Positions 1 to 64,000 of a stretch of 64,000 nt of DNA are shown here, piece after piece; positions within the stretch are counted from its first letter, which is position 1; every line of letters starts with the position of its first letter. This DNA comes from Promethearchaeota archaeon. Lineage in GTDB: Archaea > Asgardarchaeota > Lokiarchaeia > Sigyniarchaeales > SOKP01. Location of the stretch: assembly GCA_048939015.1 (NCBI GenBank), contig JBHLPW010000004.1, positions 32,001 to 96,000 on the forward strand. Reading direction: 5' to 3'. The notes beneath the pieces are model-generated. The model was not told the DNA's origin and did not search any database. It was given only the letters and a program-made list of their open reading frames with translations. Made by a program: the position numbers and the translations under genes.

Positions 1-1066
1 GCATTTGATCAAGTTCTTTTAATCTTACATTCTCTTCATAAATCAATTTATCAAATTCTTTTTTTTCGGTTATATCTACACCAACATTTAAAGTTGCTGG
101 TTTACCTTGATATATAATTGAACTGCTATAAATATCTAACCATCTAATACTTCCATTTTTGGTGATGATTCTTATATCTTGTCGATTTTTTCCATAGCTT
201 TCTCCAGATTGGGATGTATAAAAAAGATTATAAACTTTATCGAAATCTTCTGGTAGTATTAGTTTTTCATATAATTCTTTTGGCTTCCATGCTTTTATCT
301 CCTCAAGCGAATATCCCATAAAATCGATTAATTTAGGATTGATAAATTTAAATAAATCATCTTGTATAATTGCGATTGATACCTCTGAAAATTCAGCAAT
401 CGATCTAAATTTTTCTTCAGATTCCCTTAGATTTTGCTCCACTTTTTTCCGTTCGATTATCTCATTTGTTAATTTTGTTAATGCAACAGCCATATCAGCT
501 TTAGTGGCTTCATCCGTGCTTAATAGTTTTTCAATCTCTTCTTCAATAGTAAGATCTGAAGGTTCAACCATAAATTCGTCAAATTCATCTCCTTTAGCGA
601 TAAACTTTGTTTGTATTGCCCAACAATTAGTTTTGAAATGTTTAGAACAATATCCTGCCATCTTTCCAGCTACCATACCACTCCCCCAACAAACACCCAG
701 TGCTTTTTGGTATCGTCCTTCCCAGCTATCTTTAACCCGAAACCAGCACTTTTTTTCACTTTCATCAATTGAAATAAGCTCCCAATGACCCCAACCAGCT
801 ACAGCAGCAATATTCGCAATCGCTTCAAACCCCTTTTTAAAATCTGAAAGCTTCATAAAAACCTGCCAATCAGCTTCCACACTTTTCCGCCCTTCACTTT
901 GTAAAGCTAAATTGAAACGTTTAGGACCAACCATATACTGTAAACCGGACATTAAACCTGCAAGTGTTGAACCGACCCACATCATAGCCACAGGCAGTTT
1001 TTCGAATGTGCATGTGCCCTTTTCCGGTTCCCATTCAATAGTTATATTATTTACGTTTATTTTCAT
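1..1066 (-). CDS. V4R-like + PAS domain sensor protein, probably a histidine kinase (3' end runs off the window)
   Basis: Absent from the ORF track. My translation from ATG 1066: MKINVNNITIEWEPEKGTCTF...AGWGHWELISIDESEKKCWFRVKDSWEG...CWGSGMVAGKMAG...ERKKVEQNLRESEEKFRSIAE...IITKNGSIRWLDI...VGVDITEKKE...LKELDQM. This is a V4R-like domain, coiled coil, PAS/PAC, then a typical lead-in to HisKA. The kinase domain itself is outside the window. Confidence 0.8.
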   Translation of the reverse strand, partial: MKINVNNITIEWEPEKGTCTFEKLPVAMMWVGSTLAGLMSGLQYMVGPKRFNLALQSEGRKSVEADWQVFMKLSDFKKGFEAIANIAAVAGWGHWELISIDESEKKCWFRVKDSWEGRYQKALGVCWGSGMVAGKMAGYCSKHFKTNCWAIQTKFIAKGDEFDEFMVEPSDLTIEEEIEKLLSTDEATKADMAVALTKLTNEIIERKKVEQNLRESEEKFRSIAEFSEVSIAIIQDDLFKFINPKLIDFMGYSLEEIKAWKPKELYEKLILPEDFDKVYNLFYTSQSGESYGKNRQDIRIITKNGSIRWLDIYSSSIIYQGKPATLNVGVDITEKKEFDKLIYEENVRLKELDQM

Positions 1067-1517
1067 AGCAGATTTCAATATTCTTAAATTATTGGAAATT
1101 CAATAAATTAAGCTATCTTTATTAAAGCTTTTATTCAGGATTTTATTCAAATCTGAAATATTTACTTTTATACTTTAATGTCAGATCTTTTGCTACAATT
1201 TTTTATCTAAATCCTTAATATACTTATGTTATTTAACACTTTTGACTTTAGAATTTAGTTTTAAAACTCGAATTAACTATGTATTTACTATTTAAATCAA
1301 TTAGAATGAAAGATCCTACAAACTGTAATTTTGAAAAATGAGATAAAATTATAAAAGTAATCAGTGCAGATCAGTATTATCATCAATCTTCTTAGTTGAA
1401 AAACTTTCTGTAGATTTCATATTGCCAGCACTTCATCGAGAGCATTAAGGGGTATCCAAGCCCTAATAGTCCCACTTTTTATAATTTTATCTCATAATTA
1501 AAAAGGAAATTTAGGTT

Positions 1518-2471
1518 TTAATTCTTTTTCCACATTCGATCAATCAATATTAGTATAATCGGTATAACTATTTGAATTATTTCTGAGGCAAGAGTAGCTG
1601 GTATAAACTCAAAAGTCATATTTCCTATTGCATGTAACAGTGCAGTAGATAACACACTTCCTCCAGTACGATTATAAAGCCAAGTAAGAATAATAGCTAT
1701 TTTTATAGTGTTTATTAGAAAAAGGATGAATCGAAAAGCAGAATCATATTGAGGTATATAAATAGGGGCGTGCCAAAATCCCCAAATTAGTCCTAGAAAT
1801 ATGCTTGCAACAAGAGGTGAATATTTTAATTGTATTTTAGGCAAAGCAAAACCACGCCAACCCGGTTCTTCATTAGTACCTGCTCCAAAGAAAAAAGTAT
1901 ACAAGAAAGTAAGTATTATTAATCCAAAAAGCTCAATTCCAGTGGGTAAAGGCATCCATACAACAGGTTGACCAAATCCTAATGTAATACCTATACCTAT
2001 TAAAAAAATCACTGGTAAATATAGAACTGCAATTATATAATATCCAAAATGTCCTTCAGGTCTTATATAGGATTTAAAAATAACCCTTATATCTTGATTC
2101 TTGGAAAACCCAGATGAAACAACCAAGGCGGGTAATAATCCCAGTAGAATAGCCCCTATTATGATTAAGAGGGGTAAATCACCAATTTTTATTAGATAAT
2201 TCAAAATAAAAGTGAATGTAGCGATCACCCAGATAATAAAAAAAATGATCCATTTGACTCTTGCTTTATTGAAATCTTGTTTATTGCCTGTTATCTTTGA
2301 GATAATAATTGCACTTAAAGCAGGAGCATAAATAGCAACTATAATTATTAATATGCTAAGTTCATTGGGGACTAAAATGTAAATTATAAATAAAATCCAT
2401 GAGAAGCTAAAGGTTAATATGAAGAAAATAATTAACGGATAACGCCTAATCGAGTTAATTAAATTAACCAC
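1518..2471 (-). CDS. CPBP/Abi (CAAX protease-like) intramembrane metalloprotease
   Basis: Multi-TM protein with EEPGWRG, WGFWH and HAIGN motifs. Confidence 0.9.
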   Translation of the reverse strand: MVNLINSIRRYPLIIFFILTFSFSWILFIIYILVPNELSILIIIVAIYAPALSAIIISKITGNKQDFNKARVKWIIFFIIWVIATFTFILNYLIKIGDLPLLIIIGAILLGLLPALVVSSGFSKNQDIRVIFKSYIRPEGHFGYYIIAVLYLPVIFLIGIGITLGFGQPVVWMPLPTGIELFGLIILTFLYTFFFGAGTNEEPGWRGFALPKIQLKYSPLVASIFLGLIWGFWHAPIYIPQYDSAFRFILFLINTIKIAIILTWLYNRTGGSVLSTALLHAIGNMTFEFIPATLASEIIQIVIPIILILIDRMWKKN

Positions 2472-2522
2472 ACTAATTCTCCTTATTAAATAACAAATTT
2501 TTTAGTGATCATAGAAAATTCG

Positions 2523-3848
2523 CTATTTTAAATGTTTTGGTACTATTTGAGACTTTAATAAATCATCAAATGTTTCTTTCTCTCGGATTTTGTATATATT
2601 ACCGTCATTTATTAAAAGTTCTATAGGTCTAGGCCTTGAATTATACGAGCTGCTCATAGTAAATCCATATGCTCCTGCATCTAATATCACAATGTAATCT
2701 CCCTCGTTCAATTTAGGTAATTCTCTTTCCTTTCCAAGAACATCTCCGGATTCACATATAGGACCTACAACATCATACTCCGCAGTTTCTCTTGTATTTT
2801 TCTTACAAGCAAGAATATGATGGTATGAACCATACATGGTTGGTCGAATTAATGTATGGAATCCCGCATCTAATCCAGCAAATAATTTATAACCATTATC
2901 TTTTATTGTATTTATTTGTGCTAAAATAATACTTGCTTCAGCAGAAATATAGCGCCCTGGTTCAATAAAAAGAAAAGGCTCACCAATTTCTCCTTTTTCT
3001 ACTATTTCTTGGAAATTATCAATTACAATTTCACTATATTTCTTTAAATCTAATGGATTTGCCTCTGGATGGTAGGGGATGCCTAAACCACCTCCAAAAT
3101 CTACAAAATCAAATTGAATTCCTATTTCATTTACTATCTTCTCTATTATATATAGATATTTTTCAATAGGTTTTTCATAATCTTTAGCATCAATAATACC
3201 CGATCCAATATGTTGATGAATCCCGAACTTTTTAAAGCCTACCTCCTTTGCTTTTTTATAAGTTTTAAGTAATTGACTTTCTAATATTCCAAATTTAATT
3301 TCTTTTCCTGCTGTTATAGTATGAGGGTGATGTCCTGCCCCAAATTCAGGATTAAATCTAAAAGAAATGATATCTTTTTCTTTTCCCCTTTTATCATAGA
3401 TTTTAGATAACCTGATTAATTGGCTATAACTATCTAAGTTAGTTAACACATCCTTATCAAGAGCAAATTCAAAATCATGATTCGTAAACATATTTCCTGT
3501 ATAGATTATGCGATCTGGAGATATTCCCGACTTTAAACACGAATAAATCTCTCCTGTTGATGAACAATCAAAGTATGATCCTTCTGATCTTAGTATTTTT
3601 AAAATAGATAAATTAGTGTTTGATTTTACAGCAAAATAGATTCTATTCTTTTTATAACTCGAATTTAGAATGTCCTTTAATTCTTTATATCTCTTTCGAA
3701 TCAATTGTTCATTCATAACATAAATAGGTGTACCAAATTTTTCTGCAATCTCCAATGTATTCATACTGGCAAAAAAAAGTTCTCCATCCCGGTATTCTAA
3801 ATCTTTTCTATTTAACCAATCTAAAAAATCCATAATATCATACATCAA
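2523..3848 (-). CDS. lysA: Diaminopimelate decarboxylase
   Basis: FAVKSN PLP-lysine, KFG, HIGS, GGG, EPGR, GPICESGD and YNSRP motifs; adjacent to dapF. Confidence 0.95.
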   Translation of the reverse strand: MMYDIMDFLDWLNRKDLEYRDGELFFASMNTLEIAEKFGTPIYVMNEQLIRKRYKELKDILNSSYKKNRIYFAVKSNTNLSILKILRSEGSYFDCSSTGEIYSCLKSGISPDRIIYTGNMFTNHDFEFALDKDVLTNLDSYSQLIRLSKIYDKRGKEKDIISFRFNPEFGAGHHPHTITAGKEIKFGILESQLLKTYKKAKEVGFKKFGIHQHIGSGIIDAKDYEKPIEKYLYIIEKIVNEIGIQFDFVDFGGGLGIPYHPEANPLDLKKYSEIVIDNFQEIVEKGEIGEPFLFIEPGRYISAEASIILAQINTIKDNGYKLFAGLDAGFHTLIRPTMYGSYHHILACKKNTRETAEYDVVGPICESGDVLGKERELPKLNEGDYIVILDAGAYGFTMSSSYNSRPRPIELLINDGNIYKIREKETFDDLLKSQIVPKHLK

Positions 3849-3880
3849 AACTTTTAAAATGATTTACATCTTAGAACTCG

Positions 3881-4762
3881 TTAAACTTCAATTTTTTCAA
3901 TAATTCCATCGAAGACTTTTTCTATTGGACCTTCCATAAGTACTGTTTTGCCCGTATATGTTATTTTTAAATCTCCTCCGTCGTTATGAACTATTACAGG
4001 GGCATTTTTTTTAAAAATACCCAGGATCGTGCCTGCAACAACAGTGGCACATGCTCCAGTGCCACAAGATTTAGTAATTCCAACGCCTCTTTCAAAAACT
4101 CTTACAATACTCTCTTCATTCGAAAGAACCTTAACAAATTCAACATTTACTTTATTTGGAAAGCTATCATGAGATTCTATTGCCGCTCCATACATATTTA
4201 GTTGCTCATCATTAATTTGATTTTCGGTAAATATAACAGCGTGCGGATTCCCCATTGAAACGGCTGTAAAGTTAAAAATTTTGTCTAAAATCACGATATT
4301 TTCATTTACACATCGATCGACTGGATTATCTAAGATAACAGGAATTTCTTCACATTTTAGGATGGGTGGTCCCATATCAATTTCAACACTATTTACCTTA
4401 TCATCAATAATACTTAATTTAGCTAATAAGATCCCCTTAAGAGTTTCAATAGTTATCTCATCTTTTTTAACAATACTGTTCTCATAAATATATTTAGCAA
4501 AACATCTTATCCCATTCCCGCACATTTCCGCTTCTAATCCGTCATTATTAAATATCCTCATTTTAATGTCAGCGTTGCTGGATTCACATATAAAAATTAG
4601 ACCGTCTGCTCCTATTGAAAAATGAATTTCACATAATTTCAGTGCTAATGCGGATTTTTTATTTTCTGGAATATTCCATTTAATATCATCGATTATTATA
4701 TAATCATTTCCTAGACCATGATATTTACCAAAATCTAAATTTTCTAAAAATAAATGCTCCAT
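3881..4762 (-). CDS. dapF: Diaminopimelate epimerase
   Basis: KYHGLGNDY, EMCGNGIRC, GNPH and ERGVG.T.SCGTGAC motifs. Confidence 0.97.
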   Translation of the reverse strand: MEHLFLENLDFGKYHGLGNDYIIIDDIKWNIPENKKSALALKLCEIHFSIGADGLIFICESSNADIKMRIFNNDGLEAEMCGNGIRCFAKYIYENSIVKKDEITIETLKGILLAKLSIIDDKVNSVEIDMGPPILKCEEIPVILDNPVDRCVNENIVILDKIFNFTAVSMGNPHAVIFTENQINDEQLNMYGAAIESHDSFPNKVNVEFVKVLSNEESIVRVFERGVGITKSCGTGACATVVAGTILGIFKKNAPVIVHNDGGDLKITYTGKTVLMEGPIEKVFDGIIEKIEV

Positions 4763-4903
4763 GAACTCTCTAAAGTATATGCTTAAGACAATATTATTAA
4801 ATTTTATTCAACATATAAAAAATAAAAATCTAAAGTGAATTTTAATTAAAACTCATAATTATAATATAATATATTTTTTCAATTTGTTTCGGTAACTTTA
4901 ATA

Positions 4904-5461
4904 ATGAAATATAAAAAGACATCATTATCGATATTATTACTTTTAATGGTAATCCCAATTAATAATGTCTTAGCTTTCAATTATATTGATAATATGAATA
5001 ATGGGAATTATATTTTCTTCCTAATTGATTTAGATGTAGATCATAATATTGAACTTAGTCTTACGCATTCAGAAAGTGGAAATTTTACTCTTTTTTTATT
5101 TAATATACGACCTGTACAATCCTATATGAATGAGGATAACACATTAAGGAGTGTGATATTTAATACTCCACCAACAGTTGCATATAGCCTGGATGATAAT
5201 CCGTATATAAATTATACAGCAACTGAAGAAAAAATTTATTACATTGAAATAATATTAATCGACGGTGGACCAGATACTTTCTTTTTTACATCTACAATAA
5301 CTTATAGCAATGGTACAATTATAAATAAAGAATTAACAAGATATTACCTTCCAATAATACCTAGTTTCCCTCTCGAATACATGATAACTTCTATTTTAAT
5401 AACTGTCAGTTTTGTTTTAATTATATATAAAAAAAAGATGAACAATAAGCAACCTTTTTAA
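4904..5461 (+). CDS. Secreted/surface protein with C-terminal sorting-signal-like membrane anchor
   Basis: N-terminal signal peptide; C-terminal IPSFP + hydrophobic helix + KKK, resembling PGF-/Loki-CTERM-type tails. Confidence 0.65.
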   Translation: MKYKKTSLSILLLLMVIPINNVLAFNYIDNMNNGNYIFFLIDLDVDHNIELSLTHSESGNFTLFLFNIRPVQSYMNEDNTLRSVIFNTPPTVAYSLDDNPYINYTATEEKIYYIEIILIDGGPDTFFFTSTITYSNGTIINKELTRYYLPIIPSFPLEYMITSILITVSFVLIIYKKKMNNKQPF

Positions 5462-5542
5462 TATATCCAGAAATATCTTCTTCTAAATATTTTTTTGAAA
5501 TTTATCTTAAATCTCAACATTGGATGAATTAGTTGATAAAAT

Positions 5543-7216
5543 ATGTATGAGACTAAACCTTGGTTAAATTTTTATGATAAGCATGTTCCCGAACATATCG
5601 ATTATCTTAAGAGTACGATATATAATGCTGTAAAGCAAACTGCAGAAAGATATCCTGAGTCAATAGCTTATGATTTTATGGGATATGAATCCACATATAG
5701 ACAAATGATTGAAGATATTGATCAATGCGCTAAAGCTTTATATAATTTAGGATTAAAACAAGGGGATCGAATGACAATATCCATGCCAACCTCTCCTCAA
5801 GGAATTATCTGTTTTTACGCAATAAATAAAATCGGGGCTATTGCGAGCATGATCCATCCCTTAAGTCCTCCAAGTCAAATTGAGTTTTTTTTAAATCTGA
5901 GTAATAGTACACATCTGCTTACTCTTGATAAAGTTTATGCTAATGTCGAGAAAGTTATTGATAAGACACCATTAAAAATGACAATTCTAACTCAACTGGG
6001 CCCAGAACGAGTAGATGTACCTGAGAATCCTAAAATCCAATGGTGGAAATATATTATGGCAAAAAATTACGCTGAAATTCCTAAATCTAGTATGCAACCT
6101 GATGATATGGCGGTAGTGTTATATTCAGGGGGAACTACAGGTGTTCCAAAGGGTATAATGCTTTCTAATTTCAATTTTATAGCTGAAGGTACACAAGTCG
6201 CAACATGGATGGATTTATCTGATAAAGATTCAGCTCTTGCAATTCTGCCAATATTTCATGGCTTTGGTCTGGGAGTATGTGTCAATGCTGTATTTATGGG
6301 AGGAGGAAAAAGTATCTTAGTTCCATCATTTACTCCTGATCAAGTAGCTGATTTGATTAAAAGTAAAAATCCTACCTTACTATTTGGAGTTCCAACGCTG
6401 TACGAAGCTCTTAGTCGAAATGAAAAATTTCAAAAAACCAATTTGAGTTTCCTAAAAGCCGCATTTTGCGGGGCAGACACGCTCCCTCGGACTACTAAAG
6501 AGAAATTTGAAAAAATTTGTAGAGATAATGGATCTCAAGTACAACTTAGAGAAGGATATGGGTTAACAGAAGCGGTTACAGGAATTTGTGCCATGCCTTT
6601 AGGTGAATATAGGGAAGGAAGTATTGGAATTCCTTTTCCAGATATGTTGATGAAAATTGTTGAAACTGAAACCACAAAAGAAGCACCAACTGGCGAAGAT
6701 GGTGAATTATGTATAAGTGGTCCGGCGGTAATGTTAGGATATCTTAATCGGTCTGAAGAAACTGCGAAAACATTGAAAAAACATGATGATGGGAGAATCT
6801 GGCTTCATACTGGAGACATTGCTACAATGGATAAAGATGGATTCTTCTATTTTAAAATCAGATTAAAGCGAATGATAAAGTCATCTGGATTCAATGTGTA
6901 TCCAGCTCAAGTCGAAGATGTACTTTATAAACATCCAGATGTCCTTGAAGCATGTGTTATCGGTGTTCCTGATGAAAAACAAGTTCAAAAAGTAAAAGCT
7001 TTTGTAGTTCTAAAAGATCCAAATAAGGAAAGTAAAGAAATGGTAGTAAAATTAATTGACCATTGCAAAGCAAATTTAATCAAATGGAGCTGCCCTCGAG
7101 AAATTGAATTTAGTAAACAATTACCAAAAACTCTTGTCGGAAAAATTGATTTTAAACAATTAGAAAGCCAAGAAAAAGAAAATTTAAAAGCTGCAGGAAA
7201 ATTTGCTGGAGATTAA
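5543..7216 (+). CDS. Long-chain fatty acid-CoA ligase (AMP-binding)
   Basis: YSGGTTGVPKG, EGYGLTE, WLHTGDI and LPKTLVGK motifs. Confidence 0.9.
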   Translation: MYETKPWLNFYDKHVPEHIDYLKSTIYNAVKQTAERYPESIAYDFMGYESTYRQMIEDIDQCAKALYNLGLKQGDRMTISMPTSPQGIICFYAINKIGAIASMIHPLSPPSQIEFFLNLSNSTHLLTLDKVYANVEKVIDKTPLKMTILTQLGPERVDVPENPKIQWWKYIMAKNYAEIPKSSMQPDDMAVVLYSGGTTGVPKGIMLSNFNFIAEGTQVATWMDLSDKDSALAILPIFHGFGLGVCVNAVFMGGGKSILVPSFTPDQVADLIKSKNPTLLFGVPTLYEALSRNEKFQKTNLSFLKAAFCGADTLPRTTKEKFEKICRDNGSQVQLREGYGLTEAVTGICAMPLGEYREGSIGIPFPDMLMKIVETETTKEAPTGEDGELCISGPAVMLGYLNRSEETAKTLKKHDDGRIWLHTGDIATMDKDGFFYFKIRLKRMIKSSGFNVYPAQVEDVLYKHPDVLEACVIGVPDEKQVQKVKAFVVLKDPNKESKEMVVKLIDHCKANLIKWSCPREIEFSKQLPKTLVGKIDFKQLESQEKENLKAAGKFAGD

Positions 7217-7235
7217 TCTAACTCAGATTAAAACA

Positions 7236-8495
7236 TTAATTTCCTTCCCAACCTGCTAGCCTAGCAAAAAGATACCAGCACGCATATGCTTTTAAATTAG
7301 AATTTAGCGGATGTGTATGAGCTGCTCCACATTGGTACCAGTCTCCGCCATTCGGTTCGTTATCAGCTGTATCAGTTGTACTTGTCATTTCAGTTTTTCC
7401 TATTATCCATTCTAATGCCCAATTCCCCTCTGTATAACTACAGTCGTCATTAACATTATCATCAAGGAAATAATTATCATCTGGATCATAACTTTCAATA
7501 TCAGCAAAATCAAACAAAATTCTGTTATATGCCCTACAGTGTTCTCGAATAAGTTCATTTTGTAAATTATTTGTTCCACCTATCCCTTGGCCATCTACAT
7601 GACCTGTCATAAATACAAATTTAACCTCGGTTGTTGAATTTCTCCCCTTGGAACCTCCAGTAGAATAGGCAGAAATTAGATACTCCATATGGGATAAATA
7701 TCTCGTAATATTGTGTCCTGCAATACTGCACCACGACCACATAATAACATTTGTTCCGGGATTATTTGGATGATCTAAATATTCTTCCGTAGCTGCAGCC
7801 CAGGCATCATCATTTGGATTTCCTAAATCATGAGCAGTAATAGTTGTTAAAGCTCCACCAAATTCGCCATTATAATCATAGAATTCAAGTATAGAATCAT
7901 TAGTAGCACCACTGGGGCCAAACAAGTATATATTGTTTCCCCCCATAAATGCATCTAAATTAGCCATTCCTGAGGTTAATTGACTCCCATGAGAAGTATG
8001 ACCATAAGCTATATTAAGATTCTTCTTTGCTTCATTTATCCATGCAATAGGTATACTCTTTAAATCTTCCAAATGAGCGTGGTTATGAGTAATGATCCAT
8101 GTGCCTAAGATACTATGATTACTTACTGTTAAAGTCCACAAATGATAAACTACATAATTTCCGTCAGTTAAATTCACTTTAACTGTGTAAGTACCATTTG
8201 GATTAATGCTAGCGTCAAAAATATAGTTAGTATTATTAACTCCTACCTCTGTTCCATTAAGATACCAGCCATAGGCAAGTGGATCACCGTCAGGATCGGA
8301 AGCAATAATATTAAACTCTTGAGTTTCTGTTTCATTAATGTAGGGATCTCCTAAAGGATAATAACTATATATTATCGGAGCTCGATTGGTATTACCTGAA
8401 CCTATAGTTCCACTATTTATTAACCAAATTATAGTTGGTACACTTAAAATGCTGATACAGACTATTATTATTATAGCAGTTTTCTTTCGACTCAT
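7236..8495 (-). CDS. Membrane-anchored protein with Ig/PKD-like domain and C-terminal putative SGNH-like hydrolase domain
   Basis: N-terminal TM helix; NRAP..SDPDGDPL.Y.W..GTYTVKVNLTDG Ig-like pattern; GHTSHGSQL near the start and HPLN near the end of the C-terminal domain. Confidence 0.55.
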   Translation of the reverse strand: MSRKKTAIIIIVCISILSVPTIIWLINSGTIGSGNTNRAPIIYSYYPLGDPYINETETQEFNIIASDPDGDPLAYGWYLNGTEVGVNNTNYIFDASINPNGTYTVKVNLTDGNYVVYHLWTLTVSNHSILGTWIITHNHAHLEDLKSIPIAWINEAKKNLNIAYGHTSHGSQLTSGMANLDAFMGGNNIYLFGPSGATNDSILEFYDYNGEFGGALTTITAHDLGNPNDDAWAAATEEYLDHPNNPGTNVIMWSWCSIAGHNITRYLSHMEYLISAYSTGGSKGRNSTTEVKFVFMTGHVDGQGIGGTNNLQNELIREHCRAYNRILFDFADIESYDPDDNYFLDDNVNDDCSYTEGNWALEWIIGKTEMTSTTDTADNEPNGGDWYQCGAAHTHPLNSNLKAYACWYLFARLAGWEGN

Positions 8496-8769
8496 AAATT
8501 ATCAAATCATTATGATTTGAATTATATTCTTATGTTTGAAAAACATAGTGTTCTTATTATAAATATTTAATTATCTACTAATTCACTTGTATTTACTAAA
8601 TAAAGATAAACAACGAAATTCGACATCAAACTTATTTAAATAATTGTCAAATTCAATAAACAAATTTTAAATTTTTTATAATGTTTTTTTCAATATCATT
8701 AAATACCTAAGATTAAAAGTGTGATGTAAAATTTCCTTCGATGAATTAAGTAAAAAATTAGCAGAATTT

Positions 8770-9924
8770 ATGAAAGATACTAAAGAAATTGAACTTCAAG
8801 ACGTGGATTTGTTTGCAGAATATCTTGAGTTTCAAATGTTACCAAGTATCGTACAAGCTGCTGCTCAAGCTGTATTGCCGGGAGTTCCAGGGAAAGCAGA
8901 ATGGACTCCTGCCAAATTTTCGCTGGACTTAGAATACCCTGGAAAAATTGAAACTGTTGAATTTATCCGATCAAATGGTAAAAAAGCTATTATCGGTGGT
9001 GAAGTAGTGCCTCCATTTTACAATTTTCTAGGGTTAAGCAAGCGAAATCCTAATCCACCCCTCGTTACTTATGATGTATTTGATATGGGAGCGAAAATGA
9101 TGCTTCCTAAACCAATAAAAGAAGAATATGGAGAAGTATTAGGACATCCCGCTGAATGGGCCAAATTTGCTGTTGATAAATTTGGCGCAGAATGTATTAC
9201 TTTTCACTCATTAGAGATTGATCCTGCTATGGGAGATGCTCCCGTTTCACAATCAGTCAAATACTTGGAAGAAATCCTTCAAGCAGTTGATGTACCGGTA
9301 ATTATAGGATGTTCTGGTAATAAAGAAAAGGATAAACAACTCTTTGAAGCAACAGCCCCTATTACCGAAAGTGAGGTCTTGATGCTTTCTGCAGCAGATA
9401 AAGCTACGTGGGAAGATGTTATCCCTTTAGCAGTGAAATATGACCATAATTGCTTACTCTGGACAAGTCTGGATTTAAACAATCAAATTAAAATGAATAA
9501 GGATGCACTGGAATTAGGATTACCTAGAAATCGCATTGTTATGGATCCAACTTGTGCAACATTAGGTTATGGAATGGAATACTCGTTTAGCATTTATCAA
9601 AGAATGCGTGTTGCGGGATTACTAGGTGAAACAGATTTAGCATATCCAATAAGTGGAGGTACAACAAACGCGTGGGGTGCGAGAGAAGCATGGATGAGCG
9701 AAAAGCAAGTTCCCGAATGGGGCCTTCGTCAATATAGAGGTCCAATCTGGGAAATCATGAATGCCTTAAGTCTCAGTCTTGTTGGTTTAGATTTGGCCAT
9801 GATGTTCCATCCTGTTGCTGCAAAACATGTTAAAGATATAACATCTCAGTTTTTCGCTGAAATTCCTAAGGTATTAGAAGATAAAGGCTATTACGATTGG
9901 GTTTCAGCAAATTTGAAAAGATAA
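8770..9924 (+). CDS. cdhD: Acetyl-CoA decarbonylase/synthase delta subunit (corrinoid Fe-S protein small subunit)
   Basis: IGGE..PFY.F, PAEWAK, RIVMDPT..LGYGMEY and NAWGAREAW motifs. Confidence 0.92.
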   Translation: MKDTKEIELQDVDLFAEYLEFQMLPSIVQAAAQAVLPGVPGKAEWTPAKFSLDLEYPGKIETVEFIRSNGKKAIIGGEVVPPFYNFLGLSKRNPNPPLVTYDVFDMGAKMMLPKPIKEEYGEVLGHPAEWAKFAVDKFGAECITFHSLEIDPAMGDAPVSQSVKYLEEILQAVDVPVIIGCSGNKEKDKQLFEATAPITESEVLMLSAADKATWEDVIPLAVKYDHNCLLWTSLDLNNQIKMNKDALELGLPRNRIVMDPTCATLGYGMEYSFSIYQRMRVAGLLGETDLAYPISGGTTNAWGAREAWMSEKQVPEWGLRQYRGPIWEIMNALSLSLVGLDLAMMFHPVAAKHVKDITSQFFAEIPKVLEDKGYYDWVSANLKR

Positions 9925-10027
9925 TTACCATTTCTTTTTTCTATATTTTTTTTATCTTATTTGAACTTGTTAATTAAATTATTTATCTTGAATATCAATA
10001 CTCCGAACGTATAAATTTTATTAATTA

Positions 10028-10231
10028 CTAAGGAGGTTTCGCATCTGGACGTGCTTCTGTTGCTGGCTTACCTTCTATACCCCAATGGGTTTTTGGGATT
10101 TCATGGACAATAACTTCTACAGCTTGAGCTGGAATACCCATATCAACAAAAACTTGAGTTATTCCCTCTATTATTTGTTTAACAGCCTCTACGGAAATTC
10201 CTTTCCACATATTTACATGAATTACTGGCAA
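10028..10231 (-). CDS. 4-oxalocrotonate tautomerase family protein
   Basis: N-terminal catalytic Pro (MPVIHV), 67 aa, HWGIEG; AGGTG SD-like motif upstream. Confidence 0.9.
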   Translation of the reverse strand: MPVIHVNMWKGISVEAVKQIIEGITQVFVDMGIPAQAVEVIVHEIPKTHWGIEGKPATEARPDAKPP

Positions 10232-10334
10232 ATCATAACACCTTAATCTATATATTATATCTAATTTTTTAAATCCATTCTTTTAGAAAAACACTATCTA
10301 AGTCTTTTCATAATTTAAAAATACAATTAATATC

Positions 10335-10622
10335 TCAAGTAAATGAAGAGAAATTGAATTGAATCTCTTTTTCATTCAGCCATTCTCTAAATTTTGTGTC
10401 AGTTTTAAACCGATCTTTTATTAGATATAATAAAACGGAAGATATATCCTCAGCTTTCACTGTTAGCCAATATTCATGATCAAAATCTCCAAAATATTCT
10501 TTTACTGATTGACCACAATCATATCCTGAAAGAAGTAAATCACCATTTTCTTTAATTTCAGCAACGAGGCTATGTTTTTCATTTTCTTTAGTTTGATAAT
10601 CGTAAATTGTGATTTTCTTCAT
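10335..10622 (-). CDS. Hypothetical protein
   Basis: 95-aa ORF with normal codon usage, co-oriented with its neighbours. Confidence 0.7.
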   Translation of the reverse strand: MKKITIYDYQTKENEKHSLVAEIKENGDLLLSGYDCGQSVKEYFGDFDHEYWLTVKAEDISSVLLYLIKDRFKTDTKFREWLNEKEIQFNFSSFT

Positions 10623-10642
10623 AAGATCACTTATAGCACGAT

Positions 10643-10984
10643 TTACTTTAACTTTCCCATTTCATTTCTTTCTATGCATTTCCATGAGTCTACTAGCAAT
10701 TGATATTCGAAATATTCATCATTTATTTTAGATCGTGGATTCTTTCGGCTACCCTCTACTTTTATTAATTCACCAATGATTTCCACTTTTCCTTCGCAAG
10801 AGATTGAATCATTTGTATATATTACAATCTGATAACCATCATCCAAATCGAAATAATTCATATATGGGAAGGAATCGAAGAAAGTGGTAAGATGTTGCCA
10901 TATCTCTTTTGCTATTTTTCCATTAATTTTTACTTTTTGACCTACATTTCCTTCAAAATCAGAATACTTGACAATGTTAACCAT
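10643..10984 (-). CDS. Hypothetical protein, possible OB-fold
   Basis: 113-aa beta-rich ORF (GQKVKINGKI...GKVEIIGELIKV). Confidence 0.65.
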   Translation of the reverse strand: MVNIVKYSDFEGNVGQKVKINGKIAKEIWQHLTTFFDSFPYMNYFDLDDGYQIVIYTNDSISCEGKVEIIGELIKVEGSRKNPRSKINDEYFEYQLLVDSWKCIERNEMGKLK

Positions 10985-11072
10985 TTTATATTCCTCTGGG
11001 AAACTTATTTGGAATTTACAATAATTTAAGATTTATGTATATATAATCATAATGTAATATTTAATCATATTT

Positions 11073-11876
11073 TTGAGGGAATTTCAATTGGACAATAAAG
11101 ATGTTGGCAAATATTGGGATAAAAATGCGGAGAATTGGGTAAGGTTAGCAAGAATGGGATATGATCGATGTAGAGATTTAATTAATTCTCCAGCTTTTTT
11201 TAAAATGCTCCCTGACATAACCAATTTAAAAGGATTAGATATTGGTTGTGGAGAAGGGTATAATACTAGAATTGCAGCAAAGAAAGGTGGAAAAATGACA
11301 GCTATTGACATTTCTAAAGTATTTATTAATTATGCAATAAAATCTGAGCAAGAAGAACCATTAGGAATTAAATATGAAATAGCTAATGGTACCGAACTTC
11401 CTTATTCTGATAGCTCTTTTGATTTCGCGATGGCTACAATGAGTTTAATGGATATGGCTGAAAACGAAAAAGCGATACAAGAAGCCTATAGAGTTTTAAA
11501 ACCTGGTGGTTTTCTTCAGTTCTCAATATCTCATCCCTTTGTTAGCTCAGATTGGAAGTGGTTAAGGGATGAAGAAGATAAGAAAACTGGATTTGTTATA
11601 GAAGATTATTTTAAGAAACTTAATGGTGAAATTGAAGAATGGATATTCGGGGCGGCTCCTAAAGAACTTACGGAAAAGATGAGAAAGTTTAAGGTTCCAC
11701 GATTTTCCCGGACTTTATCTGAATGGTTAAATCTATTAATTGAGAAAGGATTTATCCTTGAGAAGTTTTGTGAACCTTATATAAAAGATGAGCTTTTGAA
11801 AAAACATCCAGAACATTATGATACTCGGATAATTCCATTTTTCCTAATTATTCGATGTAGAAAGCCAATGAAATAA
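11073..11876 (+). CDS. Class I SAM-dependent methyltransferase
   Basis: LDIGCGEG, SFDF and RVLKPGG motifs. Confidence 0.92.
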   Translation: MREFQLDNKDVGKYWDKNAENWVRLARMGYDRCRDLINSPAFFKMLPDITNLKGLDIGCGEGYNTRIAAKKGGKMTAIDISKVFINYAIKSEQEEPLGIKYEIANGTELPYSDSSFDFAMATMSLMDMAENEKAIQEAYRVLKPGGFLQFSISHPFVSSDWKWLRDEEDKKTGFVIEDYFKKLNGEIEEWIFGAAPKELTEKMRKFKVPRFSRTLSEWLNLLIEKGFILEKFCEPYIKDELLKKHPEHYDTRIIPFFLIIRCRKPMK

Positions 11877-11904
11877 AGATTAACGAGAATTTTTTATTAT
11901 CACC

Positions 11905-12384
11905 CTAAAATTCCTTGGCAAATTCATAGATAGTTGAGCCAAAAAAGTCGCCAGTCTTTCCTGTCTTTTTAAAACCGCATTTTATGTAAAAATTTTGAGC
12001 TCTTTCTAAAATTGCAGTTGTATCTAATGTTAATAAGGTACATCCTTCTGATCTGGCATCTTCTTCAACAATTTGTAACAAAGCTTTCGCAGGGCTGTTT
12101 TTTCCTTGTCTATCAGGGATTACTGCCATCCCACGTATATGACCTTCCATATCGTCAACTTTTTGCCATCCTATAGTTCCTATTACCGTATTTGTTTGAT
12201 CAATTGCTACATATAACTTCATTTCTTTCATGCGTTCTATTACAGCTTCTTCTGACATAACTGTATCATTAAAACCTTCAGGAGTATAAAAATGACGAAA
12301 TTCTTCAAATGCAGCTAATAAAACTCCATAAATTCCTTTTGCATCTTCTTTTTTTGCACAACGAATTAAATAATCTCGCTCCAT
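11905..12384 (-). CDS. GNAT N-acetyltransferase
   Basis: MAVIPDRQGK motif A and FYIKCGF. Confidence 0.88.
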   Translation of the reverse strand: MERDYLIRCAKKEDAKGIYGVLLAAFEEFRHFYTPEGFNDTVMSEEAVIERMKEMKLYVAIDQTNTVIGTIGWQKVDDMEGHIRGMAVIPDRQGKNSPAKALLQIVEEDARSEGCTLLTLDTTAILERAQNFYIKCGFKKTGKTGDFFGSTIYEFAKEF

Positions 12385-12528
12385 ATCACGAAAATTTGAA
12401 GGTAATATAAATTTTTAAACCATATTCTAATATGAACTTTCCCTATAAAGAAGTGAAATTTTCGAATAGAATATCAAACAGCTCAAATAAAATTTAAAAC
12501 AAAAAGATAAAATTTAGTTTGAAAAGAC

Positions 12529-12756
12529 TTACGCTTTCTCAATTTTAATATAGAAATTTTCTCCTTCGATCTTGAATTCTAAGATTTTATCTTCAATTCT
12601 ATCGATATATCTTTTTATGTTTTCACCAGCCTCTGCTAAATCCCCAGATACTTCAAGAATTTCTCCACTTTTCATTTCGAGTAATTGCCTTTTGGTTTTT
12701 GCAACAGGCATAGGACAAACAAGGTTAGAACAATCTAATTTATATGAATCTGACAT
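12529..12756 (-). CDS. TusA/SirA family sulfur carrier
   Basis: LDCSNLVCPMPV (CPxP) motif, 75 aa. Confidence 0.9.
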   Translation of the reverse strand: MSDSYKLDCSNLVCPMPVAKTKRQLLEMKSGEILEVSGDLAEAGENIKRYIDRIEDKILEFKIEGENFYIKIEKA

Positions 12757-12777
12757 TTTTAAAGTACCTCCTTGATT

Positions 12778-13137
12778 TTATGTAAAAATTATATTATCTG
12801 CTTCTTCACACATTTCAACGAATCCATGCATCGAAGTTTTTTGAATTCCCTCTATTAATTCTTCTTCAGTCACTCCACGTGCTTTCATACATACACCACA
12901 AGCTTTCACATTTGCACCTTCAGCTATAACATCTGTCATCCATTTTCCTACATTATCATATGTTGCAGGATCTTGATTTTTCTTACCAACAAAAATACCA
13001 TCCTCAACCAAAAATATGTTAACTTTATGTTCTTCCAATAAAGCAGTATAAGCAAATCTTAACATTGTGTATGGACGTTCACTTGTGTAAGCACCATCTC
13101 CAATAGCAATTGTTAATGTTTTTTTTTTCTCTGCCAT
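12778..13137 (-). CDS. DsrE/TusD family sulfur relay protein
   Basis: IFLVEDG and ACGVCMKARG motifs. Confidence 0.88.
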   Translation of the reverse strand: MAEKKKTLTIAIGDGAYTSERPYTMLRFAYTALLEEHKVNIFLVEDGIFVGKKNQDPATYDNVGKWMTDVIAEGANVKACGVCMKARGVTEEELIEGIQKTSMHGFVEMCEEADNIIFT

Positions 13138-13299
13138 TTCTTATCATCAATTTTTAATTCTTTTAGGTAAAATCTATTTTAAGCGTAATTAAACAAATAA
13201 TAGATAAAATATTAATTTTTTCGTATTAATTTATTAAAAAAATCGATAAATAAAAATACTAGTATAACTTAGGATATTAGTAAAGAAAGCACTTTTAAT

Positions 13300-14208
13300 G
13301 TGAATAGTTGTATGCATATCGAATACCTAAGAAACTTTATTAAATTAAGCTATTATAAAAGTTTTTCAAAATTAGCTAATGAACTTCCTATTTCACAAAG
13401 CACATTATCGCATCAAATTTCTCAGATAGAAAAGGATTTTGGAGGAATTGTGTTAATTGATAGAAGTACTAAGAAATTTGAAATAACCAAAGCTGGAAAA
13501 CTTCTACTTGAGCATGCAGAACAAATAATAAAGTTATATGATAATTGTAAACTAGAAATTTCAAAATTTAAAGATCAGACTGAAGAAGAAATTATTATAT
13601 CAGCTTCAACTATTCCTGGATCTCATATCTTACCGAGATATATAGCGGATTTTCGAAATAGAAATCAAAATGTAAATTTCAAAGTTTTAATTAATAATTC
13701 TCAGAAATCTATTGAAAATTTAAAAAATGGATTAGTTGATTTCGCAGGTATTGGTAGTTTTATGAGTTACAATGAAAAAAACTTCGATTTTATTAAACTT
13801 GGTGAGGACGAATTAAAATTTATATGTTCTCCTAATCATGAATTACTAAAACAAGGAAGTGTAATTGATTTTGAAGACCTAATCAAATATCCTTTTATTT
13901 GGAGAGAAAAAGGATCTGGGACGAGAGAAACATTTCAACAGCAATTTTCAAATTATGAGAAGTTAGATATTGAATTAGAAATTAATGATAATGACTCGAT
14001 TATTTCTACCGTTAGTGATTCTAACTATATTGGTATTATGAGTGAATATATGGTTAATAAAGCTGAATCAGCTGGTTTAATAAAATCTTTAAAAATTAAA
14101 AGTTATCCCGTCATCGCAAAAAGACCTCTATATTTTGTAAAGCTAAAAAATAAAAAAATAGGTAAATTAAAAGAGAAATTTTGGGATGAAATAAAGTCGA
14201 TAATTTAG
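13300..14208 (+). CDS. LysR-family transcriptional regulator (CysL-like); true start may be ATG 13312
   Basis: SFSKLA..ISQSTLSHQI HTH, ASTIPG and REKGSGTR; divergent from dsrE-tusA. Confidence 0.9.
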   Translation: MNSCMHIEYLRNFIKLSYYKSFSKLANELPISQSTLSHQISQIEKDFGGIVLIDRSTKKFEITKAGKLLLEHAEQIIKLYDNCKLEISKFKDQTEEEIIISASTIPGSHILPRYIADFRNRNQNVNFKVLINNSQKSIENLKNGLVDFAGIGSFMSYNEKNFDFIKLGEDELKFICSPNHELLKQGSVIDFEDLIKYPFIWREKGSGTRETFQQQFSNYEKLDIELEINDNDSIISTVSDSNYIGIMSEYMVNKAESAGLIKSLKIKSYPVIAKRPLYFVKLKNKKIGKLKEKFWDEIKSII

Positions 14209-14239
14209 GGAGTATAAAAAAGTAGTAAAAAAAATAAAA

Positions 14240-15739
14240 TTATTTGATTAAAACTCCAGTTTGATCGAAATTTAAGAAAGCACTTATTTTTTCTTTAAGT
14301 GGATAAATCCCTTCTTTGAATAGTGTTATTAAGAATATAGCTATAAATACAATTGAACCCAACCCTGGAGCAAAACCACTCAAAATGTCAACAAAAGAAG
14401 ATGTAGGGTCCCAAGAAAAGAATGTATATACCAATGAAATTCCAGCTATTATAATTGAAATGAAAGATATTATTGCTGCAGCTTTTCTACTCAGATTTAA
14501 ATGTATTGGACCAAGTTCGAGTCGAAAGTATTTTGGTTGTACGATAATTGATAAAATCGTATGACTAATTATTTGCTCTTCAAATTCTATATATACATTT
14601 AAAAATCTCCTTTCGCTTTCTTTTTTCTTTTTTTTCATTTTCTTCGATTTAAGTGGCATGATAGAAAAAATCATTACTGGTGGATTAACAGCATCCTTCT
14701 TAACTTCCACTTTTCCGAATATTGGATGCACTTCGAATCCCTCTCCCTCAATCTTAAGATCCAAAACTGGAGGCTCTGCTTTTCTTGTAACTATTGTAAA
14801 TGTTGTTTCATAAATAGTTTTTCCCTCTTCATCAACAATCTTTAATTCTTTATGCGAAAAATAAACATAAAACAAATAACTTCGTTGTTCCATCATAACC
14901 GAATAATATTGAAGACCCATATTAATTTTATATACAGTTGGTTGGGGTTCTTCAGGAATAACCGTAGAAGGTTCTGTTACTGGCTTTGGAGGTGGGACAC
15001 CAGGACCAGCTAACATATCTGAAGCCGGAGGAGGTGGAGGTACTGCAGGTGCAGGAGTTTTTACAGGTGGGCCACCAGGAGCTGAAGCTGGAGCACCTCC
15101 TGCTGAATGTGGAGGTGATGGATATGCACGTGCTTTTTTCTTTGCTTTTGGAGCTTCTCTCATTCTACGCGATTCTTCGCTTTTAATTTCCTCTCTTTTT
15201 AGAACTTTCTCTTCTTCATAATATTCCTCTTCTTCATAGTATCCTTCTCCATACTTAACATCATCATCATAGGAGCTTAATTCTTCGAGATCTTGATCAA
15301 AAGCTTTATCTTCTTTAAGCTTGAATAATTCTTTTTCCATGGCATCTTTAAGTGTGAGTTGTTCTTCTGGTTCTTCCTCAGTTTCAAATACAATTTCTTT
15401 TTCTTTAACCATTAATTCCTTTTTCTCTTCAGGTTTTTCTACTTTTTTTTCAGATTTCTTCTTACTTAGTAATTTTAGATTTTTCAATTTGGTAGTTTCG
15501 GGGATTTTCGTATTAGTAACAAAATCTATAATAGATATATCGGTCCGATTTAATTGTACATCCTTTAAAGATGCAAAAATATCATTTAAAATTAGACTAA
15601 GTTTTGTCGATTTCTTATAAATCCCCACAAACATAAAATCCATAATCTCTACCGATATTACGTTTGATTTCTTATCATAAAATATCCTATTAGTTGGAAT
15701 TGCAAGACCAGTAATAGTTTTTAATGATTCCAATTTCAT
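14240..15739 (-). CDS. Hypothetical membrane protein with acidic and proline-rich low-complexity linker
   Basis: E/Y-rich segment, PAVPPPPPAS...PPPKP, a beta-rich domain and two C-terminal TM helices. Confidence 0.75.
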   Translation of the reverse strand: MKLESLKTITGLAIPTNRIFYDKKSNVISVEIMDFMFVGIYKKSTKLSLILNDIFASLKDVQLNRTDISIIDFVTNTKIPETTKLKNLKLLSKKKSEKKVEKPEEKKELMVKEKEIVFETEEEPEEQLTLKDAMEKELFKLKEDKAFDQDLEELSSYDDDVKYGEGYYEEEEYYEEEKVLKREEIKSEESRRMREAPKAKKKARAYPSPPHSAGGAPASAPGGPPVKTPAPAVPPPPPASDMLAGPGVPPPKPVTEPSTVIPEEPQPTVYKINMGLQYYSVMMEQRSYLFYVYFSHKELKIVDEEGKTIYETTFTIVTRKAEPPVLDLKIEGEGFEVHPIFGKVEVKKDAVNPPVMIFSIMPLKSKKMKKKKKESERRFLNVYIEFEEQIISHTILSIIVQPKYFRLELGPIHLNLSRKAAAIISFISIIIAGISLVYTFFSWDPTSSFVDILSGFAPGLGSIVFIAIFLITLFKEGIYPLKEKISAFLNFDQTGVLIK

Positions 15740-15945
15740 TCTTACCTCTTTTTTCTATATTGAAGTAGTATTTGATTTTTATTAATTAATAATTAACTTT
15801 TAATAAATTTTTATAATGATATTATACCTAAAATAGTTATCAACTTGTTTATATCAAAAAAAAATCGTTGATCTACCAAAGATACTCAAAATAATTTTAA
15901 ATTTATTAAGGATTCAAACAAATTACAATTAAGTATCTAAAAAAA

Positions 15946-17517
15946 GTGATAATATTGGAAGGCAAATACATTTTAACCCATGATTTGGGAACATCTGGGA
16001 ATAAGGCTGCTTTATTCGACTTAAATTTAGAACTAATTTCTCAAACAAAGGAAGACTATCCTTTATATTATCCAAAACCAGGTTGGGCAGAGCAAGAGCC
16101 AGAAGATTTTTGGAATGCTGTGAAAAAAGCAACTAATACAATTATCCGACAGAGTAATGTTACACCAGAAGAAATTTTAGCAGTAGTTTTTGATTGTCAA
16201 ATGAATTGCACTATTCCTATCGATAACGATGGAAATGCAGTAATGAAGAGTATAAGCTGGTTAGATACACGTGCAGCTCAAATAACAAAGAAATTTTCAA
16301 AAGGTTTAATAAAAATTTCTGGTTATGCTTTAAGAAAACTTTTAATGTTCCTTAAAATCACAGGAGGTGCTCCTGGATTTAATGGAAAAGATCCTATCTC
16401 TCACATTTTATGGATAAAAGAAAAACATCCAGATATATATGAAAGAATTTATAAATTCTTAAGCGTAAAAGATTTTATTATTTATAAATGCACCAATAAA
16501 GCAGTTACTTCAAGAGATTTAGGAAATACTGCTTGGATAATGGATAATAATCCTGGTCAATTTGAATGGGCGGATAAAATTTTAAAAAAATTCAAACTTG
16601 ATAAAGAGAAATTACCAGAAATAAAAAAATCTACTGAAATCGCAGGTGAATTAACCAATGATGCATCGAATGAACTAAACTTAAAATCTGGCATTCCTAT
16701 TTTTGTGGGCGCAGGGGATTTGACGTCAGCAGCAATAGGTTCTGGTGCTATTTTAGATAACAAATTCATTGTATGTTTAGGAACCGCAGATTGGGTTGCT
16801 GCTCATACATCACAGAGAGTAAAAGATTTACTTCACTATACAGGTGTTATAAGTTCTTCTCAAGAAAACTACTTATGTATTTCAAAACAGGAAACTGGTG
16901 CGGCTTGTTTAGACTGGATTGCTGAAAAGATGTTCAGTGGTGAAATGGAAAGATATAAAGAAAATCTTAATGAATTATATCCATATTTGGATTCTCTTAT
17001 TAAGGATGTTGAAGTGGGTTCTAAGAACCTAATTTTTACTCCATGGATGTTCGGAGAGAGAAGTCCTATAAATGATCCAAATGTTAGAGGAGGTTTTTAT
17101 AATCTTAGCCTTGATCATACCAGACAAGAAATTTTAAGATCGATTTATGAAGGAGTTGCTTACAATATCAAATGGGCTTTAATATTTGTAGAAAAATTAT
17201 TAATCAAGACTGATGAGATAAACTGCATTGGAGGAGGAGCAAAATCTGATATTTGGTGTCAGATCCTGGCAGATATTCTTAATCGAAAAATAATTCAGAT
17301 GGAAAATCCCGATTTAACTGCAGCAAAAGGTTCAGCAATAATCTCAATGGTGGGTTTAGGGCATCTAAAGAATTTTTCAGATGCCATCCCCATGATTAAA
17401 GTCAGAAAAAACTTTATACCAAATACTGACAATAAAAAAAAGTATGATACACTCTTCAATGAATATGTGAATATCTATAAAAGAAATAAAAAAATGTTTA
17501 AAAGCTTAAATCTCTAA
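15946..17517 (+). CDS. FGGY-family carbohydrate kinase (xylulokinase-like)
   Basis: HDLGTSGNKA, GWAEQ, GERSP and GGGAKS motifs. Confidence 0.9.
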   Translation: MIILEGKYILTHDLGTSGNKAALFDLNLELISQTKEDYPLYYPKPGWAEQEPEDFWNAVKKATNTIIRQSNVTPEEILAVVFDCQMNCTIPIDNDGNAVMKSISWLDTRAAQITKKFSKGLIKISGYALRKLLMFLKITGGAPGFNGKDPISHILWIKEKHPDIYERIYKFLSVKDFIIYKCTNKAVTSRDLGNTAWIMDNNPGQFEWADKILKKFKLDKEKLPEIKKSTEIAGELTNDASNELNLKSGIPIFVGAGDLTSAAIGSGAILDNKFIVCLGTADWVAAHTSQRVKDLLHYTGVISSSQENYLCISKQETGAACLDWIAEKMFSGEMERYKENLNELYPYLDSLIKDVEVGSKNLIFTPWMFGERSPINDPNVRGGFYNLSLDHTRQEILRSIYEGVAYNIKWALIFVEKLLIKTDEINCIGGGAKSDIWCQILADILNRKIIQMENPDLTAAKGSAIISMVGLGHLKNFSDAIPMIKVRKNFIPNTDNKKKYDTLFNEYVNIYKRNKKMFKSLNL

Positions 17518-18505
17518 AATAGGATTTAAAGGTCGTTATCTCTTCTTTAATATCCTTTGCTTTTTCTATTTTTTTATTGGATTGAATAATTTTTTTTATC
17601 GCTTCTTCTACTAATTCAAGATCCTTATAAGCATTAGGATTTTCATAGGTTTGACTTTCAAAATTACCCTTCCACGGCTTTAATTTTGGAATAGAATCGA
17701 TATTTCTCAGATTCCATTTAATATTATGTTTAAATTCCTCAGTTAGAGGTTTAAGACTAAGTTCATCCCATTTTTGAATTACCCAAGGAGCATATTCATG
17801 TAATTTGTCAAAATCAAAATCTAAATCATATCTCCATTCATACTGATGATCCCAATTTCCTACTGCTAAATAATTTTCATTATCGGATTTATCAGGAGGA
17901 AAATATTTCCAATTATTTCGGTTGATATCCTCGTCTCTAAAAGGCCTACCTTCAGCATATTGGAGAAAATAACCTGCTTTTTCTAAGATACTTTGGTTTT
18001 GTGCATTTTCTTTTAGGTAAATCTCAATCTGGGTAATATCTACTTTACTCGTAATAACTTGCTCTAGGAATATCTTAAATATTACATTTTTAGCTTCATT
18101 TGGATGGCATTTTCCAGTAAAAATTGGATAATACATGAAAGAATAGTACCCTGAATCTTCATTCGTACTTGCTTTATAAATTTCAACCCAACACTCCAAA
18201 GGTTTTATATAGACATTAGATTTAATGATATTGATTATTAACAATATATCTGCCATTACTCCAATAATTATTATTGTTATAAATAGTACTAAACTGAAAA
18301 AAAACGTCGCAAGAAGATACGAAAGCGCTGTATAGATTAGTAAAGCACCTGCTATGAAAAAGAAAGCTATCAAAGAATTATACGCTTCGTGTTCCTTATC
18401 CTTCTTCGAATATAATATTGTTGGTGCATTATTAATGACAACATCTTTACCAAATTTATTTACGAACTGTTGGAAATCTACTTTATTCCATTCAGCAGAA
18501 GACAT
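17498..18505 (-). CDS. Hypothetical membrane protein (2 TM)
   Basis: 335-aa ORF with two hydrophobic helices; its 3' end overlaps the convergent kinase by 20 nt. Confidence 0.75.
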   Translation of the reverse strand: MSSAEWNKVDFQQFVNKFGKDVVINNAPTILYSKKDKEHEAYNSLIAFFFIAGALLIYTALSYLLATFFFSLVLFITIIIIGVMADILLIINIIKSNVYIKPLECWVEIYKASTNEDSGYYSFMYYPIFTGKCHPNEAKNVIFKIFLEQVITSKVDITQIEIYLKENAQNQSILEKAGYFLQYAEGRPFRDEDINRNNWKYFPPDKSDNENYLAVGNWDHQYEWRYDLDFDFDKLHEYAPWVIQKWDELSLKPLTEEFKHNIKWNLRNIDSIPKLKPWKGNFESQTYENPNAYKDLELVEEAIKKIIQSNKKIEKAKDIKEEITTFKSYFRDLSF

Positions 18506-18661
18506 AATAAAACAAACTATATTGTATTTATTTAAATCTTATTTGATCTGATTAAAATATTAGTGTTTTTTAAATTCTGACAATTGAGTAGAAAAATAAT
18601 TAATTCTATACTCCTTTTAATTTTTAATTTAGATTGTACATTACAGATAATGAAATAATAG

Positions 18662-20962
18662 ATGGTACCGTTTGAAGAATTTTTACACTTTATAAAGACC
18701 CAAGATTATTATCGTGATCAAATATCTCATATTGAGGATATTCCAGCTCAAAAAGCCCGTTTTGGAGAATTAAAAAAACCAATTAAAAAACGTCTTCAAC
18801 GTTGGCTAGATAGTTATGGTATTAAATTATGGAATCATCAGGCTGAGGCTATCAACCACATTTTTGATGGTAAGAATACTATAATTGTAACTTCTACAGC
18901 CTCAGGGAAATCTCTTTGTTATAATCTTCCTGTTTTAAACTCAATTTTAGAAGAACCATCTACTACTGCTATCTATGTGTTTCCAACAAAAGCATTAGCT
19001 AGAGACCAATTTAATATTTTATCGAATTTATTAACAGATGTAAACATTAAACAAAATCGAATTGGTGTTTATGATGGTGATGTAGAACCAAATGAAAAAA
19101 GATTTGTGTTAAATAATGCGAATATTGTTATCACTAATCCATATGGATTGCATTTCTATTTGCCTTGGTTCAAAAAGAACTGGAGGCGAATCTGCCAGAA
19201 TTTAAAATATATTGTGTTGGATGAAATTCATATCTATAGAGGGATTTTCGGATCCAACTTTGCCCTGCTACTTAGAAGATTAAAAAGATTACTTGAATCT
19301 TATAATGTAAAGCCCCAGTGGATTTTATCAAGTGCTACAATATATAAGCCAAAACAATTTTGTGAAAAGTTAGTAGGTGAAAAGTTTGTAATTGTGGATA
19401 AAGATGATTCACCCTCAGGTGATAAAAAAGTAATTTTATGGGATCTACCTTATGATGAGATTTCTAATAAGTATCATTCAGCTCATCAAGAAACTAAAAA
19501 TCTATTTGTTAGCCATTTAAAACAAGGAATTCAAACTTTAACATTTACACTCTCGAGAAAAATGGCTGAACTTCAAGCAATATGGACGAGAGATACTTTA
19601 CCCACATTAAAAGATAAAATCTTCAGTTACCGAGCTGGTATTAGTAAAAATAAAAGAAGAGAAATTGAACAAAATTTCAAACAAAAGAAAATTATAGGAA
19701 TTAGCTCAACTAATGCTCTTGAATTAGGAATAGATATAGGGTCTCTTGATGCTACGATCAGTTCTGGCTTTCCTGCAACAATCTCAAGTTTCAGACAGCA
19801 AATTGGACGTTCTGGAAGAGGTACCGAGCTTTCCATATCGACTCTCATACCTATGCAAAATCCTCTCGATCTCTTCTATATTCATAATCCAGAAAAGTTA
19901 TTTGGACCAATTCAAGAAGAAATTCTTATCACATTAAATAATAAATATATATTGAGAAATCATATTTGTTGTGCATGTAAAGAAAGCCCTCTAAGAGTAG
20001 AGGATTATAGTAAATTTGGTATTCAAGATAAAAATCTATTTGAAGCATGTTTAGAGCAATTAGTCTCAGAATCTTTATTGATGAAAAGAGGGGAACGTTA
20101 TTTTTGGAATAGTGATTTTTTTCCAAATGAAAAATATGGATTAAATGATCTTTCAAATCGAGGTTATAAAGTCCTACTAAGAACTGAATTAGGTGAAGAG
20201 CTTTTAACTATTGAGGATGAGAGTTTTGTTTTCCGTGACTTACACCAAGGTGCTGTATATCTTTATGAAGCAGAAACGTATATGGTAGAAGAACTCGACT
20301 TACAAGAGAGGTTAGTTTTTCTAAAAAAAGCAAATATAGACTTTTATACCCAATCTTTAAAACATACAGATATAACACCTCTCGAAGTAATTTCAGATAA
20401 AAAAATAGGTTTAAATAAAAATATAGAAGCCTATTTTGGAAATGTGAAAGTAGAACACGAGTATTACTCCTATAAAACCATTGATACATTGACTCAAGAG
20501 ATACGCTCAAGACAACCACTAGAAGATATACCTATCATAGAGTTCGAGAGTCAGGCTATCTGGTTTCTTATCCCTTTTGAATATCAAAAAGAATTGGAAA
20601 TAAAAGGCTATGACCTTGGCGGAACCATTCATGCTATAGAACATGCAATGATAGCTATGGCTCCAGCGTTAGCACAAATCTCTCGGTGGGATTTGGGTGG
20701 TGTCTCCATAGATTTTGATCCTGTTAAATTACAACCTATAATTTATATTTATGATGCCTATAGAGGCGGAATTGGGATATCTGAAGCATTATATTTAAAT
20801 TTACATGAATTACTCGAAATGACTTATAAATTGATAGATTCTTGTAGCTGTAAAACTCCTATTGGTTGTCCATGTTGTACTCTATCACCAAAATGTGGGA
20901 ATAATAATGAACCATTAGATAAAGAAGGAGCAAAATTCATCCTTAGCAAACTCATAAAATAA
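18662..20962 (+). CDS. SF2 DExH helicase with C-terminal DUF1998 Zn domain (Hrq1/MrfA family)
   Basis: TASGKS, PTKALARDQ, DEIH, SAT, ALELGIDIG, QQIGRSGR, HAIEH and CSC..GCPCC..PKC. Confidence 0.93.
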   Translation: MVPFEEFLHFIKTQDYYRDQISHIEDIPAQKARFGELKKPIKKRLQRWLDSYGIKLWNHQAEAINHIFDGKNTIIVTSTASGKSLCYNLPVLNSILEEPSTTAIYVFPTKALARDQFNILSNLLTDVNIKQNRIGVYDGDVEPNEKRFVLNNANIVITNPYGLHFYLPWFKKNWRRICQNLKYIVLDEIHIYRGIFGSNFALLLRRLKRLLESYNVKPQWILSSATIYKPKQFCEKLVGEKFVIVDKDDSPSGDKKVILWDLPYDEISNKYHSAHQETKNLFVSHLKQGIQTLTFTLSRKMAELQAIWTRDTLPTLKDKIFSYRAGISKNKRREIEQNFKQKKIIGISSTNALELGIDIGSLDATISSGFPATISSFRQQIGRSGRGTELSISTLIPMQNPLDLFYIHNPEKLFGPIQEEILITLNNKYILRNHICCACKESPLRVEDYSKFGIQDKNLFEACLEQLVSESLLMKRGERYFWNSDFFPNEKYGLNDLSNRGYKVLLRTELGEELLTIEDESFVFRDLHQGAVYLYEAETYMVEELDLQERLVFLKKANIDFYTQSLKHTDITPLEVISDKKIGLNKNIEAYFGNVKVEHEYYSYKTIDTLTQEIRSRQPLEDIPIIEFESQAIWFLIPFEYQKELEIKGYDLGGTIHAIEHAMIAMAPALAQISRWDLGGVSIDFDPVKLQPIIYIYDAYRGGIGISEALYLNLHELLEMTYKLIDSCSCKTPIGCPCCTLSPKCGNNNEPLDKEGAKFILSKLIK

Positions 20963-21128
20963 AAGGCGTAAAAAGCTAAGAATAAAGTAGAAAAATCAAA
21001 ATTGATTGAAATTCTTAGAAATTTGAATATAATGTAAAATTTTTAAAGCCAAAAATTATATTAATACATAATACCAGTAAAAAACCTTTTGAAATAGGTA
21101 TAATAACCAAAAGTATTGGGTATTTGGG

Positions 21129-21665
21129 TTGTCATATACTTCCACATTCAAAATTGTTATATTTGGTGATTCTCAGACTGGAAAAACTACTCTAACTCAT
21201 AGATTTTTAACGAATCTTTTTAAGCAAGATATTACTATGACTTTAGGTGTGGATTTCCACCTTAAAGCTATAGAAATAGACGGAGAAATGATAAAACTAC
21301 AGATCTGGGATTTTGCGGGTGAAGAACGATTTAGATTTCTCTTTCCTTCTTATATTAGAGGAGCTCACGGAGCAGTCTTTATGTATGATATTACAAATTA
21401 TGGTTCACTTGCTCATGTAGATGATTGGTTTGAAATCGTAGAAAAAGAGATAAAATCTCATTTACCAATTATATTTGTTGGTGGCAAAACGGATTTAATA
21501 CATCTGAAAGAAGTATCTACGAAAAAAGCAATGGATTTAGCAATGACTAAAGGAGCAGATGGTTTTGTGGAGTGTAGTTCAAAAACAGGCGAAAATATTC
21601 ATAAAATCTTTAACCTTCTTACGAAATTGATTATAAAAAATCGTGATTTACGAACCGTAGCCTAA
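21129..21665 (+). CDS. Rab/Ras-like small GTPase
   Basis: GDSQTGKT, TLGVDF, WDFAGEERF, GKTD and ECSSK; no C-terminal Cys. Confidence 0.93.
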   Translation: MSYTSTFKIVIFGDSQTGKTTLTHRFLTNLFKQDITMTLGVDFHLKAIEIDGEMIKLQIWDFAGEERFRFLFPSYIRGAHGAVFMYDITNYGSLAHVDDWFEIVEKEIKSHLPIIFVGGKTDLIHLKEVSTKKAMDLAMTKGADGFVECSSKTGENIHKIFNLLTKLIIKNRDLRTVA

Positions 21666-21706
21666 TTGGTATTTAATTAAGTATATAAAAATTTTAGTGT
21701 TTTTCT

Positions 21707-22171
21707 ATTAAGATTACTCAAGCAACAGGAGAAGATATTCCTGAGATTGTAGAACTTTGGAAGGAACTTGCTGATCATCATTCAAAATTAGATTCTTTTT
21801 TCACAAGGAGGAAGGATGGACACATCAACTTTAAACCCTTTATATCTGATTTGATTGAATCTGATGATGCAAAGATATTTGTAGCATTCGAGGATGATCA
21901 AATCATAGGGTATACAGTTCCTAAGATCGATCAATATTCACCAGTTTATCTTTTAGAAAAGCATGGTTCTATTTATGATATGTTTGTAAGTTTGGAGCAT
22001 AGAAGAAGAGGGATTGGAAAAAAATTATGGGAGGAAGCTCTTAGATGGTTCAAGGGATTAGGATTAGAAAGAGTAGAATTGAGTATTGTACCGACTAATC
22101 CTGAATCTTCATCTTTCTGGAAAAAACAAGGATTTTCTGATTATACGCATAGATTATATATCAAAATTTGA
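21707..22171 (+). CDS. GNAT N-acetyltransferase (start extended to ATT 21707; track start 21851)
   Basis: VSLEHRRRGIG and FWKKQGF; the open frame upstream of 21851 encodes a typical GNAT N-terminus IKITQATGEDIPEIVELWKEL. Confidence 0.8.
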   Translation: MKITQATGEDIPEIVELWKELADHHSKLDSFFTRRKDGHINFKPFISDLIESDDAKIFVAFEDDQIIGYTVPKIDQYSPVYLLEKHGSIYDMFVSLEHRRRGIGKKLWEEALRWFKGLGLERVELSIVPTNPESSSFWKKQGFSDYTHRLYIKI

Positions 22172-22188
22172 AGATTCCATAATTCTTA

Positions 22189-24012
22189 TCATAAATTTAG
22201 AAATCTGAGCTTTTCAGCATTCGGCACTCCAGTTAAATAATCCCAATCACGATATTCATAGAAAAATTTTTTTAATTTATTAAAATTGGGAGATTTTCCT
22301 GCTGATCCTCCACTTTCGAATGGATTCAATAAAATTTGAGGTATTCTATCATCTGAAGGTGTTAATCCCATTTTTATATTAAACATTCTTTTCATATTAG
22401 CTATCCTTTCCCCATATAGCTTTACTTCTTCGAGTCTAAAGTTTAAACCTGTAGCATATTGTATAATATCGGCATTATGAGAAGGTAAAGGATTACAAAA
22501 AGAACACATTACCATTGAACTATACAAAGCTCTATAATCCATTAATAATGAGCAACATTCTGCCATTTCCATGTCATCCTTATAAGTGTCAATTTGTTTA
22601 ATGCCCAACTCCTCTAAAGGAATACCCATTAATACATAATAAGCATCACAAGCATTATGAGAAGGACCACGGGGGCCTATTCCGTAGGCAATTGACATTC
22701 CATAGTTCGCGCGGCTATCATGGTATGTAACTTCTAAATTATCAACAGTAGCAATTTCCTCCTTATCAATATTAAATTTGTCTGCAAAGTAATTTGAACC
22801 TTCGGAAAGAATACTACCAAGTCCTTCTCTTCTAGCTATCTTTTCTATTAATTGATCCACTTTATCTAATTCACTCCAACCAAGAGTTAATCCATCAATA
22901 TCTTCTGAATTTATTCTTCCTAAGTTATGATGATAAATTAAGCTTGCAATTACACCACTTGTACTAATTGTATCAATTCCGAAGTCATCACACCTTTTAT
23001 TGAAATAAGCAATAGATTCTAAATCATCATTTAAGATCAAACTACCAAACCCACAAATAGTTTCATATTCTGGACCTCTTATTTGTTCAGTTTTGTATTT
23101 TCCATCTTTGATTTCTATAATCCTTCCACATCCTATTACACATGAATGACAAAATGCCTGTTTCACTAGGATAGTTTCAGCCATTGTTACCCCTGATATA
23201 TTTCTTGCTTTTTCCCATTTAGATCTCGTATGATATTTTACAGGTAATTCACCTGTAACATTATACATGTCGAGAGCGGCAGCAGTACCATACATTCCCA
23301 ACATTTGGCTCGCAACTGAGGATTTTACGTAATCCCTTGCATTTTTTATTGCTACGTCCAATTTTTCCTTATTCGCGACATTAAGGCTTAAATTAGAACC
23401 CTTTACAATTATAGCTTTTAATTTTTTTGAACCAAATATAGCACCCAAGCCAGTTCTTCCAGCTGCTCTTTGTTCAGAAATTATATTTGCAAATCTAACT
23501 AGGTTTTCCCCAGCTATTCCTATACAAGCAACCTTTGCTTTATTATCTCCAAAGACTTCTTTAAGTTTTTTAGTTGTATAGGATGTATCCTTTCCCCAAA
23601 TAAACTCTGCATCACTAATTTGAATATTTTGATCATTTATTTCAATATAGACGGGTTTTTCTGAAGCACCAACTATTTCTATCCCATCATATCCTGCTTT
23701 CTTCACTTCAGCTCCAAACCAACTCCCACAATTTGATTCACCCCAGATTCCTGTTAATGGAGATTTAGAGCATACGACCCATCTTCCAGTATTTGGAGCA
23801 AAAGTTCCGTTAAGAGGACCTGTCATTATCATTAAAATATTTTCTGGAGAAAGTGGATCCGTTTCTAGTTCTAACTTATCATATAGATAACGACAAGCAT
23901 ATCCTGCTCCCCCTAAGAAGTTTTTCGCAATAGTCTCCTCTAAAGGGGAAGTAGAAATTTCTTTATTAGTAAGATCAATTTTCAATATCTTTCCTCTAAA
24001 CGAGTATAATAT
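22189..24012 (-). CDS. Tungsten-dependent aldehyde:ferredoxin oxidoreductase family (start extended to ATA 24012; track start 23985)
   Basis: KSPLTG, AGRTGLGA.FGSKKLKAI, CHSCVIGC, GPEYET and DDFGIDTIS motifs. Confidence 0.9.
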   Translation of the reverse strand: MLYSFRGKILKIDLTNKEISTSPLEETIAKNFLGGAGYACRYLYDKLELETDPLSPENILMIMTGPLNGTFAPNTGRWVVCSKSPLTGIWGESNCGSWFGAEVKKAGYDGIEIVGASEKPVYIEINDQNIQISDAEFIWGKDTSYTTKKLKEVFGDNKAKVACIGIAGENLVRFANIISEQRAAGRTGLGAIFGSKKLKAIIVKGSNLSLNVANKEKLDVAIKNARDYVKSSVASQMLGMYGTAAALDMYNVTGELPVKYHTRSKWEKARNISGVTMAETILVKQAFCHSCVIGCGRIIEIKDGKYKTEQIRGPEYETICGFGSLILNDDLESIAYFNKRCDDFGIDTISTSGVIASLIYHHNLGRINSEDIDGLTLGWSELDKVDQLIEKIARREGLGSILSEGSNYFADKFNIDKEEIATVDNLEVTYHDSRANYGMSIAYGIGPRGPSHNACDAYYVLMGIPLEELGIKQIDTYKDDMEMAECCSLLMDYRALYSSMVMCSFCNPLPSHNADIIQYATGLNFRLEEVKLYGERIANMKRMFNIKMGLTPSDDRIPQILLNPFESGGSAGKSPNFNKLKKFFYEYRDWDYLTGVPNAEKLRFLNL

Positions 24013-24173
24013 TTTGGTACACCACTTTGTTCTGATTAAAAATCTATTTGGTAATTATGTGTTTATTTTTTATTTATTTTACTTTTTTATTATTTTTACA
24101 TTTGAAATATGATTTGTAGAATTTATGAATAATTAAAACAACATTTTTAAACCTTGAAAGTTGAATAGTAAAT

Positions 24174-24680
24174 ATGGAACCTATAAGCGATTTAAAATGG
24201 AAAGATCTTATCTCTCCAACAATGACTCCTGATGATTACTTAAAGATTTATGGTGATAAAGTTAGAGAAGTCTATGAGAACTATGAACCAAAATCAGATG
24301 TTATTCAAACCATTAAAGAAATTCTTGACAATAAGCAAGGAAAATTAAAAATTGTTGCTTTAGGTGCTGATTGGTGTCCTGATTGTTCAAAATATATACC
24401 AAGAATGATAAAATTAATAAAAGATTTAAAAATTGAAAAAGTAAGCTTAGATATATTATATGGAATTATGGTAAATGCCTTACATAAACCGGGAGAAACT
24501 AATTGGCATAAAAAACGTTCCCCCCCAGAAGCAACTGATCCTAAGTTTGATTTGAAAAAAATACCTACATTTTATTTCTTTAATAATGCTGGTAAACATA
24601 TTGGGGTTATTGTGGAACATCCGAAGTCGAACTCCACCTTAGAAGAGGATATATTGGAGATATTAGAAAATAATATATAA
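24174..24680 (+). CDS. Thioredoxin-family protein
   Basis: WCPDC motif and cis-Pro IPTF. Confidence 0.88.
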   Translation: MEPISDLKWKDLISPTMTPDDYLKIYGDKVREVYENYEPKSDVIQTIKEILDNKQGKLKIVALGADWCPDCSKYIPRMIKLIKDLKIEKVSLDILYGIMVNALHKPGETNWHKKRSPPEATDPKFDLKKIPTFYFFNNAGKHIGVIVEHPKSNSTLEEDILEILENNI

Positions 24681-24751
24681 AGGATTTTTGAAATCTATAT
24701 CATTATTTTAAATCATCAATATTTAAATTTTTAAGAAGTTATAATAATTTT

Positions 24752-26797
24752 ATGTCAAAATTAAAAGTAAAAAGAGTTATTATATTTAAGCATGGAGTAT
24801 CCTATTACATTCTTGAAGGAATCCTTAAGGGTTCTGGTAATTTTGAACTTGAATTCAAAATTGATGAGATGAATGATGTATTAAAATCACTTTTTGTTTT
24901 GGATACGAGTAAAAATGGTTATATTTCATCAATATCTTATGATGCTGCCTTAGATACTGACCAATTACTAAGATCTATAATGTTAAACATCCCTGATCGT
25001 GATTCTTTTTCTTCACTTGTAACCCAGATAAAAGGTGCTGAAGTGGTTTTAACTGTTGGTGGTGCTAAGAAAGTTTCTGGAAAAATTATGGGGATTGAGT
25101 ATGTTGAAAAATTGAGTAAAGTTGAAAAAATCACTGAAAAATTATTAACACTTCATCAAGATGATGGTACGATAACCAAATATAACTTTTCAGAGATTAA
25201 ATCATTAGAAATTATGAATGATGAGATTAAAAAGGATTTGAAATTCTTCTTAGACACAGTGATTGCTGGAAAGAAGAAAGATGCTAAAAAAATAATTATT
25301 AATTGTGAATCTGGAGGAGATGATGAGATTGATAGGAACATTTTTGTGTCCTATATACGTGAAAGTCCAATCTGGAAAACCTCATATCGATTAATTATGA
25401 GTAAGGAACAAGCATTAGAGCAAAAATGTTTACTATCTGGTTGGAGTCTTATCGAAAACACCACAAATCAAGATTGGGAAGATATAGAATTATCTCTGGT
25501 TGCTGGCATGCCGGTTTCATTTATTTATGAATTTTATAGACCTATTTTTATCCAAAGACCAATCATCCAACCACCGAAAGTCCTAAGCGCTAGACCTACT
25601 GAAATTGAAGAAGGATTAGAAATGGAGAAATTTACGGAGTATGCTATGGATGAATTGGAAGCTGCACCTGTAGCTAAAAAAAGAAAAGCAGAAGTCATGA
25701 GAACGGGTATGCGTCCTCCTCCAGCACCAGCAGGAGGAATAGGTTTTGCACGAAGTGTTATGTCAGATGCAGAAATGTTTGATAAAGTAAAATCTCAGGT
25801 CAAGACCCAAACAAAAGATCTAGGGGAATTATTTGAATATAATATATCAAATCCAGTAACAATTAAACGTAAGCAATCGGCGTTAGTGCCAATCCTTACT
25901 GAATCGATTAAAGCGAAGAGAATTTTACTTTATAACAAGAATGAACATGATAAAAATCCTAATGCTTGTCTAGAAATTACTAATAATACTAATCTAACAC
26001 TGGAGAGAGGTCCTGCAACAATCATATATGATGACAATCTTGCAGGTGAAGCGATAATTCCTTTTTTAAACAAAAGTGATACAAGGTTGCTGAATTATGC
26101 TGTAGAACAAGCTGTAATTATAACTTATGAGCAGAAATCCGAAAACTTAAATGTTCATAAAGTCACTTTTGAAAGTGGATATTCTTATGAATATTATTAC
26201 ACTAATTCAATGACTATATACAAAATTAAAAACAAAACTGAAGAGGAAAAGGAACTTTACCTTGATCATCCAAAAACCTATGATTTTAAAATTATAGAGA
26301 AACCGATTGAGCCTGAAGAAACTCCTAATTATTGGCGATTTAAAATTACTTTAAAACCAAAGGATGCTATTAATTTTAAACTAAAGGAACAGAGAGAAAA
26401 TTATTCAAGTGCATATTTATGGAATTATAGCAAGGATGATTTATTAAAACGAGTTAGTTTTTATGTCAAAAAGAAATTTATCGAACCAGACCTAGAAAAT
26501 CGTCTAAAAGAAATTGCAGTATTGATTCAAACTCTAAATGAATTAAGGGCTAAACAAGAAAAATTGAATGAAGAGAGAGATATTATGACTGATGAACAAT
26601 CTCGTCTAAGAGAAAATATTTCGGTTCTTGGTGAAGACAGTCAATCAATATCATTAAAGGAACGGTATATAAAGAAATTAAGTGATCAAGAGAGTAGATT
26701 TGAGGAGATTAAAAAAGAACTTAAAGATCTGGATAAAAAAGTAAAGGACTTAAATAAAACAATCGAAGAAAATATGAATTCACTCTCAAAACCTTAA
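24752..26797 (+). CDS. DUF4139-like protein with C-terminal coiled coil
   Basis: VIIFKHGVSY, PIWKTSYRL, ENTTNQDW..IELSLVAG and LFEY.I..PVTI patterns; heptad-rich tail. Confidence 0.75.
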   Translation: MSKLKVKRVIIFKHGVSYYILEGILKGSGNFELEFKIDEMNDVLKSLFVLDTSKNGYISSISYDAALDTDQLLRSIMLNIPDRDSFSSLVTQIKGAEVVLTVGGAKKVSGKIMGIEYVEKLSKVEKITEKLLTLHQDDGTITKYNFSEIKSLEIMNDEIKKDLKFFLDTVIAGKKKDAKKIIINCESGGDDEIDRNIFVSYIRESPIWKTSYRLIMSKEQALEQKCLLSGWSLIENTTNQDWEDIELSLVAGMPVSFIYEFYRPIFIQRPIIQPPKVLSARPTEIEEGLEMEKFTEYAMDELEAAPVAKKRKAEVMRTGMRPPPAPAGGIGFARSVMSDAEMFDKVKSQVKTQTKDLGELFEYNISNPVTIKRKQSALVPILTESIKAKRILLYNKNEHDKNPNACLEITNNTNLTLERGPATIIYDDNLAGEAIIPFLNKSDTRLLNYAVEQAVIITYEQKSENLNVHKVTFESGYSYEYYYTNSMTIYKIKNKTEEEKELYLDHPKTYDFKIIEKPIEPEETPNYWRFKITLKPKDAINFKLKEQRENYSSAYLWNYSKDDLLKRVSFYVKKKFIEPDLENRLKEIAVLIQTLNELRAKQEKLNEERDIMTDEQSRLRENISVLGEDSQSISLKERYIKKLSDQESRFEEIKKELKDLDKKVKDLNKTIEENMNSLSKP

Positions 26798-26824
26798 TAT
26801 AAATACAATTTTAATTTTTTTATT

Positions 26825-27529
26825 ATGCAAAAACAAATAGAAATCCCACGATTCAAAAGTTTTTTATATCGCAGTGCATGGCTTTATAATGCAATTACTC
26901 GGCGACTGTATAATCAAGACAAAAAATTTCTTACAATAGCTTTACTTATTGGAAAAGGTCCAAAAAAAGTTTTAGATATGCCATGTGGCACTGGTTATTT
27001 AATGAGGTTTCTAGATCCCGCAATAGAATATGAAGGTGTAGATTTAAATCGTCGATTTTTAAAGCGTATAAAAAATAAAGAGCTCAAAAAAAGAAATATA
27101 AAATTAAAGAAAATTATATTACACCAAAAAGATATTTTCGAGTTTGATAATTATAAAGGGGAAATAAAAGATGTTATCATTATTAGTGATATTCTGCATC
27201 ATATTTACCCAAAACACATTGAATTAATTAATATAGCAAAGAAAATCTCACGAAAAGTTATAATTTGTGAACCTTACACTGTTAAGCCTAAGAAGATTAC
27301 TGCCCAAGATAAGATTTTTAAAATTATTATTTTTTTTGGTAAATTTCTGCCAGAAGCAATATTCAAAATAGTTGATTTCTTCTTTTTAGATAATGATGGT
27401 ATTAATTCTTACCAAAATAGATCAAAATGGAATCATAACAAAAAAAGCCTAAAACAATTATTAGAGAATTTGGGATTTACAAAAATCTACAAATTATTTG
27501 ATGAATATATCGGTATTTGGGAATATTAA
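26825..27529 (+). CDS. Class I SAM-dependent methyltransferase
   Basis: VLDMPCGTG, GVDLN and DILHH motifs. Confidence 0.85.
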   Translation: MQKQIEIPRFKSFLYRSAWLYNAITRRLYNQDKKFLTIALLIGKGPKKVLDMPCGTGYLMRFLDPAIEYEGVDLNRRFLKRIKNKELKKRNIKLKKIILHQKDIFEFDNYKGEIKDVIIISDILHHIYPKHIELINIAKKISRKVIICEPYTVKPKKITAQDKIFKIIIFFGKFLPEAIFKIVDFFFLDNDGINSYQNRSKWNHNKKSLKQLLENLGFTKIYKLFDEYIGIWEY

Positions 27530-27554
27530 AAATTCATAGAGGTTTAGTAAGAAA

Positions 27555-28223
27555 TTGAAAGTCACATTATCATTATGGGATACTGGAGGACAAGAACGGT
27601 TTGATTTTTTTAAAACAGACTTTTTTAAGGGAGTTGCAGTTCTAGGTTTGGTTTTTGATTTAAGTCGCCCAAATACCTTTGATAAAATAGATGACTATTT
27701 TAATGAAATTCGAGATAGATCTGGAAACATTCCGATTTTTTTAATAGGAAATAAAAACGATTTAAAACAAGATATTGGAGAGATAATACCAAGAGAAAAA
27801 ATTATTCAAAAATTAAATCAATATTATTTATTTGAATACGTAGAAACATCTGCTTTAGAGGATAAAAATGTAGAAAAATTGTTTTATAGATTTGCACTCA
27901 CTGCTTTACTCGATTTTAAACCTAGACTTGGTGAAATTGTTGATTCTAATCATTTTCGATTTAAAGTTTTACTCGCTGGTGCAGCAGCAGTAGGAAAATC
28001 TTCTTTAATAAGAACATTTACAAAAAAAAGCTTTGAACAAGATTATAAATTAACGATTGGTTTGGACTTCATGATACAGGATCTTGAAATTCATGATGAG
28101 GATATTCCCATTGAAACTCAAGAATTAATAAAGAAATCATCGAAAGGATACAAAAAATTAGTTAAAAAATATCGCAAAAGAGAAGAAATAACTGAAATGA
28201 TCGAAGTTCTAAAAGAAGCGTAA
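27555..28223 (+). CDS. Circularly permuted Rab-like small GTPase (G3-G4-G5-G1-G2)
   Basis: WDTGGQ at aa 8-13, NKND at aa 66-69, ETSAL at aa 97-101, GAAAVGKS at aa 142-149, TIGLDF at aa 167-172; in-frame TAG at 27537 upstream. Confidence 0.9.
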   Translation: MKVTLSLWDTGGQERFDFFKTDFFKGVAVLGLVFDLSRPNTFDKIDDYFNEIRDRSGNIPIFLIGNKNDLKQDIGEIIPREKIIQKLNQYYLFEYVETSALEDKNVEKLFYRFALTALLDFKPRLGEIVDSNHFRFKVLLAGAAAVGKSSLIRTFTKKSFEQDYKLTIGLDFMIQDLEIHDEDIPIETQELIKKSSKGYKKLVKKYRKREEITEMIEVLKEA

Positions 28224-28243
28224 GGATTTTTACTTGAAACTTA

Positions 28244-29239
28244 TTAAACAAAGTGTTTTTGACTTGCGATCATATCTGCTTCATGAACTAAATTGGCTAG
28301 TTCATTCATTTCTATAGGATAATATTTACTCCATTGACCGTGATGGAATATTATTGCTTTATATATATCATCATCATAAAATAAGATATCTTTATTTTTT
28401 CTAAGAACTGCTATTGCCTCTTCAACGTGGTGATGCCTACCCTCATAATTAAATTTTCTTACTATCTCTTCATGAACACGGTCTAATTCTTCGCGTTCTA
28501 CAATGATCTTAGATGAAAAATCCTTTTTTCTATAAGAATAATACGATATTTTTCCAAAATCGTGATATATTGCTGTTAAAACCGCTTTTTTAAGATCTAT
28601 TTGATCGATCATAGAATTACTCAATTTAAAGGTATAATTTGTTACTAATAAGATATGATCAAAAAGACCCCCTATATACCCTCCATGAAATCCTCTTAAG
28701 GCTGCTGGTAATTTTTTTGCTTCTTTCAAAATGTCTCTTAGAAATTCTTTTGTTGAATCAGAAAGTTCAATAAGATCAAAAAAGAAATCAAATCCCTTAT
28801 AATCGAAATTTATCTCCTTTTCAAGATCTTTATTTATAAAGTGGTTATAATCTGAAAAGTCAATATGATTACTCTGAAAAAGCTTGACTTTCTTCTCATC
28901 GAACTCTTTTAGAAACCAGTTAGCTAATGCTGAATCTTTTTTATTTAGAAGGTAAAAAAATTTTACGATATGTTTGCAAAATCTATTATTAGGTTTTTTT
29001 CTTGCTAAATAATCAGGACAATCATGATTAATAAAATTGTATAAAGTCTTCTGAGAAATATCAAAATTAATTTTATATGGAACTAATTTATTTCCTTGTA
29101 CTTCAGCCTCAATTATTCCATTTTCTTTATCAATTTTCAGAATTCTTATACAATCATCTGAAATGGATTTAGCGCGATCCAAAGTTTTTTTATCACTAAA
29201 AATCTTAAGCTTCTCTTCAAAGTTGTATTGATTAACCAT
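28244..29239 (-). CDS. SWIM-like Zn finger fused to HD-domain phosphohydrolase (YhaM-like)
   Basis: EVQG...Y.I...HDCPD...CKH; FHGGYIGGLFDH, YHDFGK, HHG and ADM motifs. Confidence 0.8.
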   Translation of the reverse strand: MVNQYNFEEKLKIFSDKKTLDRAKSISDDCIRILKIDKENGIIEAEVQGNKLVPYKINFDISQKTLYNFINHDCPDYLARKKPNNRFCKHIVKFFYLLNKKDSALANWFLKEFDEKKVKLFQSNHIDFSDYNHFINKDLEKEINFDYKGFDFFFDLIELSDSTKEFLRDILKEAKKLPAALRGFHGGYIGGLFDHILLVTNYTFKLSNSMIDQIDLKKAVLTAIYHDFGKISYYSYRKKDFSSKIIVEREELDRVHEEIVRKFNYEGRHHHVEEAIAVLRKNKDILFYDDDIYKAIIFHHGQWSKYYPIEMNELANLVHEADMIASQKHFV

Positions 29240-29361
29240 ATTTTTTATTATTAATTTTGAAAAATATTTAAACCAATAGTCTCATATTAATTTAAGTTTT
29301 TAAACCAAAAAAAATTAAATAATCATGTCCTTAATATTTTAAAAAATGTAAGGTGTGAAAT

Positions 29362-29574
29362 TTGAGTATTGAAGAACTGCAAGATGAAGTTGATAAATTA
29401 TTAGAAGAAATGGATGAACTTCAAGAAGTTTGTGATACACTCCCCCAATGTGATGAAGATGATGGCTGTGCTACATGTGAGACAAATAAAAAAATTGAAG
29501 CGCTTGAACAAAAAATTGAAGATCTAGAGAATAGAGTAGAAGCACTATTAGGCGAAGAAGAAGAAGAAGATTAA
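29362..29574 (+). CDS. Small acidic coiled-coil protein with four-Cys motif
   Basis: 70 aa, C-x5-C-x5-C-x2-C; AGGTGTG SD-like motif upstream of the TTG. Confidence 0.75.
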   Translation: MSIEELQDEVDKLLEEMDELQEVCDTLPQCDEDDGCATCETNKKIEALEQKIEDLENRVEALLGEEEEED

Positions 29575-29650
29575 TCAGATCTCCCATTTATATGATTAAA
29601 ATATAAAATTTATTTTTATTTCTTTTATCTCGTACTTTCTGAATCTTTAT

Positions 29651-30949
29651 TTATAGATTTTTAAATAGATATCTTAAATTTCTTGACATAATGAATTGTT
29701 GTATCTGTCTACTTCCTCCAATGATCTCTTGAATCCTCGAAATGTTTAAATGATCATGCATAAGGGTGTTATCACATAAACCTGCTCCGCCCATTAAGTT
29801 TGCTGATTCGTAGCATACTTTCTTAGAAAGCAAAGCACAATTATATTTATATTGGCTTCCTAGGGCAACAAATGCACGGGATATGTTATCTGGGAGTTTT
29901 CCTCCATATTTCTCCATTTTTTCATCATAACTTTCACAAAATTTCAAAATACCGTGTGTAAGAGCTGTAGTTTTGGCTAATAGATCTGTCAATGTAAATC
30001 CAACTCCTTGAAATAACAAAATTTCTTTATCAAATTGTTTTCTCATATTAGCATAAATAATTGCATGTGATAATGCTCCCCAACATTCACTTACACCTCT
30101 AACAGCAATAGAAATTCGTTCTGGTACCAATCCCTCAAAAAGATGTTCTCTTCCTTTACCGACAGGACCCAGTATATATTCTTTTGGTACTCTTAAATTT
30201 TCTAATCTTTCTTTTCCTAAGTATAATTTTGGAACCCAAGGTATTCCTACACGGTCACAATTCCATCCTTCCCAGCTTGTATCAATAAGAAACTGAGCCA
30301 TCAAGTTTCCATTATTCTGTTCTGCGGTTGCATACGCTACTGCCCATTTGGACTTCGGAGCATTAGTATTAAAAATTTTAGTTCCATTTAATAAAAATGA
30401 ACCGTCTTCCTGTTCCTCACATGTTGTTAGCATATGTACTGCATCAGACCCCCTCTCAGGTTCAGTAATTAATAAACATCCAGTGGTTTTTCCAGTTACT
30501 AAATCCTTTAATGCCTCTAGTCGTATTGGAATGTTTTCATGATGCTCATAAATAGGGTTAATACAAATTACAGTTGCACCACTTCCCATAGTAAACTGAG
30601 GATCGAAGAAATCCATTGCCAATATTCTCATAAAATCCATCGTCATCCCAAATTCCTTATATTTTAAATCAATGCAATCATAAGCATGTTGACGAGTAAT
30701 ATACCCTCGTTCACCAAAAGCAGGATACCACTCATAAATATCTTCCTCAGCGCCGTGGGTGATGTTATTTTCTTTTTCAAATTTTAAACAAAAATCCTGG
30801 ACTTCTTTAAGAAATGAAAATTGTTCTTCTGTAAGAATAAGAGATAAATTCTCATTAAGAAAATTGTATCTATTATGTAGTTTTAGTTTTTCCAGGATTT
30901 CATCATTAATAACTTGAGTTTCAAATTTTTTTTTCATTTTAATATACAC
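29651..30949 (-). CDS. Acyl-CoA dehydrogenase (paralog 1)
   Basis: ITEPERGSD, LNGTKIF, RKQF, MGGAG and EIIGGS motifs. Confidence 0.92.
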   Translation of the reverse strand: MYIKMKKKFETQVINDEILEKLKLHNRYNFLNENLSLILTEEQFSFLKEVQDFCLKFEKENNITHGAEEDIYEWYPAFGERGYITRQHAYDCIDLKYKEFGMTMDFMRILAMDFFDPQFTMGSGATVICINPIYEHHENIPIRLEALKDLVTGKTTGCLLITEPERGSDAVHMLTTCEEQEDGSFLLNGTKIFNTNAPKSKWAVAYATAEQNNGNLMAQFLIDTSWEGWNCDRVGIPWVPKLYLGKERLENLRVPKEYILGPVGKGREHLFEGLVPERISIAVRGVSECWGALSHAIIYANMRKQFDKEILLFQGVGFTLTDLLAKTTALTHGILKFCESYDEKMEKYGGKLPDNISRAFVALGSQYKYNCALLSKKVCYESANLMGGAGLCDNTLMHDHLNISRIQEIIGGSRQIQQFIMSRNLRYLFKNL

Positions 30950-31130
30950 CCATCATTTATTATATAACTTTCAAAATATTTTATCTTCATATATTCTTTT
31001 GCATATTTTTAAAAATAAAAATATTTAAAGAATTTAAACGAATCTTCTAATGGAATATTAAGTTATATATAAAATGAAATTCTAATCTATAAATTATAAT
31101 TTGTAGTAATCAAATAAAGAGATGATTTAA

Positions 31131-32429
31131 ATGTCTGAAAAACAAAAGTTTGAGACACAAGTTATTAATGATGAAATTCTTGGGAAATTAAACCTTAAAA
31201 ACCGATACGCGTTTGTAAATAATAATTTAACTTCATTATTATCTCAAGATGAATTCAACTTTTTTCGAAAAGTTCAGCGGTTCTGTCTAAGGTTTGAGAA
31301 AAAAAATGAGATTACTCACGGTCCAGAAGAAGATGTGTATGAATGGATTCCTGCGTTTGGAGCTGAAGGTTTTATTACTCGTCAGCATGCTTTTGAAATG
31401 ATAGATGTAGATTATCCCGAATGGGGACTAGCAATGGATATGCTTCGAACAATCGTAGTTGATAACTTTGATCCTCAATTTTCAATGGCAGAAGGTGCTA
31501 CAGTATTGGCAATAAATCCAGTTTATGAGCATCATGAAAATATTCCTGTAAGATTGGAAGCTTTAAAAGAGTTAGTGACAGGTCACACTCCTGGAGCAAT
31601 TCTTATTACTGAACCTGAACGAGGTTCTGATGCGGTTCACCAGCTAACGACCTGCGAGGAACAAGGAGATGGCAGCTTCTTGTTAAATGGAGAAAAAGTG
31701 TTTAATACTAATGCCCCTAAATCCAAATGGGTAGTTGCTTATGCTACTGCGGAACAAAATAACGGAAATATGATGGCACAATTCTTGATAAATACAAATT
31801 GGGATGGTTGGAGATGTGAACGAGTTGGAATACCATGGGTCCCAAAAGTTTGGATAGGAAAAGAAATATTGACCAATCTAAGAGTTCCAAAAGAATTCAT
31901 ACTTGGTTCAGTTGGAAAAGGTCGTGAACATCTTTTTGAGGGATTGGTACCAGAACGAATAGCTATTGCATATGCTGCTATTGCACAGTGCTGGGGTGCC
32001 CTTTCACACGCAGTAATTTATGCTAACTTGAGAAAACAATTCGATCAGGAGATTTTAAAGTTTCAAGGAGTCGGATTTTTGCTAGCAGACCTGTGGGCTA
32101 AAACTACTAACCTTACATTTGGACTTTTGAAGTTCTGCGAAAGTTTCGATGAAAAATATATAAAATTCGAAGGGAACATTCCTCGAAATATTAGCCAAGC
32201 TATGGTTGCATCTGCGAGTCAATTTAAATATCAAGCTACAGCACTTTCAAAGGAAGTATGTTACGAAGCGGCTAACTTGATGGGCGGAGCAGGTTTATGT
32301 GATAATACTTTAATGCAAGATTATCTAAATATTTCTCGAATCCAAGAAATTGTTGGTGGAAGTAGGCAAATCCAACAATATATTATGAGTTTATCACTTA
32401 GAACTCTATATAAAATGTCTGTTTCCTAA
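31131..32429 (+). CDS. Acyl-CoA dehydrogenase (paralog 2)
   Basis: Same motifs as paralog 1; transcribed divergently from it. Confidence 0.92.
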   Translation: MSEKQKFETQVINDEILGKLNLKNRYAFVNNNLTSLLSQDEFNFFRKVQRFCLRFEKKNEITHGPEEDVYEWIPAFGAEGFITRQHAFEMIDVDYPEWGLAMDMLRTIVVDNFDPQFSMAEGATVLAINPVYEHHENIPVRLEALKELVTGHTPGAILITEPERGSDAVHQLTTCEEQGDGSFLLNGEKVFNTNAPKSKWVVAYATAEQNNGNMMAQFLINTNWDGWRCERVGIPWVPKVWIGKEILTNLRVPKEFILGSVGKGREHLFEGLVPERIAIAYAAIAQCWGALSHAVIYANLRKQFDQEILKFQGVGFLLADLWAKTTNLTFGLLKFCESFDEKYIKFEGNIPRNISQAMVASASQFKYQATALSKEVCYEAANLMGGAGLCDNTLMQDYLNISRIQEIVGGSRQIQQYIMSLSLRTLYKMSVS

Positions 32430-32457
32430 ATAAATTAAAAAAATTTTGTTTTTTATT

Positions 32458-34719
32458 TTATTTTGTATCAGGGATTAATTTGAAAATTCCTTCTAAGTTA
32501 TTTGAAATTGCTTTTCTGGTAAATAAATAAGGAATATATTTACCCTTTACCCATAATTTTATTAAGTCTTTGTAATGTTTATGGAAAGGTAATCCCGATT
32601 GTCCTCCTGGTAAAGCCCCAATTGATTTATCCCAATCAGAAAGATCATGTATTTGTCGATAGGAAGGGCCTACAACAACATCATAATCGCTTAAACGATC
32701 ATAAGATCCATTATTAAGTGTATTTGCATCTCCGCCAAGTTTAAACGGTCCTGCATTTAAGATTTTGGCATCTTTATTACCAAGTGAAAAAGGATGAGTA
32801 AGAGTAAGTTTATGTAGATTTCCCCACTGCCATTTTTTATAATCTGTTGAAATTTCATCCGTTAGAAAAGTGATTGTATCAATAAATGAAGTAAGCAAAA
32901 TTTCTTTTAATTCATTCATATTTTCCTTATAGGAGGCAATAATGCGCTCTAAATTAAATGGACGACTTCCAGAAAATAATTTCAATATATCTTCGCCAAT
33001 AATAGGTTTTAATAAAATTTCAAGTGTCTTTTGATGCCATATTTTAAAAATTGTACCAGCAATACTAGTTTTAGTCAAATAATAATTCCATTCTTCTAGT
33101 AAAAATATGTATTTTGAGTAATTATTAGACTTTTTATTAGATTTTAGATGTTTTAACATAATAGGCAATAATTCTGCAGCTTCTTCGCTATATCTATCAA
33201 GTTGAAATTCCTGAAAGTCTTCTACAGAAAATTTTTCCTTTGATTGCATTAATTTTTTTAATCTAATTTGTCTATATGGTTCTATTCTATCTTGAGCTAT
33301 CAATAGACCATTTGGTGCTTTATCTTCATTAAAATTCGCAGTATAAACAAAGCCTTCCTTAGGATTATAAAGTGAGAATAATTGTTCAAAAGAAGATAAA
33401 CTCTTCCAATTAAATTTTTCATTTGTACCTGGAGTTATTGTAGAACCATCTCCAAAATTTCTTATGGGAATTCTTCCACCATGTTGATGACCAATATTCC
33501 CGTTTACATCTCCATAAATAAAGTTTTGAGGATTAATTGTTATATATTTTATTCCCTCTCTAAATTCTTGCCAATTTGAAGCTTTATTAATATGAATAAA
33601 ACCTATAATATTTCTTTCAAGTTCTGGTTCAAAACTTGACCACCTTAAAGCATATATACCTGGGAGATTAAACTTATAATATCTTTGATTGTTGTCAAAA
33701 AACTCTACAACTGGACCAAATCTTGATATTAAAACTTTATGTACTATTGGTTCAGGGATATCTTGAACTTTAATTTTTTCTTCATAAACTTCAAAATCTA
33801 TCCAATCTCCATTATAATTATATTGATTCGGATTTTTTGGATTTAATTCCAATTCAAATAGGTCTATTGTATCGGCAGTTACATTAGTTAAACCCCAGGC
33901 TATATTTTGATTATGTCCTATAACAACCATAGGTAATCCAGGAAGCGAAGTGCCCATCACATTTAATCCTGGACAATTTAAATGTATTAAAAACCATATA
34001 GCGGGATTTGTAAGAGCAAGATGAGGATCGTTTGCCAATAATACAGCTCCAGATTCAGATTTATTAGGACTAACAGCCCATGCATTGCTTCCTTTAGATT
34101 CCTTAACATATGTCTCGGGAAAAAAAGAAATGAACTCTTTAGCTTTTTTATGACCTAATTTTATTATTAAATGCTCACGTATTACTTCTAAAGGAAAATT
34201 CCAATTACTTAAGTTCCATTCAATCATACTAATAATCTTAAAAGAATCTTCGATTAACCAGTCACGAGGTTTAAGATTTAAGATCGAATATTCAATAGGA
34301 GGATTTTCTCGAGCTTTTTTTATACCACAATTTACCCCATTTACATAGCTACTTATCCAATTATAGCCCTCTGAATTTTTATTTTTTTCTAATTTTGATG
34401 CGCATTTTTTTGCCAAACGATGTAATCCAATTGTTCTATAATATTTATCACTAATGATAGTTGATTTTCCTGTTAACTCTGATAACTCTCCAGAAATTAA
34501 ACGTCTAAATGTTTCCATTTGCCACAATCTATGGCTTGCGTGAAGATATCCTTGAGTAAAATATAGATCATTTAATGATGTTCCATAAACATGTGGAATT
34601 CCCCAATTATCCCATAATACTTCAACTTCTTCCTGAATTCCCTTAATCTTTTCCGATCCAGATATTGCTGGAAACGCCTTCTTTGCTGTATTAAGTAATC
34701 CTTCCATTTTTAAAACCAA
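32458..34719 (-). CDS. Penicillin acylase family Ntn-hydrolase (peptidase S45)
   Basis: DNWGIPHV, QGYLHA..RLWQME, G-SNAWAV autocleavage site, ANDPHL and PGGQSG. Confidence 0.93.
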   Translation of the reverse strand: MVLKMEGLLNTAKKAFPAISGSEKIKGIQEEVEVLWDNWGIPHVYGTSLNDLYFTQGYLHASHRLWQMETFRRLISGELSELTGKSTIISDKYYRTIGLHRLAKKCASKLEKNKNSEGYNWISSYVNGVNCGIKKARENPPIEYSILNLKPRDWLIEDSFKIISMIEWNLSNWNFPLEVIREHLIIKLGHKKAKEFISFFPETYVKESKGSNAWAVSPNKSESGAVLLANDPHLALTNPAIWFLIHLNCPGLNVMGTSLPGLPMVVIGHNQNIAWGLTNVTADTIDLFELELNPKNPNQYNYNGDWIDFEVYEEKIKVQDIPEPIVHKVLISRFGPVVEFFDNNQRYYKFNLPGIYALRWSSFEPELERNIIGFIHINKASNWQEFREGIKYITINPQNFIYGDVNGNIGHQHGGRIPIRNFGDGSTITPGTNEKFNWKSLSSFEQLFSLYNPKEGFVYTANFNEDKAPNGLLIAQDRIEPYRQIRLKKLMQSKEKFSVEDFQEFQLDRYSEEAAELLPIMLKHLKSNKKSNNYSKYIFLLEEWNYYLTKTSIAGTIFKIWHQKTLEILLKPIIGEDILKLFSGSRPFNLERIIASYKENMNELKEILLTSFIDTITFLTDEISTDYKKWQWGNLHKLTLTHPFSLGNKDAKILNAGPFKLGGDANTLNNGSYDRLSDYDVVVGPSYRQIHDLSDWDKSIGALPGGQSGLPFHKHYKDLIKLWVKGKYIPYLFTRKAISNNLEGIFKLIPDTK

Positions 34720-34842
34720 ATAATTTATGATTTTTATTTTATGTTCTAGTTAAATTAAAATTTATTAGTAGTGGATAAATTAAAAGAATTTGATATTTCA
34801 ATTCTAAATTGCTATTAAATAAAAGTAAAAAAAAAATGAGAT

Positions 34843-36126
34843 TTAGAGCATTTTAAAGAGCTGTCTTAAAGCCATACTCATAATATATTGTTGTATTTGC
34901 CTACTCCCACCAACAATTTCTTGGATTCGAGAAATATTTACATAATCTTGCATTTGAGTATTATCTGACAAACCTGCACCCCCCATTAAGTTAGCCGCTT
35001 CATAACATATCTGTTTGGAAAGGCTAGTACAATGATATTTAAACTGAGATGCACTTGCTACCATAGCCCTAGAAATATTCGCAGGGATTTTTCCTTGAAA
35101 TTTTTCCATTTTGTCATCATAAGCCTCACAGAATTTCAATAATCCGAGCGTTAAGTTTGTGGTTTTAGCCCATAAATCTGTTAGAAGAAACCCTACTCCC
35201 TGAAACTTAAGAATTTCTTGATTAAATTGTTTTCTCATATTAGCATAAATAGCAGCATGTGAAAGGGCACCCCAACATTGTGAAATAGCCCCACAAGCGA
35301 TTCCAATTCTCTCTGGTACTAATCCTTCAAACATGTGTTCTCTTCCTTTTCCAACAGAGCCAAGAATATACTCTTTTGGGACGCGTAGATTTTCAAACCA
35401 TTCATGTCCTAAATATAATTTTGGTACCCAAGGGATATTTACTCTTTCACACTTCCATCCTTCCCAATTTGTATTGATAAGGAACTGTGCCATCAAGTTT
35501 CCATTATTCTGTTCTGCAGTTGCATACGCGACTGCCCATTTGGACTTCGGTGCATTAGTATTATAGACTTTTTCTCCATTTAATAAGAATGAACCATCTT
35601 CTTGTTCCTCACAGGTTGTTAGTTGATGGACTGCGTCAGAACCCCTCTCTGGCTCAGTAATACAAATACAACCCGATGCTACTCCAGTCACTAAATCCTT
35701 AAGAGCTTCTAATCTTTCAGGAATATTTTCATGGTGTTCTATAATGGGATTAATTGCTAAAACAGTTGCCCCACTCCCCATTGCGAATTGAGTATCAAAC
35801 ATATCGATTGATAAATAGCGAAGGAAGTCTGCGACTGCTCCATATTCTTCGTAAACAACATCAATTACTTCAAAATTATGAGCTCTTGTGATATAACCTT
35901 CCGCTCCAAAATCTGGAATCCAATCATAGACATCTTCCTCTGGACCATGTGTGATTTCATTTTTCTTTTCATACCTCATACAGAATTTTTGGACCTTTTT
36001 AAGAAAGTTAAATTGGTCTGGTGACAATATTGCCATAAGGTTATTATTCAAAAAGGAATATCTGTTCTTCAAGCTCAGTTTATCAAGAATCTCGTCGTTA
36101 ATTACTTGATCTACATATCTTGACAT
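34843..36126 (-). CDS. Acyl-CoA dehydrogenase (paralog 3)
   Basis: Same motifs as paralogs 1 and 2. Confidence 0.92.
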   Translation of the reverse strand: MSRYVDQVINDEILDKLSLKNRYSFLNNNLMAILSPDQFNFLKKVQKFCMRYEKKNEITHGPEEDVYDWIPDFGAEGYITRAHNFEVIDVVYEEYGAVADFLRYLSIDMFDTQFAMGSGATVLAINPIIEHHENIPERLEALKDLVTGVASGCICITEPERGSDAVHQLTTCEEQEDGSFLLNGEKVYNTNAPKSKWAVAYATAEQNNGNLMAQFLINTNWEGWKCERVNIPWVPKLYLGHEWFENLRVPKEYILGSVGKGREHMFEGLVPERIGIACGAISQCWGALSHAAIYANMRKQFNQEILKFQGVGFLLTDLWAKTTNLTLGLLKFCEAYDDKMEKFQGKIPANISRAMVASASQFKYHCTSLSKQICYEAANLMGGAGLSDNTQMQDYVNISRIQEIVGGSRQIQQYIMSMALRQLFKML

Positions 36127-36314
36127 ATTTACTACCCCTAACTTTAATTTGTTATATTTTTAAGTTAATTAACTATACTAGGGAAAAAGTACTTTATCTT
36201 TTTAATTTTTGTAAAAGGAATTTACGAAATTAAAAATATTGCAATTTTTTTTAAAAAGTATTTTTATGAAATAAGTAATTATGATCAATTTTTATCTAAT
36301 CAATCTTCGTAATT

Positions 36315-37067
36315 TTAACAAATCAATTTTTGTATCCTATTTGATAACCTTTTTGAGATTACCAATCCTGTCTCAAAAGGACAATTACTTTTAAATTGAA
36401 TCACAGAAATAAAGTGTTCATCAATTCCTACCAAAGAAAGCACACCAAAATCTTCTAAAGAAATGAGTTCATTAACTCTAAAATTTCCTGATATAAAACG
36501 TCCTTCTAATAATCGAATAATTTCTGATAGGATATTTGTTTCTAATGATGAAACTATAACTCGACCAGTTTGAGTCAATAAAGCTGAAGATACAACAAAA
36601 GAAGAAAAAGTGTGTAATTCATTAAAAACTGTTAATAAATTCTTTTTAATTTCATCTGAAACCAATTGGCTATGATTCTCCATAATGTCGTTAATATCTT
36701 TCTCAAATTCGAAATATTTTGAAATTTCGCCGTTGAAATTATTCGTTAGTAGAGTTAAATCATATTTATTGATAAATTTATTTTTAATTGCTCTTAATTG
36801 ATTTCTTAGCTCAACTAAGTTGTCAGTTCGGTCGCTAAAAAGCGCAAATAATAACTCATCATTTCCTATTTTTTCGATTTCAAATATAAACCTAAATAAT
36901 CCAACTTCAATTTCAGATAATTCTTCTGTTTTTAGTGTTTGCTTTACAAAGGAAAAAATTGCACTTAAAAAACTACTGGTTAATTTAACATTAAAAATAT
37001 CTTCATAAGTTTTATAAAAGATGAGTTCACCTGTGTTTCCTTTCATTATAAAGATATTTTTTATCAT
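36315..37067 (-). CDS. Longin-like + Roadblock-like two-domain protein
   Basis: N-terminal IKNIFIM..TGELIF...LTSSFLSAIFSF..LSEIEVG longin pattern; C-terminal VVSSALLTQTGRVIVSSL roadblock pattern. Confidence 0.72.
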   Translation of the reverse strand: MIKNIFIMKGNTGELIFYKTYEDIFNVKLTSSFLSAIFSFVKQTLKTEELSEIEVGLFRFIFEIEKIGNDELLFALFSDRTDNLVELRNQLRAIKNKFINKYDLTLLTNNFNGEISKYFEFEKDINDIMENHSQLVSDEIKKNLLTVFNELHTFSSFVVSSALLTQTGRVIVSSLETNILSEIIRLLEGRFISGNFRVNELISLEDFGVLSLVGIDEHFISVIQFKSNCPFETGLVISKRLSNRIQKLIC

Positions 37068-37258
37068 TTAAATCAGAATACTTCTAGCAAATTGATTATA
37101 TATCTGTTTTATTTCTTTAATAACAGTCCATCTATAAAAATTCTTTTATTAAATATTTGCTTTAGGAAAGCGCAACAAACATACATAAAATTTTAATTAC
37201 TAAATATTAACTAATAAAAGAGATATACTTGGTATAATAAACGAAATAGATATTTACT

Positions 37259-38026
37259 TTAAAATCCATCAAATTTTGCCCATTCATCTTCTTCCTCGAG
37301 TTCCTCTTCATCGTCTGTATATTCCTCGATTTCATCGCTTCTATAACTTTCAGTTGCCTCTTCCTCAAAATCTTCCAGTTCATCTTCAAAAGTAATTGCC
37401 TCTTCTAGATCAGTTATAGTATCGGCAGAGACCTTTATTTCTGGAATAGGTTCTTCTAAAGGTTTTTTCTTCTCAACCAATTTTAAATAATCTCCATGGA
37501 TCTTAATAGTTATAGGTGTCTCTTCCTGAAGTAGTCTTACTACGACCTCTTCACTACTACTAGTGTCATGAGGCATACGCATTACTAATGCTCGGGATCC
37601 TTCAAAAACCCCACTGATAATTTCTACCGTATCTCCTTCTTCCAAGTATTCGGTTACACTTCTTGGCAATAAGACATGCTTTAATTCAGTTAACTTTATG
37701 TTCTGTACAATTCTTCCTTTAATATGAGGAATTCCTTGAACAGCAATTTGTACATCTCTCTTCTGAGGTGCCTCAAAGAAAATATAACCTGGTAACAAAG
37801 GAGATACAAGCATAGCTCTTATATCTGGTATTACTTCTAAAATTTTAAATCTATAGAAAATTTGTTTTAAAATATTACTCTCTTGATTTATTGTAGTTCT
37901 TACCGCAAATAGTGTAGTTAAATCCTCTAGATCTTCAATTTCATCTGTTCCAATAGTTCCTAGAATATCCACTTCCTCACTTTCCATTTTTTTCATATTT
38001 TCTTCTTGATCTGTCAATATTTTCAC
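37259..38026 (-). CDS. spt5: Transcription elongation factor Spt5 with acidic extensions
   Basis: FAVRTTINQE and LPGYIFFEA (NGN domain); LEEGDTVEIISGVFEG (KOW). Confidence 0.92.
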   Translation of the reverse strand: MKILTDQEENMKKMESEEVDILGTIGTDEIEDLEDLTTLFAVRTTINQESNILKQIFYRFKILEVIPDIRAMLVSPLLPGYIFFEAPQKRDVQIAVQGIPHIKGRIVQNIKLTELKHVLLPRSVTEYLEEGDTVEIISGVFEGSRALVMRMPHDTSSSEEVVVRLLQEETPITIKIHGDYLKLVEKKKPLEEPIPEIKVSADTITDLEEAITFEDELEDFEEEATESYRSDEIEEYTDDEEELEEEDEWAKFDGF

Positions 38027-38192
38027 GAATCTTATTTGAATTTAGGTTTTTTAAAATTTTTTTAGAAAATAAGTATATATAAGTAATAGAATTTAAAATT
38101 AAAAAATTTAACTTTTTGATAAAAATCTATTAATTTTCTTTCTTAGAATTATATTTATAATTATATCTTAATATTATAAAGTATTTTTTAAA

Positions 38193-38582
38193 TTAGAGAG
38201 GTATATTGTTAATTTTTAGAATTTCTGGAATTCTATTTTTTCGTTCAAGCCAAGATATTTCATGTTTCATATATCTCCAGGTAATTTCGCATTTCCCCAT
38301 TTTATCTGAACTTTCGGTCTCCCATTCCCATGGATTCACAATAACAAGATCAGCTAACCTAATCCATACGCGTTTCTTTATTTTACCTCTAATTCTACCT
38401 ATTCTATGTTTTCCATCTTCACAAAAAACTTCCATTCTATCATTCCCAAAAATACCTACAACACGTCCAAACATTTCCCCTAATTTTTTATTAGGAAATT
38501 TTACACGAGTAACTACAGGTTCTTCTTGGGCGCCTCTTTTCTTTTGTTTTCCTTTTTTTTTTGCCATTTTTATATTATACAC
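38193..38582 (-). CDS. eif1a: Translation initiation factor aIF-1A (likely start ATG 38567)
   Basis: GEMFGRV..GNDRM.V.CEDG..RIGRIRGK..KRVWIR..DLVIV.PW. Confidence 0.95.
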   Translation of the reverse strand: MYNIKMAKKKGKQKKRGAQEEPVVTRVKFPNKKLGEMFGRVVGIFGNDRMEVFCEDGKHRIGRIRGKIKKRVWIRLADLVIVNPWEWETESSDKMGKCEITWRYMKHEISWLERKNRIPEILKINNIPL

Positions 38583-38597
38583 TTATTATAATAATTT

Positions 38598-38933
38598 TCA
38601 TATTTTATCATCGGGAAGATATTGCCCTTTCACAAAAATAACTTTTATTGGATTATCAGAATCGTTTCTGATGTTATGCATTTCTTTGGGTTCACATAAG
38701 AATGCAGTCCCCTGAGGTGCGAGATATTCTGTATCATCAATAATCATTACGCCATCACCTTCTGCAAAATAAAAAGTTTCATCTAAAATATTGTGACCAT
38801 GTGCTTTTTCGCCCATTGATTCTCCAGGCTGAAGTAGTATAAGTCCCCAATCAATAGAAGGCCCTCTCATTAGATATTTAACTCCAGATGTTCCACCTCT
38901 ATAGTCAAAATCATTTTCATGAACTTTTTTGAT
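38598..38933 (-). CDS. Cupin domain protein (start extended to ATC 38933; track start 38870)
   Basis: HGH...ETFY...EMHNIRN cupin motifs; the upstream open frame encodes KKVHENDFDYRGGTSGVKYL. Confidence 0.85.
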   Translation of the reverse strand: MKKVHENDFDYRGGTSGVKYLMRGPSIDWGLILLQPGESMGEKAHGHNILDETFYFAEGDGVMIIDDTEYLAPQGTAFLCEPKEMHNIRNDSDNPIKVIFVKGQYLPDDKI

Positions 38934-39115
38934 AGTATCTCACCAAATCGTTGAATTATATTATAAAACAAATTATCTAGATTAAATTATAAATCTTACT
39001 TATAATAAAAAGAATAAAAATTTGATAAACTTAATTATTATGTATTTTTTTGTATAATGAATTGAAAAAGATATAATAAATTTAGCAAATAAACAAATAT
39101 GGAAGTTTAGAGTTA

Positions 39116-40303
39116 ATGATTTCTTCTTTTAATTTTGCTAGTATTCCACATATCATTTTTGGAGCTGGAAGATTAAATAACCTTTATAAGATTATTCCAA
39201 AATATGGTAATGAGATATTAATTGTCAGAGGTGGAAGTTCTCTTGAAAAATCAGGTAAATGGGATGAAATTGTGTCTATTTTAGAAAAAAAATCAATAAG
39301 ATTTTCATCAATTTCAATTTCGAATGAACCATCACCAAACCTTATCGATGAAAATGTTGCAAAATATAGAAATAAGAACATTGATTTAATTATTGGCATT
39401 GGTGGAGGGAGCGTCACTGATGCAGGAAAAGCAATTTCAGCCATGTTGACTAAAAATGATTCAATTAAAAATTATCTTGAAGGAGTGGGTGATAAACTTC
39501 ATGATGGAAAGAAAATCCCATATATAGCAATCCCTACGACTTCTGGCACTGGAAGTGAAGCAACTAAAAATGCAGTTATTAGCGAAATTGGACCTAATGG
39601 CTTTAAAAAATCACTTCGCCATGACAATTTTATTCCTGATATTGCTATTATTGATCCTGAACTCATTATTTCATGTCCTCTATCAGTTTCAGCAGCTTGT
39701 GGAATGGACGCATTTACACAACTTCTTGAAGCTTATGTTTCCTCCAAATCAAGTCCTATGACAGATGTATTGGCTTATAGTGGGATGAAATATATGAGTG
39801 AAAGTATTATTTTAGCATGTTCAAATGGAGCATCTGATGTGAATATTAGAGCGAAGATGGCATATGGATCTTTAATGTCGGGAATCACTCTTGCTAATGC
39901 AGGATTAGGAATAATTCATGGACTAGCTTCACCAATTGGAGGTCTCTTTGAGATCCCACATGGAGTAGTATGTGGTACGTTATTAGCTGAAGCTACAAGA
40001 ATAAACATAAAAAAGCTTCAAGATCTAGGACCAGAAGGCAAATTAGGACTAAAAAAGTATGCGGAAATAGGTGCACTATTATCAGGAGATTATCATGTAT
40101 CTGATGAAAAAATCCAAAACTATAATATAAAATTGGTAGAAACACTTGAAAAATGGACAATAGTTTTAAAGATCGACCGTCTAGGTAAGTTTGGTATTAT
40201 TGATGTAGATATTGATAGAATTGTAGAAAAAACGGGATTAAAAAACAATCCCGTCAATTTAAGCAAAGAGGATATTAAAACTTTAGTATTGAATCGACTA
40301 TAA
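39116..40303 (+). CDS. Iron-containing alcohol dehydrogenase
   Basis: GGGSVTDAGK, PTTSGTGSE, GMDAFTQ, HGLA and PHG motifs. Confidence 0.93.
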   Translation: MISSFNFASIPHIIFGAGRLNNLYKIIPKYGNEILIVRGGSSLEKSGKWDEIVSILEKKSIRFSSISISNEPSPNLIDENVAKYRNKNIDLIIGIGGGSVTDAGKAISAMLTKNDSIKNYLEGVGDKLHDGKKIPYIAIPTTSGTGSEATKNAVISEIGPNGFKKSLRHDNFIPDIAIIDPELIISCPLSVSAACGMDAFTQLLEAYVSSKSSPMTDVLAYSGMKYMSESIILACSNGASDVNIRAKMAYGSLMSGITLANAGLGIIHGLASPIGGLFEIPHGVVCGTLLAEATRINIKKLQDLGPEGKLGLKKYAEIGALLSGDYHVSDEKIQNYNIKLVETLEKWTIVLKIDRLGKFGIIDVDIDRIVEKTGLKNNPVNLSKEDIKTLVLNRL

Positions 40304-40331
40304 ATAGCAAAGTTGTAAAATATTAGTTAAA

Positions 40332-40847
40332 TTATAAGTTCTTTACAAGTTCCTTTGCTAATAATTCAAAAGCTAGATTTACATTCTCTCCAGTCTTAGA
40401 AGATATCTTTAAATAATTAAAAAAATCATATTTCGCCATATAATTTAATGCGAATTCATCTCGAACTGTATTAACATCAATCAAATCTAATTTAGTACCT
40501 AGAAAAATAATTGGAATTCCCGGATTATTTTGTCTACAAATATTAATCCATTGGTCGATTCGTAGTAAACTTGATGGTCTGGTAAGATCAAACAACATTA
40601 ATGCGCCTCTTGCACCTGTTGCATAATTACTCAAGAGAGGTCTAAAATGCTCTTGTCCGCCAAAATCCCATACTTGAAGCAAAATTTTTTTCCCATCGAT
40701 TCTTAATTCTTTAAGAAAAAACTCTACACCTATCGTCATTTTTGTATTAACTAAAAATTTTCCCTCTATATATCTATAAAGGAGTGTAGTCTTTCCAACA
40801 CCACCATCACCTGCGGTAATCACTTTCAAAAGTATAGGTTTTTCCAT
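40332..40847 (-). CDS. Rab/Ras-like small GTPase
   Basis: GDGGVGKT, TIGVEF, WDFGGQ, TKLD and ISSK. Confidence 0.93.
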   Translation of the reverse strand: MEKPILLKVITAGDGGVGKTTLLYRYIEGKFLVNTKMTIGVEFFLKELRIDGKKILLQVWDFGGQEHFRPLLSNYATGARGALMLFDLTRPSSLLRIDQWINICRQNNPGIPIIFLGTKLDLIDVNTVRDEFALNYMAKYDFFNYLKISSKTGENVNLAFELLAKELVKNL

Positions 40848-40967
40848 AAGTTTAACTCATATGAATACAATAGGGAAATACTTTCGAATTTTAATTATTC
40901 TAAAGGTTCCTCATGTATTAATGGTCTTAGTTGAAACTCTAAAATGATCAAACTATTTTATATTTTT

Positions 40968-41411
40968 TTAAGCTCTCTCAACGGATAAATATTTCTTTTG
41001 TCTTAAAAAAATTGTACTTATATTAATTCTTTTCGCTTTTCTACGCAGTTCTGAATCGTTTGTTGCAAGATACACATTTTGACCAATAATTTGTAGTTCT
41101 TGTGACTTTCTTAATAAGAAATCATCAGTCTTTTCAGTAATTTCTTTTATATCTTCTAAAATTTCAATGTTATAATTTTGTTTATTCTTATCTATATACG
41201 ATATCCCATTCTCAAGTAATCTAATATACTTGGTGCCCTTTTGCTCTCTTGTTCGTTTAGATTCTAATTCATTTAAAATTTGGCGAAATATCACAAATTT
41301 TAATCTTCCTACAATGATAAATCTAATTTCATTTAAATAATCAATTTTAAATTGGAAAGGAAGTAAAATAAAATTAGAATCGAGAATTATTATATTAATT
41401 TTAGAATTCAA
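40968..41411 (-). CDS. PIN-domain ribonuclease, Fcf1/Utp23-like
   Basis: ILDSNF, ELE, TDD and ATNDSELR acidic active-site residues; FLRQKKYL tail. Confidence 0.85.
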   Translation of the reverse strand: MNSKINIIILDSNFILLPFQFKIDYLNEIRFIIVGRLKFVIFRQILNELESKRTREQKGTKYIRLLENGISYIDKNKQNYNIEILEDIKEITEKTDDFLLRKSQELQIIGQNVYLATNDSELRRKAKRINISTIFLRQKKYLSVERA

Positions 41412-41929
41412 TAGGATTGACGCTCTAATATTTTTCTAGTTAAAAGAGAAAAAGCTTCTTGAACATTTTGTCCTGTTTTTGAAGAGATTTTGACAAAATC
41501 TATTAAATTAAATTCTTTTAAAAATGAGGTTGCATAATCATCATCAACCATAATCTCATCCTCCAAATCCAATTTTGTACCTAAAAAGAGAACAGGAAGA
41601 TTTGGGTCGCCTTTACGCACGATATTTATCCATTGTTGCAAGTTCTCCAATGTAGTTATACGAGTGAGGTCAAACATCAGTAGCGCGCCTTTTGCTCCTA
41701 ATACATAACTTTCAAGAAGAAAGCGAAACCTTTCCTGACCTCCGAAATCCCACAGTTGCAGAGTGCATTGTTTAGAATCAATTTCTGTCTCTTTTAGGAA
41801 AAATTCTACTCCAATTGTCATTTTTGTTTCAGCGGAGAATTTTCCCTCTACATATCTATGTAATAATGTTGTTTTTCCCACTCCACCTTCTCCTGCAGTT
41901 AAAATCTTCAATATGAATTTTTGAGGCAT
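41408..41929 (-). CDS. Rab/Ras-like small GTPase
   Basis: GEGGVGKT, TIGVEF, WDFGGQERF, TKLD and ISSK. Confidence 0.94.
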   Translation of the reverse strand: MPQKFILKILTAGEGGVGKTTLLHRYVEGKFSAETKMTIGVEFFLKETEIDSKQCTLQLWDFGGQERFRFLLESYVLGAKGALLMFDLTRITTLENLQQWINIVRKGDPNLPVLFLGTKLDLEDEIMVDDDYATSFLKEFNLIDFVKISSKTGQNVQEAFSLLTRKILERQSY

Positions 41930-42235
41930 TCTTGTTATCTCTTTTAAATTTTTGGGAGCAATTTATATAGTGTTAGCTTTTTGGAGCTAATTTTGTAAGA
42001 TGACTAATTTTTTCTATTATAATTATAATCTTTATACGAATTTTTATTCTTTTTCGAATCGATAATTTGAATTTAATTTAATTGAATAATAATTTTTTAT
42101 TTTAGTGTTTTATTGTTTTTTCAACTTTAAATTATTAAAAAAGATTTTAAAAATAAATTTTATTAATGACTCTATAACTATATTTCTTAGTTTTTTTTTA
42201 GAATAATTAATTGGTAAGATATCAAGTGATTTATT

Positions 42236-42529
42236 ATGAAAATGAAAAAGAAAAGTCCAACCGAAGATGATTTAGAAAAATTTAATATAAAATCATGGGG
42301 TACATGGAGTAAAGAAGTCAGTGAATTTGATTGGTCATATGGAGATACCGAAACATGTTACATTTTAGATGGAGAGGTTGAAGTTACAGATTCTGACACA
42401 GGTGAAAAAATACAGTTTAAAAAGGGAGACCTAGTTCAATTTGAAAAAGGATTAAAGTGCGTTTGGAATGTAAAAAAACCAATAAGAAAACACTATAGTT
42501 TTGATTTGGAATTTGGTGATATTGAGTAA
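42236..42529 (+). CDS. Cupin_3/DUF861-like protein
   Basis: WGTW..E.SEFDWSY...ETCYILDGEV...GDLV.F.KG..C.W. Confidence 0.88.
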   Translation: MKMKKKSPTEDDLEKFNIKSWGTWSKEVSEFDWSYGDTETCYILDGEVEVTDSDTGEKIQFKKGDLVQFEKGLKCVWNVKKPIRKHYSFDLEFGDIE

Positions 42530-42639
42530 ATAATAGTTTTTTTCTTTTAATTTTTTATTTTGTATCAATATGAAAACAAATTATTTATAGAGATTCAGTT
42601 AAATATATTCTATCAAAATAAGTCTTTAGCTGAATTGAA

Positions 42640-43122
42640 ATGAAGAGTAATGTAAATTTTAATTTTGATAAACTAAAAGTAAGCCAATTAGGGTATGTAT
42701 ATAAAGATATAAGAAAGCAGACCATTATTATGGAACAATTTTTTGGGGTCACTCGATTTAATATTATAGGTCCAGTTGAAATGAACATCAAACTTCGAGA
42801 AAAAGAAACAAAATGGATGGCAACGGGAGCATTTAGCCGACTTTTTGATGGAGTTGAAATTGAGTTAATACAACCCGAAAGTGGTGAATCAATTCACCAA
42901 GAGTTCTTAGATGAAGGGAGAGAAGGATTACACCATATACGCTATGATATCGATGATTTACCTCTTGTTTTAGAAAAATTCAAGGAAGTTGGTATTGGAG
43001 TGTTGCAGGAGGGTAAAATTATAGGATTAAAATATGCATATATGGATACTGAATCCATATTAGGAATAATTGTTGAATTTTCTGCAGTTAAAAAAGGAAG
43101 GAAAAAAGCTTTGAATATATGA
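42640..43122 (+). CDS. VOC/glyoxalase family protein (methylmalonyl-CoA epimerase-like)
   Basis: QLGYV, IELIQP, EGLHHI and YMDT motifs. Confidence 0.85.
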   Translation: MKSNVNFNFDKLKVSQLGYVYKDIRKQTIIMEQFFGVTRFNIIGPVEMNIKLREKETKWMATGAFSRLFDGVEIELIQPESGESIHQEFLDEGREGLHHIRYDIDDLPLVLEKFKEVGIGVLQEGKIIGLKYAYMDTESILGIIVEFSAVKKGRKKALNI

Positions 43123-43130
43123 GTATTATA

Positions 43131-43673
43131 TTAAGCAAACCTTTGCTTATCTCTATGTTCTTTTACTGAGATTTCTCTTTCGTCTAGTCTATTAAGTCTA
43201 ATTAAGTTTTCCTTAATTACTTTAATTTCAGCTTTTGTTATAATTTTATAATCTTTTAAATTATCAAGAATTTCTTTTTCACTAAAGCCCTTATTATACA
43301 ATTCTTGAAATTTCTCGATTGTCTCCTGATGATAAAAAATATATTGTTTATTTAGAAAGACTATTAACCACTTTTTTTTCTCTTGATTCTGAGATAATTC
43401 AAATAACTCGTCTTGTATTACTTCAATGTGTTTTTCAAACTTTCGTGCTATTAACTCATCTTCAATTTTATAAAATTGTTTCATAAATTTCTGAAGTTTA
43501 TTTTTAAAAAACAATTTTGGGATGTAAGATAAAATGAATAACAATAAAGTGATCCCGGACATCCAAATTGCTGCAATGTGATTATAAATCGCAACAATGA
43601 TTATTATGAAGACTAGAATTAGAAACCATTTTCTTCCAATGGTCTTAGTTATGACAATATACTTTTTTGGCAA
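43131..43673 (-). CDS. Hypothetical membrane protein
   Basis: Two N-terminal TM helices plus a soluble domain. Confidence 0.75.
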   Translation of the reverse strand: MPKKYIVITKTIGRKWFLILVFIIIIVAIYNHIAAIWMSGITLLLFILSYIPKLFFKNKLQKFMKQFYKIEDELIARKFEKHIEVIQDELFELSQNQEKKKWLIVFLNKQYIFYHQETIEKFQELYNKGFSEKEILDNLKDYKIITKAEIKVIKENLIRLNRLDEREISVKEHRDKQRFA

Positions 43674-43763
43674 TGATTAACACAAAATTTATTCAATATT
43701 AATTAAGGTTATATTTAATAGTTTAAAAACTTAATTTTAGAAGAGATAAAAAAGTAGACGACA

Positions 43764-43948
43764 TATAACCACATAAAAAAGGCGTGACCGGGTATTTTCC
43801 TTGTATGCCATGACCGTAAGCTAACTTACAGTTTGTAGTTTCCCATAAACCGTAATTACAGTACTATCTACAACGCTAAACAAGTTTAACTTCCGGGTTC
43901 GGATGGTTCCAGCGCCATAGCGAATTGCTATTGGTTCATGTGGTTATA
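43764..43948. repeat. 11-bp perfect inverted repeat flanking the 5S gene (candidate processing stem)
   Basis: TATAACCACAT at 43764-43774 and ATGTGGTTATA at 43938-43948. Confidence 0.85.
43781..43916 (-). rRNA. rrf: 5S rRNA, circularly permuted gene
   Basis: Minus strand reads CCATCCGAACCCGGAAGTTAAAC..AGCG..AGTACTG..GGGAAA..CTGTAAG (3' part), then TTAG, then CTTACGGTCATGGC..ATACCCGGTC (5' part). Helices I-V can be paired by eye; the re-ordered length is about 118 nt. Confidence 0.88.
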
Positions 43949-44036
43949 AACGCTAGTGTTAACCATTATATAAGGTCGGTTATTTTATAAGAAAATACCT
44001 ACTTATATGGTTAATAGTAAATAGGAATAATACAAG

Positions 44037-44057
44037 CTATTAAAAAAAGTTTTCGGC
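44037..44057 (-). promoter_or_regulatory. Putative archaeal BRE-TATA promoter of the 5S precursor
   Basis: Minus strand GCCGAAAAC-TTTTTTTAATAG; implies a start near 44015-44020, just before a long hairpin. Confidence 0.6.
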
Positions 44058-44089
44058 TTGAGACATAAAATTTAAAAGAATTAGTTAAA

Positions 44090-44656
44090 GTGGTGCTGTT
44101 TATAGTATTATTTCAATTAATAATCCAAGGAGTAAAATGGTACCAATTTCTGATTAATGCGACTATAACAATTTTAGGAAGATCGCTTGACATTTTAAGC
44201 ACGAGATATGTAACAAGAGAACTTAAATTAGAAACAAATCGAATTGCTCGTAAAATAGGCTGGCGTGGGATGATCTTACTTCAAATTCCAATAGTAATAT
44301 TGGGATCATTAGATTTCTATTTTAGTTTTTTCATATTATGGTGGAGTATTTTTCTCTTTGCCAATAATATTGAGGGAAGTTGGTATATAAGAGAAGCTGG
44401 AGAAAAAGAGTATCAAAAAGAAATAAAATCAAGATTAGAAACCTCTAAAATATGGAAAATAGTTTTTGGAGAATTATCTTCAATTTTAAAATTTACTTTA
44501 GCAGGCGTTTTTATCATCATCTTCCTATTTATTTTTGAAGATCTTTTAGCTGTTTTTTTGATTTCATTAGCTTTAATAATTCAAGGTATATTTGGAACTA
44601 TTAGTTCTATTTTATATCTTTTAGAGTTGAAAAAAGATAAATCTAAAGAAGAATAA
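44090..44656 (+). CDS. Hypothetical multi-TM membrane protein
   Basis: Hydrophobic helices; LDILST...ETN motif. Confidence 0.7.
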   Translation: MVLFIVLFQLIIQGVKWYQFLINATITILGRSLDILSTRYVTRELKLETNRIARKIGWRGMILLQIPIVILGSLDFYFSFFILWWSIFLFANNIEGSWYIREAGEKEYQKEIKSRLETSKIWKIVFGELSSILKFTLAGVFIIIFLFIFEDLLAVFLISLALIIQGIFGTISSILYLLELKKDKSKEE

Positions 44657-44671
44657 CTTTCCAATAAGAAT

Positions 44672-46798
44672 TTAGTTTTTGCTTAAAAATTGCGCGTACC
44701 TTTTAAGACCAATATATATAAAGAAAATAGAAATTCCTCCCAAAAATATAATCATAACAATAGAGAGGGGAATTAAATAATCAATCATTGTTTGAGGGAT
44801 TGAAAAAAAGAATTCAGTATTATAAATTACATTAGTATTATTTGCATAATCTCTTAAAACTATAAAATAAGAATATTTACCAGGTTTTAGTTTCTCAATT
44901 GTTATTTGAAACAAATCATTGTTTTCTTCAATAATATTTGATGATCCATAATAATTATAATCGCTAAAATTACTTTTAGAATAACAGATGTATGTAGATT
45001 CAATCCCAGATTTATTTTCTTGAACTTGAATATTAAAAGTTGCTAAGACAGAAGTTTTAGGATTTTTTGGGCAGCATTCTACACTAATAACTTCTGGCAA
45101 TGTATTATCTGGCAGAGCTGTAAAATTAAAGTAAGAAGGAACTAAATTATGACCTGTAATCGATACATTATAATCCTCATATTCTTCATTTGGAATACGA
45201 AACTTCACTAAACCATCTTCATCTGCATATGTGGTAAAATATTTTTCCCCAGATCCTTGAATATGAACTCGTGCAAAGGGAACGACTTTATCATCACTAT
45301 CTTTTATTATCACTGAGACTAATTCGCCTTCATATATATTCTCAATAAACGGATTTAGCGCTGATTTAGGTGTATTTGTATAAATGTCAACTTCAGGATC
45401 TCCTAAAAGGCAATAGGTAAGGAGTTGCTTACGTTCAAAATCAAAATATGTTGCGGTTTCCCCTCTGTTAAAATAATCGCTATTTATATATGCTAATTTT
45501 GAATCATATAGCGCTTTACCTTGTTGAAACTTTTTATTTAAATAAAACTCTTGCCAAAAAAGTTTTGCATTTCCACGATTTAATTTTTCAAGATTGTAAT
45601 CATCTAATAAATACCAAGTTACACGTAATCCTCCAATTGCACCAATGGCTCCACCTTTAGTTCGCTTAATTAATATTTCACCTATACTATTATCAGTAGT
45701 AGTATCATAACTTGAAGTTGAGCAAGCATCTAAGTAAACTAGAGAAGGTTTATCATCATTTGAACTTATAATAGCATCTGATGATGTATAACCTGCCCGT
45801 GATGGATTTCTGAAATAACTTGTTGGGAGACCATGTCCTGCCATTAATACTGTAGAATATCCATCATTAAAATAGGTACGTAGTACTGCTTGAGTGAGAT
45901 TACCAGCTTCTTCTATTAAATGAGTATATTGTAAGGATGTATCTATGTAGTTTTCAACAATATAACTAGTTAAAAAACTCTCATATTCTCCGTTAGGATC
46001 TTCTCCACTAGGATAATCAGAAATTCCTCCTGCAAGTAACATTCTATGCATCCAATTACCTATTTCTGGATTAGACTCGTATTTCAAAGTTTTATTTACC
46101 ATTATTTCCAGTTCAAGTGCATTATTCGCTGGAAATCTCCCAACATATACTTCAGGATCCCATGATATCTCATCTAAGCCATATAAATTATCCAGAGGAG
46201 ATTCCCCCCATTCACCATCTTGATCACTATCCCATGTACCATCAAGATCGGCGTAATAATAATCAGTAGGTTTATATTCATTATCTCCAACTGTTTCAGT
46301 TCTTCCATCCCCGTATCTATCAACATCTGGATTGTATACATATCGAATAGGGATTAAATCATCCTGAGCATCGCCTGCTAATAATACCCATTGAATATTT
46401 TCAGTTTCATAATATGATTTAATCATATTCCTAATTTTTTCAGCATCATCAACACCCTCATATAAACTGAAATTACTCAAAATAATTGTTTTAACTCCTT
46501 TTTCATTTTTCCATTCCATTAATGGTTTAACAGCATCAATAAAATCAGTTTTATTTGGTGTTATAATTAACATCTCAATTTTAGGATCATACCAGAGTTC
46601 ATTTAAGTGAACATAATCTATTTCTGGTAAAAATGACAAATCTACACTCAAATATCCATTAGATGTCTCAATCGATTCTGAAGGAGTTCTCGTGTTTAAA
46701 AATATAGAATTGTGATAAAAGTTAACATTAATGATAGGGATGAAAATCAATACTAAAAGAATTAAGTAGATAAATTTTTTAAGAGAAAGCCTAACCAT
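44672..46798 (-). CDS. Peptidase C25 (gingipain-like) surface protease
   Basis: WKNEKG, VLLAGD, TDYYY, VYVGRFP, catalytic GHG and ACST, LLGDP; signal peptide and C-terminal TM. Confidence 0.92.
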   Translation of the reverse strand: MVRLSLKKFIYLILLVLIFIPIINVNFYHNSIFLNTRTPSESIETSNGYLSVDLSFLPEIDYVHLNELWYDPKIEMLIITPNKTDFIDAVKPLMEWKNEKGVKTIILSNFSLYEGVDDAEKIRNMIKSYYETENIQWVLLAGDAQDDLIPIRYVYNPDVDRYGDGRTETVGDNEYKPTDYYYADLDGTWDSDQDGEWGESPLDNLYGLDEISWDPEVYVGRFPANNALELEIMVNKTLKYESNPEIGNWMHRMLLAGGISDYPSGEDPNGEYESFLTSYIVENYIDTSLQYTHLIEEAGNLTQAVLRTYFNDGYSTVLMAGHGLPTSYFRNPSRAGYTSSDAIISSNDDKPSLVYLDACSTSSYDTTTDNSIGEILIKRTKGGAIGAIGGLRVTWYLLDDYNLEKLNRGNAKLFWQEFYLNKKFQQGKALYDSKLAYINSDYFNRGETATYFDFERKQLLTYCLLGDPEVDIYTNTPKSALNPFIENIYEGELVSVIIKDSDDKVVPFARVHIQGSGEKYFTTYADEDGLVKFRIPNEEYEDYNVSITGHNLVPSYFNFTALPDNTLPEVISVECCPKNPKTSVLATFNIQVQENKSGIESTYICYSKSNFSDYNYYGSSNIIEENNDLFQITIEKLKPGKYSYFIVLRDYANNTNVIYNTEFFFSIPQTMIDYLIPLSIVMIIFLGGISIFFIYIGLKRYAQFLSKN

Positions 46799-46897
46799 AT
46801 ATTATCAATATTAATGATTAATTGTTAAGATATTTATAATTGAAATAAGAATTTAAAAATAAGAATCTAATTATTATATAAAAAAGGTTATTATTAA

Positions 46898-47116
46898 ATG
46901 CCTTTACGTTTTAATACATGCCCGCACTGCGAAAGTAAAATTACATTTAGAATAGAAATGGAGGATATTGATTCTAAACAATATCCTGCTCCAGTGTATA
47001 TAGTATGTAATTCTTGTAAGAAATTATCCACCTTCTATGTTGATAGTCTTTTAAGGGTTTCTTATAAAGAACTTGATAAAAAACCCGGTGCCATCAAAAC
47101 AATTGAAACAAGTTAA
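46898..47116 (+). CDS. Small Zn-ribbon protein
   Basis: CPHC...CNSC, 72 aa. Confidence 0.75.
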   Translation: MPLRFNTCPHCESKITFRIEMEDIDSKQYPAPVYIVCNSCKKLSTFYVDSLLRVSYKELDKKPGAIKTIETS

Positions 47117-47245
47117 ATCCTTCTATTTAACCGTGTAGTTTTTTTAAAATATCAGATATATTGATTAATTTAATAAAAAATCATTTCTTAATTTTTCTTA
47201 GAAGTAATATATTTAGTAAGTAATGCACCTTAAAATTTAACTATC

Positions 47246-48799
47246 ATGTCGCCTGATTTAACTGATATCGCGGGAATAGGAAAAGCTACTGCAGACAAAA
47301 TAAAAGCAGCAGGGATAGATAGTATTGAAAAACTAGCAAATGTAAAACTAGATGATTTAGTGAAGTTGAAAATTAAGGGAGTTGGAAAAGCAACTGCACA
47401 AAAATATATAAATAATGCAAAAAATATACTTGCAGAAGCAGGATCTCAAACAGAAACAGAATCTAAACTAATTTCCGCAATTAATGAAAAATCAGCATTA
47501 AAAACAAAAACCGAACCTAAAGTTGAGTTCTCTAACATAAAAGAATTAATGAAACAACAAGCAGAATGCAATATTGGATTAGTAGGTCATGTAGATCATG
47601 GTAAAACTAGTTTAGTAAAAGCACTTACAGGGGATTGGACAGATAGGCATTCAGAAGAACAAGAAAGAGGGATCTCGATAAAACTCGGATATTCTAATGC
47701 TACTATTTTATACTGCTCTACCTGTGATCAATATTTAACATATTATTTATCTGAAAAAGCAAGAAAAAAGGGAGAACAGAGATATTTATGCCCTAACTGT
47801 AAAGAACAATTAGAATTTAAAAGAAATATTTCATTTGTCGACGCACCTGGCCATGAAATATTAATGGCAACAATGTTAAGTGGAGCTTCACTTATGGATG
47901 GCGCTTGTCTATTAATTGCTGCTGACGAAGATTGTCCTCAACCTCAAACTAGAGAACATTTGGAAGCATTACATATTGCTGGTATAGAAAATATAATTAT
48001 TCTGCAAAATAAAATTGATGCAGTTTCACGAGAGTTAGCACTAGAGAATTTTCGACAAATAAAGGAATTTGTCAAAGGTTCTATTGCAGAAAATGCTCCA
48101 ATTATCCCAATTTCCGCTGTATTTGGAGCAAATATAAACCAAGTATTAAAAGCATTTGAAGAAATTATTCCATCTCCTAAACGTAGTGAAGGAGAGTTTC
48201 AATTTTTAATTGCGAGATCTTTTGATATTAATCGACCAGGGAAAGCTATCAATGATCTAAAAGGTGGTGTAATAGGCGGATCTGTCTTAAAAGGAGATAT
48301 TGATGTGGGTGCACAAATTGAAATTCGACCAGGCTTAAGAATGAAAGATAAATATGTTCCTTTAAAATCAACTGTTGTGAGTATCAGCCAAGGAAGTAAT
48401 TTATTAGACAAAGCGAAACCTGGAGGACTTATAGGATTGGGAACTAAATTAGATCCCGCCTTAACTAAAGGTGATCACTTAATTGGGCATTTGGTTGGAA
48501 AACCAGGGACATTACCTGATGTTATTGATGAGGTGGAATTAAGAATTAATCTTTTAGATAGAGTAATTGGTTCTGAACAAATGCTAAGAGTCCATTCAGT
48601 TAAGCATAATGAAAAGTTATTACTAGTTGTTGGAACGGAAAAAACCGGCGGACTAGTAACTAAAATATTAAAAAATAGTGTTGTCTTGAAGTTAAATCCT
48701 CCAATATGTCCTCCCGAAGATTTTATATTTGCAATTTCAAGAATTATAAATAGGCGTTATCGATTAATCGGATATGGAGAACTAATTAATCATAATTAA
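47246..48799 (+). CDS. eif2g: Translation initiation factor aIF-2 gamma with N-terminal helix-hairpin-helix extension
   Basis: NIGLVGHVDHGKT, RGISIKLGY, DAPGHE, QNKID, RSFDINRPG and RLIGYG; about 100-aa N-terminal extension. Confidence 0.96.
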   Translation: MSPDLTDIAGIGKATADKIKAAGIDSIEKLANVKLDDLVKLKIKGVGKATAQKYINNAKNILAEAGSQTETESKLISAINEKSALKTKTEPKVEFSNIKELMKQQAECNIGLVGHVDHGKTSLVKALTGDWTDRHSEEQERGISIKLGYSNATILYCSTCDQYLTYYLSEKARKKGEQRYLCPNCKEQLEFKRNISFVDAPGHEILMATMLSGASLMDGACLLIAADEDCPQPQTREHLEALHIAGIENIIILQNKIDAVSRELALENFRQIKEFVKGSIAENAPIIPISAVFGANINQVLKAFEEIIPSPKRSEGEFQFLIARSFDINRPGKAINDLKGGVIGGSVLKGDIDVGAQIEIRPGLRMKDKYVPLKSTVVSISQGSNLLDKAKPGGLIGLGTKLDPALTKGDHLIGHLVGKPGTLPDVIDEVELRINLLDRVIGSEQMLRVHSVKHNEKLLLVVGTEKTGGLVTKILKNSVVLKLNPPICPPEDFIFAISRIINRRYRLIGYGELINHN

Positions 48800-48822
48800 T
48801 TCTTATCTCCTTCCGATAAGGT

Positions 48823-49152
48823 TTAAGAAGTATAGCTTAAAAAAATCTCTCTTATTTTACCCTTAATAAGTTTTAATGAAGGATCTACTTGACTGAATAC
48901 ATTCTGTAATGAATTAATTGCTTCTTGTTTGATATCTTGATTACTAGATCTTTGTAAATTTTGTTTAGTCTCATATAGAATTAATGTATCAGAGACTTTG
49001 GCGAGAAAATGAAGAATTATTGCTGGTCTTATATCATTAGGTAAATTTTCGTGATTTTTTACTTCCTTTATTTCGTAAAAAATCTCATTCATCATTTTAT
49101 GTTTTAGAAAATAAATAAAATCATCAATATTATCGCAAAAGATAACAATCAA
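48823..49152 (-). CDS. Hypothetical protein
   Basis: 109-aa ORF starting 5 nt downstream of a co-oriented gene. Confidence 0.7.
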   Translation of the reverse strand: MIVIFCDNIDDFIYFLKHKMMNEIFYEIKEVKNHENLPNDIRPAIILHFLAKVSDTLILYETKQNLQRSSNQDIKQEAINSLQNVFSQVDPSLKLIKGKIREIFLSYTS

Positions 49153-49157
49153 GGTAT

Positions 49158-50843
49158 TTATCGCATTTTCTTGTTTTTCAAATAAAATATTACTCCAAAG
49201 ATCAGAATAATGCTATTTAAACCTCCGAAAATTATTATCCAAAGAGGAAAATGAGGATAACTTGTGTAAATATAATTAATTTCCGTATAAGTATTAACAT
49301 CTGATTCTGTAAGGAAATCCCCATTTTGAAAGACTTTAATGGTATAATTCCCATAAGGAATGTTTTTTATTATGATTTCTCCATTTTCATTAGTTTTACC
49401 CGGTGATATCGGCTGAACTTGATCTTTAGATATATATGTTCCATATTTTTGTCCAAAATAATAGACTTCTAAATCTGCTCCTATTAATGGCATTTTTATA
49501 TTATCAGTAATAATTAATCTCAGAGTTTGTGTTGATATATACTTAAATATAAAAGGGCAAGTCTCTCCCATAACTAAATAGGGAACCTTTGCTAACATTC
49601 CCTCTCTCCCAGTTAGTGATTTATTCAAATAATAATATGGCGAATTTCTTTCAAATAGGGAAGAGTTACCTATAACTTGCTCAGAATAAATTGTAGGCTC
49701 ATAAAATGACAACCCCTTAAGAAATATATGTGGAGGGCCAGATATTATTGATGGGAAATAAATTCGTTCTCGTATTTCTCTCCCTTCCACAAGTCTATCT
49801 ATTGCCCATGTTTCTCCAACAGCTTTAACAAATTCAAAAGTAAATAATGCTGTAAAATTCAGTGAAAATGTACTTCGATCTCCAGAAAATAAGTCAGATA
49901 AATATACATCAATTGTTTTATTTAAGTTCAAATAGTTATTGATATTTACAATGACATCGTTAAGTTCAAGACTATGATCATTTAGTGAATTTCTGTCTGG
50001 TAAATTGACTGTTAATGCAACGTATATGTTTTCAGCATAAATTACCGGATCAGCAATAGAAAGATTATATTTATTAGACACTAATTCGAAATTATAATTA
50101 AAATCAACAGTAAAATTCTGATTTACTTCATTAATTAATAAATCATTTTTAGGAAGTTGACTTAACTTCCAATTATTTAATGTGAAATCGTATTCCCATA
50201 TAAGATTCATTGTGAAATTTGAATTTGGTAATACTTCAAAGAAATCTACAAAATGAAATACAATGAACTCATTACTATCTATAGAATAATCTGTTTCAGC
50301 AGTTAATTCAAAGACGTTAGTACCATTATCCACAAAAAATTGTACTAAACGACTTGAAGATAGACGAGAGTGGTAAATAATATACCCTAATGTTGAATTA
50401 TCAAGTTCTACCATTAAACTTTCATTAATTTTTACTGTTATGATATTGTTATCCTCAATATCTTCATCCAAGTTATCTACTATTGCAGGCTCTATTGTTT
50501 CTAAAAATTGCATGCTAATCGGCACCATATTCAATGCGCCTGACGCATACTCTTCCCAAATTAGAGGATAACTTGTATTATCCCTATAGAAACCTATTTC
50601 CAATCCACTAAAATCGATATTATTTATTGTAATATTTCCAAGTCCTTGTTTCTCTTCACTAAGTATAGGCTTATAATCTTCTTTTGAAAAACTACTAATT
50701 TCGAGGTTTGAATTATAAATTTCGGTGCTAGAATACGAATTATCAATACTTAAAACAAATGGAATAAAAAGTTGAGATAGTATTAAAAAGACAAGCAATA
50801 TTTTAATGTATGTCTGAGTATAATTCCATTTATTATAAGGCAT
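49158..50843 (-). CDS. Secreted/surface protein with carboxypeptidase-regulatory-like domain and C-terminal TM anchor
   Basis: Signal peptide, many NxS/T sequons, TNENG..IKNIPYGNYTIKV, C-terminal TM + basic tail. Confidence 0.75.
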   Translation of the reverse strand: MPYNKWNYTQTYIKILLVFLILSQLFIPFVLSIDNSYSSTEIYNSNLEISSFSKEDYKPILSEEKQGLGNITINNIDFSGLEIGFYRDNTSYPLIWEEYASGALNMVPISMQFLETIEPAIVDNLDEDIEDNNIITVKINESLMVELDNSTLGYIIYHSRLSSSRLVQFFVDNGTNVFELTAETDYSIDSNEFIVFHFVDFFEVLPNSNFTMNLIWEYDFTLNNWKLSQLPKNDLLINEVNQNFTVDFNYNFELVSNKYNLSIADPVIYAENIYVALTVNLPDRNSLNDHSLELNDVIVNINNYLNLNKTIDVYLSDLFSGDRSTFSLNFTALFTFEFVKAVGETWAIDRLVEGREIRERIYFPSIISGPPHIFLKGLSFYEPTIYSEQVIGNSSLFERNSPYYYLNKSLTGREGMLAKVPYLVMGETCPFIFKYISTQTLRLIITDNIKMPLIGADLEVYYFGQKYGTYISKDQVQPISPGKTNENGEIIIKNIPYGNYTIKVFQNGDFLTESDVNTYTEINYIYTSYPHFPLWIIIFGGLNSIILIFGVIFYLKNKKMR

Positions 50844-51120
50844 TTTTATAATTTTAACAGTAAAGTATTTAGAACAGAAAATTAAAATAAATTAAATAAT
50901 TTTTCTATAGATTTCATCTTTTTACTCACTTTCTTCATAAAACCTAAAAGAAAACGGAATATTTATAATTATAGAATATATTAGGGATTTATTAGATTTT
51001 AAAATAAGATAAGAATACTAAACAATTGCTTTTAGGATTTCACTTTCCTTGAGTTTTTATGCTGGAAGCTAATTACTATATGATGCACGAATTATATACT
51101 ATCTAATATTTCAGTAAATT

Positions 51121-52509
51121 GTGATAAAAATGACGATTTCACCAAATAAAACCAAATTTTTGGAGGAACTCAACAACGCAGTTGACCAATTTATCGATCG
51201 TTCGTTTAATCATGTAATTACAATTTCTCATAATGATGCAGATGGAATAAGTTGCTTACATATAATGCAAAATTTATTTTATAAGATGCATCTAAATTAT
51301 GATTATTTTATTTATAATAGGTCGGTTTCTTGGGAGAATTACTTAAAAGGTATTCTCTCGAGTAGGCAAACTGACAAAAATGCTCTTTTATTTACTGATG
51401 TAGGTTCCAATCTAAAAGAATTAATTCCAATAATAAAAAACAGAGAAGAAATTTTTTTTATCCTTGATCATCATGAAGTAGAGGATGATGTCCAATCTGA
51501 TGAATTCCCTGAAAATCTTTTTTTTGTTAATCCAACTATTTATGGGTTTGATGGACTTGAACATATAGCTGGAGCGACTTTAACACACTTGTTTGCTAAA
51601 AAAGTAAAACCCTCTATTTTACAACAAGCATGGTTAACAGTAATTGGAATATGTGGAGATTCATTAAAACCAATGGATAAACTAAAATCATTTAACCGAG
51701 AAGTTTATGAGGAATTAATAGATGAAGAACTCATTGAAGATAAAGAGAGTCTAATATTGTTTGGTAGTATGAATGAATCGATTAAAAATGGTTTAAAGTA
51801 TAGTATTTTACCTTTTCTTAGCCAATTTGGAGGTGAATCAGATCAAAAAATCACTTCCTTTTTAAACTCTTTACAAATTGATCCAAAGACTAAAGTGGTT
51901 GATTTAAATGAATCTGAGATTGAAAAGATTCAAAAAAATGCTAAAATTAACAGTTATGGGCATTATGCTATATTACCACATAAAATGGGTTTATTAAGAT
52001 TCGCTTTTGAACATGCTCTTTTATTAAATATTCTCTGTTTCAAAAATATTAGTGCTGCGCTTTCAATCATTCAATTAAAGTCAATTACACGTTATGCTAA
52101 AGGAATCTATTCTGAATATATTGAAAATCTTTCTAGAAATTTGAGAACTCTCTCAAATGAAATACCTCAAGTTGAAACTAAAAAAGCGATATTTATGGAA
52201 GTAATAGGAAAGATCCCTCCAAGTAACTGGTCAGATACAGCTAGTTTTAGTGCTGTTAATGAACTATTCGATCCGAATAAAATTTTGTTTTTAGGAGGTC
52301 CAGAAAAGAAATCTGGGACAATAAAATTAAGTATTCGGTGTTCAAGAAATTATATTGAAAAAAGTAAAGGTAAAGGCGTAAATATAATAATTTCTAATAT
52401 AAAAAAAGAATTAGGGGGAGTTGGTGGAGGGCATAAACTAGCAGGAGGTATCCGGTTATCAAAACCTTCTTATAATATTTTAAAAAAGAAAGTGGATGAA
52501 TTTATTTGA
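51121..52509 (+). CDS. DHH/DHHA1 phosphoesterase, archaeal RecJ/GAN-like
   Basis: HNDADG, TDVGS, LDHH and GGGHKLAGG motifs. Confidence 0.88.
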   Translation: MIKMTISPNKTKFLEELNNAVDQFIDRSFNHVITISHNDADGISCLHIMQNLFYKMHLNYDYFIYNRSVSWENYLKGILSSRQTDKNALLFTDVGSNLKELIPIIKNREEIFFILDHHEVEDDVQSDEFPENLFFVNPTIYGFDGLEHIAGATLTHLFAKKVKPSILQQAWLTVIGICGDSLKPMDKLKSFNREVYEELIDEELIEDKESLILFGSMNESIKNGLKYSILPFLSQFGGESDQKITSFLNSLQIDPKTKVVDLNESEIEKIQKNAKINSYGHYAILPHKMGLLRFAFEHALLLNILCFKNISAALSIIQLKSITRYAKGIYSEYIENLSRNLRTLSNEIPQVETKKAIFMEVIGKIPPSNWSDTASFSAVNELFDPNKILFLGGPEKKSGTIKLSIRCSRNYIEKSKGKGVNIIISNIKKELGGVGGGHKLAGGIRLSKPSYNILKKKVDEFI

Positions 52510-52715
52510 TTCTTGTTGTATCTAAGAAAAAAGAAATGATAAATAAGCAAAAAATCAATCTTCAGTTTAGATCTTCTTAAGTATTTTTAATAATAATAGT
52601 ACTTGATATTTTCTTCTTATAAATAGGTTATTACCTTTAAATATTGCAAAAAACCAATTTAACTTATAAGAAAATGATTATAGGCAAGACTTGAAAAAAA
52701 TAAAGGAGTTTTATA

Positions 52716-53411
52716 ATGCATAGTGTACAATTAAAAGACTTTTTATTCGAACGCCCCATTACTATTATTTTTGATGAAAATTTGCATAAAAAAGAGGTCC
52801 TAAAAGGTTTCATTGCTGTGACAATATATTCAATTGTCTATGGATTCTACGAATACTTTATAGTGTATGGTTTGCTGATTCCCGTTTTGGGTAACCCTTT
52901 CAGCATTATAAATTGGTTTATTATGTTTTTTGGAATACTTTTTGTTGCAGCTTTAGCTACGTGGTTTAGTGTTGAAAAATCTCTTATGGCATGGTTATAT
53001 TTGACGATTATAGAAGATCTTTTTTATTGGATTGCGCAATGGATTGATACAGGAGTATATCCCTTTCCAGCCCCTGATTGGTGGGATACCACAATAGCTA
53101 CTTTTCGCCTATTAGGAGGTCTTGGTCAAGCTATACCTTTTTGGCCAAATATTCCTTTATTTTACCTACCAGGATTTACATTGTTAATAATTTACTATAT
53201 TATATCTTATAGAAGTGCTAAATACGGTAGAATCATAGCATGGATTGTAGGACCGTTCATTTTAGCTATTCTTGGGGGGGCATTGCCAGGGATTTTTGGA
53301 TTAACAGGTGATCTATTAGCAACTATCATATTGATATCCATTCCAGTATTATCTTATTCGTTTGTATTATCTCTTTTATATAGAAATGACTGGAAATTCA
53401 AGAAAAAATGA
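52716..53411 (+). CDS. Hypothetical multi-TM membrane protein
   Basis: About six hydrophobic helices; IEDLFYW motif. Confidence 0.75.
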   Translation: MHSVQLKDFLFERPITIIFDENLHKKEVLKGFIAVTIYSIVYGFYEYFIVYGLLIPVLGNPFSIINWFIMFFGILFVAALATWFSVEKSLMAWLYLTIIEDLFYWIAQWIDTGVYPFPAPDWWDTTIATFRLLGGLGQAIPFWPNIPLFYLPGFTLLIIYYIISYRSAKYGRIIAWIVGPFILAILGGALPGIFGLTGDLLATIILISIPVLSYSFVLSLLYRNDWKFKKK

Positions 53412-53571
53412 ATAAAAAACTATAGATTGGGTTGAAGTTTAATAAATCCTGCAATTAGTAACTTTAGATTAATAAAAAATTTAAGTTAAATATGGGGGAA
53501 TTTTCTAAAATAATAAAAAAATATAAGGTTTAGAAATAACGTATCAAATAATCTAAAATCAATTCTAAAAC

Positions 53572-53874
53572 ATGAACTTTTTTAAAAAACTTACAGATTT
53601 TGTATTCCTTTTAAAAATTAATGTTAAAACTAACGCTAAAATTCAAAATATTACAAAAGTTAATGATTTTTTAAAAATATCTCTTAAGTCGAAACCTATG
53701 CAGAATAAAGCAAATAAGGAATTAATAAATCTTATAAAAAGGAAATTAAAAATAACATCAACTCAAATTCAAATCATCTCTGGTCTAAAAAATCCAGATA
53801 AAATTATTAAAATAACGTTTTTAGAGAAAATTAATGAAGAAGAATTAGTTAGACAACTTATTGATACAAACTGA
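53572..53874 (+). CDS. DUF167/YggU family protein
   Basis: INVKTNAK, P.QNKANKELI and IQIISG...DK. Confidence 0.85.
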   Translation: MNFFKKLTDFVFLLKINVKTNAKIQNITKVNDFLKISLKSKPMQNKANKELINLIKRKLKITSTQIQIISGLKNPDKIIKITFLEKINEEELVRQLIDTN

Positions 53875-53879
53875 ATTAT

Positions 53880-54230
53880 CTAACTCCCAATTTTTTTCAT
53901 TTTTCCACATTTTAAACATGTAATAAAATGTGTCATCCCCTCATCCGCTCTTCGTGTTTGACGAGTTTCAAGATGAGCTTTAGTATATCCACATCGAGGA
54001 CATTTAAAATCTTTAATGGTACTTCTTAGGTTCTCCTCTTTCCAATCCATAACTTCAACTAGATTTGTAACTTCATTTCTAATAGAATGTTCAATTTTAG
54101 TAGTTAGCCTATAATCGTTAGACTTCTCTTCATTAAATGGTTTAATTGCTCCACACTTGCATTTAAACACTTTCTGTCCATCTACATTTGAAGGTAGCAT
54201 CATACCTCCACATTCATCACAAAATTCCAT
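53880..54230 (-). CDS. tfs: Transcription factor S (TFS/RpoM)
   Basis: FCDECGGMM, CPRCG, QTRRADE (acidic hairpin intact) and C..CG. Confidence 0.93.
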   Translation of the reverse strand: MEFCDECGGMMLPSNVDGQKVFKCKCGAIKPFNEEKSNDYRLTTKIEHSIRNEVTNLVEVMDWKEENLRSTIKDFKCPRCGYTKAHLETRQTRRADEGMTHFITCLKCGKMKKIGS

Positions 54231-54310
54231 TATTTTTTGTCAAGATTGAATTTAGTTTTTATATCTATAATTAATTATAAATTAATTCTACCAAATATTT
54301 TTTTTTGAAT

Positions 54311-55285
54311 TTAGATTCTTAAACCAAACACTAACGCACAAAATATTATTCCAGATAAAAGGTCAGCAGTAGTTCCAGGATTTAATTTTCCCTTTTTCTC
54401 TTGAAGTTCATTGTCTAATTCTAAAGCTAACTTAAAACCTTGATCAGTTGAGATTCCTCCACGATCTAAGATATGTGATGCTTTTTTTGAGATATTTAAT
54501 GCAAAATCAGATCCAGATTTTCTAATAACAAGTGTATCTGGATGTAAGGATAACAATTTTAAATACGTGTTGACAATCGCACAATTTATATCATTATATT
54601 GGCTATATATTTTTAAGAAATATGGAACGCCCTCATTTAAAATAATATTAAAATTATTTGCATACTCTAGACTGATTAAATCCCTCTCCTTTGATAACTC
54701 AAAAATTTTTTTCAGTTTAATGTTTTCTTGGATAATCTCTTTAACAGAATTTTCCTTATTTAAATCATATTTTTCAACAGTTCCTAAACCCCCAGGATTA
54801 CATAATTTTATTGCTTCATATAATTTTACTGTATCATTTACAGAAGTATTCTCAATAACCATCCCTAAGTTATTTTTCCAATCATAAAAGCTATAATCCT
54901 TCGATTTTAGACATATTATAGTTGCTGCAGCGAGTGGTGCTAAAATTAATATATGTCCTAGTAAAACATTACCTCCACTTTGCCAATTCATCATTTCCTC
55001 AGCAGCATCCTTAAAAAACTGACCCAATTCTATTTTTTCAAAATCAACTTGGTTTTTAAATGGCAACTGAAACAACTTCTTGCAAAAGTCCATAAAAGTA
55101 GGTTGGATTGCAGCAATTCCCGCTAAAAAATGTTCAAATTTCGTATTTTCGAAATCTTTTGTGCGATGAACGTTCCCTGGTTTAGGCCAACCTGCTAACT
55201 CTAATAAGCTCGCTAAGCACAAACATCGAATTAGGTCATCAATAGATTTAATGGAAATATTAAGATTAGATCTAAATAAAGACAC
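54311..55285 (-). CDS. citG: CitG-family (triphosphoribosyl-dephospho-CoA synthase-like) protein
   Basis: KPGNVHR, DTLVIRK and NPGTTADL motifs. Confidence 0.85.
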   Translation of the reverse strand: MSLFRSNLNISIKSIDDLIRCLCLASLLELAGWPKPGNVHRTKDFENTKFEHFLAGIAAIQPTFMDFCKKLFQLPFKNQVDFEKIELGQFFKDAAEEMMNWQSGGNVLLGHILILAPLAAATIICLKSKDYSFYDWKNNLGMVIENTSVNDTVKLYEAIKLCNPGGLGTVEKYDLNKENSVKEIIQENIKLKKIFELSKERDLISLEYANNFNIILNEGVPYFLKIYSQYNDINCAIVNTYLKLLSLHPDTLVIRKSGSDFALNISKKASHILDRGGISTDQGFKLALELDNELQEKKGKLNPGTTADLLSGIIFCALVFGLRI

Positions 55286-55336
55286 ATTTAATACTATTTC
55301 TTTAAATAATTTAATAATTTTGAGAAAGAATAAGTT

Positions 55337-55645
55337 TTAATAATAACTTAACTCAACCATTTTCTTTTCTTTCACAATATATCCTTCATTTTCAGTAGTT
55401 TTATAAGAAATAGGTCTAAAATCATTATAAAGTCCTTTCTTATGAAGGAATTTTTTAATTCTAAGTCTTAATGCTCTTTTGGATATCTTATTTGGCATTT
55501 CTACACTTAAATCATTCCCATTTCTGTTAAGAGTTATTTGTGGTAAAGCTTCGGATAAGAATCTAATTAAATCAAGAACATGCTGCTCATTTTTAAAACT
55601 TAAATCTTTTACATTTATCATGAAAGACTTATTTGCTTCACTCAT
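55337..55645 (-). CDS. rpl22e: Ribosomal protein eL22 (L22e)-like
   Basis: SKRALRLRIKKFLHKKGLYNDFRPIS resembles the eL22 SKRYLKYLTKKYLKK..LRD.LRV.. core; 102 aa. Confidence 0.8.
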   Translation of the reverse strand: MSEANKSFMINVKDLSFKNEQHVLDLIRFLSEALPQITLNRNGNDLSVEMPNKISKRALRLRIKKFLHKKGLYNDFRPISYKTTENEGYIVKEKKMVELSYY

Positions 55646-55788
55646 AGTGTTATCACAGTGTAGAATAATTAAAAATATTATTAATTTTTTATGTTTTTAT
55701 TATAGTAATCTAAAATTCGAATTTCTTATTTAGAAAAATCTTCGTAAGACAATAACTAGAGCGGTTAAATGATAAAAGGTGATGTAAT

Positions 55789-57069
55789 TTGGTGGATTAT
55801 GTAAATTTGGATTATAAGCCAAGTGAAAATGATTTAATAGCAATGTATTATGTAGAGATTTCTCCAGATTGTAAAAATTTAGAACACGCTTCAGAAGAGA
55901 TCGCAAAAGAATCCTCAATTGGAACTTGGACAGAAATAGCAACACTATCTGCTGAAATTGCTGAAAGACTCAAACCATCAACTTTCTATATCGACCATGA
56001 AAAAAATATTATTAAGATTGCTTACACTAAAGAGCTTTTTGAAGCAAATAACTTACCGCAGATTTTAAGTGCGATTGCTGGAAATATTTATGGAATGAAG
56101 GTAATAAAATCATTAAGATTATTAGATATCAGCTTTCCTAAAGATATTGTTCATGCCCATAAGGGGCCAAAATTCGGAATCGAAGGTATTCGAAAATTAA
56201 CTAAAGTAAAGGATAGACCTATCCTCGGCACAATTGTGAAACCTAAAGTTGGTTTAAATGAAGTTAAACATGCAAAAATATGTGGAGAAGCATGGATTGG
56301 TGGATTAGACATCGTTAAAGATGATGAAAATCTAACAAATATGACTTTTAATAAGTTCGAGAAAAGAATTACAGAAACGTTAAAAATAAGGGATAAAGCG
56401 GAAAATGAAACTGGAGAAAGGAAGTTCTATATGCCAAACATAACAGCACCTCTTAGAATTATGAAAAATCGTGCAGATTATGTTATTAAAAGCGGTGGAG
56501 AATATGTAATGCTAGATATTCTTACGGTTGGATTCTCGGCTTTACAAGAAATTAGAGATTATTTAGATGATAATAATATAGCTATACATGCTCATAGAGC
56601 TATGCATGCTGCATTAACTAGAAATAAAAAGCATGGAATAACAATGTTAGCTTTATCAAAATTAATGAGATTAATAGGGATGGATCAACTACATACAGGA
56701 ACAGTTGTAGGAAAAATGGAGGGTGGAAAAAGAGAGGTATTAGAGTGTAATGAAATACTCACTAGTCAGAAAATTTCCGATAATAATGAAACTATGCTTA
56801 ATCAAGAGTGGGGTGAGATTAAATCAACTTTACCTGTGGCTTCTGGTGGTTTAAGTCCACTTCATATCCCTGATCTAATTGAAATTCTAGGTAAAGACAT
56901 GGTTTATCAGTTTGGAGGAGGGTGTCATGGTCATCCTGATGGAACTAAAGCCGGTGCAAAAGCTATTAGACAAGCGCTTGATGCAGTTTTAAATGGTTCA
57001 ACTTTAAAAGAATATGCTAAAAAGAAAACTGAATTAAGGAAAGCTATTGAAAAATGGGAAAAAAAATAG
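55789..57069 (+). CDS. rbcL: Form III RuBisCO large subunit
   Basis: ESSIGTW, GTIVKPKVG, DIVKDDE, HAHRAMH, GKMEG, PVASGG and QFGGG..GHP. Confidence 0.95.
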   Translation: MVDYVNLDYKPSENDLIAMYYVEISPDCKNLEHASEEIAKESSIGTWTEIATLSAEIAERLKPSTFYIDHEKNIIKIAYTKELFEANNLPQILSAIAGNIYGMKVIKSLRLLDISFPKDIVHAHKGPKFGIEGIRKLTKVKDRPILGTIVKPKVGLNEVKHAKICGEAWIGGLDIVKDDENLTNMTFNKFEKRITETLKIRDKAENETGERKFYMPNITAPLRIMKNRADYVIKSGGEYVMLDILTVGFSALQEIRDYLDDNNIAIHAHRAMHAALTRNKKHGITMLALSKLMRLIGMDQLHTGTVVGKMEGGKREVLECNEILTSQKISDNNETMLNQEWGEIKSTLPVASGGLSPLHIPDLIEILGKDMVYQFGGGCHGHPDGTKAGAKAIRQALDAVLNGSTLKEYAKKKTELRKAIEKWEKK

Positions 57070-57079
57070 TATCTTTTTC

Positions 57080-58012
57080 CTAAATCATTTCTGGATAGGT
57101 TTTTGCAAAATAATTTGGAACATGACTTGAAGCAAAAATACCTACTTCTGTAATTAAACCATCAATATATCTTCTACTCACGGTTTCAAACGCAGGATTT
57201 AAAATTTCAATTCCTTCTGGGGGATTTTCCCAAATTTCTTGAGGGGCTCTCATTTCAATTGTTTCTAAAATCCCTAAATTAGTCTCGGGATTATATTTTA
57301 ATAGAGGAGAAGCAACATAGAATGGTACATGTTCTTCATGAGCTACTAGAGCTAAAAGTCTTGATCCTATTTTATTAATAATAGTCCCTTCAGAAGTTAT
57401 ACTATCAGCACCAATTATTATTATATCAACTTGATAATGTTTAACTGCCCATCTCATTGCACTATCGACAACATGGATGACTTCTATACCCGCTTCGAAT
57501 AATTCTCTTGAGGTTTTTCTACCCTGCAGTCGAGGTTGCGTTTCTGTATTAATAGTTTTAAAAATTTTCCCTTGTCTCTTAGCTTCTAATAGAATACCAG
57601 TGACTATACTTGAATGACAATGAGTCATTACATTAAATTTTTGATTACTAGAAGGAAATCGTCTAGCGCCAATTTCAGCAATTCTCTTCTTCGAATTTTG
57701 GAGCATGTCAATATATAGATTCTTATATTTTTCAATTATATCAGAAATGTATGCAGGTATTATACTGTCCTTTTCTTGCTCTAATTTATTCATTGTAAAT
57801 TTCAAACCATTTTTCATTGCTGGTTCTGTTGGCCTTGTATCTATTAATATAGCTTGTGCCTCGTAAAGACTCTTGAAACATGTTTTAATATCTTCACAGT
57901 TCAGTCTTTTTGCATAATCACTTAAGAAATCAATAGCACTAATCGCAATATTACTAGCACCTTGAATTTCTAAAGATCTTATCTTTTGAGCATCTTGTAA
58001 TAATTTTTTCAT
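57080..58012 (-). CDS. Ribose-1,5-bisphosphate isomerase (eIF2B-like family)
   Basis: IQGA, RPTEP, THCHS (catalytic Cys), ETQP..QG, GADS and NKIG; adjacent to rbcL. Confidence 0.88.
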   Translation of the reverse strand: MKKLLQDAQKIRSLEIQGASNIAISAIDFLSDYAKRLNCEDIKTCFKSLYEAQAILIDTRPTEPAMKNGLKFTMNKLEQEKDSIIPAYISDIIEKYKNLYIDMLQNSKKRIAEIGARRFPSSNQKFNVMTHCHSSIVTGILLEAKRQGKIFKTINTETQPRLQGRKTSRELFEAGIEVIHVVDSAMRWAVKHYQVDIIIIGADSITSEGTIINKIGSRLLALVAHEEHVPFYVASPLLKYNPETNLGILETIEMRAPQEIWENPPEGIEILNPAFETVSRRYIDGLITEVGIFASSHVPNYFAKTYPEMI

Positions 58013-58088
58013 TATTAATCCTCAAGTATTATTACTTCTTATAGATTGATGCGATTCATATCGTTATTATGGATTTACATGAAGTTAA

Positions 58089-58277
58089 TTATTCTATTTG
58101 ATCTTCTTCTTGATCTAATTGATAATCCTCAGAATCAACTTCAATATAAAAACTACCAATATAACCACATTTAATATCTTTACACTCATATAAATTTGGA
58201 GCTATCCCTCCACTAACATTTGTCGCTGATTTTAACGTTGGTTTCTTGCATTTTGGACAAATTCTAATATTTACCAT
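58089..58277 (-). CDS. Small Zn-finger protein with acidic tail
   Basis: CPKC...YEC...CGY.G, 62 aa. Confidence 0.75.
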   Translation of the reverse strand: MVNIRICPKCKKPTLKSATNVSGGIAPNLYECKDIKCGYIGSFYIEVDSEDYQLDQEEDQIE

Positions 58278-58404
58278 ATCTATTATGCAACTTGCTTTAG
58301 TTAATATTAATACATTTTGATTTTCTAAAAAATTTACATGCTAAGTATAATTATTATTAATTAATTTTTGGGGATATAAAGTAATATTTGTTACAATATT
58401 ATAA

Positions 58405-59346
58405 ATGGGTGCTTTTATGGCAAATGCAGTTGTAACAAGGACTTTTGGTATTGATTTCATATATCTTGATTTAATTTTTTTGTTTATTTGGATTTACTTT
58501 TTAATAAAAAAAAAATATTGTTTATCTATTACTTGGGGGCTATGTGGTTGGTTAATCTACATATTTACTGATTATATTCTATGGTATTTAATTATTCACA
58601 CAAGAGAATATACAGGAGTTCTGAACCCATTCTTATTTTTCTTATGGTTTTGCTTTTCACCTGGATTTGTACAATTCTCATATGTTTTTACGATGTTCGA
58701 GAAAAGAAATAGTAAGGATTTGATAATGTTCACAATAATTTTTTATTTAGGTTGGATATTAGTGGGAGTTAGTTCTCAGATATTATCAATAGATAATAGA
58801 ATAATAGAAGTTTCAAGAGATATGAACATTGCAAATCAAAGGATTAATGAATTGGTGATGGTTATCGTTAATATAGTAATTGCTATGGTTTTATTCTTTA
58901 AAAAGAATTTAAGATTAGAAGATATCCTATATTTATTCATAGTTGGGACATTAGTTGAATTTTCACTTGAATTAAGCTTATCTGTCTCTGGAATTCGCCA
59001 AGCGCAAGGAGCTTGGAGTGTTGAATTAATGATTATAAATTCTCTACTTGAATTCAATTTAGGAATAATTTTAATGTATCTTGTTTGGGTGCCCTTCAAA
59101 ATAAAAAAATACAGGCATTATCATTTTCAAATGAGCTATAAAGATTTTAAGCATATTAAAACTAATTTTGATGCCATAGCTTCCATTTGTGAAGATAAAG
59201 TTCTAATAGAAAGAAATATGAAAGAAAATTCTAATTTATATAAACTAAAAGATTTCCTTTCCGATATTAAATATTATACGACGGTATACAATACTGAGTT
59301 TATCAGTCCAGAATTAGAAACCGAAATCAAAAATTACTGGAAATAA
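58405..59346 (+). CDS. Hypothetical multi-TM membrane protein
   Basis: About seven hydrophobic helices plus a soluble C-terminal domain. Confidence 0.75.
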   Translation: MGAFMANAVVTRTFGIDFIYLDLIFLFIWIYFLIKKKYCLSITWGLCGWLIYIFTDYILWYLIIHTREYTGVLNPFLFFLWFCFSPGFVQFSYVFTMFEKRNSKDLIMFTIIFYLGWILVGVSSQILSIDNRIIEVSRDMNIANQRINELVMVIVNIVIAMVLFFKKNLRLEDILYLFIVGTLVEFSLELSLSVSGIRQAQGAWSVELMIINSLLEFNLGIILMYLVWVPFKIKKYRHYHFQMSYKDFKHIKTNFDAIASICEDKVLIERNMKENSNLYKLKDFLSDIKYYTTVYNTEFISPELETEIKNYWK

Positions 59347-59468
59347 AGGCTTTTTTTATAATAAGAATATTACTATAACAATAAAATATTAATCTCTTCA
59401 ACTATAAATGTATTATAGGATTTAATCATCAATTAACTTATAAAAAGCTTTAATAACTCCTATTAGAT

Positions 59469-61292
59469 ATGTCCAATTTAGAATTACAAAGAAAAAGCTT
59501 ACCAAACGAACCTGGTGTTTATCTATTTCTTGATAAAAAGGGATCTGTAATATATATAGGAAAAGCTTTGAATCTTAGGAAAAGAGTTAATCAATACTTC
59601 ACAAAAACACATTCTATCGATCCATATTATGAAGAAAAAATAATAGAATTAGTAAAAAATATTGAAGCGATTGAATATTTTGTAACTGAAAATGAAAAAG
59701 AGGCTTTAATATTAGAGAATATTCAGATTAAAAAACATCTTCCTCGCTTCAATGTAATTATGAGGGATTCTAAATCTTATCCTTGGGTGGCAATTTTTTA
59801 CTCTGAGGACTTTCCAAGAATCCGTGTACTCAGAAATCCTGAAAAGTATTCACAAGATAACTTATTTTTAGGACCTTATACCGATAAGAAAGAAATAATT
59901 AGAATATTAAGAGACCTAAGAAAGATATTCCCATATTGTTCATGTAAAAAACCAGTTACACAAAAGAAGAGACCGTGCTTGTATTACCAATTGAAACTCT
60001 GTCCGGGTCCATGCGTCAGTGATATTACAAAAGAAGAATATCGAGAAAATATTAAAGAAATCGAGTTGTTCTTAAGAGGAGAGACCGATCAGTTAAAAAA
60101 CCAGATTAAAGAAAAAATGATACGTGCTTCAAATAATCAAAACTTTGAGCTAGCAGTTTTTTGGAGAGATAAATTAGAAGATATAGACCATGCTACTGAC
60201 CGACAGCATGTTTTAATGGCATATGAAGAAAATAAGGATATCATTGGCTTCTTCAATAATGAAAATTATATGGCCATGGTTATCATACATATCAGAGAAA
60301 GTAAGATAATTAACAAGAGTTCATTTAGTTTTGATTTACGAGAGAAACTTGTTCAAAAAAGTGAAATGTTAAATTCAATTTTAGAACAATACTATCAGGA
60401 TTTTAAATCGCAATTACCAGAAAATATAATCATTCCAGAAATGAATGAGAGATTTAGATTGCTTTCCATTTTTCTGAAAGATATAAAAGAGGATATAGTA
60501 ATTCGAGTTCCATGTAGTGAAAATGAAGCTAGCCTAATGCGAATAGCGAATAAAAACGCTAAAGTTATGGTTGAACAAGAAGTGCAAATGGAAGAAATTA
60601 AGATGAATGAAGCGGAATTCAGAGAAAAAATACTAGAAGAAATAAAAGAAAAACTATGTTTAAGAAAATTACCAAGGATTATTGAAGGATTTGATATCTC
60701 TAATATCGAAGGAACGGATGCAACAGGCTCTATGGTATATTTTCTTGATGCAAAACCTTATACTAAATACTATAGACACTTCAAAATTCGATCTAAATCT
60801 ACACCAGATGATGTAGCTATGATGAAGGAAGTTATAAAAAGACGTTATAGCATGCTTTTAGAGAGGAACTTAGAATTACCTGATTTAATTTTAGTTGATG
60901 GAGGAAAAGGACAACTAAATGCAGGTTTATCAGTTTTAGAAGAATTAAACCTTAATATACCTATTATAGGGTTAGCTAAAAAATATGAAGAAATATATCT
61001 ACCTTCTAAAAAAGACCCAATTGTATTACCTAAAAGTTCCGCTTCATTAAAGCTTTTCCAAAGAGTGCGCGATGAAGCACATCGGTTCGCTGTTAGACTT
61101 CAGAAGAAACAGAGAAAAAAACGAATTACAGGATCAATTTTGGATGATATCGAAGGAGTTGGCATTATTACGAGAAATAAATTGTTAAATCATTTCGGGA
61201 GTGTGGATTATCTTAAAAAAGCTACTTTTGAGGAATTATCAGAAATAGTTGGAAAAAAATTAGCTGAAAGAATTTTGAAGGAGCTTAGATAA
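59469..61292 (+). CDS. uvrC: Excinuclease ABC subunit C
   Basis: PGVY..YIGKA.NLRKRV GIY-YIG, IEGFDISN, DGGKGQ, RDEAHRFA and C-terminal HhH. Confidence 0.97.
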   Translation: MSNLELQRKSLPNEPGVYLFLDKKGSVIYIGKALNLRKRVNQYFTKTHSIDPYYEEKIIELVKNIEAIEYFVTENEKEALILENIQIKKHLPRFNVIMRDSKSYPWVAIFYSEDFPRIRVLRNPEKYSQDNLFLGPYTDKKEIIRILRDLRKIFPYCSCKKPVTQKKRPCLYYQLKLCPGPCVSDITKEEYRENIKEIELFLRGETDQLKNQIKEKMIRASNNQNFELAVFWRDKLEDIDHATDRQHVLMAYEENKDIIGFFNNENYMAMVIIHIRESKIINKSSFSFDLREKLVQKSEMLNSILEQYYQDFKSQLPENIIIPEMNERFRLLSIFLKDIKEDIVIRVPCSENEASLMRIANKNAKVMVEQEVQMEEIKMNEAEFREKILEEIKEKLCLRKLPRIIEGFDISNIEGTDATGSMVYFLDAKPYTKYYRHFKIRSKSTPDDVAMMKEVIKRRYSMLLERNLELPDLILVDGGKGQLNAGLSVLEELNLNIPIIGLAKKYEEIYLPSKKDPIVLPKSSASLKLFQRVRDEAHRFAVRLQKKQRKKRITGSILDDIEGVGIITRNKLLNHFGSVDYLKKATFEELSEIVGKKLAERILKELR

Positions 61293-61324
61293 TTTCAATT
61301 TAAACTATAAAAAAAAAATGTTAA

Positions 61325-62581
61325 TTATAAATTTTCACTCTTGATCCTTGAAAGCAGTGCAAAGACAATTATCAATGTTCCTAACATTATAAATGTTGCA
61401 TTTAAATTCCACATAACTAAATATCCTACAAATGGATAGAGTATAGCTCTTATTAGACTTGCTATCATATTAATTGTACTAAGTACTGTTGCTCTATTCT
61501 CAGTTTCTATTTGTTTGTTTATTCCCTTAACAAAAATCAAACTCCTTGAAAATCCGAATCCAATTACAATGAGAATTAAAGGAATGCTAATAGGAATGAA
61601 ATGTATCATTGCCATTGAAATGAAAGCAATACCTGGAATTATTGTATATATTTGAAGAAATCTTCTCTTGTTATTGATTTTGTATTCTAGAGTTGGAATT
61701 ATATTGTTAAAAACGATTTGCATAGCTGTCATTGATGTACTTACGAATCCAAAGAAAATTAATTGAAAATTTAATGCTTCAAGGTAAACCTGATAAGTCC
61801 ATATTAAGAAGAATACTAGTGATTCTGTTATCACCATCTCAACAGCTAAAATCCTTAGAATCTTATTTTTCGTTAATTGATTAACTCCAGATTTCACTAT
61901 AGTTATATAATTATCTTTTTCGCTTTTTTCTACGTCATGATTAGGTTCTATTAACGTTAATGATATCAATGTTGCAATGAAAAACGGTATGAATATAAGA
62001 CTCATCACCAGATTTAATGAAAACAACGCACCAATCAGAGATCCTATTGGTGCAGATATTGCGATACCAAGTAAACTGAAACTTCTATTCCTAGCTGAAA
62101 ATTTTGAAACTTCATTTTCTCTTCCTAGTTTTCTCAATGTATCATATATAAAAGCTGCATTTGTACCTGATGTTAATGCTGCTCCAAAAGCCCATAATGT
62201 CTCACCAATTGCAAAGATGACTATACTTGGATAACTTCCATAGATTAATCCAGCAAATGCAGTTACTATCGCACCTAATATTAATGAAAACTTTCTACTT
62301 ATGTAATCTGCTATGGCTCCGCATGGAATTTCGAATACCAATATCATAACAGTAAAATAACTTTGTAGAAACATTATACCTACAAATGTTAACTTTCCCC
62401 ACGTTAAGAAAAATGGTACTAAAATTCCTGAAATTAAATGAAAACCTTCTATAAAGTTAATTAAATATGATTTCCAAATATTAGCTTTCCACTTATTTAC
62501 ACTAATATTTTTTTCGTTACTTTCTAACTCTAAAGAAGATTCTACTAATTCCTCTTGAGTAAATTCCTTTAATTCTGACAT
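61325..62581 (-). CDS. MFS transporter
   Basis: FEIPCGAIADYISRK motif A, SGT..A.IYD, about 12 TM helices. Confidence 0.92.
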   Translation of the reverse strand: MSELKEFTQEELVESSLELESNEKNISVNKWKANIWKSYLINFIEGFHLISGILVPFFLTWGKLTFVGIMFLQSYFTVMILVFEIPCGAIADYISRKFSLILGAIVTAFAGLIYGSYPSIVIFAIGETLWAFGAALTSGTNAAFIYDTLRKLGRENEVSKFSARNRSFSLLGIAISAPIGSLIGALFSLNLVMSLIFIPFFIATLISLTLIEPNHDVEKSEKDNYITIVKSGVNQLTKNKILRILAVEMVITESLVFFLIWTYQVYLEALNFQLIFFGFVSTSMTAMQIVFNNIIPTLEYKINNKRRFLQIYTIIPGIAFISMAMIHFIPISIPLILIVIGFGFSRSLIFVKGINKQIETENRATVLSTINMIASLIRAILYPFVGYLVMWNLNATFIMLGTLIIVFALLSRIKSENL

Positions 62582-63065
62582 ATTTTACACCTTTTATTAG
62601 AATTTTTTAAATTCTTCACATTTTCACATTAAAAACATATTTGATATTTCGATTGAATTGTTGATTTAGATCGATTGTGATTATTTAATCCTGAATTCTT
62701 AGAATCGTATGAATCTGATACTGATAATAAAGAAGAACAGTATCAAACGAATAAGTAAAAGAGATGTATCAGCGTATTGTTGAGTTTAATGTTTTTATAA
62801 GGACAATGCTGTAGGGAAATATTTTACAATCCCTAAAAACATCATAACCATGGCAATTTTAGTACAGGACGGATCATGAACTACCATATCTCCTCGGTGA
62901 GTTCCAATCCATTTATTTTCTTTAATTACCATGATACAATCAACAAATATGTTTAATAAAATTATATGATAATCAAACTTATAAATTTAATGGTCAAATT
63001 TAGCATATATTGAAATTTTTAAGAAAGAATGGGAAAATAATGGGTATTGTAAGAAAAATATTAGA

Positions 63066-64000
63066 CTAAGAAATGAGTAGTTTTACAAGTTCAGCTGTTG
63101 CCTCACAATATACTCTTGCTAAGGATTCTCTTTTTGCTTCACTTATTACTCTAATTACTGATTCGGTATTTGAGGGATGAATTAGTACGAACCAATCTTT
63201 CCCCTTACCATATTTAAGGTCATTGTTTACTTGCTCCACTATTTCTCCTTCCTTTATAAGTTCTGCTTTTACTTTTTTAATAAGCGTTGAAATGTCAATA
63301 TTTTTAATATTAATTTTTATTCTATGTGAATAATACTTAGGTAATTCAGAAACAAGTTCTGAAATGTTTTTTCCTGTCTTTACAAGAATCTCGATTATCT
63401 TTGCTGCTGCGAAAATCCCATCTCTAGTGTTATTGAAATATGGAAACATAAAACCTCCACATGATCCTTCCCCACCAAAAACTAATCGATTTTCTGAAGA
63501 ATTTGATATTAGGTTTGCCATTTCTTCCGTTAAAAATCGTTCTCCTATTGGTGTCCTTATTATTTTAGCATTATATTTTTCTGCTAAAGCGTCAAACCTT
63601 AATGAAGAAGCGAGATTTGTTACGAAGAATAATTGTTTATCAATATCCTTGTAATTTTCTAGATAATATTTGGTAATTACTGCTAAACCGATGTCTTCAG
63701 GATAACAAATACCAGTTTCTCCAATAATTGCTAGTCTGTCAGCATCAGAATCATGAGCGAATCCAATATCAAATTTACCTTGCCACACTTCCATTATTAA
63801 GTCTTTAAGATTTTCCTTAATTGGCTCAATTTCTCTCGGGAAATCTTTGTTTGCAAGTAAATCATCATTAATTAATTTTGTATGGCATCCTAATTCAGTT
63901 AATACTTTTTGCGTAACAAATTTTCCCGCACCTGCTCCAGAATCGATAACTACTCTAAGATTATTTTTAGGTTTAATCTCTGAATGATCGATATAATGTA
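63066..64000 (-). CDS. Phosphohexomutase (PMM/PGM/GlmM family); 5' end outside the window
   Basis: Frame is open from the window end (..LRVVIDSGAGAG..FPREIEP..); DSDADR, GGEGS, RDG and SNTE..IRV..EA motifs. Confidence 0.92.
   Translation of the reverse strand, partial: HYIDHSEIKPKNNLRVVIDSGAGAGKFVTQKVLTELGCHTKLINDDLLANKDFPREIEPIKENLKDLIMEVWQGKFDIGFAHDSDADRLAIIGETGICYPEDIGLAVITKYYLENYKDIDKQLFFVTNLASSLRFDALAEKYNAKIIRTPIGERFLTEEMANLISNSSENRLVFGGEGSCGGFMFPYFNNTRDGIFAAAKIIEILVKTGKNISELVSELPKYYSHRIKINIKNIDISTLIKKVKAELIKEGEIVEQVNNDLKYGKGKDWFVLIHPSNTESVIRVISEAKRESLARVYCEATAELVKLLIS

What the first reader, a model, noticed from the sequence alone, without database searches (positions are those of the whole stretch)
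27555..28223. Circularly permuted Rab-like GTPase with unusual G3-G4-G5-G1-G2 order
Seen: the protein begins at strand beta3 (KVTLSLWDTGGQERF), runs through G4 (NKND), G5 (ETSAL) and alpha5, crosses a linker of about 17 aa, then supplies beta1-P-loop (FKVLLAGAAAVGKSS), alpha1, switch I (YKLTIGLDF) and beta2 (MIQDLEI). Each element of one G domain occurs exactly once and intact. An in-frame TAG at 27537 and the upstream gene ending at 27529 leave no room for a normal N-terminus, and GAGGT precedes the TTG. Established: known cpGTPases (RbgA/YlqF, RsgA/YjeQ, YqeH, Nog2/Lsg1) have G4-G5-G1-G2-G3 and are not Ras-family. Inference: a natural permutant opened at the interswitch beta2-beta3 turn, which would covalently uncouple switch I from switch II or allow head-to-tail domain-swapped oligomers. 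I do not know of a description of this arrangement but could not search.
Basis: partly seen in the sequence, partly recalled or inferred. Interest (0 to 1): 0.9.

Follow-up and report, generated by a model that had tools for sequence, protein, structure and literature searches.

The report
Permuted Rab-like GTPase of Lokiarchaeia
This Asgard (Loki-type) archaeon encodes a real, conserved small GTP-switch protein whose two halves are in swapped order; the same swap is already known from a rare eukaryotic domain (cpRAS), but here it very probably arose separately, and in relatives it sits on a membrane anchor.

Summary
ORF 27555-28223 (+, 222 aa) matches one Ras-family G domain in two pieces: residues 2-114 match Pfam Ras positions 47-157, and residues about 133-184 match positions 1-50. 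An in-frame stop lies 6 codons upstream. It is not an artefact or a decaying gene. One copy per genome occurs in 49 of 53 species of its genus and, patchily, in the rest of its order (42-89% identity). Every copy starts at strand beta3. dN/dS is about 0.08 in both halves, and all G1-G5 residues are invariant. AlphaFold2 with an alignment gives one compact G domain (pLDDT 82, pTM 0.81).

The claim that the G3-G4-G5-G1-G2 order is undescribed is wrong: Elias and Novotny described it in 2008 for eukaryotic cpRAS. This family differs from cpRAS. It is Rab-like rather than RAS-like, archaeal, and stand-alone or N-terminal. It forms one clade nested among this genome's own Rab-like paralogs, so I infer an independent origin.

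All orthologs outside the genus end in a transmembrane helix. The window copy lost it and keeps a +9 amphipathic helix directly after beta2. I read it as a membrane-attached switch without lipidation (inference).

The scan noted the same family earlier on other genomes, and one follow-up reached a similar verdict.

The parts
27539..27543 (+). Shine-Dalgarno-like GAGGT, 11 nt before the TTG start
   Evidence: Read in the sequence. A GAGG/GAGGT/AGGTG motif is found before the start in 15 of 30 orthologs.
27555..28223 (+). CDS of the circularly permuted Rab-like GTPase (222 aa, P0001)
27558..27593 (+). Strand beta3 plus G3 (residues 2-13, KVTLSLWDTGGQ). D9, G12 and Q13 are invariant.
   Evidence: Pfam/PDB alignments; invariant columns in the 99-sequence alignment; model strand E2-9.
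27582..27629 (+). Switch II (residues 10-25)
   Evidence: Aligned to Rab switch II. Residues 13-18 have low pLDDT, as flexible switch regions often do.
27750..27761 (+). G4, NKND (residues 66-69). K67 and D69 are invariant.
27846..27854 (+). G5, TSA (residues 98-100). S99 and A100 are invariant.
27870..27911 (+). Helix alpha5 (residues 106-119)
   Evidence: Model helix H106-119.
27912..27950 (+). New linker from alpha5 to beta1 (residues 120-132, DFKPRLGEIVDSN). G126 is invariant in the 99-row alignment. D120, R124, L125 and E127 are invariant in the 30-row alignment and at least 90% conserved in the 99-row one. D130 is invariant only in the 30-row alignment.
   Evidence: Conservation; dN/dS 0.115.
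27951..28001 (+). Strand beta1 plus P-loop G1 (residues 133-149, GAAAVGKS). G142, G147 and K148 are invariant.
   Evidence: The GAAAVGK P-loop is shared with only one canonical paralog of the genome.
28032..28058 (+). Switch I / G2 (residues 160-168, YKLTIG). T167 is invariant.
   Evidence: Residues 160-168 have low pLDDT.
28062..28088 (+). Strand beta2 (residues 170-178), last element of the G domain
   Evidence: Model strand E170-178; aligned to Rab beta2.
28110..28217 (+). C-terminal helix (residues 186-221). Residues 191-208 (28125-28178) are polybasic and amphipathic: charge +9, hydrophobic moment 0.68.
   Evidence: Model helix H186-221. Moment and charge, with 7 of 2000 shuffles as high. 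Orthologs outside the genus continue into a TM helix.

Best explanation
The gene encodes a functional, nucleotide-binding small GTPase of the Rab-like branch of the Ras superfamily. Its chain is circularly permuted at the beta2-beta3 (interswitch) turn: beta3/G3, G4, G5 and alpha5 come first, then a conserved 13-residue linker, then beta1/P-loop, alpha1, switch I and beta2. It folds into one ordinary G domain (shown by prediction).

The permutation arose once, in an ancestor of part of one Loki-type (Promethearchaeia) order, from an Asgard Rab-like paralog. The likely route is fusion of two tandem Rab-like genes followed by trimming of both ends (inferred). It was then inherited vertically as a single-copy gene, with losses in several genera.

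The permutation moves the C-terminus from alpha5 to the end of beta2. In the ancestral form a spacer and a transmembrane anchor hang there. In the sister family the chain continues into a long low-complexity linker, an uncharacterised conserved domain and one or two hydrophobic TM-like segments. The window's lineage lost the TM helix and retains only a polybasic amphipathic helix.

I infer a membrane-attached (here peripheral, electrostatic) GTP switch that needs no lipid modification. Its anchor is joined directly to the nucleotide-sensitive switch I/beta2 element, so nucleotide state and membrane or partner contact may be coupled. The target process is unknown.
For: Shown:
- Two Pfam/PDB stretches in swapped order tile the Ras model once.
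- All G1-G5 key residues are invariant in 99 homologs at 36-92% identity.
- dN/dS is 0.08 in each half, 0.115 in the linker and 0.26 in the tail.
- There is one copy per genome in 49 of 53 species of the genus and 63 of 134 genomes of the family, plus 3 of 14 genomes of a sister family. Identity falls with taxonomic distance.
- The gene tree follows taxonomy.
- The AlphaFold2 model has pLDDT 82 and pTM 0.81. All six strands and five helices of a G domain are present, and only the two switches have low confidence.
- Foldseek matches Rab7, Rab11, Rab43 and RhoA at about 1.9 A over the collinear 104-125 residues.
- The top 60 PDB hits of each half are Rab/Ypt proteins, including a Thorarchaeota Rab.
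- Both halves have the same best canonical paralog in the genome (contig C17, 175 aa). It is the only canonical paralog with the GAAAVGK P-loop.
- In a tree of 13 in-silico re-ordered family members with 67 canonical G domains (58 from this genome), the permuted family is one clade (SH-aLRT 98). It is nested (91) beside the C17/C21/C10 Rab-like group.
- Tandem C17-type Rab gene pairs and fused double GTPases exist in the same lineage.
- All 9 complete orthologs outside the genus have a C-terminal TM helix. Within the genus the TM was lost at least 2-4 times.
- The tail segment 191-208 has charge +9 and hydrophobic moment 0.68.

Inferred: GTPase activity, membrane binding, coupling of the tail to switch I, and the duplication-fusion route.
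Against: - There is no biochemical or expression evidence.
- I could not inspect model coordinates, so the beta2-beta3 pairing rests on pTM and secondary structure only.
- Foldseek is sequential and aligns only the larger half.
- Eukaryotic cpRAS and reference Ras sequences were not in my tree, so independence from cpRAS rests on family assignment and nesting among Asgard paralogs.
- The gene is absent from many genera of the same family, for example 1 of 42 genomes in one genus, so it is dispensable there.
- The window copy has no TM helix, and a polybasic helix could also bind nucleic acid or a protein.
- Neighbouring genes give no functional clue. The conserved upstream 681-aa gene does not co-occur with it.
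Confidence: 0.75

Rival explanations
1. It is an archaeal member of the cpRAS family by descent: one ancient permutation is shared by this Asgard family and the eukaryotic CPRas proteins.
For: The motif order G3-G4-G5-G1-G2 and the break point in the beta2-beta3 turn are identical. [quoted passage not shown]
Against: The paper assigns cpRAS to the RAS family proper, with a TIE G2 motif, and finds it inside VWA or COG2373 proteins. This family has a Rab-type TIGLDF motif, and all top PDB hits of both halves are Rabs. It nests among Lokiarchaeial Rab-like paralogs. It occurs in only 9 of 85 sampled Asgard genera, all in one order. No VWA-linked relatives were retrieved.
Confidence: 0.07
2. It is an assembly artefact or a decaying remnant of a tandem double GTPase.
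For: Tandem and fused Rab-like genes exist in this lineage and match the query across their junction.
Against: The same arrangement and the same ends are found in 67 of 400 sampled genomes and in more than 120 protein clusters from independent assemblies. dN/dS is about 0.1. Catalytic residues are invariant. There are no stops inside the close orthologs, and the start position is conserved.
Confidence: 0.01
3. The open beta2-beta3 turn makes the protein an obligate domain-swapped dimer or head-to-tail polymer rather than a closed monomer.
For: The free N-terminal beta3 and the C-terminal beta2 could in principle pair between chains. The long C-terminal helix could form a coiled coil.
Against: With an alignment, the single chain is predicted as one compact domain with high pTM. 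Nothing in the data requires a partner chain.
Confidence: 0.1
4. In the TM-less forms such as this one, the polybasic helix binds RNA, the ribosome or another acidic partner. The protein would then be a soluble regulator, like other cpGTPases of ribosome assembly.
For: The tail has charge +9 over 18 residues. The TM helix was lost repeatedly within the genus. Known YlqF/RsgA cpGTPases act on ribosomes (established knowledge).
Against: All outgroup orthologs are TM-anchored, and the helix is amphipathic rather than merely basic. The protein has no similarity to the TRAFAC ribosome-assembly GTPases: RsgA and MMR_HSR1 match only the P-loop, below or near their cut-offs.
Confidence: 0.15

Closest known systems
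cpRAS domain of eukaryotic CPRas proteins (Elias and Novotny 2008, Biol Direct 3:21, PMC2430557)
   Same: Ras-superfamily G domain with the order G3-G4-G5-G1-G2. The chain is opened between strands beta2 and beta3, and alpha5 is joined to beta1 by a new loop. All GTPase motifs are retained. No function is known.
   Different: cpRAS belongs to the RAS family proper (TIE G2 motif). It is described as eukaryote-specific and is embedded in 840-3900-aa proteins with VWA/Sec23-trunk or macroglobulin-like regions. The present family is Rab-like (TIGLDF, WDTGGQ) and archaeal. It sits at the very N-terminus and is followed by a basic helix and/or a TM anchor. It nests among Asgard paralogs, so its origin is probably independent.
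Canonical Asgard Rab-like GTPases (e.g. Thorarchaeota Rab, PDB 7EZB; Surkont and Pereira-Leal 2016, PMC4915359) and eukaryotic Rab11/Ypt31
   Same: These are the best sequence matches for both halves (E about 1e-24 overall). The switch and RabF-like motifs are the same, and a canonical paralog in the same genome is 44-51% identical.
   Different: They have the normal G1-to-G5 order. Archaeal Rab-like proteins were reported to lack any C-terminal extension, polybasic region or other membrane signal (PMC4915359). This family has such signals.
YRG / YlqF-RbgA, RsgA, YqeH circularly permuted GTPases
   Same: They are natural circular permutants of the P-loop GTPase fold that keep GTPase function.
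   Different: Their order is G4-G5-G1-G2-G3, opened after beta3. They belong to the TRAFAC ribosome-assembly lineage, are universal and ancient, and are not Ras-superfamily.
Arf/Sar1 family (functional analogy only)
   Same: An amphipathic helix next to the interswitch mediates lipid-independent or lipid-assisted membrane binding coupled to nucleotide state.
   Different: In Arf the helix is N-terminal and the chain is not permuted. The coupling here is only hypothesised.

Membership tests
Ras superfamily small GTPase (Pfam PF00071) | Score above the Pfam gathering threshold | tested here: met
   123.4 bits against a cut-off of 21.6.
Ras superfamily small GTPase (Pfam PF00071) | G1 GxxxxGK[ST], G2 Thr, G3 DxxGQ, G4 NKxD and G5 SA all present and conserved | tested here: met
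   G142/G147/K148, T167, D9/G12/Q13, K67/D69 and S99/A100 are invariant in 99 homologs.
Ras superfamily small GTPase (Pfam PF00071) | Canonical linear order G1-G2-G3-G4-G5 | tested here: not met
   The order is G3-G4-G5-G1-G2.
Rab family sensu stricto | RabF motifs (IGVDF, KLQIW, RFRSIT, YYRGA, LVYDIT; recalled from Pereira-Leal and Seabra 2000) | tested here: inconclusive
   IGLDF and LVFDLS fit. TLSLW, RFDFFK and FFKGV are only similar (read). Both halves hit Rabs best.
Rab family sensu stricto | C-terminal prenylatable cysteines | tested here: not met
   The protein contains no cysteine.
cpRAS (Elias and Novotny 2008) | Motif order G3-G4-G5-G1-G2 with a break between beta2 and beta3 | tested here: met
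cpRAS (Elias and Novotny 2008) | RAS-family affiliation (TIE G2 motif) | tested here: not met
   The G2 region reads YKLTIGLDF. The top 60 PDB hits of each half are all Rab/Ypt.
cpRAS (Elias and Novotny 2008) | Association with VWA/Sec23-trunk or COG2373 regions in large eukaryotic proteins | tested here: not met
   The protein has 222 aa. Long relatives carry no Pfam domain other than the GTPase, and no VWA-linked hits were found.
cpRAS (Elias and Novotny 2008) | Monophyly with CPRas sequences in a tree | not testable with these tools
   No CPRas sequence could be fetched by reference.
YRG/YlqF-type cpGTPases | Order G4-G5-G1-G2-G3 | tested here: not met
   G3 precedes G4 at the N-terminus. 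RsgA_GTPase and MMR_HSR1 match only the P-loop, below or near their cut-offs.

The most novel reading that the evidence does not exclude
A second, independent natural origin of the G3-G4-G5-G1-G2 GTPase topology. It was selected in Lokiarchaeia because it puts the membrane anchor (a TM helix or polybasic amphipathic helix) directly on the switch I/beta2 element. This would create an Arf-like, nucleotide-coupled membrane switch in a Rab-like protein without any lipid modification. It would be an archaeal solution to the membrane-cycling problem that eukaryotic Rabs solve with prenylation and GDI.
Probability: 0.3. Interest if true: 0.75.

Novelty: new variant of a known kind. Interest (0 to 1): 0.6.

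Why it matters
- The G3-G4-G5-G1-G2 permutation was once argued to be incompatible with folding, because it cuts the beta2-beta3 reverse turn (Anand et al., as cited in PMC2430557). cpRAS was the only counter-example. It has never been characterised, partly because it sits in 840-3900-aa eukaryotic proteins.
- This family is a small (222 aa), cysteine-free, stand-alone version with hundreds of natural sequences. That makes the topology directly testable by structure and biochemistry.
- It is also a Rab-like protein of Asgard archaea with explicit membrane-attachment signals. An earlier survey of archaeal Rab-like proteins reported none (PMC4915359). This bears on how small-GTPase membrane cycles looked before eukaryotes.
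- I found no paper in the held library that describes a permuted Asgard GTPase. Databases label it only as "GTP-binding", "SAR1 family" or "ADP-ribosylation factor-like".

Tried and rejected
- Single-sequence AlphaFold2 gave a useless model (pLDDT 40), so I repeated it with an alignment.
- The homodimer test (complex prediction, two copies with alignment A2) returned "no answer" with score 0.00. I treat it as no evidence either way.
- Three attempts to retrieve eukaryotic CPRas proteins found only tandem-Rab proteins and the family's own long forms. These were the "longer" searches with the protein and with the profile, and the representative search. No direct tree with cpRAS could be made.
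- Candidate partner by synteny: the 681-aa DUF4139-like gene sits upstream in most of the genus and in four of the seven out-of-genus loci of the same family. I rejected it as a dedicated partner. It occurs in genera that lack the permuted GTPase (37 of 42 genomes in one genus). It was also not found at E <= 1e-30 in some complete genomes that have the GTPase.
- The methyltransferase and HD-domain neighbours come and go within the genus.
- The C-terminal domain of the long forms has no Pfam match. It has only unnamed, mostly archaeal (Promethearchaeota) look-alike clusters in the ESM Atlas, the third being bacterial.
- NCBI labels of close homologs as Thor-, Odin-, Hod- or Hermodarchaeota suggested an Asgard-wide family. 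The genome search places those records in the same genus, and the Hod-, Hermod- and Thor-labelled records seen all come from one MAG series. I reject that reading.

Full report
**1. Observation**

The ORF at 27555-28223 (+) encodes 222 aa from a TTG start.
- TAG 27537-27539 is in frame six codons upstream.
- The preceding methyltransferase gene stops at 27529.
- GAGGT lies at 27539-27543.

Several searches show that one G domain is present exactly once, cut in the beta2-beta3 turn and re-joined alpha5 to beta1.
- Pfam Ras matches at E 8.4e-36 in two stretches. Residues 2-114 cover profile positions 47-157.
- A six-frame scan of the whole genome reports positions 44-157 followed by 1-50 in one open frame.
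- phmmer against PDB aligns residues 5-113 to Rab11 residues 59-165 and residues 133-182 to Rab11 residues 5-54.

Of 94 Ras-family matches in this 4.86-Mb genome, this is the only permuted one.

**2. A real gene, not an artefact**

The 5.8-billion-protein search returned more than 120 clusters at 72-92% identity. All are about 207-277 aa and begin M(L)K(V/I)TLSLWD.

A search of 400 Asgard genomes (E <= 1e-40) found the following:

| Group | Genomes with a copy | Identity |
|---|---|---|
| Own genus | 49 of 53 | 66-89% |
| Own family | 63 of 134 | 49-66% in other genera |
| Sister family, same order | 3 of 14 | 42-44% |
| Rest of the phylum | 0 of 251 | none |

- Each genome with a match has one copy. 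The four negative genomes of the genus are 58-88% complete.
- Whole genera of the family lack the gene, for example 1 of 42 genomes in one genus. It is therefore lineage-restricted and dispensable in places.
- NCBI labels such as Thor-, Hod- or Hermodarchaeota on close homologs come from one MAG series. They conflict with the genome-based placement.
- In all 39 loci examined, the open frame upstream of beta3 is at most 23 codons long, too short for a beta1-alpha1-beta2 unit.
- The closest orthologs use ATG, GTG or TTG at the window's start codon. Most others have an ATG one codon earlier.

Nei-Gojobori dN/dS over 30 orthologs:

| Region | dN/dS |
|---|---|
| Whole protein | 0.10 |
| beta3 to alpha5 part | 0.08 |
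| beta1 to beta2 part | 0.08 |
| New linker | 0.115 |
| Tail | 0.26 |

**3. Fold and catalytic equipment**

In an alignment of 99 homologs at 36-92% identity, the key residues of all five motifs are invariant:
- D9, G12 and Q13 (G3)
- K67 and D69 (G4)
- S99 and A100 (G5)
- G142, G147 and K148 (G1)
- T167 (G2)

AlphaFold2 with this alignment gives pLDDT 82 and pTM 0.81.
- Strands lie at 2-9, 27-35, 61-66, 94-97, 133-142 and 170-178.
- Helices correspond to alpha3, alpha4, alpha5 and alpha1.
- Low confidence is confined to switch II (13-18) and switch I (160-168).

Foldseek places the collinear part on Rab7, Rab11, Rab43 and RhoA at about 1.9 A. It cannot align the permuted half, and I could not inspect coordinates. 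The single closed domain therefore rests on pTM and secondary structure.

The linker (120-132) is unusually conserved: G126 is invariant, and D120, R124, L125 and E127 are at least 90% conserved.

**4. Origin**

- The top 60 PDB hits of each half are Rab/Ypt proteins, including a Thorarchaeota Rab.
- Within the genome, both halves have the same best canonical paralog, on contig C17 (175 aa): 44% identity for the N-half and 51% for the C-half.
- That paralog is the only canonical one with the family's GAAAVGK P-loop.
- I re-ordered 13 family members in a script and built a tree with 67 canonical G domains, 58 of them from this genome.
- In that tree the permuted family is one clade (SH-aLRT 98). 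It is nested (91) next to the C17/C21/C10 Rab-like group.
- The same lineage has adjacent C17-type Rab gene pairs (locus L116).
- It also has fused double GTPases, for example a 355-aa Lokiarchaeota protein.
- These are the substrates expected for permutation by duplication, fusion and end-trimming. That route is inferred, not shown.

**5. The tail**

- All nine complete orthologs outside the genus end in a hydrophobic TM helix.
- In the sister family and in metagenomic relatives (P0132, P0134, P0136, P0141, P0148) the domain stays at the extreme N-terminus.
- There it is followed by an acidic or Pro-rich low-complexity spacer, a conserved domain with no Pfam match, and one or two hydrophobic segments that score as TM helices.
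- On the ortholog tree the TM helix is ancestral and was lost at least 2-4 times within the genus. The window copy is a TM-less form.
- What remains is helix 186-221. Residues 191-208 carry charge +9 and a hydrophobic moment of 0.68, reached by 7 of 2000 shuffles.
- The protein has no cysteine.
- I therefore infer a membrane-attached switch, peripheral in this organism, whose anchor leaves from beta2 next to switch I.
- Whether nucleotide state is coupled to the tail, as in the Arf interswitch toggle, is a hypothesis only. Another first-stage note on this window raised the same idea.

**6. Comparison with the known**

The order G3-G4-G5-G1-G2 is not new.
- Elias and Novotny (2008) described it as cpRAS. 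It is a RAS-family domain (TIE motif) found in large VWA or COG2373-like proteins of scattered eukaryotes. They called it eukaryote-specific.
- A 2026 paper still treats CPRas as a possible LECA gene.

The present family shares the topology but fails the other cpRAS features: RAS affiliation, domain context and taxon. It also fails the YlqF/RsgA order.

Surkont and Pereira-Leal reported that archaeal Rab-like proteins lack C-terminal extensions, polybasic regions or other membrane signals. This family is an exception.

Full-text searches that combined Asgard with "circularly permuted", "permut", GTPase or Rab terms found no description of it. The Asgard Arf preprint does not mention a permutation either.

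The scan's own index shows the same family noted on other genomes. One follow-up there reached a similar verdict. My tests were done independently of it.

**7. Context**

- Gene order is conserved within the genus: 681-aa DUF4139-like gene, methyltransferase, this gene, HD-domain gene (opposite strand), 70-aa acidic coiled-coil gene, acyl-CoA dehydrogenase. The methyltransferase and HD genes come and go.
- The 681-aa gene stays adjacent in some other genera. Its phyletic pattern does not follow the GTPase, so I do not propose it as a partner.
- The 25-nt gap to the methyltransferase gene suggests co-transcription (inference).

**8. Verdict**

This is a real, conserved, clade-restricted, circularly permuted Rab-like GTPase. 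It has the same topology as cpRAS but very probably an independent origin. It carries a membrane-anchoring tail that this copy has reduced to a polybasic helix. I class it as a new variant of a known kind, of moderate to high interest, chiefly because it is small and tractable.

Noticed in passing
Proteins P0132, P0134, P0136, P0141 and P0148; loci L061 (G144) and L062 (G132): Long forms of the family (428-755 aa). They consist of the permuted G domain, an acidic or Pro-rich low-complexity spacer, a conserved roughly 150-aa domain (motifs such as KRKTTVFY, FPGC, PLDARKD, TPTKVVKQT) with no Pfam match, and one or two C-terminal hydrophobic segments scored as TM helices. The best ESM Atlas look-alike clusters are unnamed and from Promethearchaeota.
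   Followed up: partly
Own genome, contig C82:50175-50984 (outside the window): A 270-aa open frame resembling a Rag/Gtr1-type GTPase (DLGGQ, HKYD, then a roadblock-like C-terminal part). It begins at strand beta3, and no G1-G2 coding sequence lies in the 500 nt upstream, which instead hold short direct repeats. It could be a split, interrupted or truncated gene.
   Followed up: partly
Locus L116:839-1970 (Promethearchaeia MAG BLK3-3.bin.73): Two adjacent canonical Rab-like genes of the C17 type, with GAAAVGKT and GAGAVGKT P-loops, about 30 nt apart. Joining the 3' part of the first to the 5' part of the second would give the permuted arrangement.
   Followed up: partly
Window 29362-29574 (+): A 70-aa, very acidic coiled-coil protein with a Cys cluster. 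It stays next to the locus in nearly all orthologous loci of the genus and has no convincing family match.
   Followed up: partly
Window 29651-30949 (-), 31131-32429 (+), 34843-36126 (-): Three paralogous genes of about 430 aa resembling acyl-CoA dehydrogenases, 60-75% identical to syntenic copies in other genera. Together with 36315-37067 (called a longin-roadblock fusion by another note) and 37259-38026, they form a block that stays near the permuted GTPase across genera.
   Followed up: no
Window 21129-21665 (+): A canonical 178-aa Rab-like GTPase (Pfam Ras 8.5e-46, positions 1-160) next to a DEAD/MrfA-type helicase gene (18662-20962). This pair is also syntenic in other genera.
   Followed up: no
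They carry orthologs 70-84% identical to the window's protein, while the genome search found the family only within the window's order and not elsewhere in the phylum. Their taxonomic labels look unreliable.
   Followed up: partly

What the first reader, a model, noticed from the sequence alone, without database searches (positions are those of the whole stretch)
43781..43916. Circularly permuted 5S rRNA gene
Seen (minus strand): GGCGCTGGA-[ACCATCCGAACCCGGAAGTTAAACTTGTTTAGCGTTGTAGATAGTACTGTAATTACGGTTTATGGGAAACTACAAACTGTAAG]-TTAG-[CTTACGGTCATGGCATACAAGGAAAATACCCGGTC]-ACGCC-TTTTTT. The first block (43907-43825) is 5S from loop C to the canonical 3' end; the second (43820-43786) is the canonical 5' end. 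Swapping them gives an ordinary 5S of about 118 nt: helix I CTTACGG/CTGTAAG, helix II GCATACAAG/CTTGTTTAGC with the bulged A, helix III AC-CCGG/CCGG-AA-GT, helix V TTGTAG/CTACAA, loop E AGTA/GAA, helix IV CTGTAA/TTATGG. In the gene, helix I is capped by a TTAG loop and the termini fall in loop C, clamped by GGCG/CGCC. Established: permuted tRNA and SRP RNA genes exist in some archaea, and loop C contacts uL5. Inference: the ribosome carries either a permuted 5S with ends in loop C or one re-ligated through a circular intermediate. A linear covariance model would hit it only partly, so it could be widely unannotated. I do not know of a prior description in Asgard archaea but could not search.
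Basis: partly seen in the sequence, partly recalled or inferred. Interest (0 to 1): 0.95.

Follow-up and report, generated by a model that had tools for sequence, protein, structure and literature searches.

The report
Permuted 5S rRNA gene making rings
This Asgard (Lokiarchaeia-type) archaeon encodes its only 5S ribosomal RNA back part first, between tRNA-splicing-type cut signals, and environmental RNA contains the predicted re-joined 121-nt ring, which explains why standard tools find no 5S gene here.

Summary
Window 43786-43906 (minus strand) is the only 5S-like locus in this 95%-complete genome. It scores below Rfam's cut-off (27.9 vs 38 bits) because the canonical 5' third lies downstream of the 3' two thirds, joined by a 4-nt cap on helix I.

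Swapping the blocks gives a full-length match to canonical 5S of a sister family. Helices I-V pair in 94.7% of cells across 38 distinct relatives.

The flanks form a covarying 11-14 bp leader/trailer stem, a leader hairpin and a relaxed bulge-helix-bulge motif: a 3-4 bp outer helix, a 3-nt bulge and a 4-bp central helix.

Cutting after the second bulge nucleotide on each side predicts joining 43786 to 43906. Metatranscriptome contigs from four runs (three studies) show this join: three carry exactly this joint, and the fourth wraps around it only as short loose ends. Two contigs are 151 nt long, that is 121 plus k-1.

Relatives in the same family open the same circle 16 nt away and encode loop C intact, with the predicted sequence. 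The genome has a catalytic-type and a structural-type EndA paralogue plus RtcB.

It is not shown whether the ring itself sits in the ribosome or is re-opened.

This scan had already noted permuted 5S genes in many other Asgard genomes. I found no paper describing them.

The parts
43966..43973 (-). TATA-like promoter element (inferred)
   Evidence: An A/T box about 25 nt upstream of the processing stem. A similar box sits at the same distance in relatives (upstream columns). Not tested.
43935..43948 (-). 5' strand of the leader/trailer processing stem
   Evidence: The MFE fold of the precursor pairs it with 43764-43778. Relatives keep an 11-14 bp duplex here through many compensatory changes.
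43917..43931 (-). Leader hairpin (5 bp, 5-nt loop) between the processing stem and the cut motif
   Evidence: 100% paired in 14 genus members. The outermost pair is G-C in 12 and A-U in 2, including the window. Present in most family members.
43913..43916 (-). Outer helix H1, leader strand (GGCG)
   Evidence: Pairs with 43781-43784. The three inner pairs form in 52-53 of 53 distinct flank combinations with many pair types, against 2-8 of 53 in most shifted controls.
43909..43912 (-). Central 4-bp helix H2, leader strand (CUGG)
   Evidence: Pairs with 43788-43791. It forms in 50-53 of 53 combinations. The second pair is U-G in 18, C-G in 20 and U-A in 15.
43907..43908 (-). Leader part of the 5' bulge (AA); the cut falls after it
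   Evidence: RNA contigs begin the joined form at 43906. AA precedes the cut in nearly all relatives.
43786..43906 (-). The 121-nt 5S RNA as excised and joined. 43906-43825 runs from loop C to the 3' strand of helix I; 43824-43821 is the UUAG cap; 43820-43786 runs from the 5' strand of helix I to the 5' strand of helix III.
   Evidence: Contigs of four RNA runs cover exactly this span. Three join 43906 back to 43786 with no positional ambiguity; the fourth wraps around the same junction only as 14- and 16-nt loose ends. Swapped order matches canonical 5S end to end. Helices I-V pair in 94.7% of cells.
43788..43791 (-). Central helix H2, 5S-side strand (CCGG). It is also the 5' strand of helix III in the mature fold.
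   Evidence: The alternative pairing with 43868-43871 (helix III) is counted.
43781..43785 (-). Third bulge nucleotide (A43785) and outer helix H1, trailer strand (CGCC)
   Evidence: The 3-nt bulge U-C-A lies between H2 and H1. The cut falls after C43786.
43764..43778 (-). 3' strand of the processing stem
43748..43753 (-). T run after the processing stem, the likely terminator (inferred)
   Evidence: Read. A T run follows the 3' strand of the stem in many relatives. Not tested.

Best explanation
This is the genome's functional 5S rRNA gene, written in circularly permuted order.

Proposed pathway:
1. A precursor of about 200 nt is transcribed from its own promoter.
2. Its leader and trailer pair into a long processing stem. 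This stem continues, past a leader hairpin, into a relaxed bulge-helix-bulge motif. The motif has an outer helix GGCG/CGCC, a 3-nt bulge U-C-A on the trailer side, a central 4-bp helix CUGG/CCGG, and A-A-C on the leader side.
3. The tRNA-splicing endonuclease cuts after the second bulge nucleotide on each side.
4. RtcB joins the two ends of the excised piece.

The product is a 121-nt closed ring. In it loop C is restored, helix III can form, and helix I is closed by a UUAG tetraloop.

Shown: the permuted order; the conserved, covarying 5S fold; the covarying flank helices; the exact junction in environmental RNA; the presence of the enzyme genes.

Inferred: that EndA and RtcB do the cutting and joining, and that the ring itself is what the ribosome carries rather than a re-opened linear form. 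I put the second at about 55%.
For: - Only 5S-like locus in the genome, and below Rfam's cut-off.
- No f1 genome searched had a 5S match above the cut-off. That covers 24 genus-mates, including the single-contig genomes G006 and G022, and 34 family members in the phylum sample. Sister family f2 has canonical 5S at 53-69 bits.
- The block-swapped sequence matches the canonical HMM end to end; the native sequence matches in two pieces in the wrong order.
- Named structure on 14 genus members: 94.9% of cells paired against 29-41% for slid controls, with 6 pairs changed on both sides.
- 38 distinct intron-free circles of the family: 94.7% paired against 33-46%, with up to 6 pair types per pair.
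- Flanks: H1 pairs in 52-53 of 53 distinct flank combinations through fully different sequences. H2 pairs in 50-53 of 53 with a covarying second pair.
- Leader/trailer stem of 11-14 bp with many compensatory variants, recovered by the MFE fold.
- RNA: contigs from runs X1, X5 and X7 join 43906 back to 43786 ('goes back 121', ambiguity 0). X3 wraps around the same junction as loose ends. Two contigs are 151 nt, that is 121 plus k-1, and they differ from the window at one base.
- Natural control: most family members, including genus-mates, open the same circle 16 nt away. They encode loop C contiguously with exactly the sequence predicted for the ligated window RNA.
- Enzymes: two EndA paralogues, one keeping Tyr/His/Lys and one with Asn for His, as in heterotetrameric relaxed-specificity enzymes, plus one RtcB.
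- Precedent for the same mechanism on SRP RNA: PMC4731332.
- A 4-nt connector closing helix I is tolerated in engineered E. coli ribosomes: PMC7283268.
Against: - No inner helix closes the leader-side bulge, so the motif is not a strict hBHBh'. Cleavage by EndA is untested.
- The RNA evidence is from assembled contigs of environmental runs, from a strain one base different. Contigs cannot give abundance, ends or strand. They cannot say whether the ring or a re-opened linear form predominates or is in ribosomes.
- A cyclic contig could in principle be stitched from linear transcripts of two gene types with the same sequence. No near-identical gene of the other type was seen among the loci examined.
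- The genome is a 125-contig assembly, 94.9% complete, so a second canonical gene cannot be excluded absolutely.
Confidence: 0.82

Rival explanations
1. The ring is only a processing intermediate. After ligation restores loop C, a nuclease opens the UUAG cap of helix I, and the ribosome carries an ordinary linear 5S. This is how permuted tRNAs of Cyanidioschyzon mature, and how circular pre-16S rRNA is thought to be re-linearised.
For: Re-opening of circular intermediates is the classical model for archaeal 16S/23S (PMC12918454 background) and for permuted tRNAs (cited in PMC4267664). Contigs cannot measure the ratio of cap-crossing to junction-crossing molecules.
Against: - The cap is a tight, sequence-variable tetraloop (UUAG, UUUG, UUCG, UCCG and others) with no conserved cut motif.
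- In some relatives the cap carries a roughly 30-nt insert. If that insert is spliced out like an intron, the cap is left closed.
- Every RNA contig runs through the cap.
- Circular SRP RNA and circular 23S rRNA are reported as mature forms (PMC4731332, PMC12918454).
Confidence: 0.27
2. The RNA is never ligated. The ribosome carries a linear, permuted 5S whose ends lie in loop C, held together by the flank helix. This was the first reader's first alternative, and resembles the permuted mitochondrial 5S of brown algae.
For: Brown-algal mitochondrial 5S is permuted in the final product (PMC4267664).
Against: - The joined 43786/43906 form is present in RNA of four runs from three studies.
- Relatives encode loop C uninterrupted and break the molecule elsewhere, so an open loop C is not a conserved feature of the RNA.
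- The clamp helix lies outside the RNA recovered.
Confidence: 0.04
3. Artefact or relic. Either a collapsed tandem array of normal 5S genes, or a pseudogene while the working 5S lies in an unassembled part of the genome.
For: Sister family f2 does have tandem canonical 5S genes: three copies at 375-nt spacing in G032. The genome is in 125 contigs.
Against: - The two blocks are 4 nt apart, with no spacer, promoter or terminator between them.
- The locus has unique flanks inside a contig of at least 96 kb.
- The same layout occurs once per genome in 118 of 131 family genomes, including single-contig ones.
- The fold and flanks covary and the RNA is found.
- No match above cut-off elsewhere in the genome.
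Confidence: 0.01

Closest known systems
Permuted, circularised SRP RNA gene of Thermoproteus tenax / T. uzoniensis (Plagens et al. 2015, eLife, PMC4731332)
   Same: An essential structured RNA is encoded 3' part first. Leader and trailer fold into a BHB with a 4-bp central helix and at least one 3-nt bulge. The junction lies next to a functionally important loop, and RNA-seq shows a ligated circular product. The organism has a heterotetramer-type splicing endonuclease with relaxed specificity. The circle is the working form.
   Different: Here the RNA is 5S rRNA, a ribosome component, and the host is an Asgard archaeon. A long rRNA-style processing stem and a leader hairpin precede the motif. 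The break point differs between close relatives. Cleavage by the enzyme and binding of partner proteins were shown for SRP RNA but not here.
Circularly permuted tRNA genes of Cyanidioschyzon merolae (Soma et al. 2007, as cited in PMC4267664)
   Same: The 3' half is encoded before the 5' half. Expression goes through a circular RNA made at a BHB-like motif.
   Different: Those circles are re-opened to give linear tRNAs with normal ends. They occur in a eukaryotic nucleus. Here no re-opening signal is seen at the cap.
Archaeal circular pre-16S/23S rRNA, circular mature 23S rRNA (PMC12918454) and permuted 23S of Pyrococcus (PMC7758197)
   Same: Long inverted repeats flank an rRNA and form a processing stem with a BHB. 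EndA excision and ligation give a circle, and for 23S the circle can be the ribosomal form.
   Different: Those genes are colinear with the RNA, and circularisation joins the natural ends. That literature states that 5S is not processed this way. Here ligation is needed to create loop C, because the gene itself is permuted.
Permuted mitochondrial 5S rRNA of brown algae (Valach et al. 2014, PMC4267664; Rfam mtPerm-5S)
   Same: A 5S rRNA whose helix I is closed as a hairpin, and which standard models miss.
   Different: That RNA stays linear, with its ends at the three-way junction. There is no BHB and no ligation, it is organellar, and the break lies elsewhere.
Engineered circularly permuted 5S in E. 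coli (Huang et al. 2020, PMC7283268)
   Same: The native ends are joined by a 4-nt connector and the molecule is opened in loop C or loop D. The cells are viable, so a capped helix I is compatible with a working ribosome.
   Different: It is artificial, bacterial, and tethered into 23S rRNA rather than circular.

Membership tests
5S rRNA (Rfam RF00001) | Score at or above the gathering threshold (38 bits) over the full model | tested here: not met
   The native locus scores 27.9 bits. Only the part from loop C to the 3' end is well aligned.
5S rRNA (Rfam RF00001) | Full-length sequence likeness to canonical 5S once the blocks are swapped | tested here: met
   nhmmer with an HMM of 9 canonical 5S genes of family f2 gives hmm 4-114, 40.2 bits, E 3e-13 for the swapped sequence. 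The native order gives two separate pieces.
5S rRNA (Rfam RF00001) | Three-way junction with helices I-V, loop C, loop E and loop D, supported by covariation | tested here: met
   94.9% of cells paired on 14 sequences (slid controls 29-41%). 94.7% paired on 38 distinct circles (slid 33-46%), with 2-6 pair types at most variable pairs.
5S rRNA (Rfam RF00001) | It is the cell's 5S: no other copy exists, and it is present in ribosomes | tested here: inconclusive
   No other match in the 94.9%-complete genome or in relatives. Presence in ribosomes is not testable here.
BHB-processed permuted RNA genes (permuted tRNA, permuted SRP RNA) | The 3' part is encoded upstream of the 5' part, with the natural ends joined by a short loop | tested here: met
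   The cap is 4 nt.
BHB-processed permuted RNA genes (permuted tRNA, permuted SRP RNA) | Leader and trailer pair to form the cut motif at the new ends | tested here: met
   H1 and H2 counts with covariation over 53 flank combinations. Processing stem.
BHB-processed permuted RNA genes (permuted tRNA, permuted SRP RNA) | The ligated junction is present in RNA | tested here: met
   The 43906-to-43786 joint appears in contigs of X1, X5 and X7, and as loose ends in X3. These are three studies. Contigs only; no raw reads.
BHB-processed permuted RNA genes (permuted tRNA, permuted SRP RNA) | Cleavage by the tRNA-splicing endonuclease and ligation by RtcB | not testable with these tools
   The genes are present: two EndA paralogues and one RtcB. 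The cut positions follow the 'after bulge nucleotide 2' rule, which I derived from tRNA intron geometry (established knowledge).
Strict bulge-helix-bulge motif (hBHBh') | A central 4-bp helix flanked by two 3-nt bulges on opposite strands | tested here: met
   CUGG/CCGG, with U-C-A on the trailer side and A-A-C on the leader side.
Strict bulge-helix-bulge motif (hBHBh') | Both bulges are closed by an outer helix | tested here: not met
   The trailer-side bulge is closed by H1. I found no helix closing the leader-side bulge in the window type. So this is a relaxed (hBH-type) motif, of the kind reported for heterotetrameric enzymes (PMC4731332).

The most novel reading that the evidence does not exclude
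The ribosome of this Lokiarchaeial family, and probably of many other Asgard lineages whose 5S genes escape RF00001, carries a covalently closed circular 5S rRNA with no free ends. The gene's opening point has moved repeatedly: loop C here, the helix III/loop B border in most relatives, and loop B in a neighbouring family. Any opening flanked by a splicing motif yields the same ring. The splicing endonuclease would then be essential for making ribosomes in the closest archaeal relatives of eukaryotes.
Probability: 0.5. Interest if true: 0.9.

Novelty: new variant of a known kind. Interest (0 to 1): 0.85.

Why it matters
5S rRNA is regarded as a universally linear, easily found RNA, and reviews state that archaeal 5S is not processed through circles. 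Three things follow from this locus.

- It explains a practical gap. RF00001 passes its cut-off in only 47 of 151 Asgard genomes at least 85% complete. A paper on closed Heimdallarchaeum genomes says 5S could not be predicted (PMC8813620).
- It makes 5S, and hence ribosome production, depend on the tRNA-splicing endonuclease and ligase in this lineage.
- It offers a natural test of whether a ribosome can run on a circular 5S. It also gives a family in which the opening point of a permuted gene has shifted between close relatives, which bears on how such genes arise.

Annotation pipelines could recover these genes with a permuted covariance model.

Tried and rejected
- Rfam at gathering threshold on the whole window found nothing.
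- Folding the bare 140-nt native stretch was uninformative: z = -1.15, and the MFE mispairs the leader with helix II.
- I could not score the rotated sequence with RF00001, because cmscan accepts only held DNA. I used an HMM and explicit pair counts instead.
- I looked for an inner helix closing the leader-side bulge and found none in the window type. In the other type only a weak 2-3 bp option exists.
- My regular expressions missed some divergent loci (for example L062, L076, L087), so the type counts are lower bounds.
- The break point and motif of the family-f3 locus (L011/L100) were seen but not dissected.
- The parts of the laid stretch outside 43786-43906 had no contig cover in the four RNA runs.
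- Four literature searches for a permuted or circular archaeal 5S found no such paper. The library lacks most subscription journals, so this is not proof of absence.
- The BHB-type insert in aIF2-gamma that earlier notes report in relatives is not present at the P-loop of this window's gene.
- The collapsed-array and pseudogene readings were rejected as set out under the rival explanations.

Full report
**What is in the sequence**

The order is:
- a GGCG clamp;
- a block running from loop C to the canonical 3' end of 5S;
- a 4-nt UUAG loop (43824-43821);
- the canonical 5' third (43820-43786);
- CGCC and a T run.

The locus lies in a 416-nt gap between two ORFs, 43131-43673 and 44090-44656. 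Rfam at its curated thresholds sees nothing in the window. With permissive settings RF00001 hits 43823-43935 at 27.9 bits, against a cut-off of 38. Good alignment starts only at loop C, and the model's 5' strands are forced onto unrelated leader sequence.

**Is it the 5S gene?**

It is the only RF00001-like place in the whole 4.86-Mb, 94.9%-complete assembly. In 24 other genomes of the genus, 20 have one such sub-threshold hit and none has a hit above the cut-off. Two of these are single-contig genomes. Sister family f2 of the same order has ordinary 5S genes at 53-69 bits.

I built an HMM from nine f2 genes. The native locus matches it in two pieces in the wrong order (hmm 35-115, then hmm 3-29 downstream). 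The block-swapped sequence matches end to end (hmm 4-114, 40.2 bits, E 3e-13).

Fourteen genus members align with 84% mean column identity. A structure I named from the 5S model pairs 94.9% of cells, against 29-41% when partners are slid. Six pairs change on both sides.

A covariance model of the permuted layout finds exactly one locus in 118 of 131 sampled genomes of the family, across 12 genera. It finds essentially nothing in f2.

I rotated 38 distinct intron-free sequences of the family to a common origin. Helices I-V pair in 94.7% of cells (slid: 33-46%), with up to six pair types per position. This is a conserved, selected 5S RNA, not a relic or an assembly artefact.

**The flanks**

Upstream and downstream sequences are conserved and complementary.

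A leader segment (43948-43935) and a trailer segment (43778-43764) form an 11-14 bp duplex. In relatives the duplex is kept through many different sequences, which is clear compensatory change. The MFE fold of the window's precursor recovers this stem, a 5-bp leader hairpin (43931-43917) and the GGCG/CGCC helix. The T run next to the clamp is therefore inside the precursor. A second T run (43753-43748) follows the stem and is the likelier terminator.

Between the clamp and the 5S body, the leader CUGG (43912-43909) can pair with CCGG (43791-43788). This leaves U-C-A as a 3-nt bulge on the trailer side and A-A-C on the leader side.

Counts over 53 distinct flank combinations from the family:
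- The three inner pairs of the outer helix form in 52-53 cases, using quite different triplets. Most shifted registers give 2-8 of 53.
- The central helix forms in 50-53 cases.
- Its second pair is U-G, C-G or U-A in comparable numbers.

This is a central 4-bp helix with a 3-nt bulge closed by an outer helix. It fits the working definition of a BHB given by Plagens et al. (PMC4731332). I found no inner helix closing the leader-side bulge, so the motif is relaxed rather than strict.

**Prediction and test**

In tRNA introns the endonuclease cuts after the second nucleotide of each bulge. This is established knowledge; I re-derived it from the 37/38 intron geometry. Here that rule gives cuts after A43907 and after C43786. 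It predicts a 121-nt excised piece whose ends, once joined, rebuild a 6-nt loop C.

Two independent results agree with this.

First, most family members, including members of the same genus, open the molecule 16 nt further on, between the 3' strand of helix III and loop B. They therefore encode loop C uninterrupted. Their loop C has exactly the sequence predicted for the ligated window RNA. Their own predicted junction restores the segment that is contiguous in the window. Two gene layouts that give the same circle make sense only if the ends are joined.

Second, I laid Logan contigs of four metatranscriptome runs on 43700-44000. The runs were X1 and X7 (sediment, one study) and X5 and X3 (wetland, two further studies), found.
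- Contigs in X1, X5 and X7 run from 43906 straight back into 43786 ('goes back 121', positional ambiguity 0, shorter sides of 33, 30 and 19 nt).
- The X3 contig shows the same wrap-around as loose ends.
- Two contigs are 151 nt long, which is 121 plus k-1, the signature of a cyclic path in a k=31 graph.
- They differ from the window at a single base, so they come from a very close strain.
- Each contig also runs through the helix I cap and through the segment where the other gene type is broken.

The RNA therefore contains the full cycle whichever gene type produced it.

**Enzymes**

The genome encodes two EndA-family proteins of 198 and 206 aa. Both have the N-terminal and catalytic-domain Pfam matches and they share 35% identity. 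One keeps the Tyr/His/Lys positions. The other has Asn in place of His, as expected for a structural subunit. The genome also encodes one RtcB. A catalytic plus structural pair is the heterotetramer type that the literature links with relaxed BHB recognition (PMC4731332). That these proteins act on this RNA is inference.

**What remains open**

Contigs cannot tell how much of the RNA is circular, where ends lie, or what is in the ribosome.

Points in favour of the ring as the mature form:
- The cap is a tight tetraloop that varies freely in sequence, with no conserved cut motif.
- Some relatives even carry a roughly 30-nt insert in the cap. If it is spliced out like an intron, the cap stays closed.
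- Circular SRP RNA and circular 23S rRNA are reported as working forms (PMC4731332; PMC12918454).
- E. coli tolerates a 5S whose native ends are joined by a 4-nt connector (PMC7283268).

Against: circular intermediates that are later re-opened are the classical model for archaeal rRNA and for permuted tRNAs. I put ring-as-mature at about 55%, re-opening at about 27%, and the other readings at a few per cent.

**Comparison with what is known**

The mechanism is that of the permuted SRP RNA of Thermoproteus and of permuted tRNA genes. The precursor architecture, a long covarying stem leading into a BHB, is that of archaeal 16S/23S precursors. The only permuted 5S I found described is the linear mitochondrial one of brown algae (PMC4267664).

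Circular 5S reads were seen at low level in Sulfolobus and Halobacterium. The Sulfolobus 5S circle could not be validated by RT-PCR and was possibly degradative; both organisms have colinear genes (PMC3326292).

Four full-text searches found no paper on a permuted or circular 5S gene in archaea. One paper notes that 5S could not be predicted in closed Heimdallarchaeum genomes (PMC8813620). In a sample of 151 Asgard genomes at least 85% complete, RF00001 passes its cut-off in only 47.

Record titles of 27 species genomes sharing a 27-nt exact motif of the window type read mostly Promethearchaeota or Promethearchaeia.

**Earlier notes of this scan**

The scan had already flagged permuted 5S genes in at least 168 other genomes. 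For relatives of this window it also noted the same cut rule at the other opening point, together with inserts in 5S and in aIF2-gamma. I treated these as leads. Everything above was tested here on this window and its relatives. New relative to the notes I saw:
- the loop C opening type of this lineage;
- its coexistence with the other type inside single genera;
- the use of one type as a control for the junction of the other.

**Verdict**

This is a real, expressed, circularly permuted 5S rRNA gene, matured by splicing-type excision and ligation into a 121-nt ring. It is a new variant of a known kind of system, and of high interest.

Noticed in passing
L028, L018, L030, L072, L098 and others, against L001 and L012-L029 (relatives): Two opening points of the same 5S circle occur within the family, and within single genera (g1, g14). 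One is in loop C, as in the window. The other lies 16 nt away, between helix III and loop B. A third, in loop B, occurs in family f3 (L011/L100). How the opening moves is unknown; possibilities are duplication of the 16-nt segment across the junction, or re-integration of a copy of the ring.
   Followed up: partly
L013, L015, L027, L029, L069, L078, L089, L090 (helix IV loop); L061, L063, L064, L067, L074, L079, L096, L097 (loop C); L080, L094, L095 (helix I cap): Many relatives carry inserts of about 30 nt at three different sites of the 5S gene. Each has a hairpin and flanking complementarity suggestive of BHB introns. Gene lengths fall into classes of about 120, 150 and 180 nt. The window's gene has none.
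   Followed up: partly
G032:C1:1399892-1400758 (L004): A single-contig 4.4-Mb genome of sister family f2 has three canonical 5S genes in tandem at about 375-nt spacing. So canonical and permuted 5S genes coexist within one order.
   Followed up: no
window 47246-48799 (+): An aIF2-gamma gene lies 3.4 kb from the 5S gene. It has an extra N-terminal helix-hairpin-helix domain of about 100 aa. Its P-loop is uninterrupted here, whereas earlier notes report BHB-type inserts at that spot in relatives.
   Followed up: partly
window 40332-40847 (-), 41408-41929 (-), 40968-41411 (-): Two Ras/Roc-family small GTPase genes flank a PIN-domain gene. This is typical Asgard content and supports that the contig is not a contaminant.
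   Followed up: no
L102:1420-2040:- (own genome, contig C35): The second EndA paralogue has Asn where the catalytic His sits in the first paralogue. This suggests a catalytic plus structural heteromer.
   Followed up: partly
L109, L110, L111, L125, L127, L130: Some MAGs that carry the exact 27-nt motif of this lineage's 5S are titled Hermod-, Odin-, Thor- or Hodarchaeota by their submitters. These are probably labelling differences rather than true spread across classes.
   Followed up: no
phylum sample: RF00001 passes its cut-off in only 47 of 151 Asgard genomes at least 85% complete. Whole families show only sub-threshold hits or none. Several genomes show two adjacent weak hits, as expected for split or permuted genes.
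   Followed up: no
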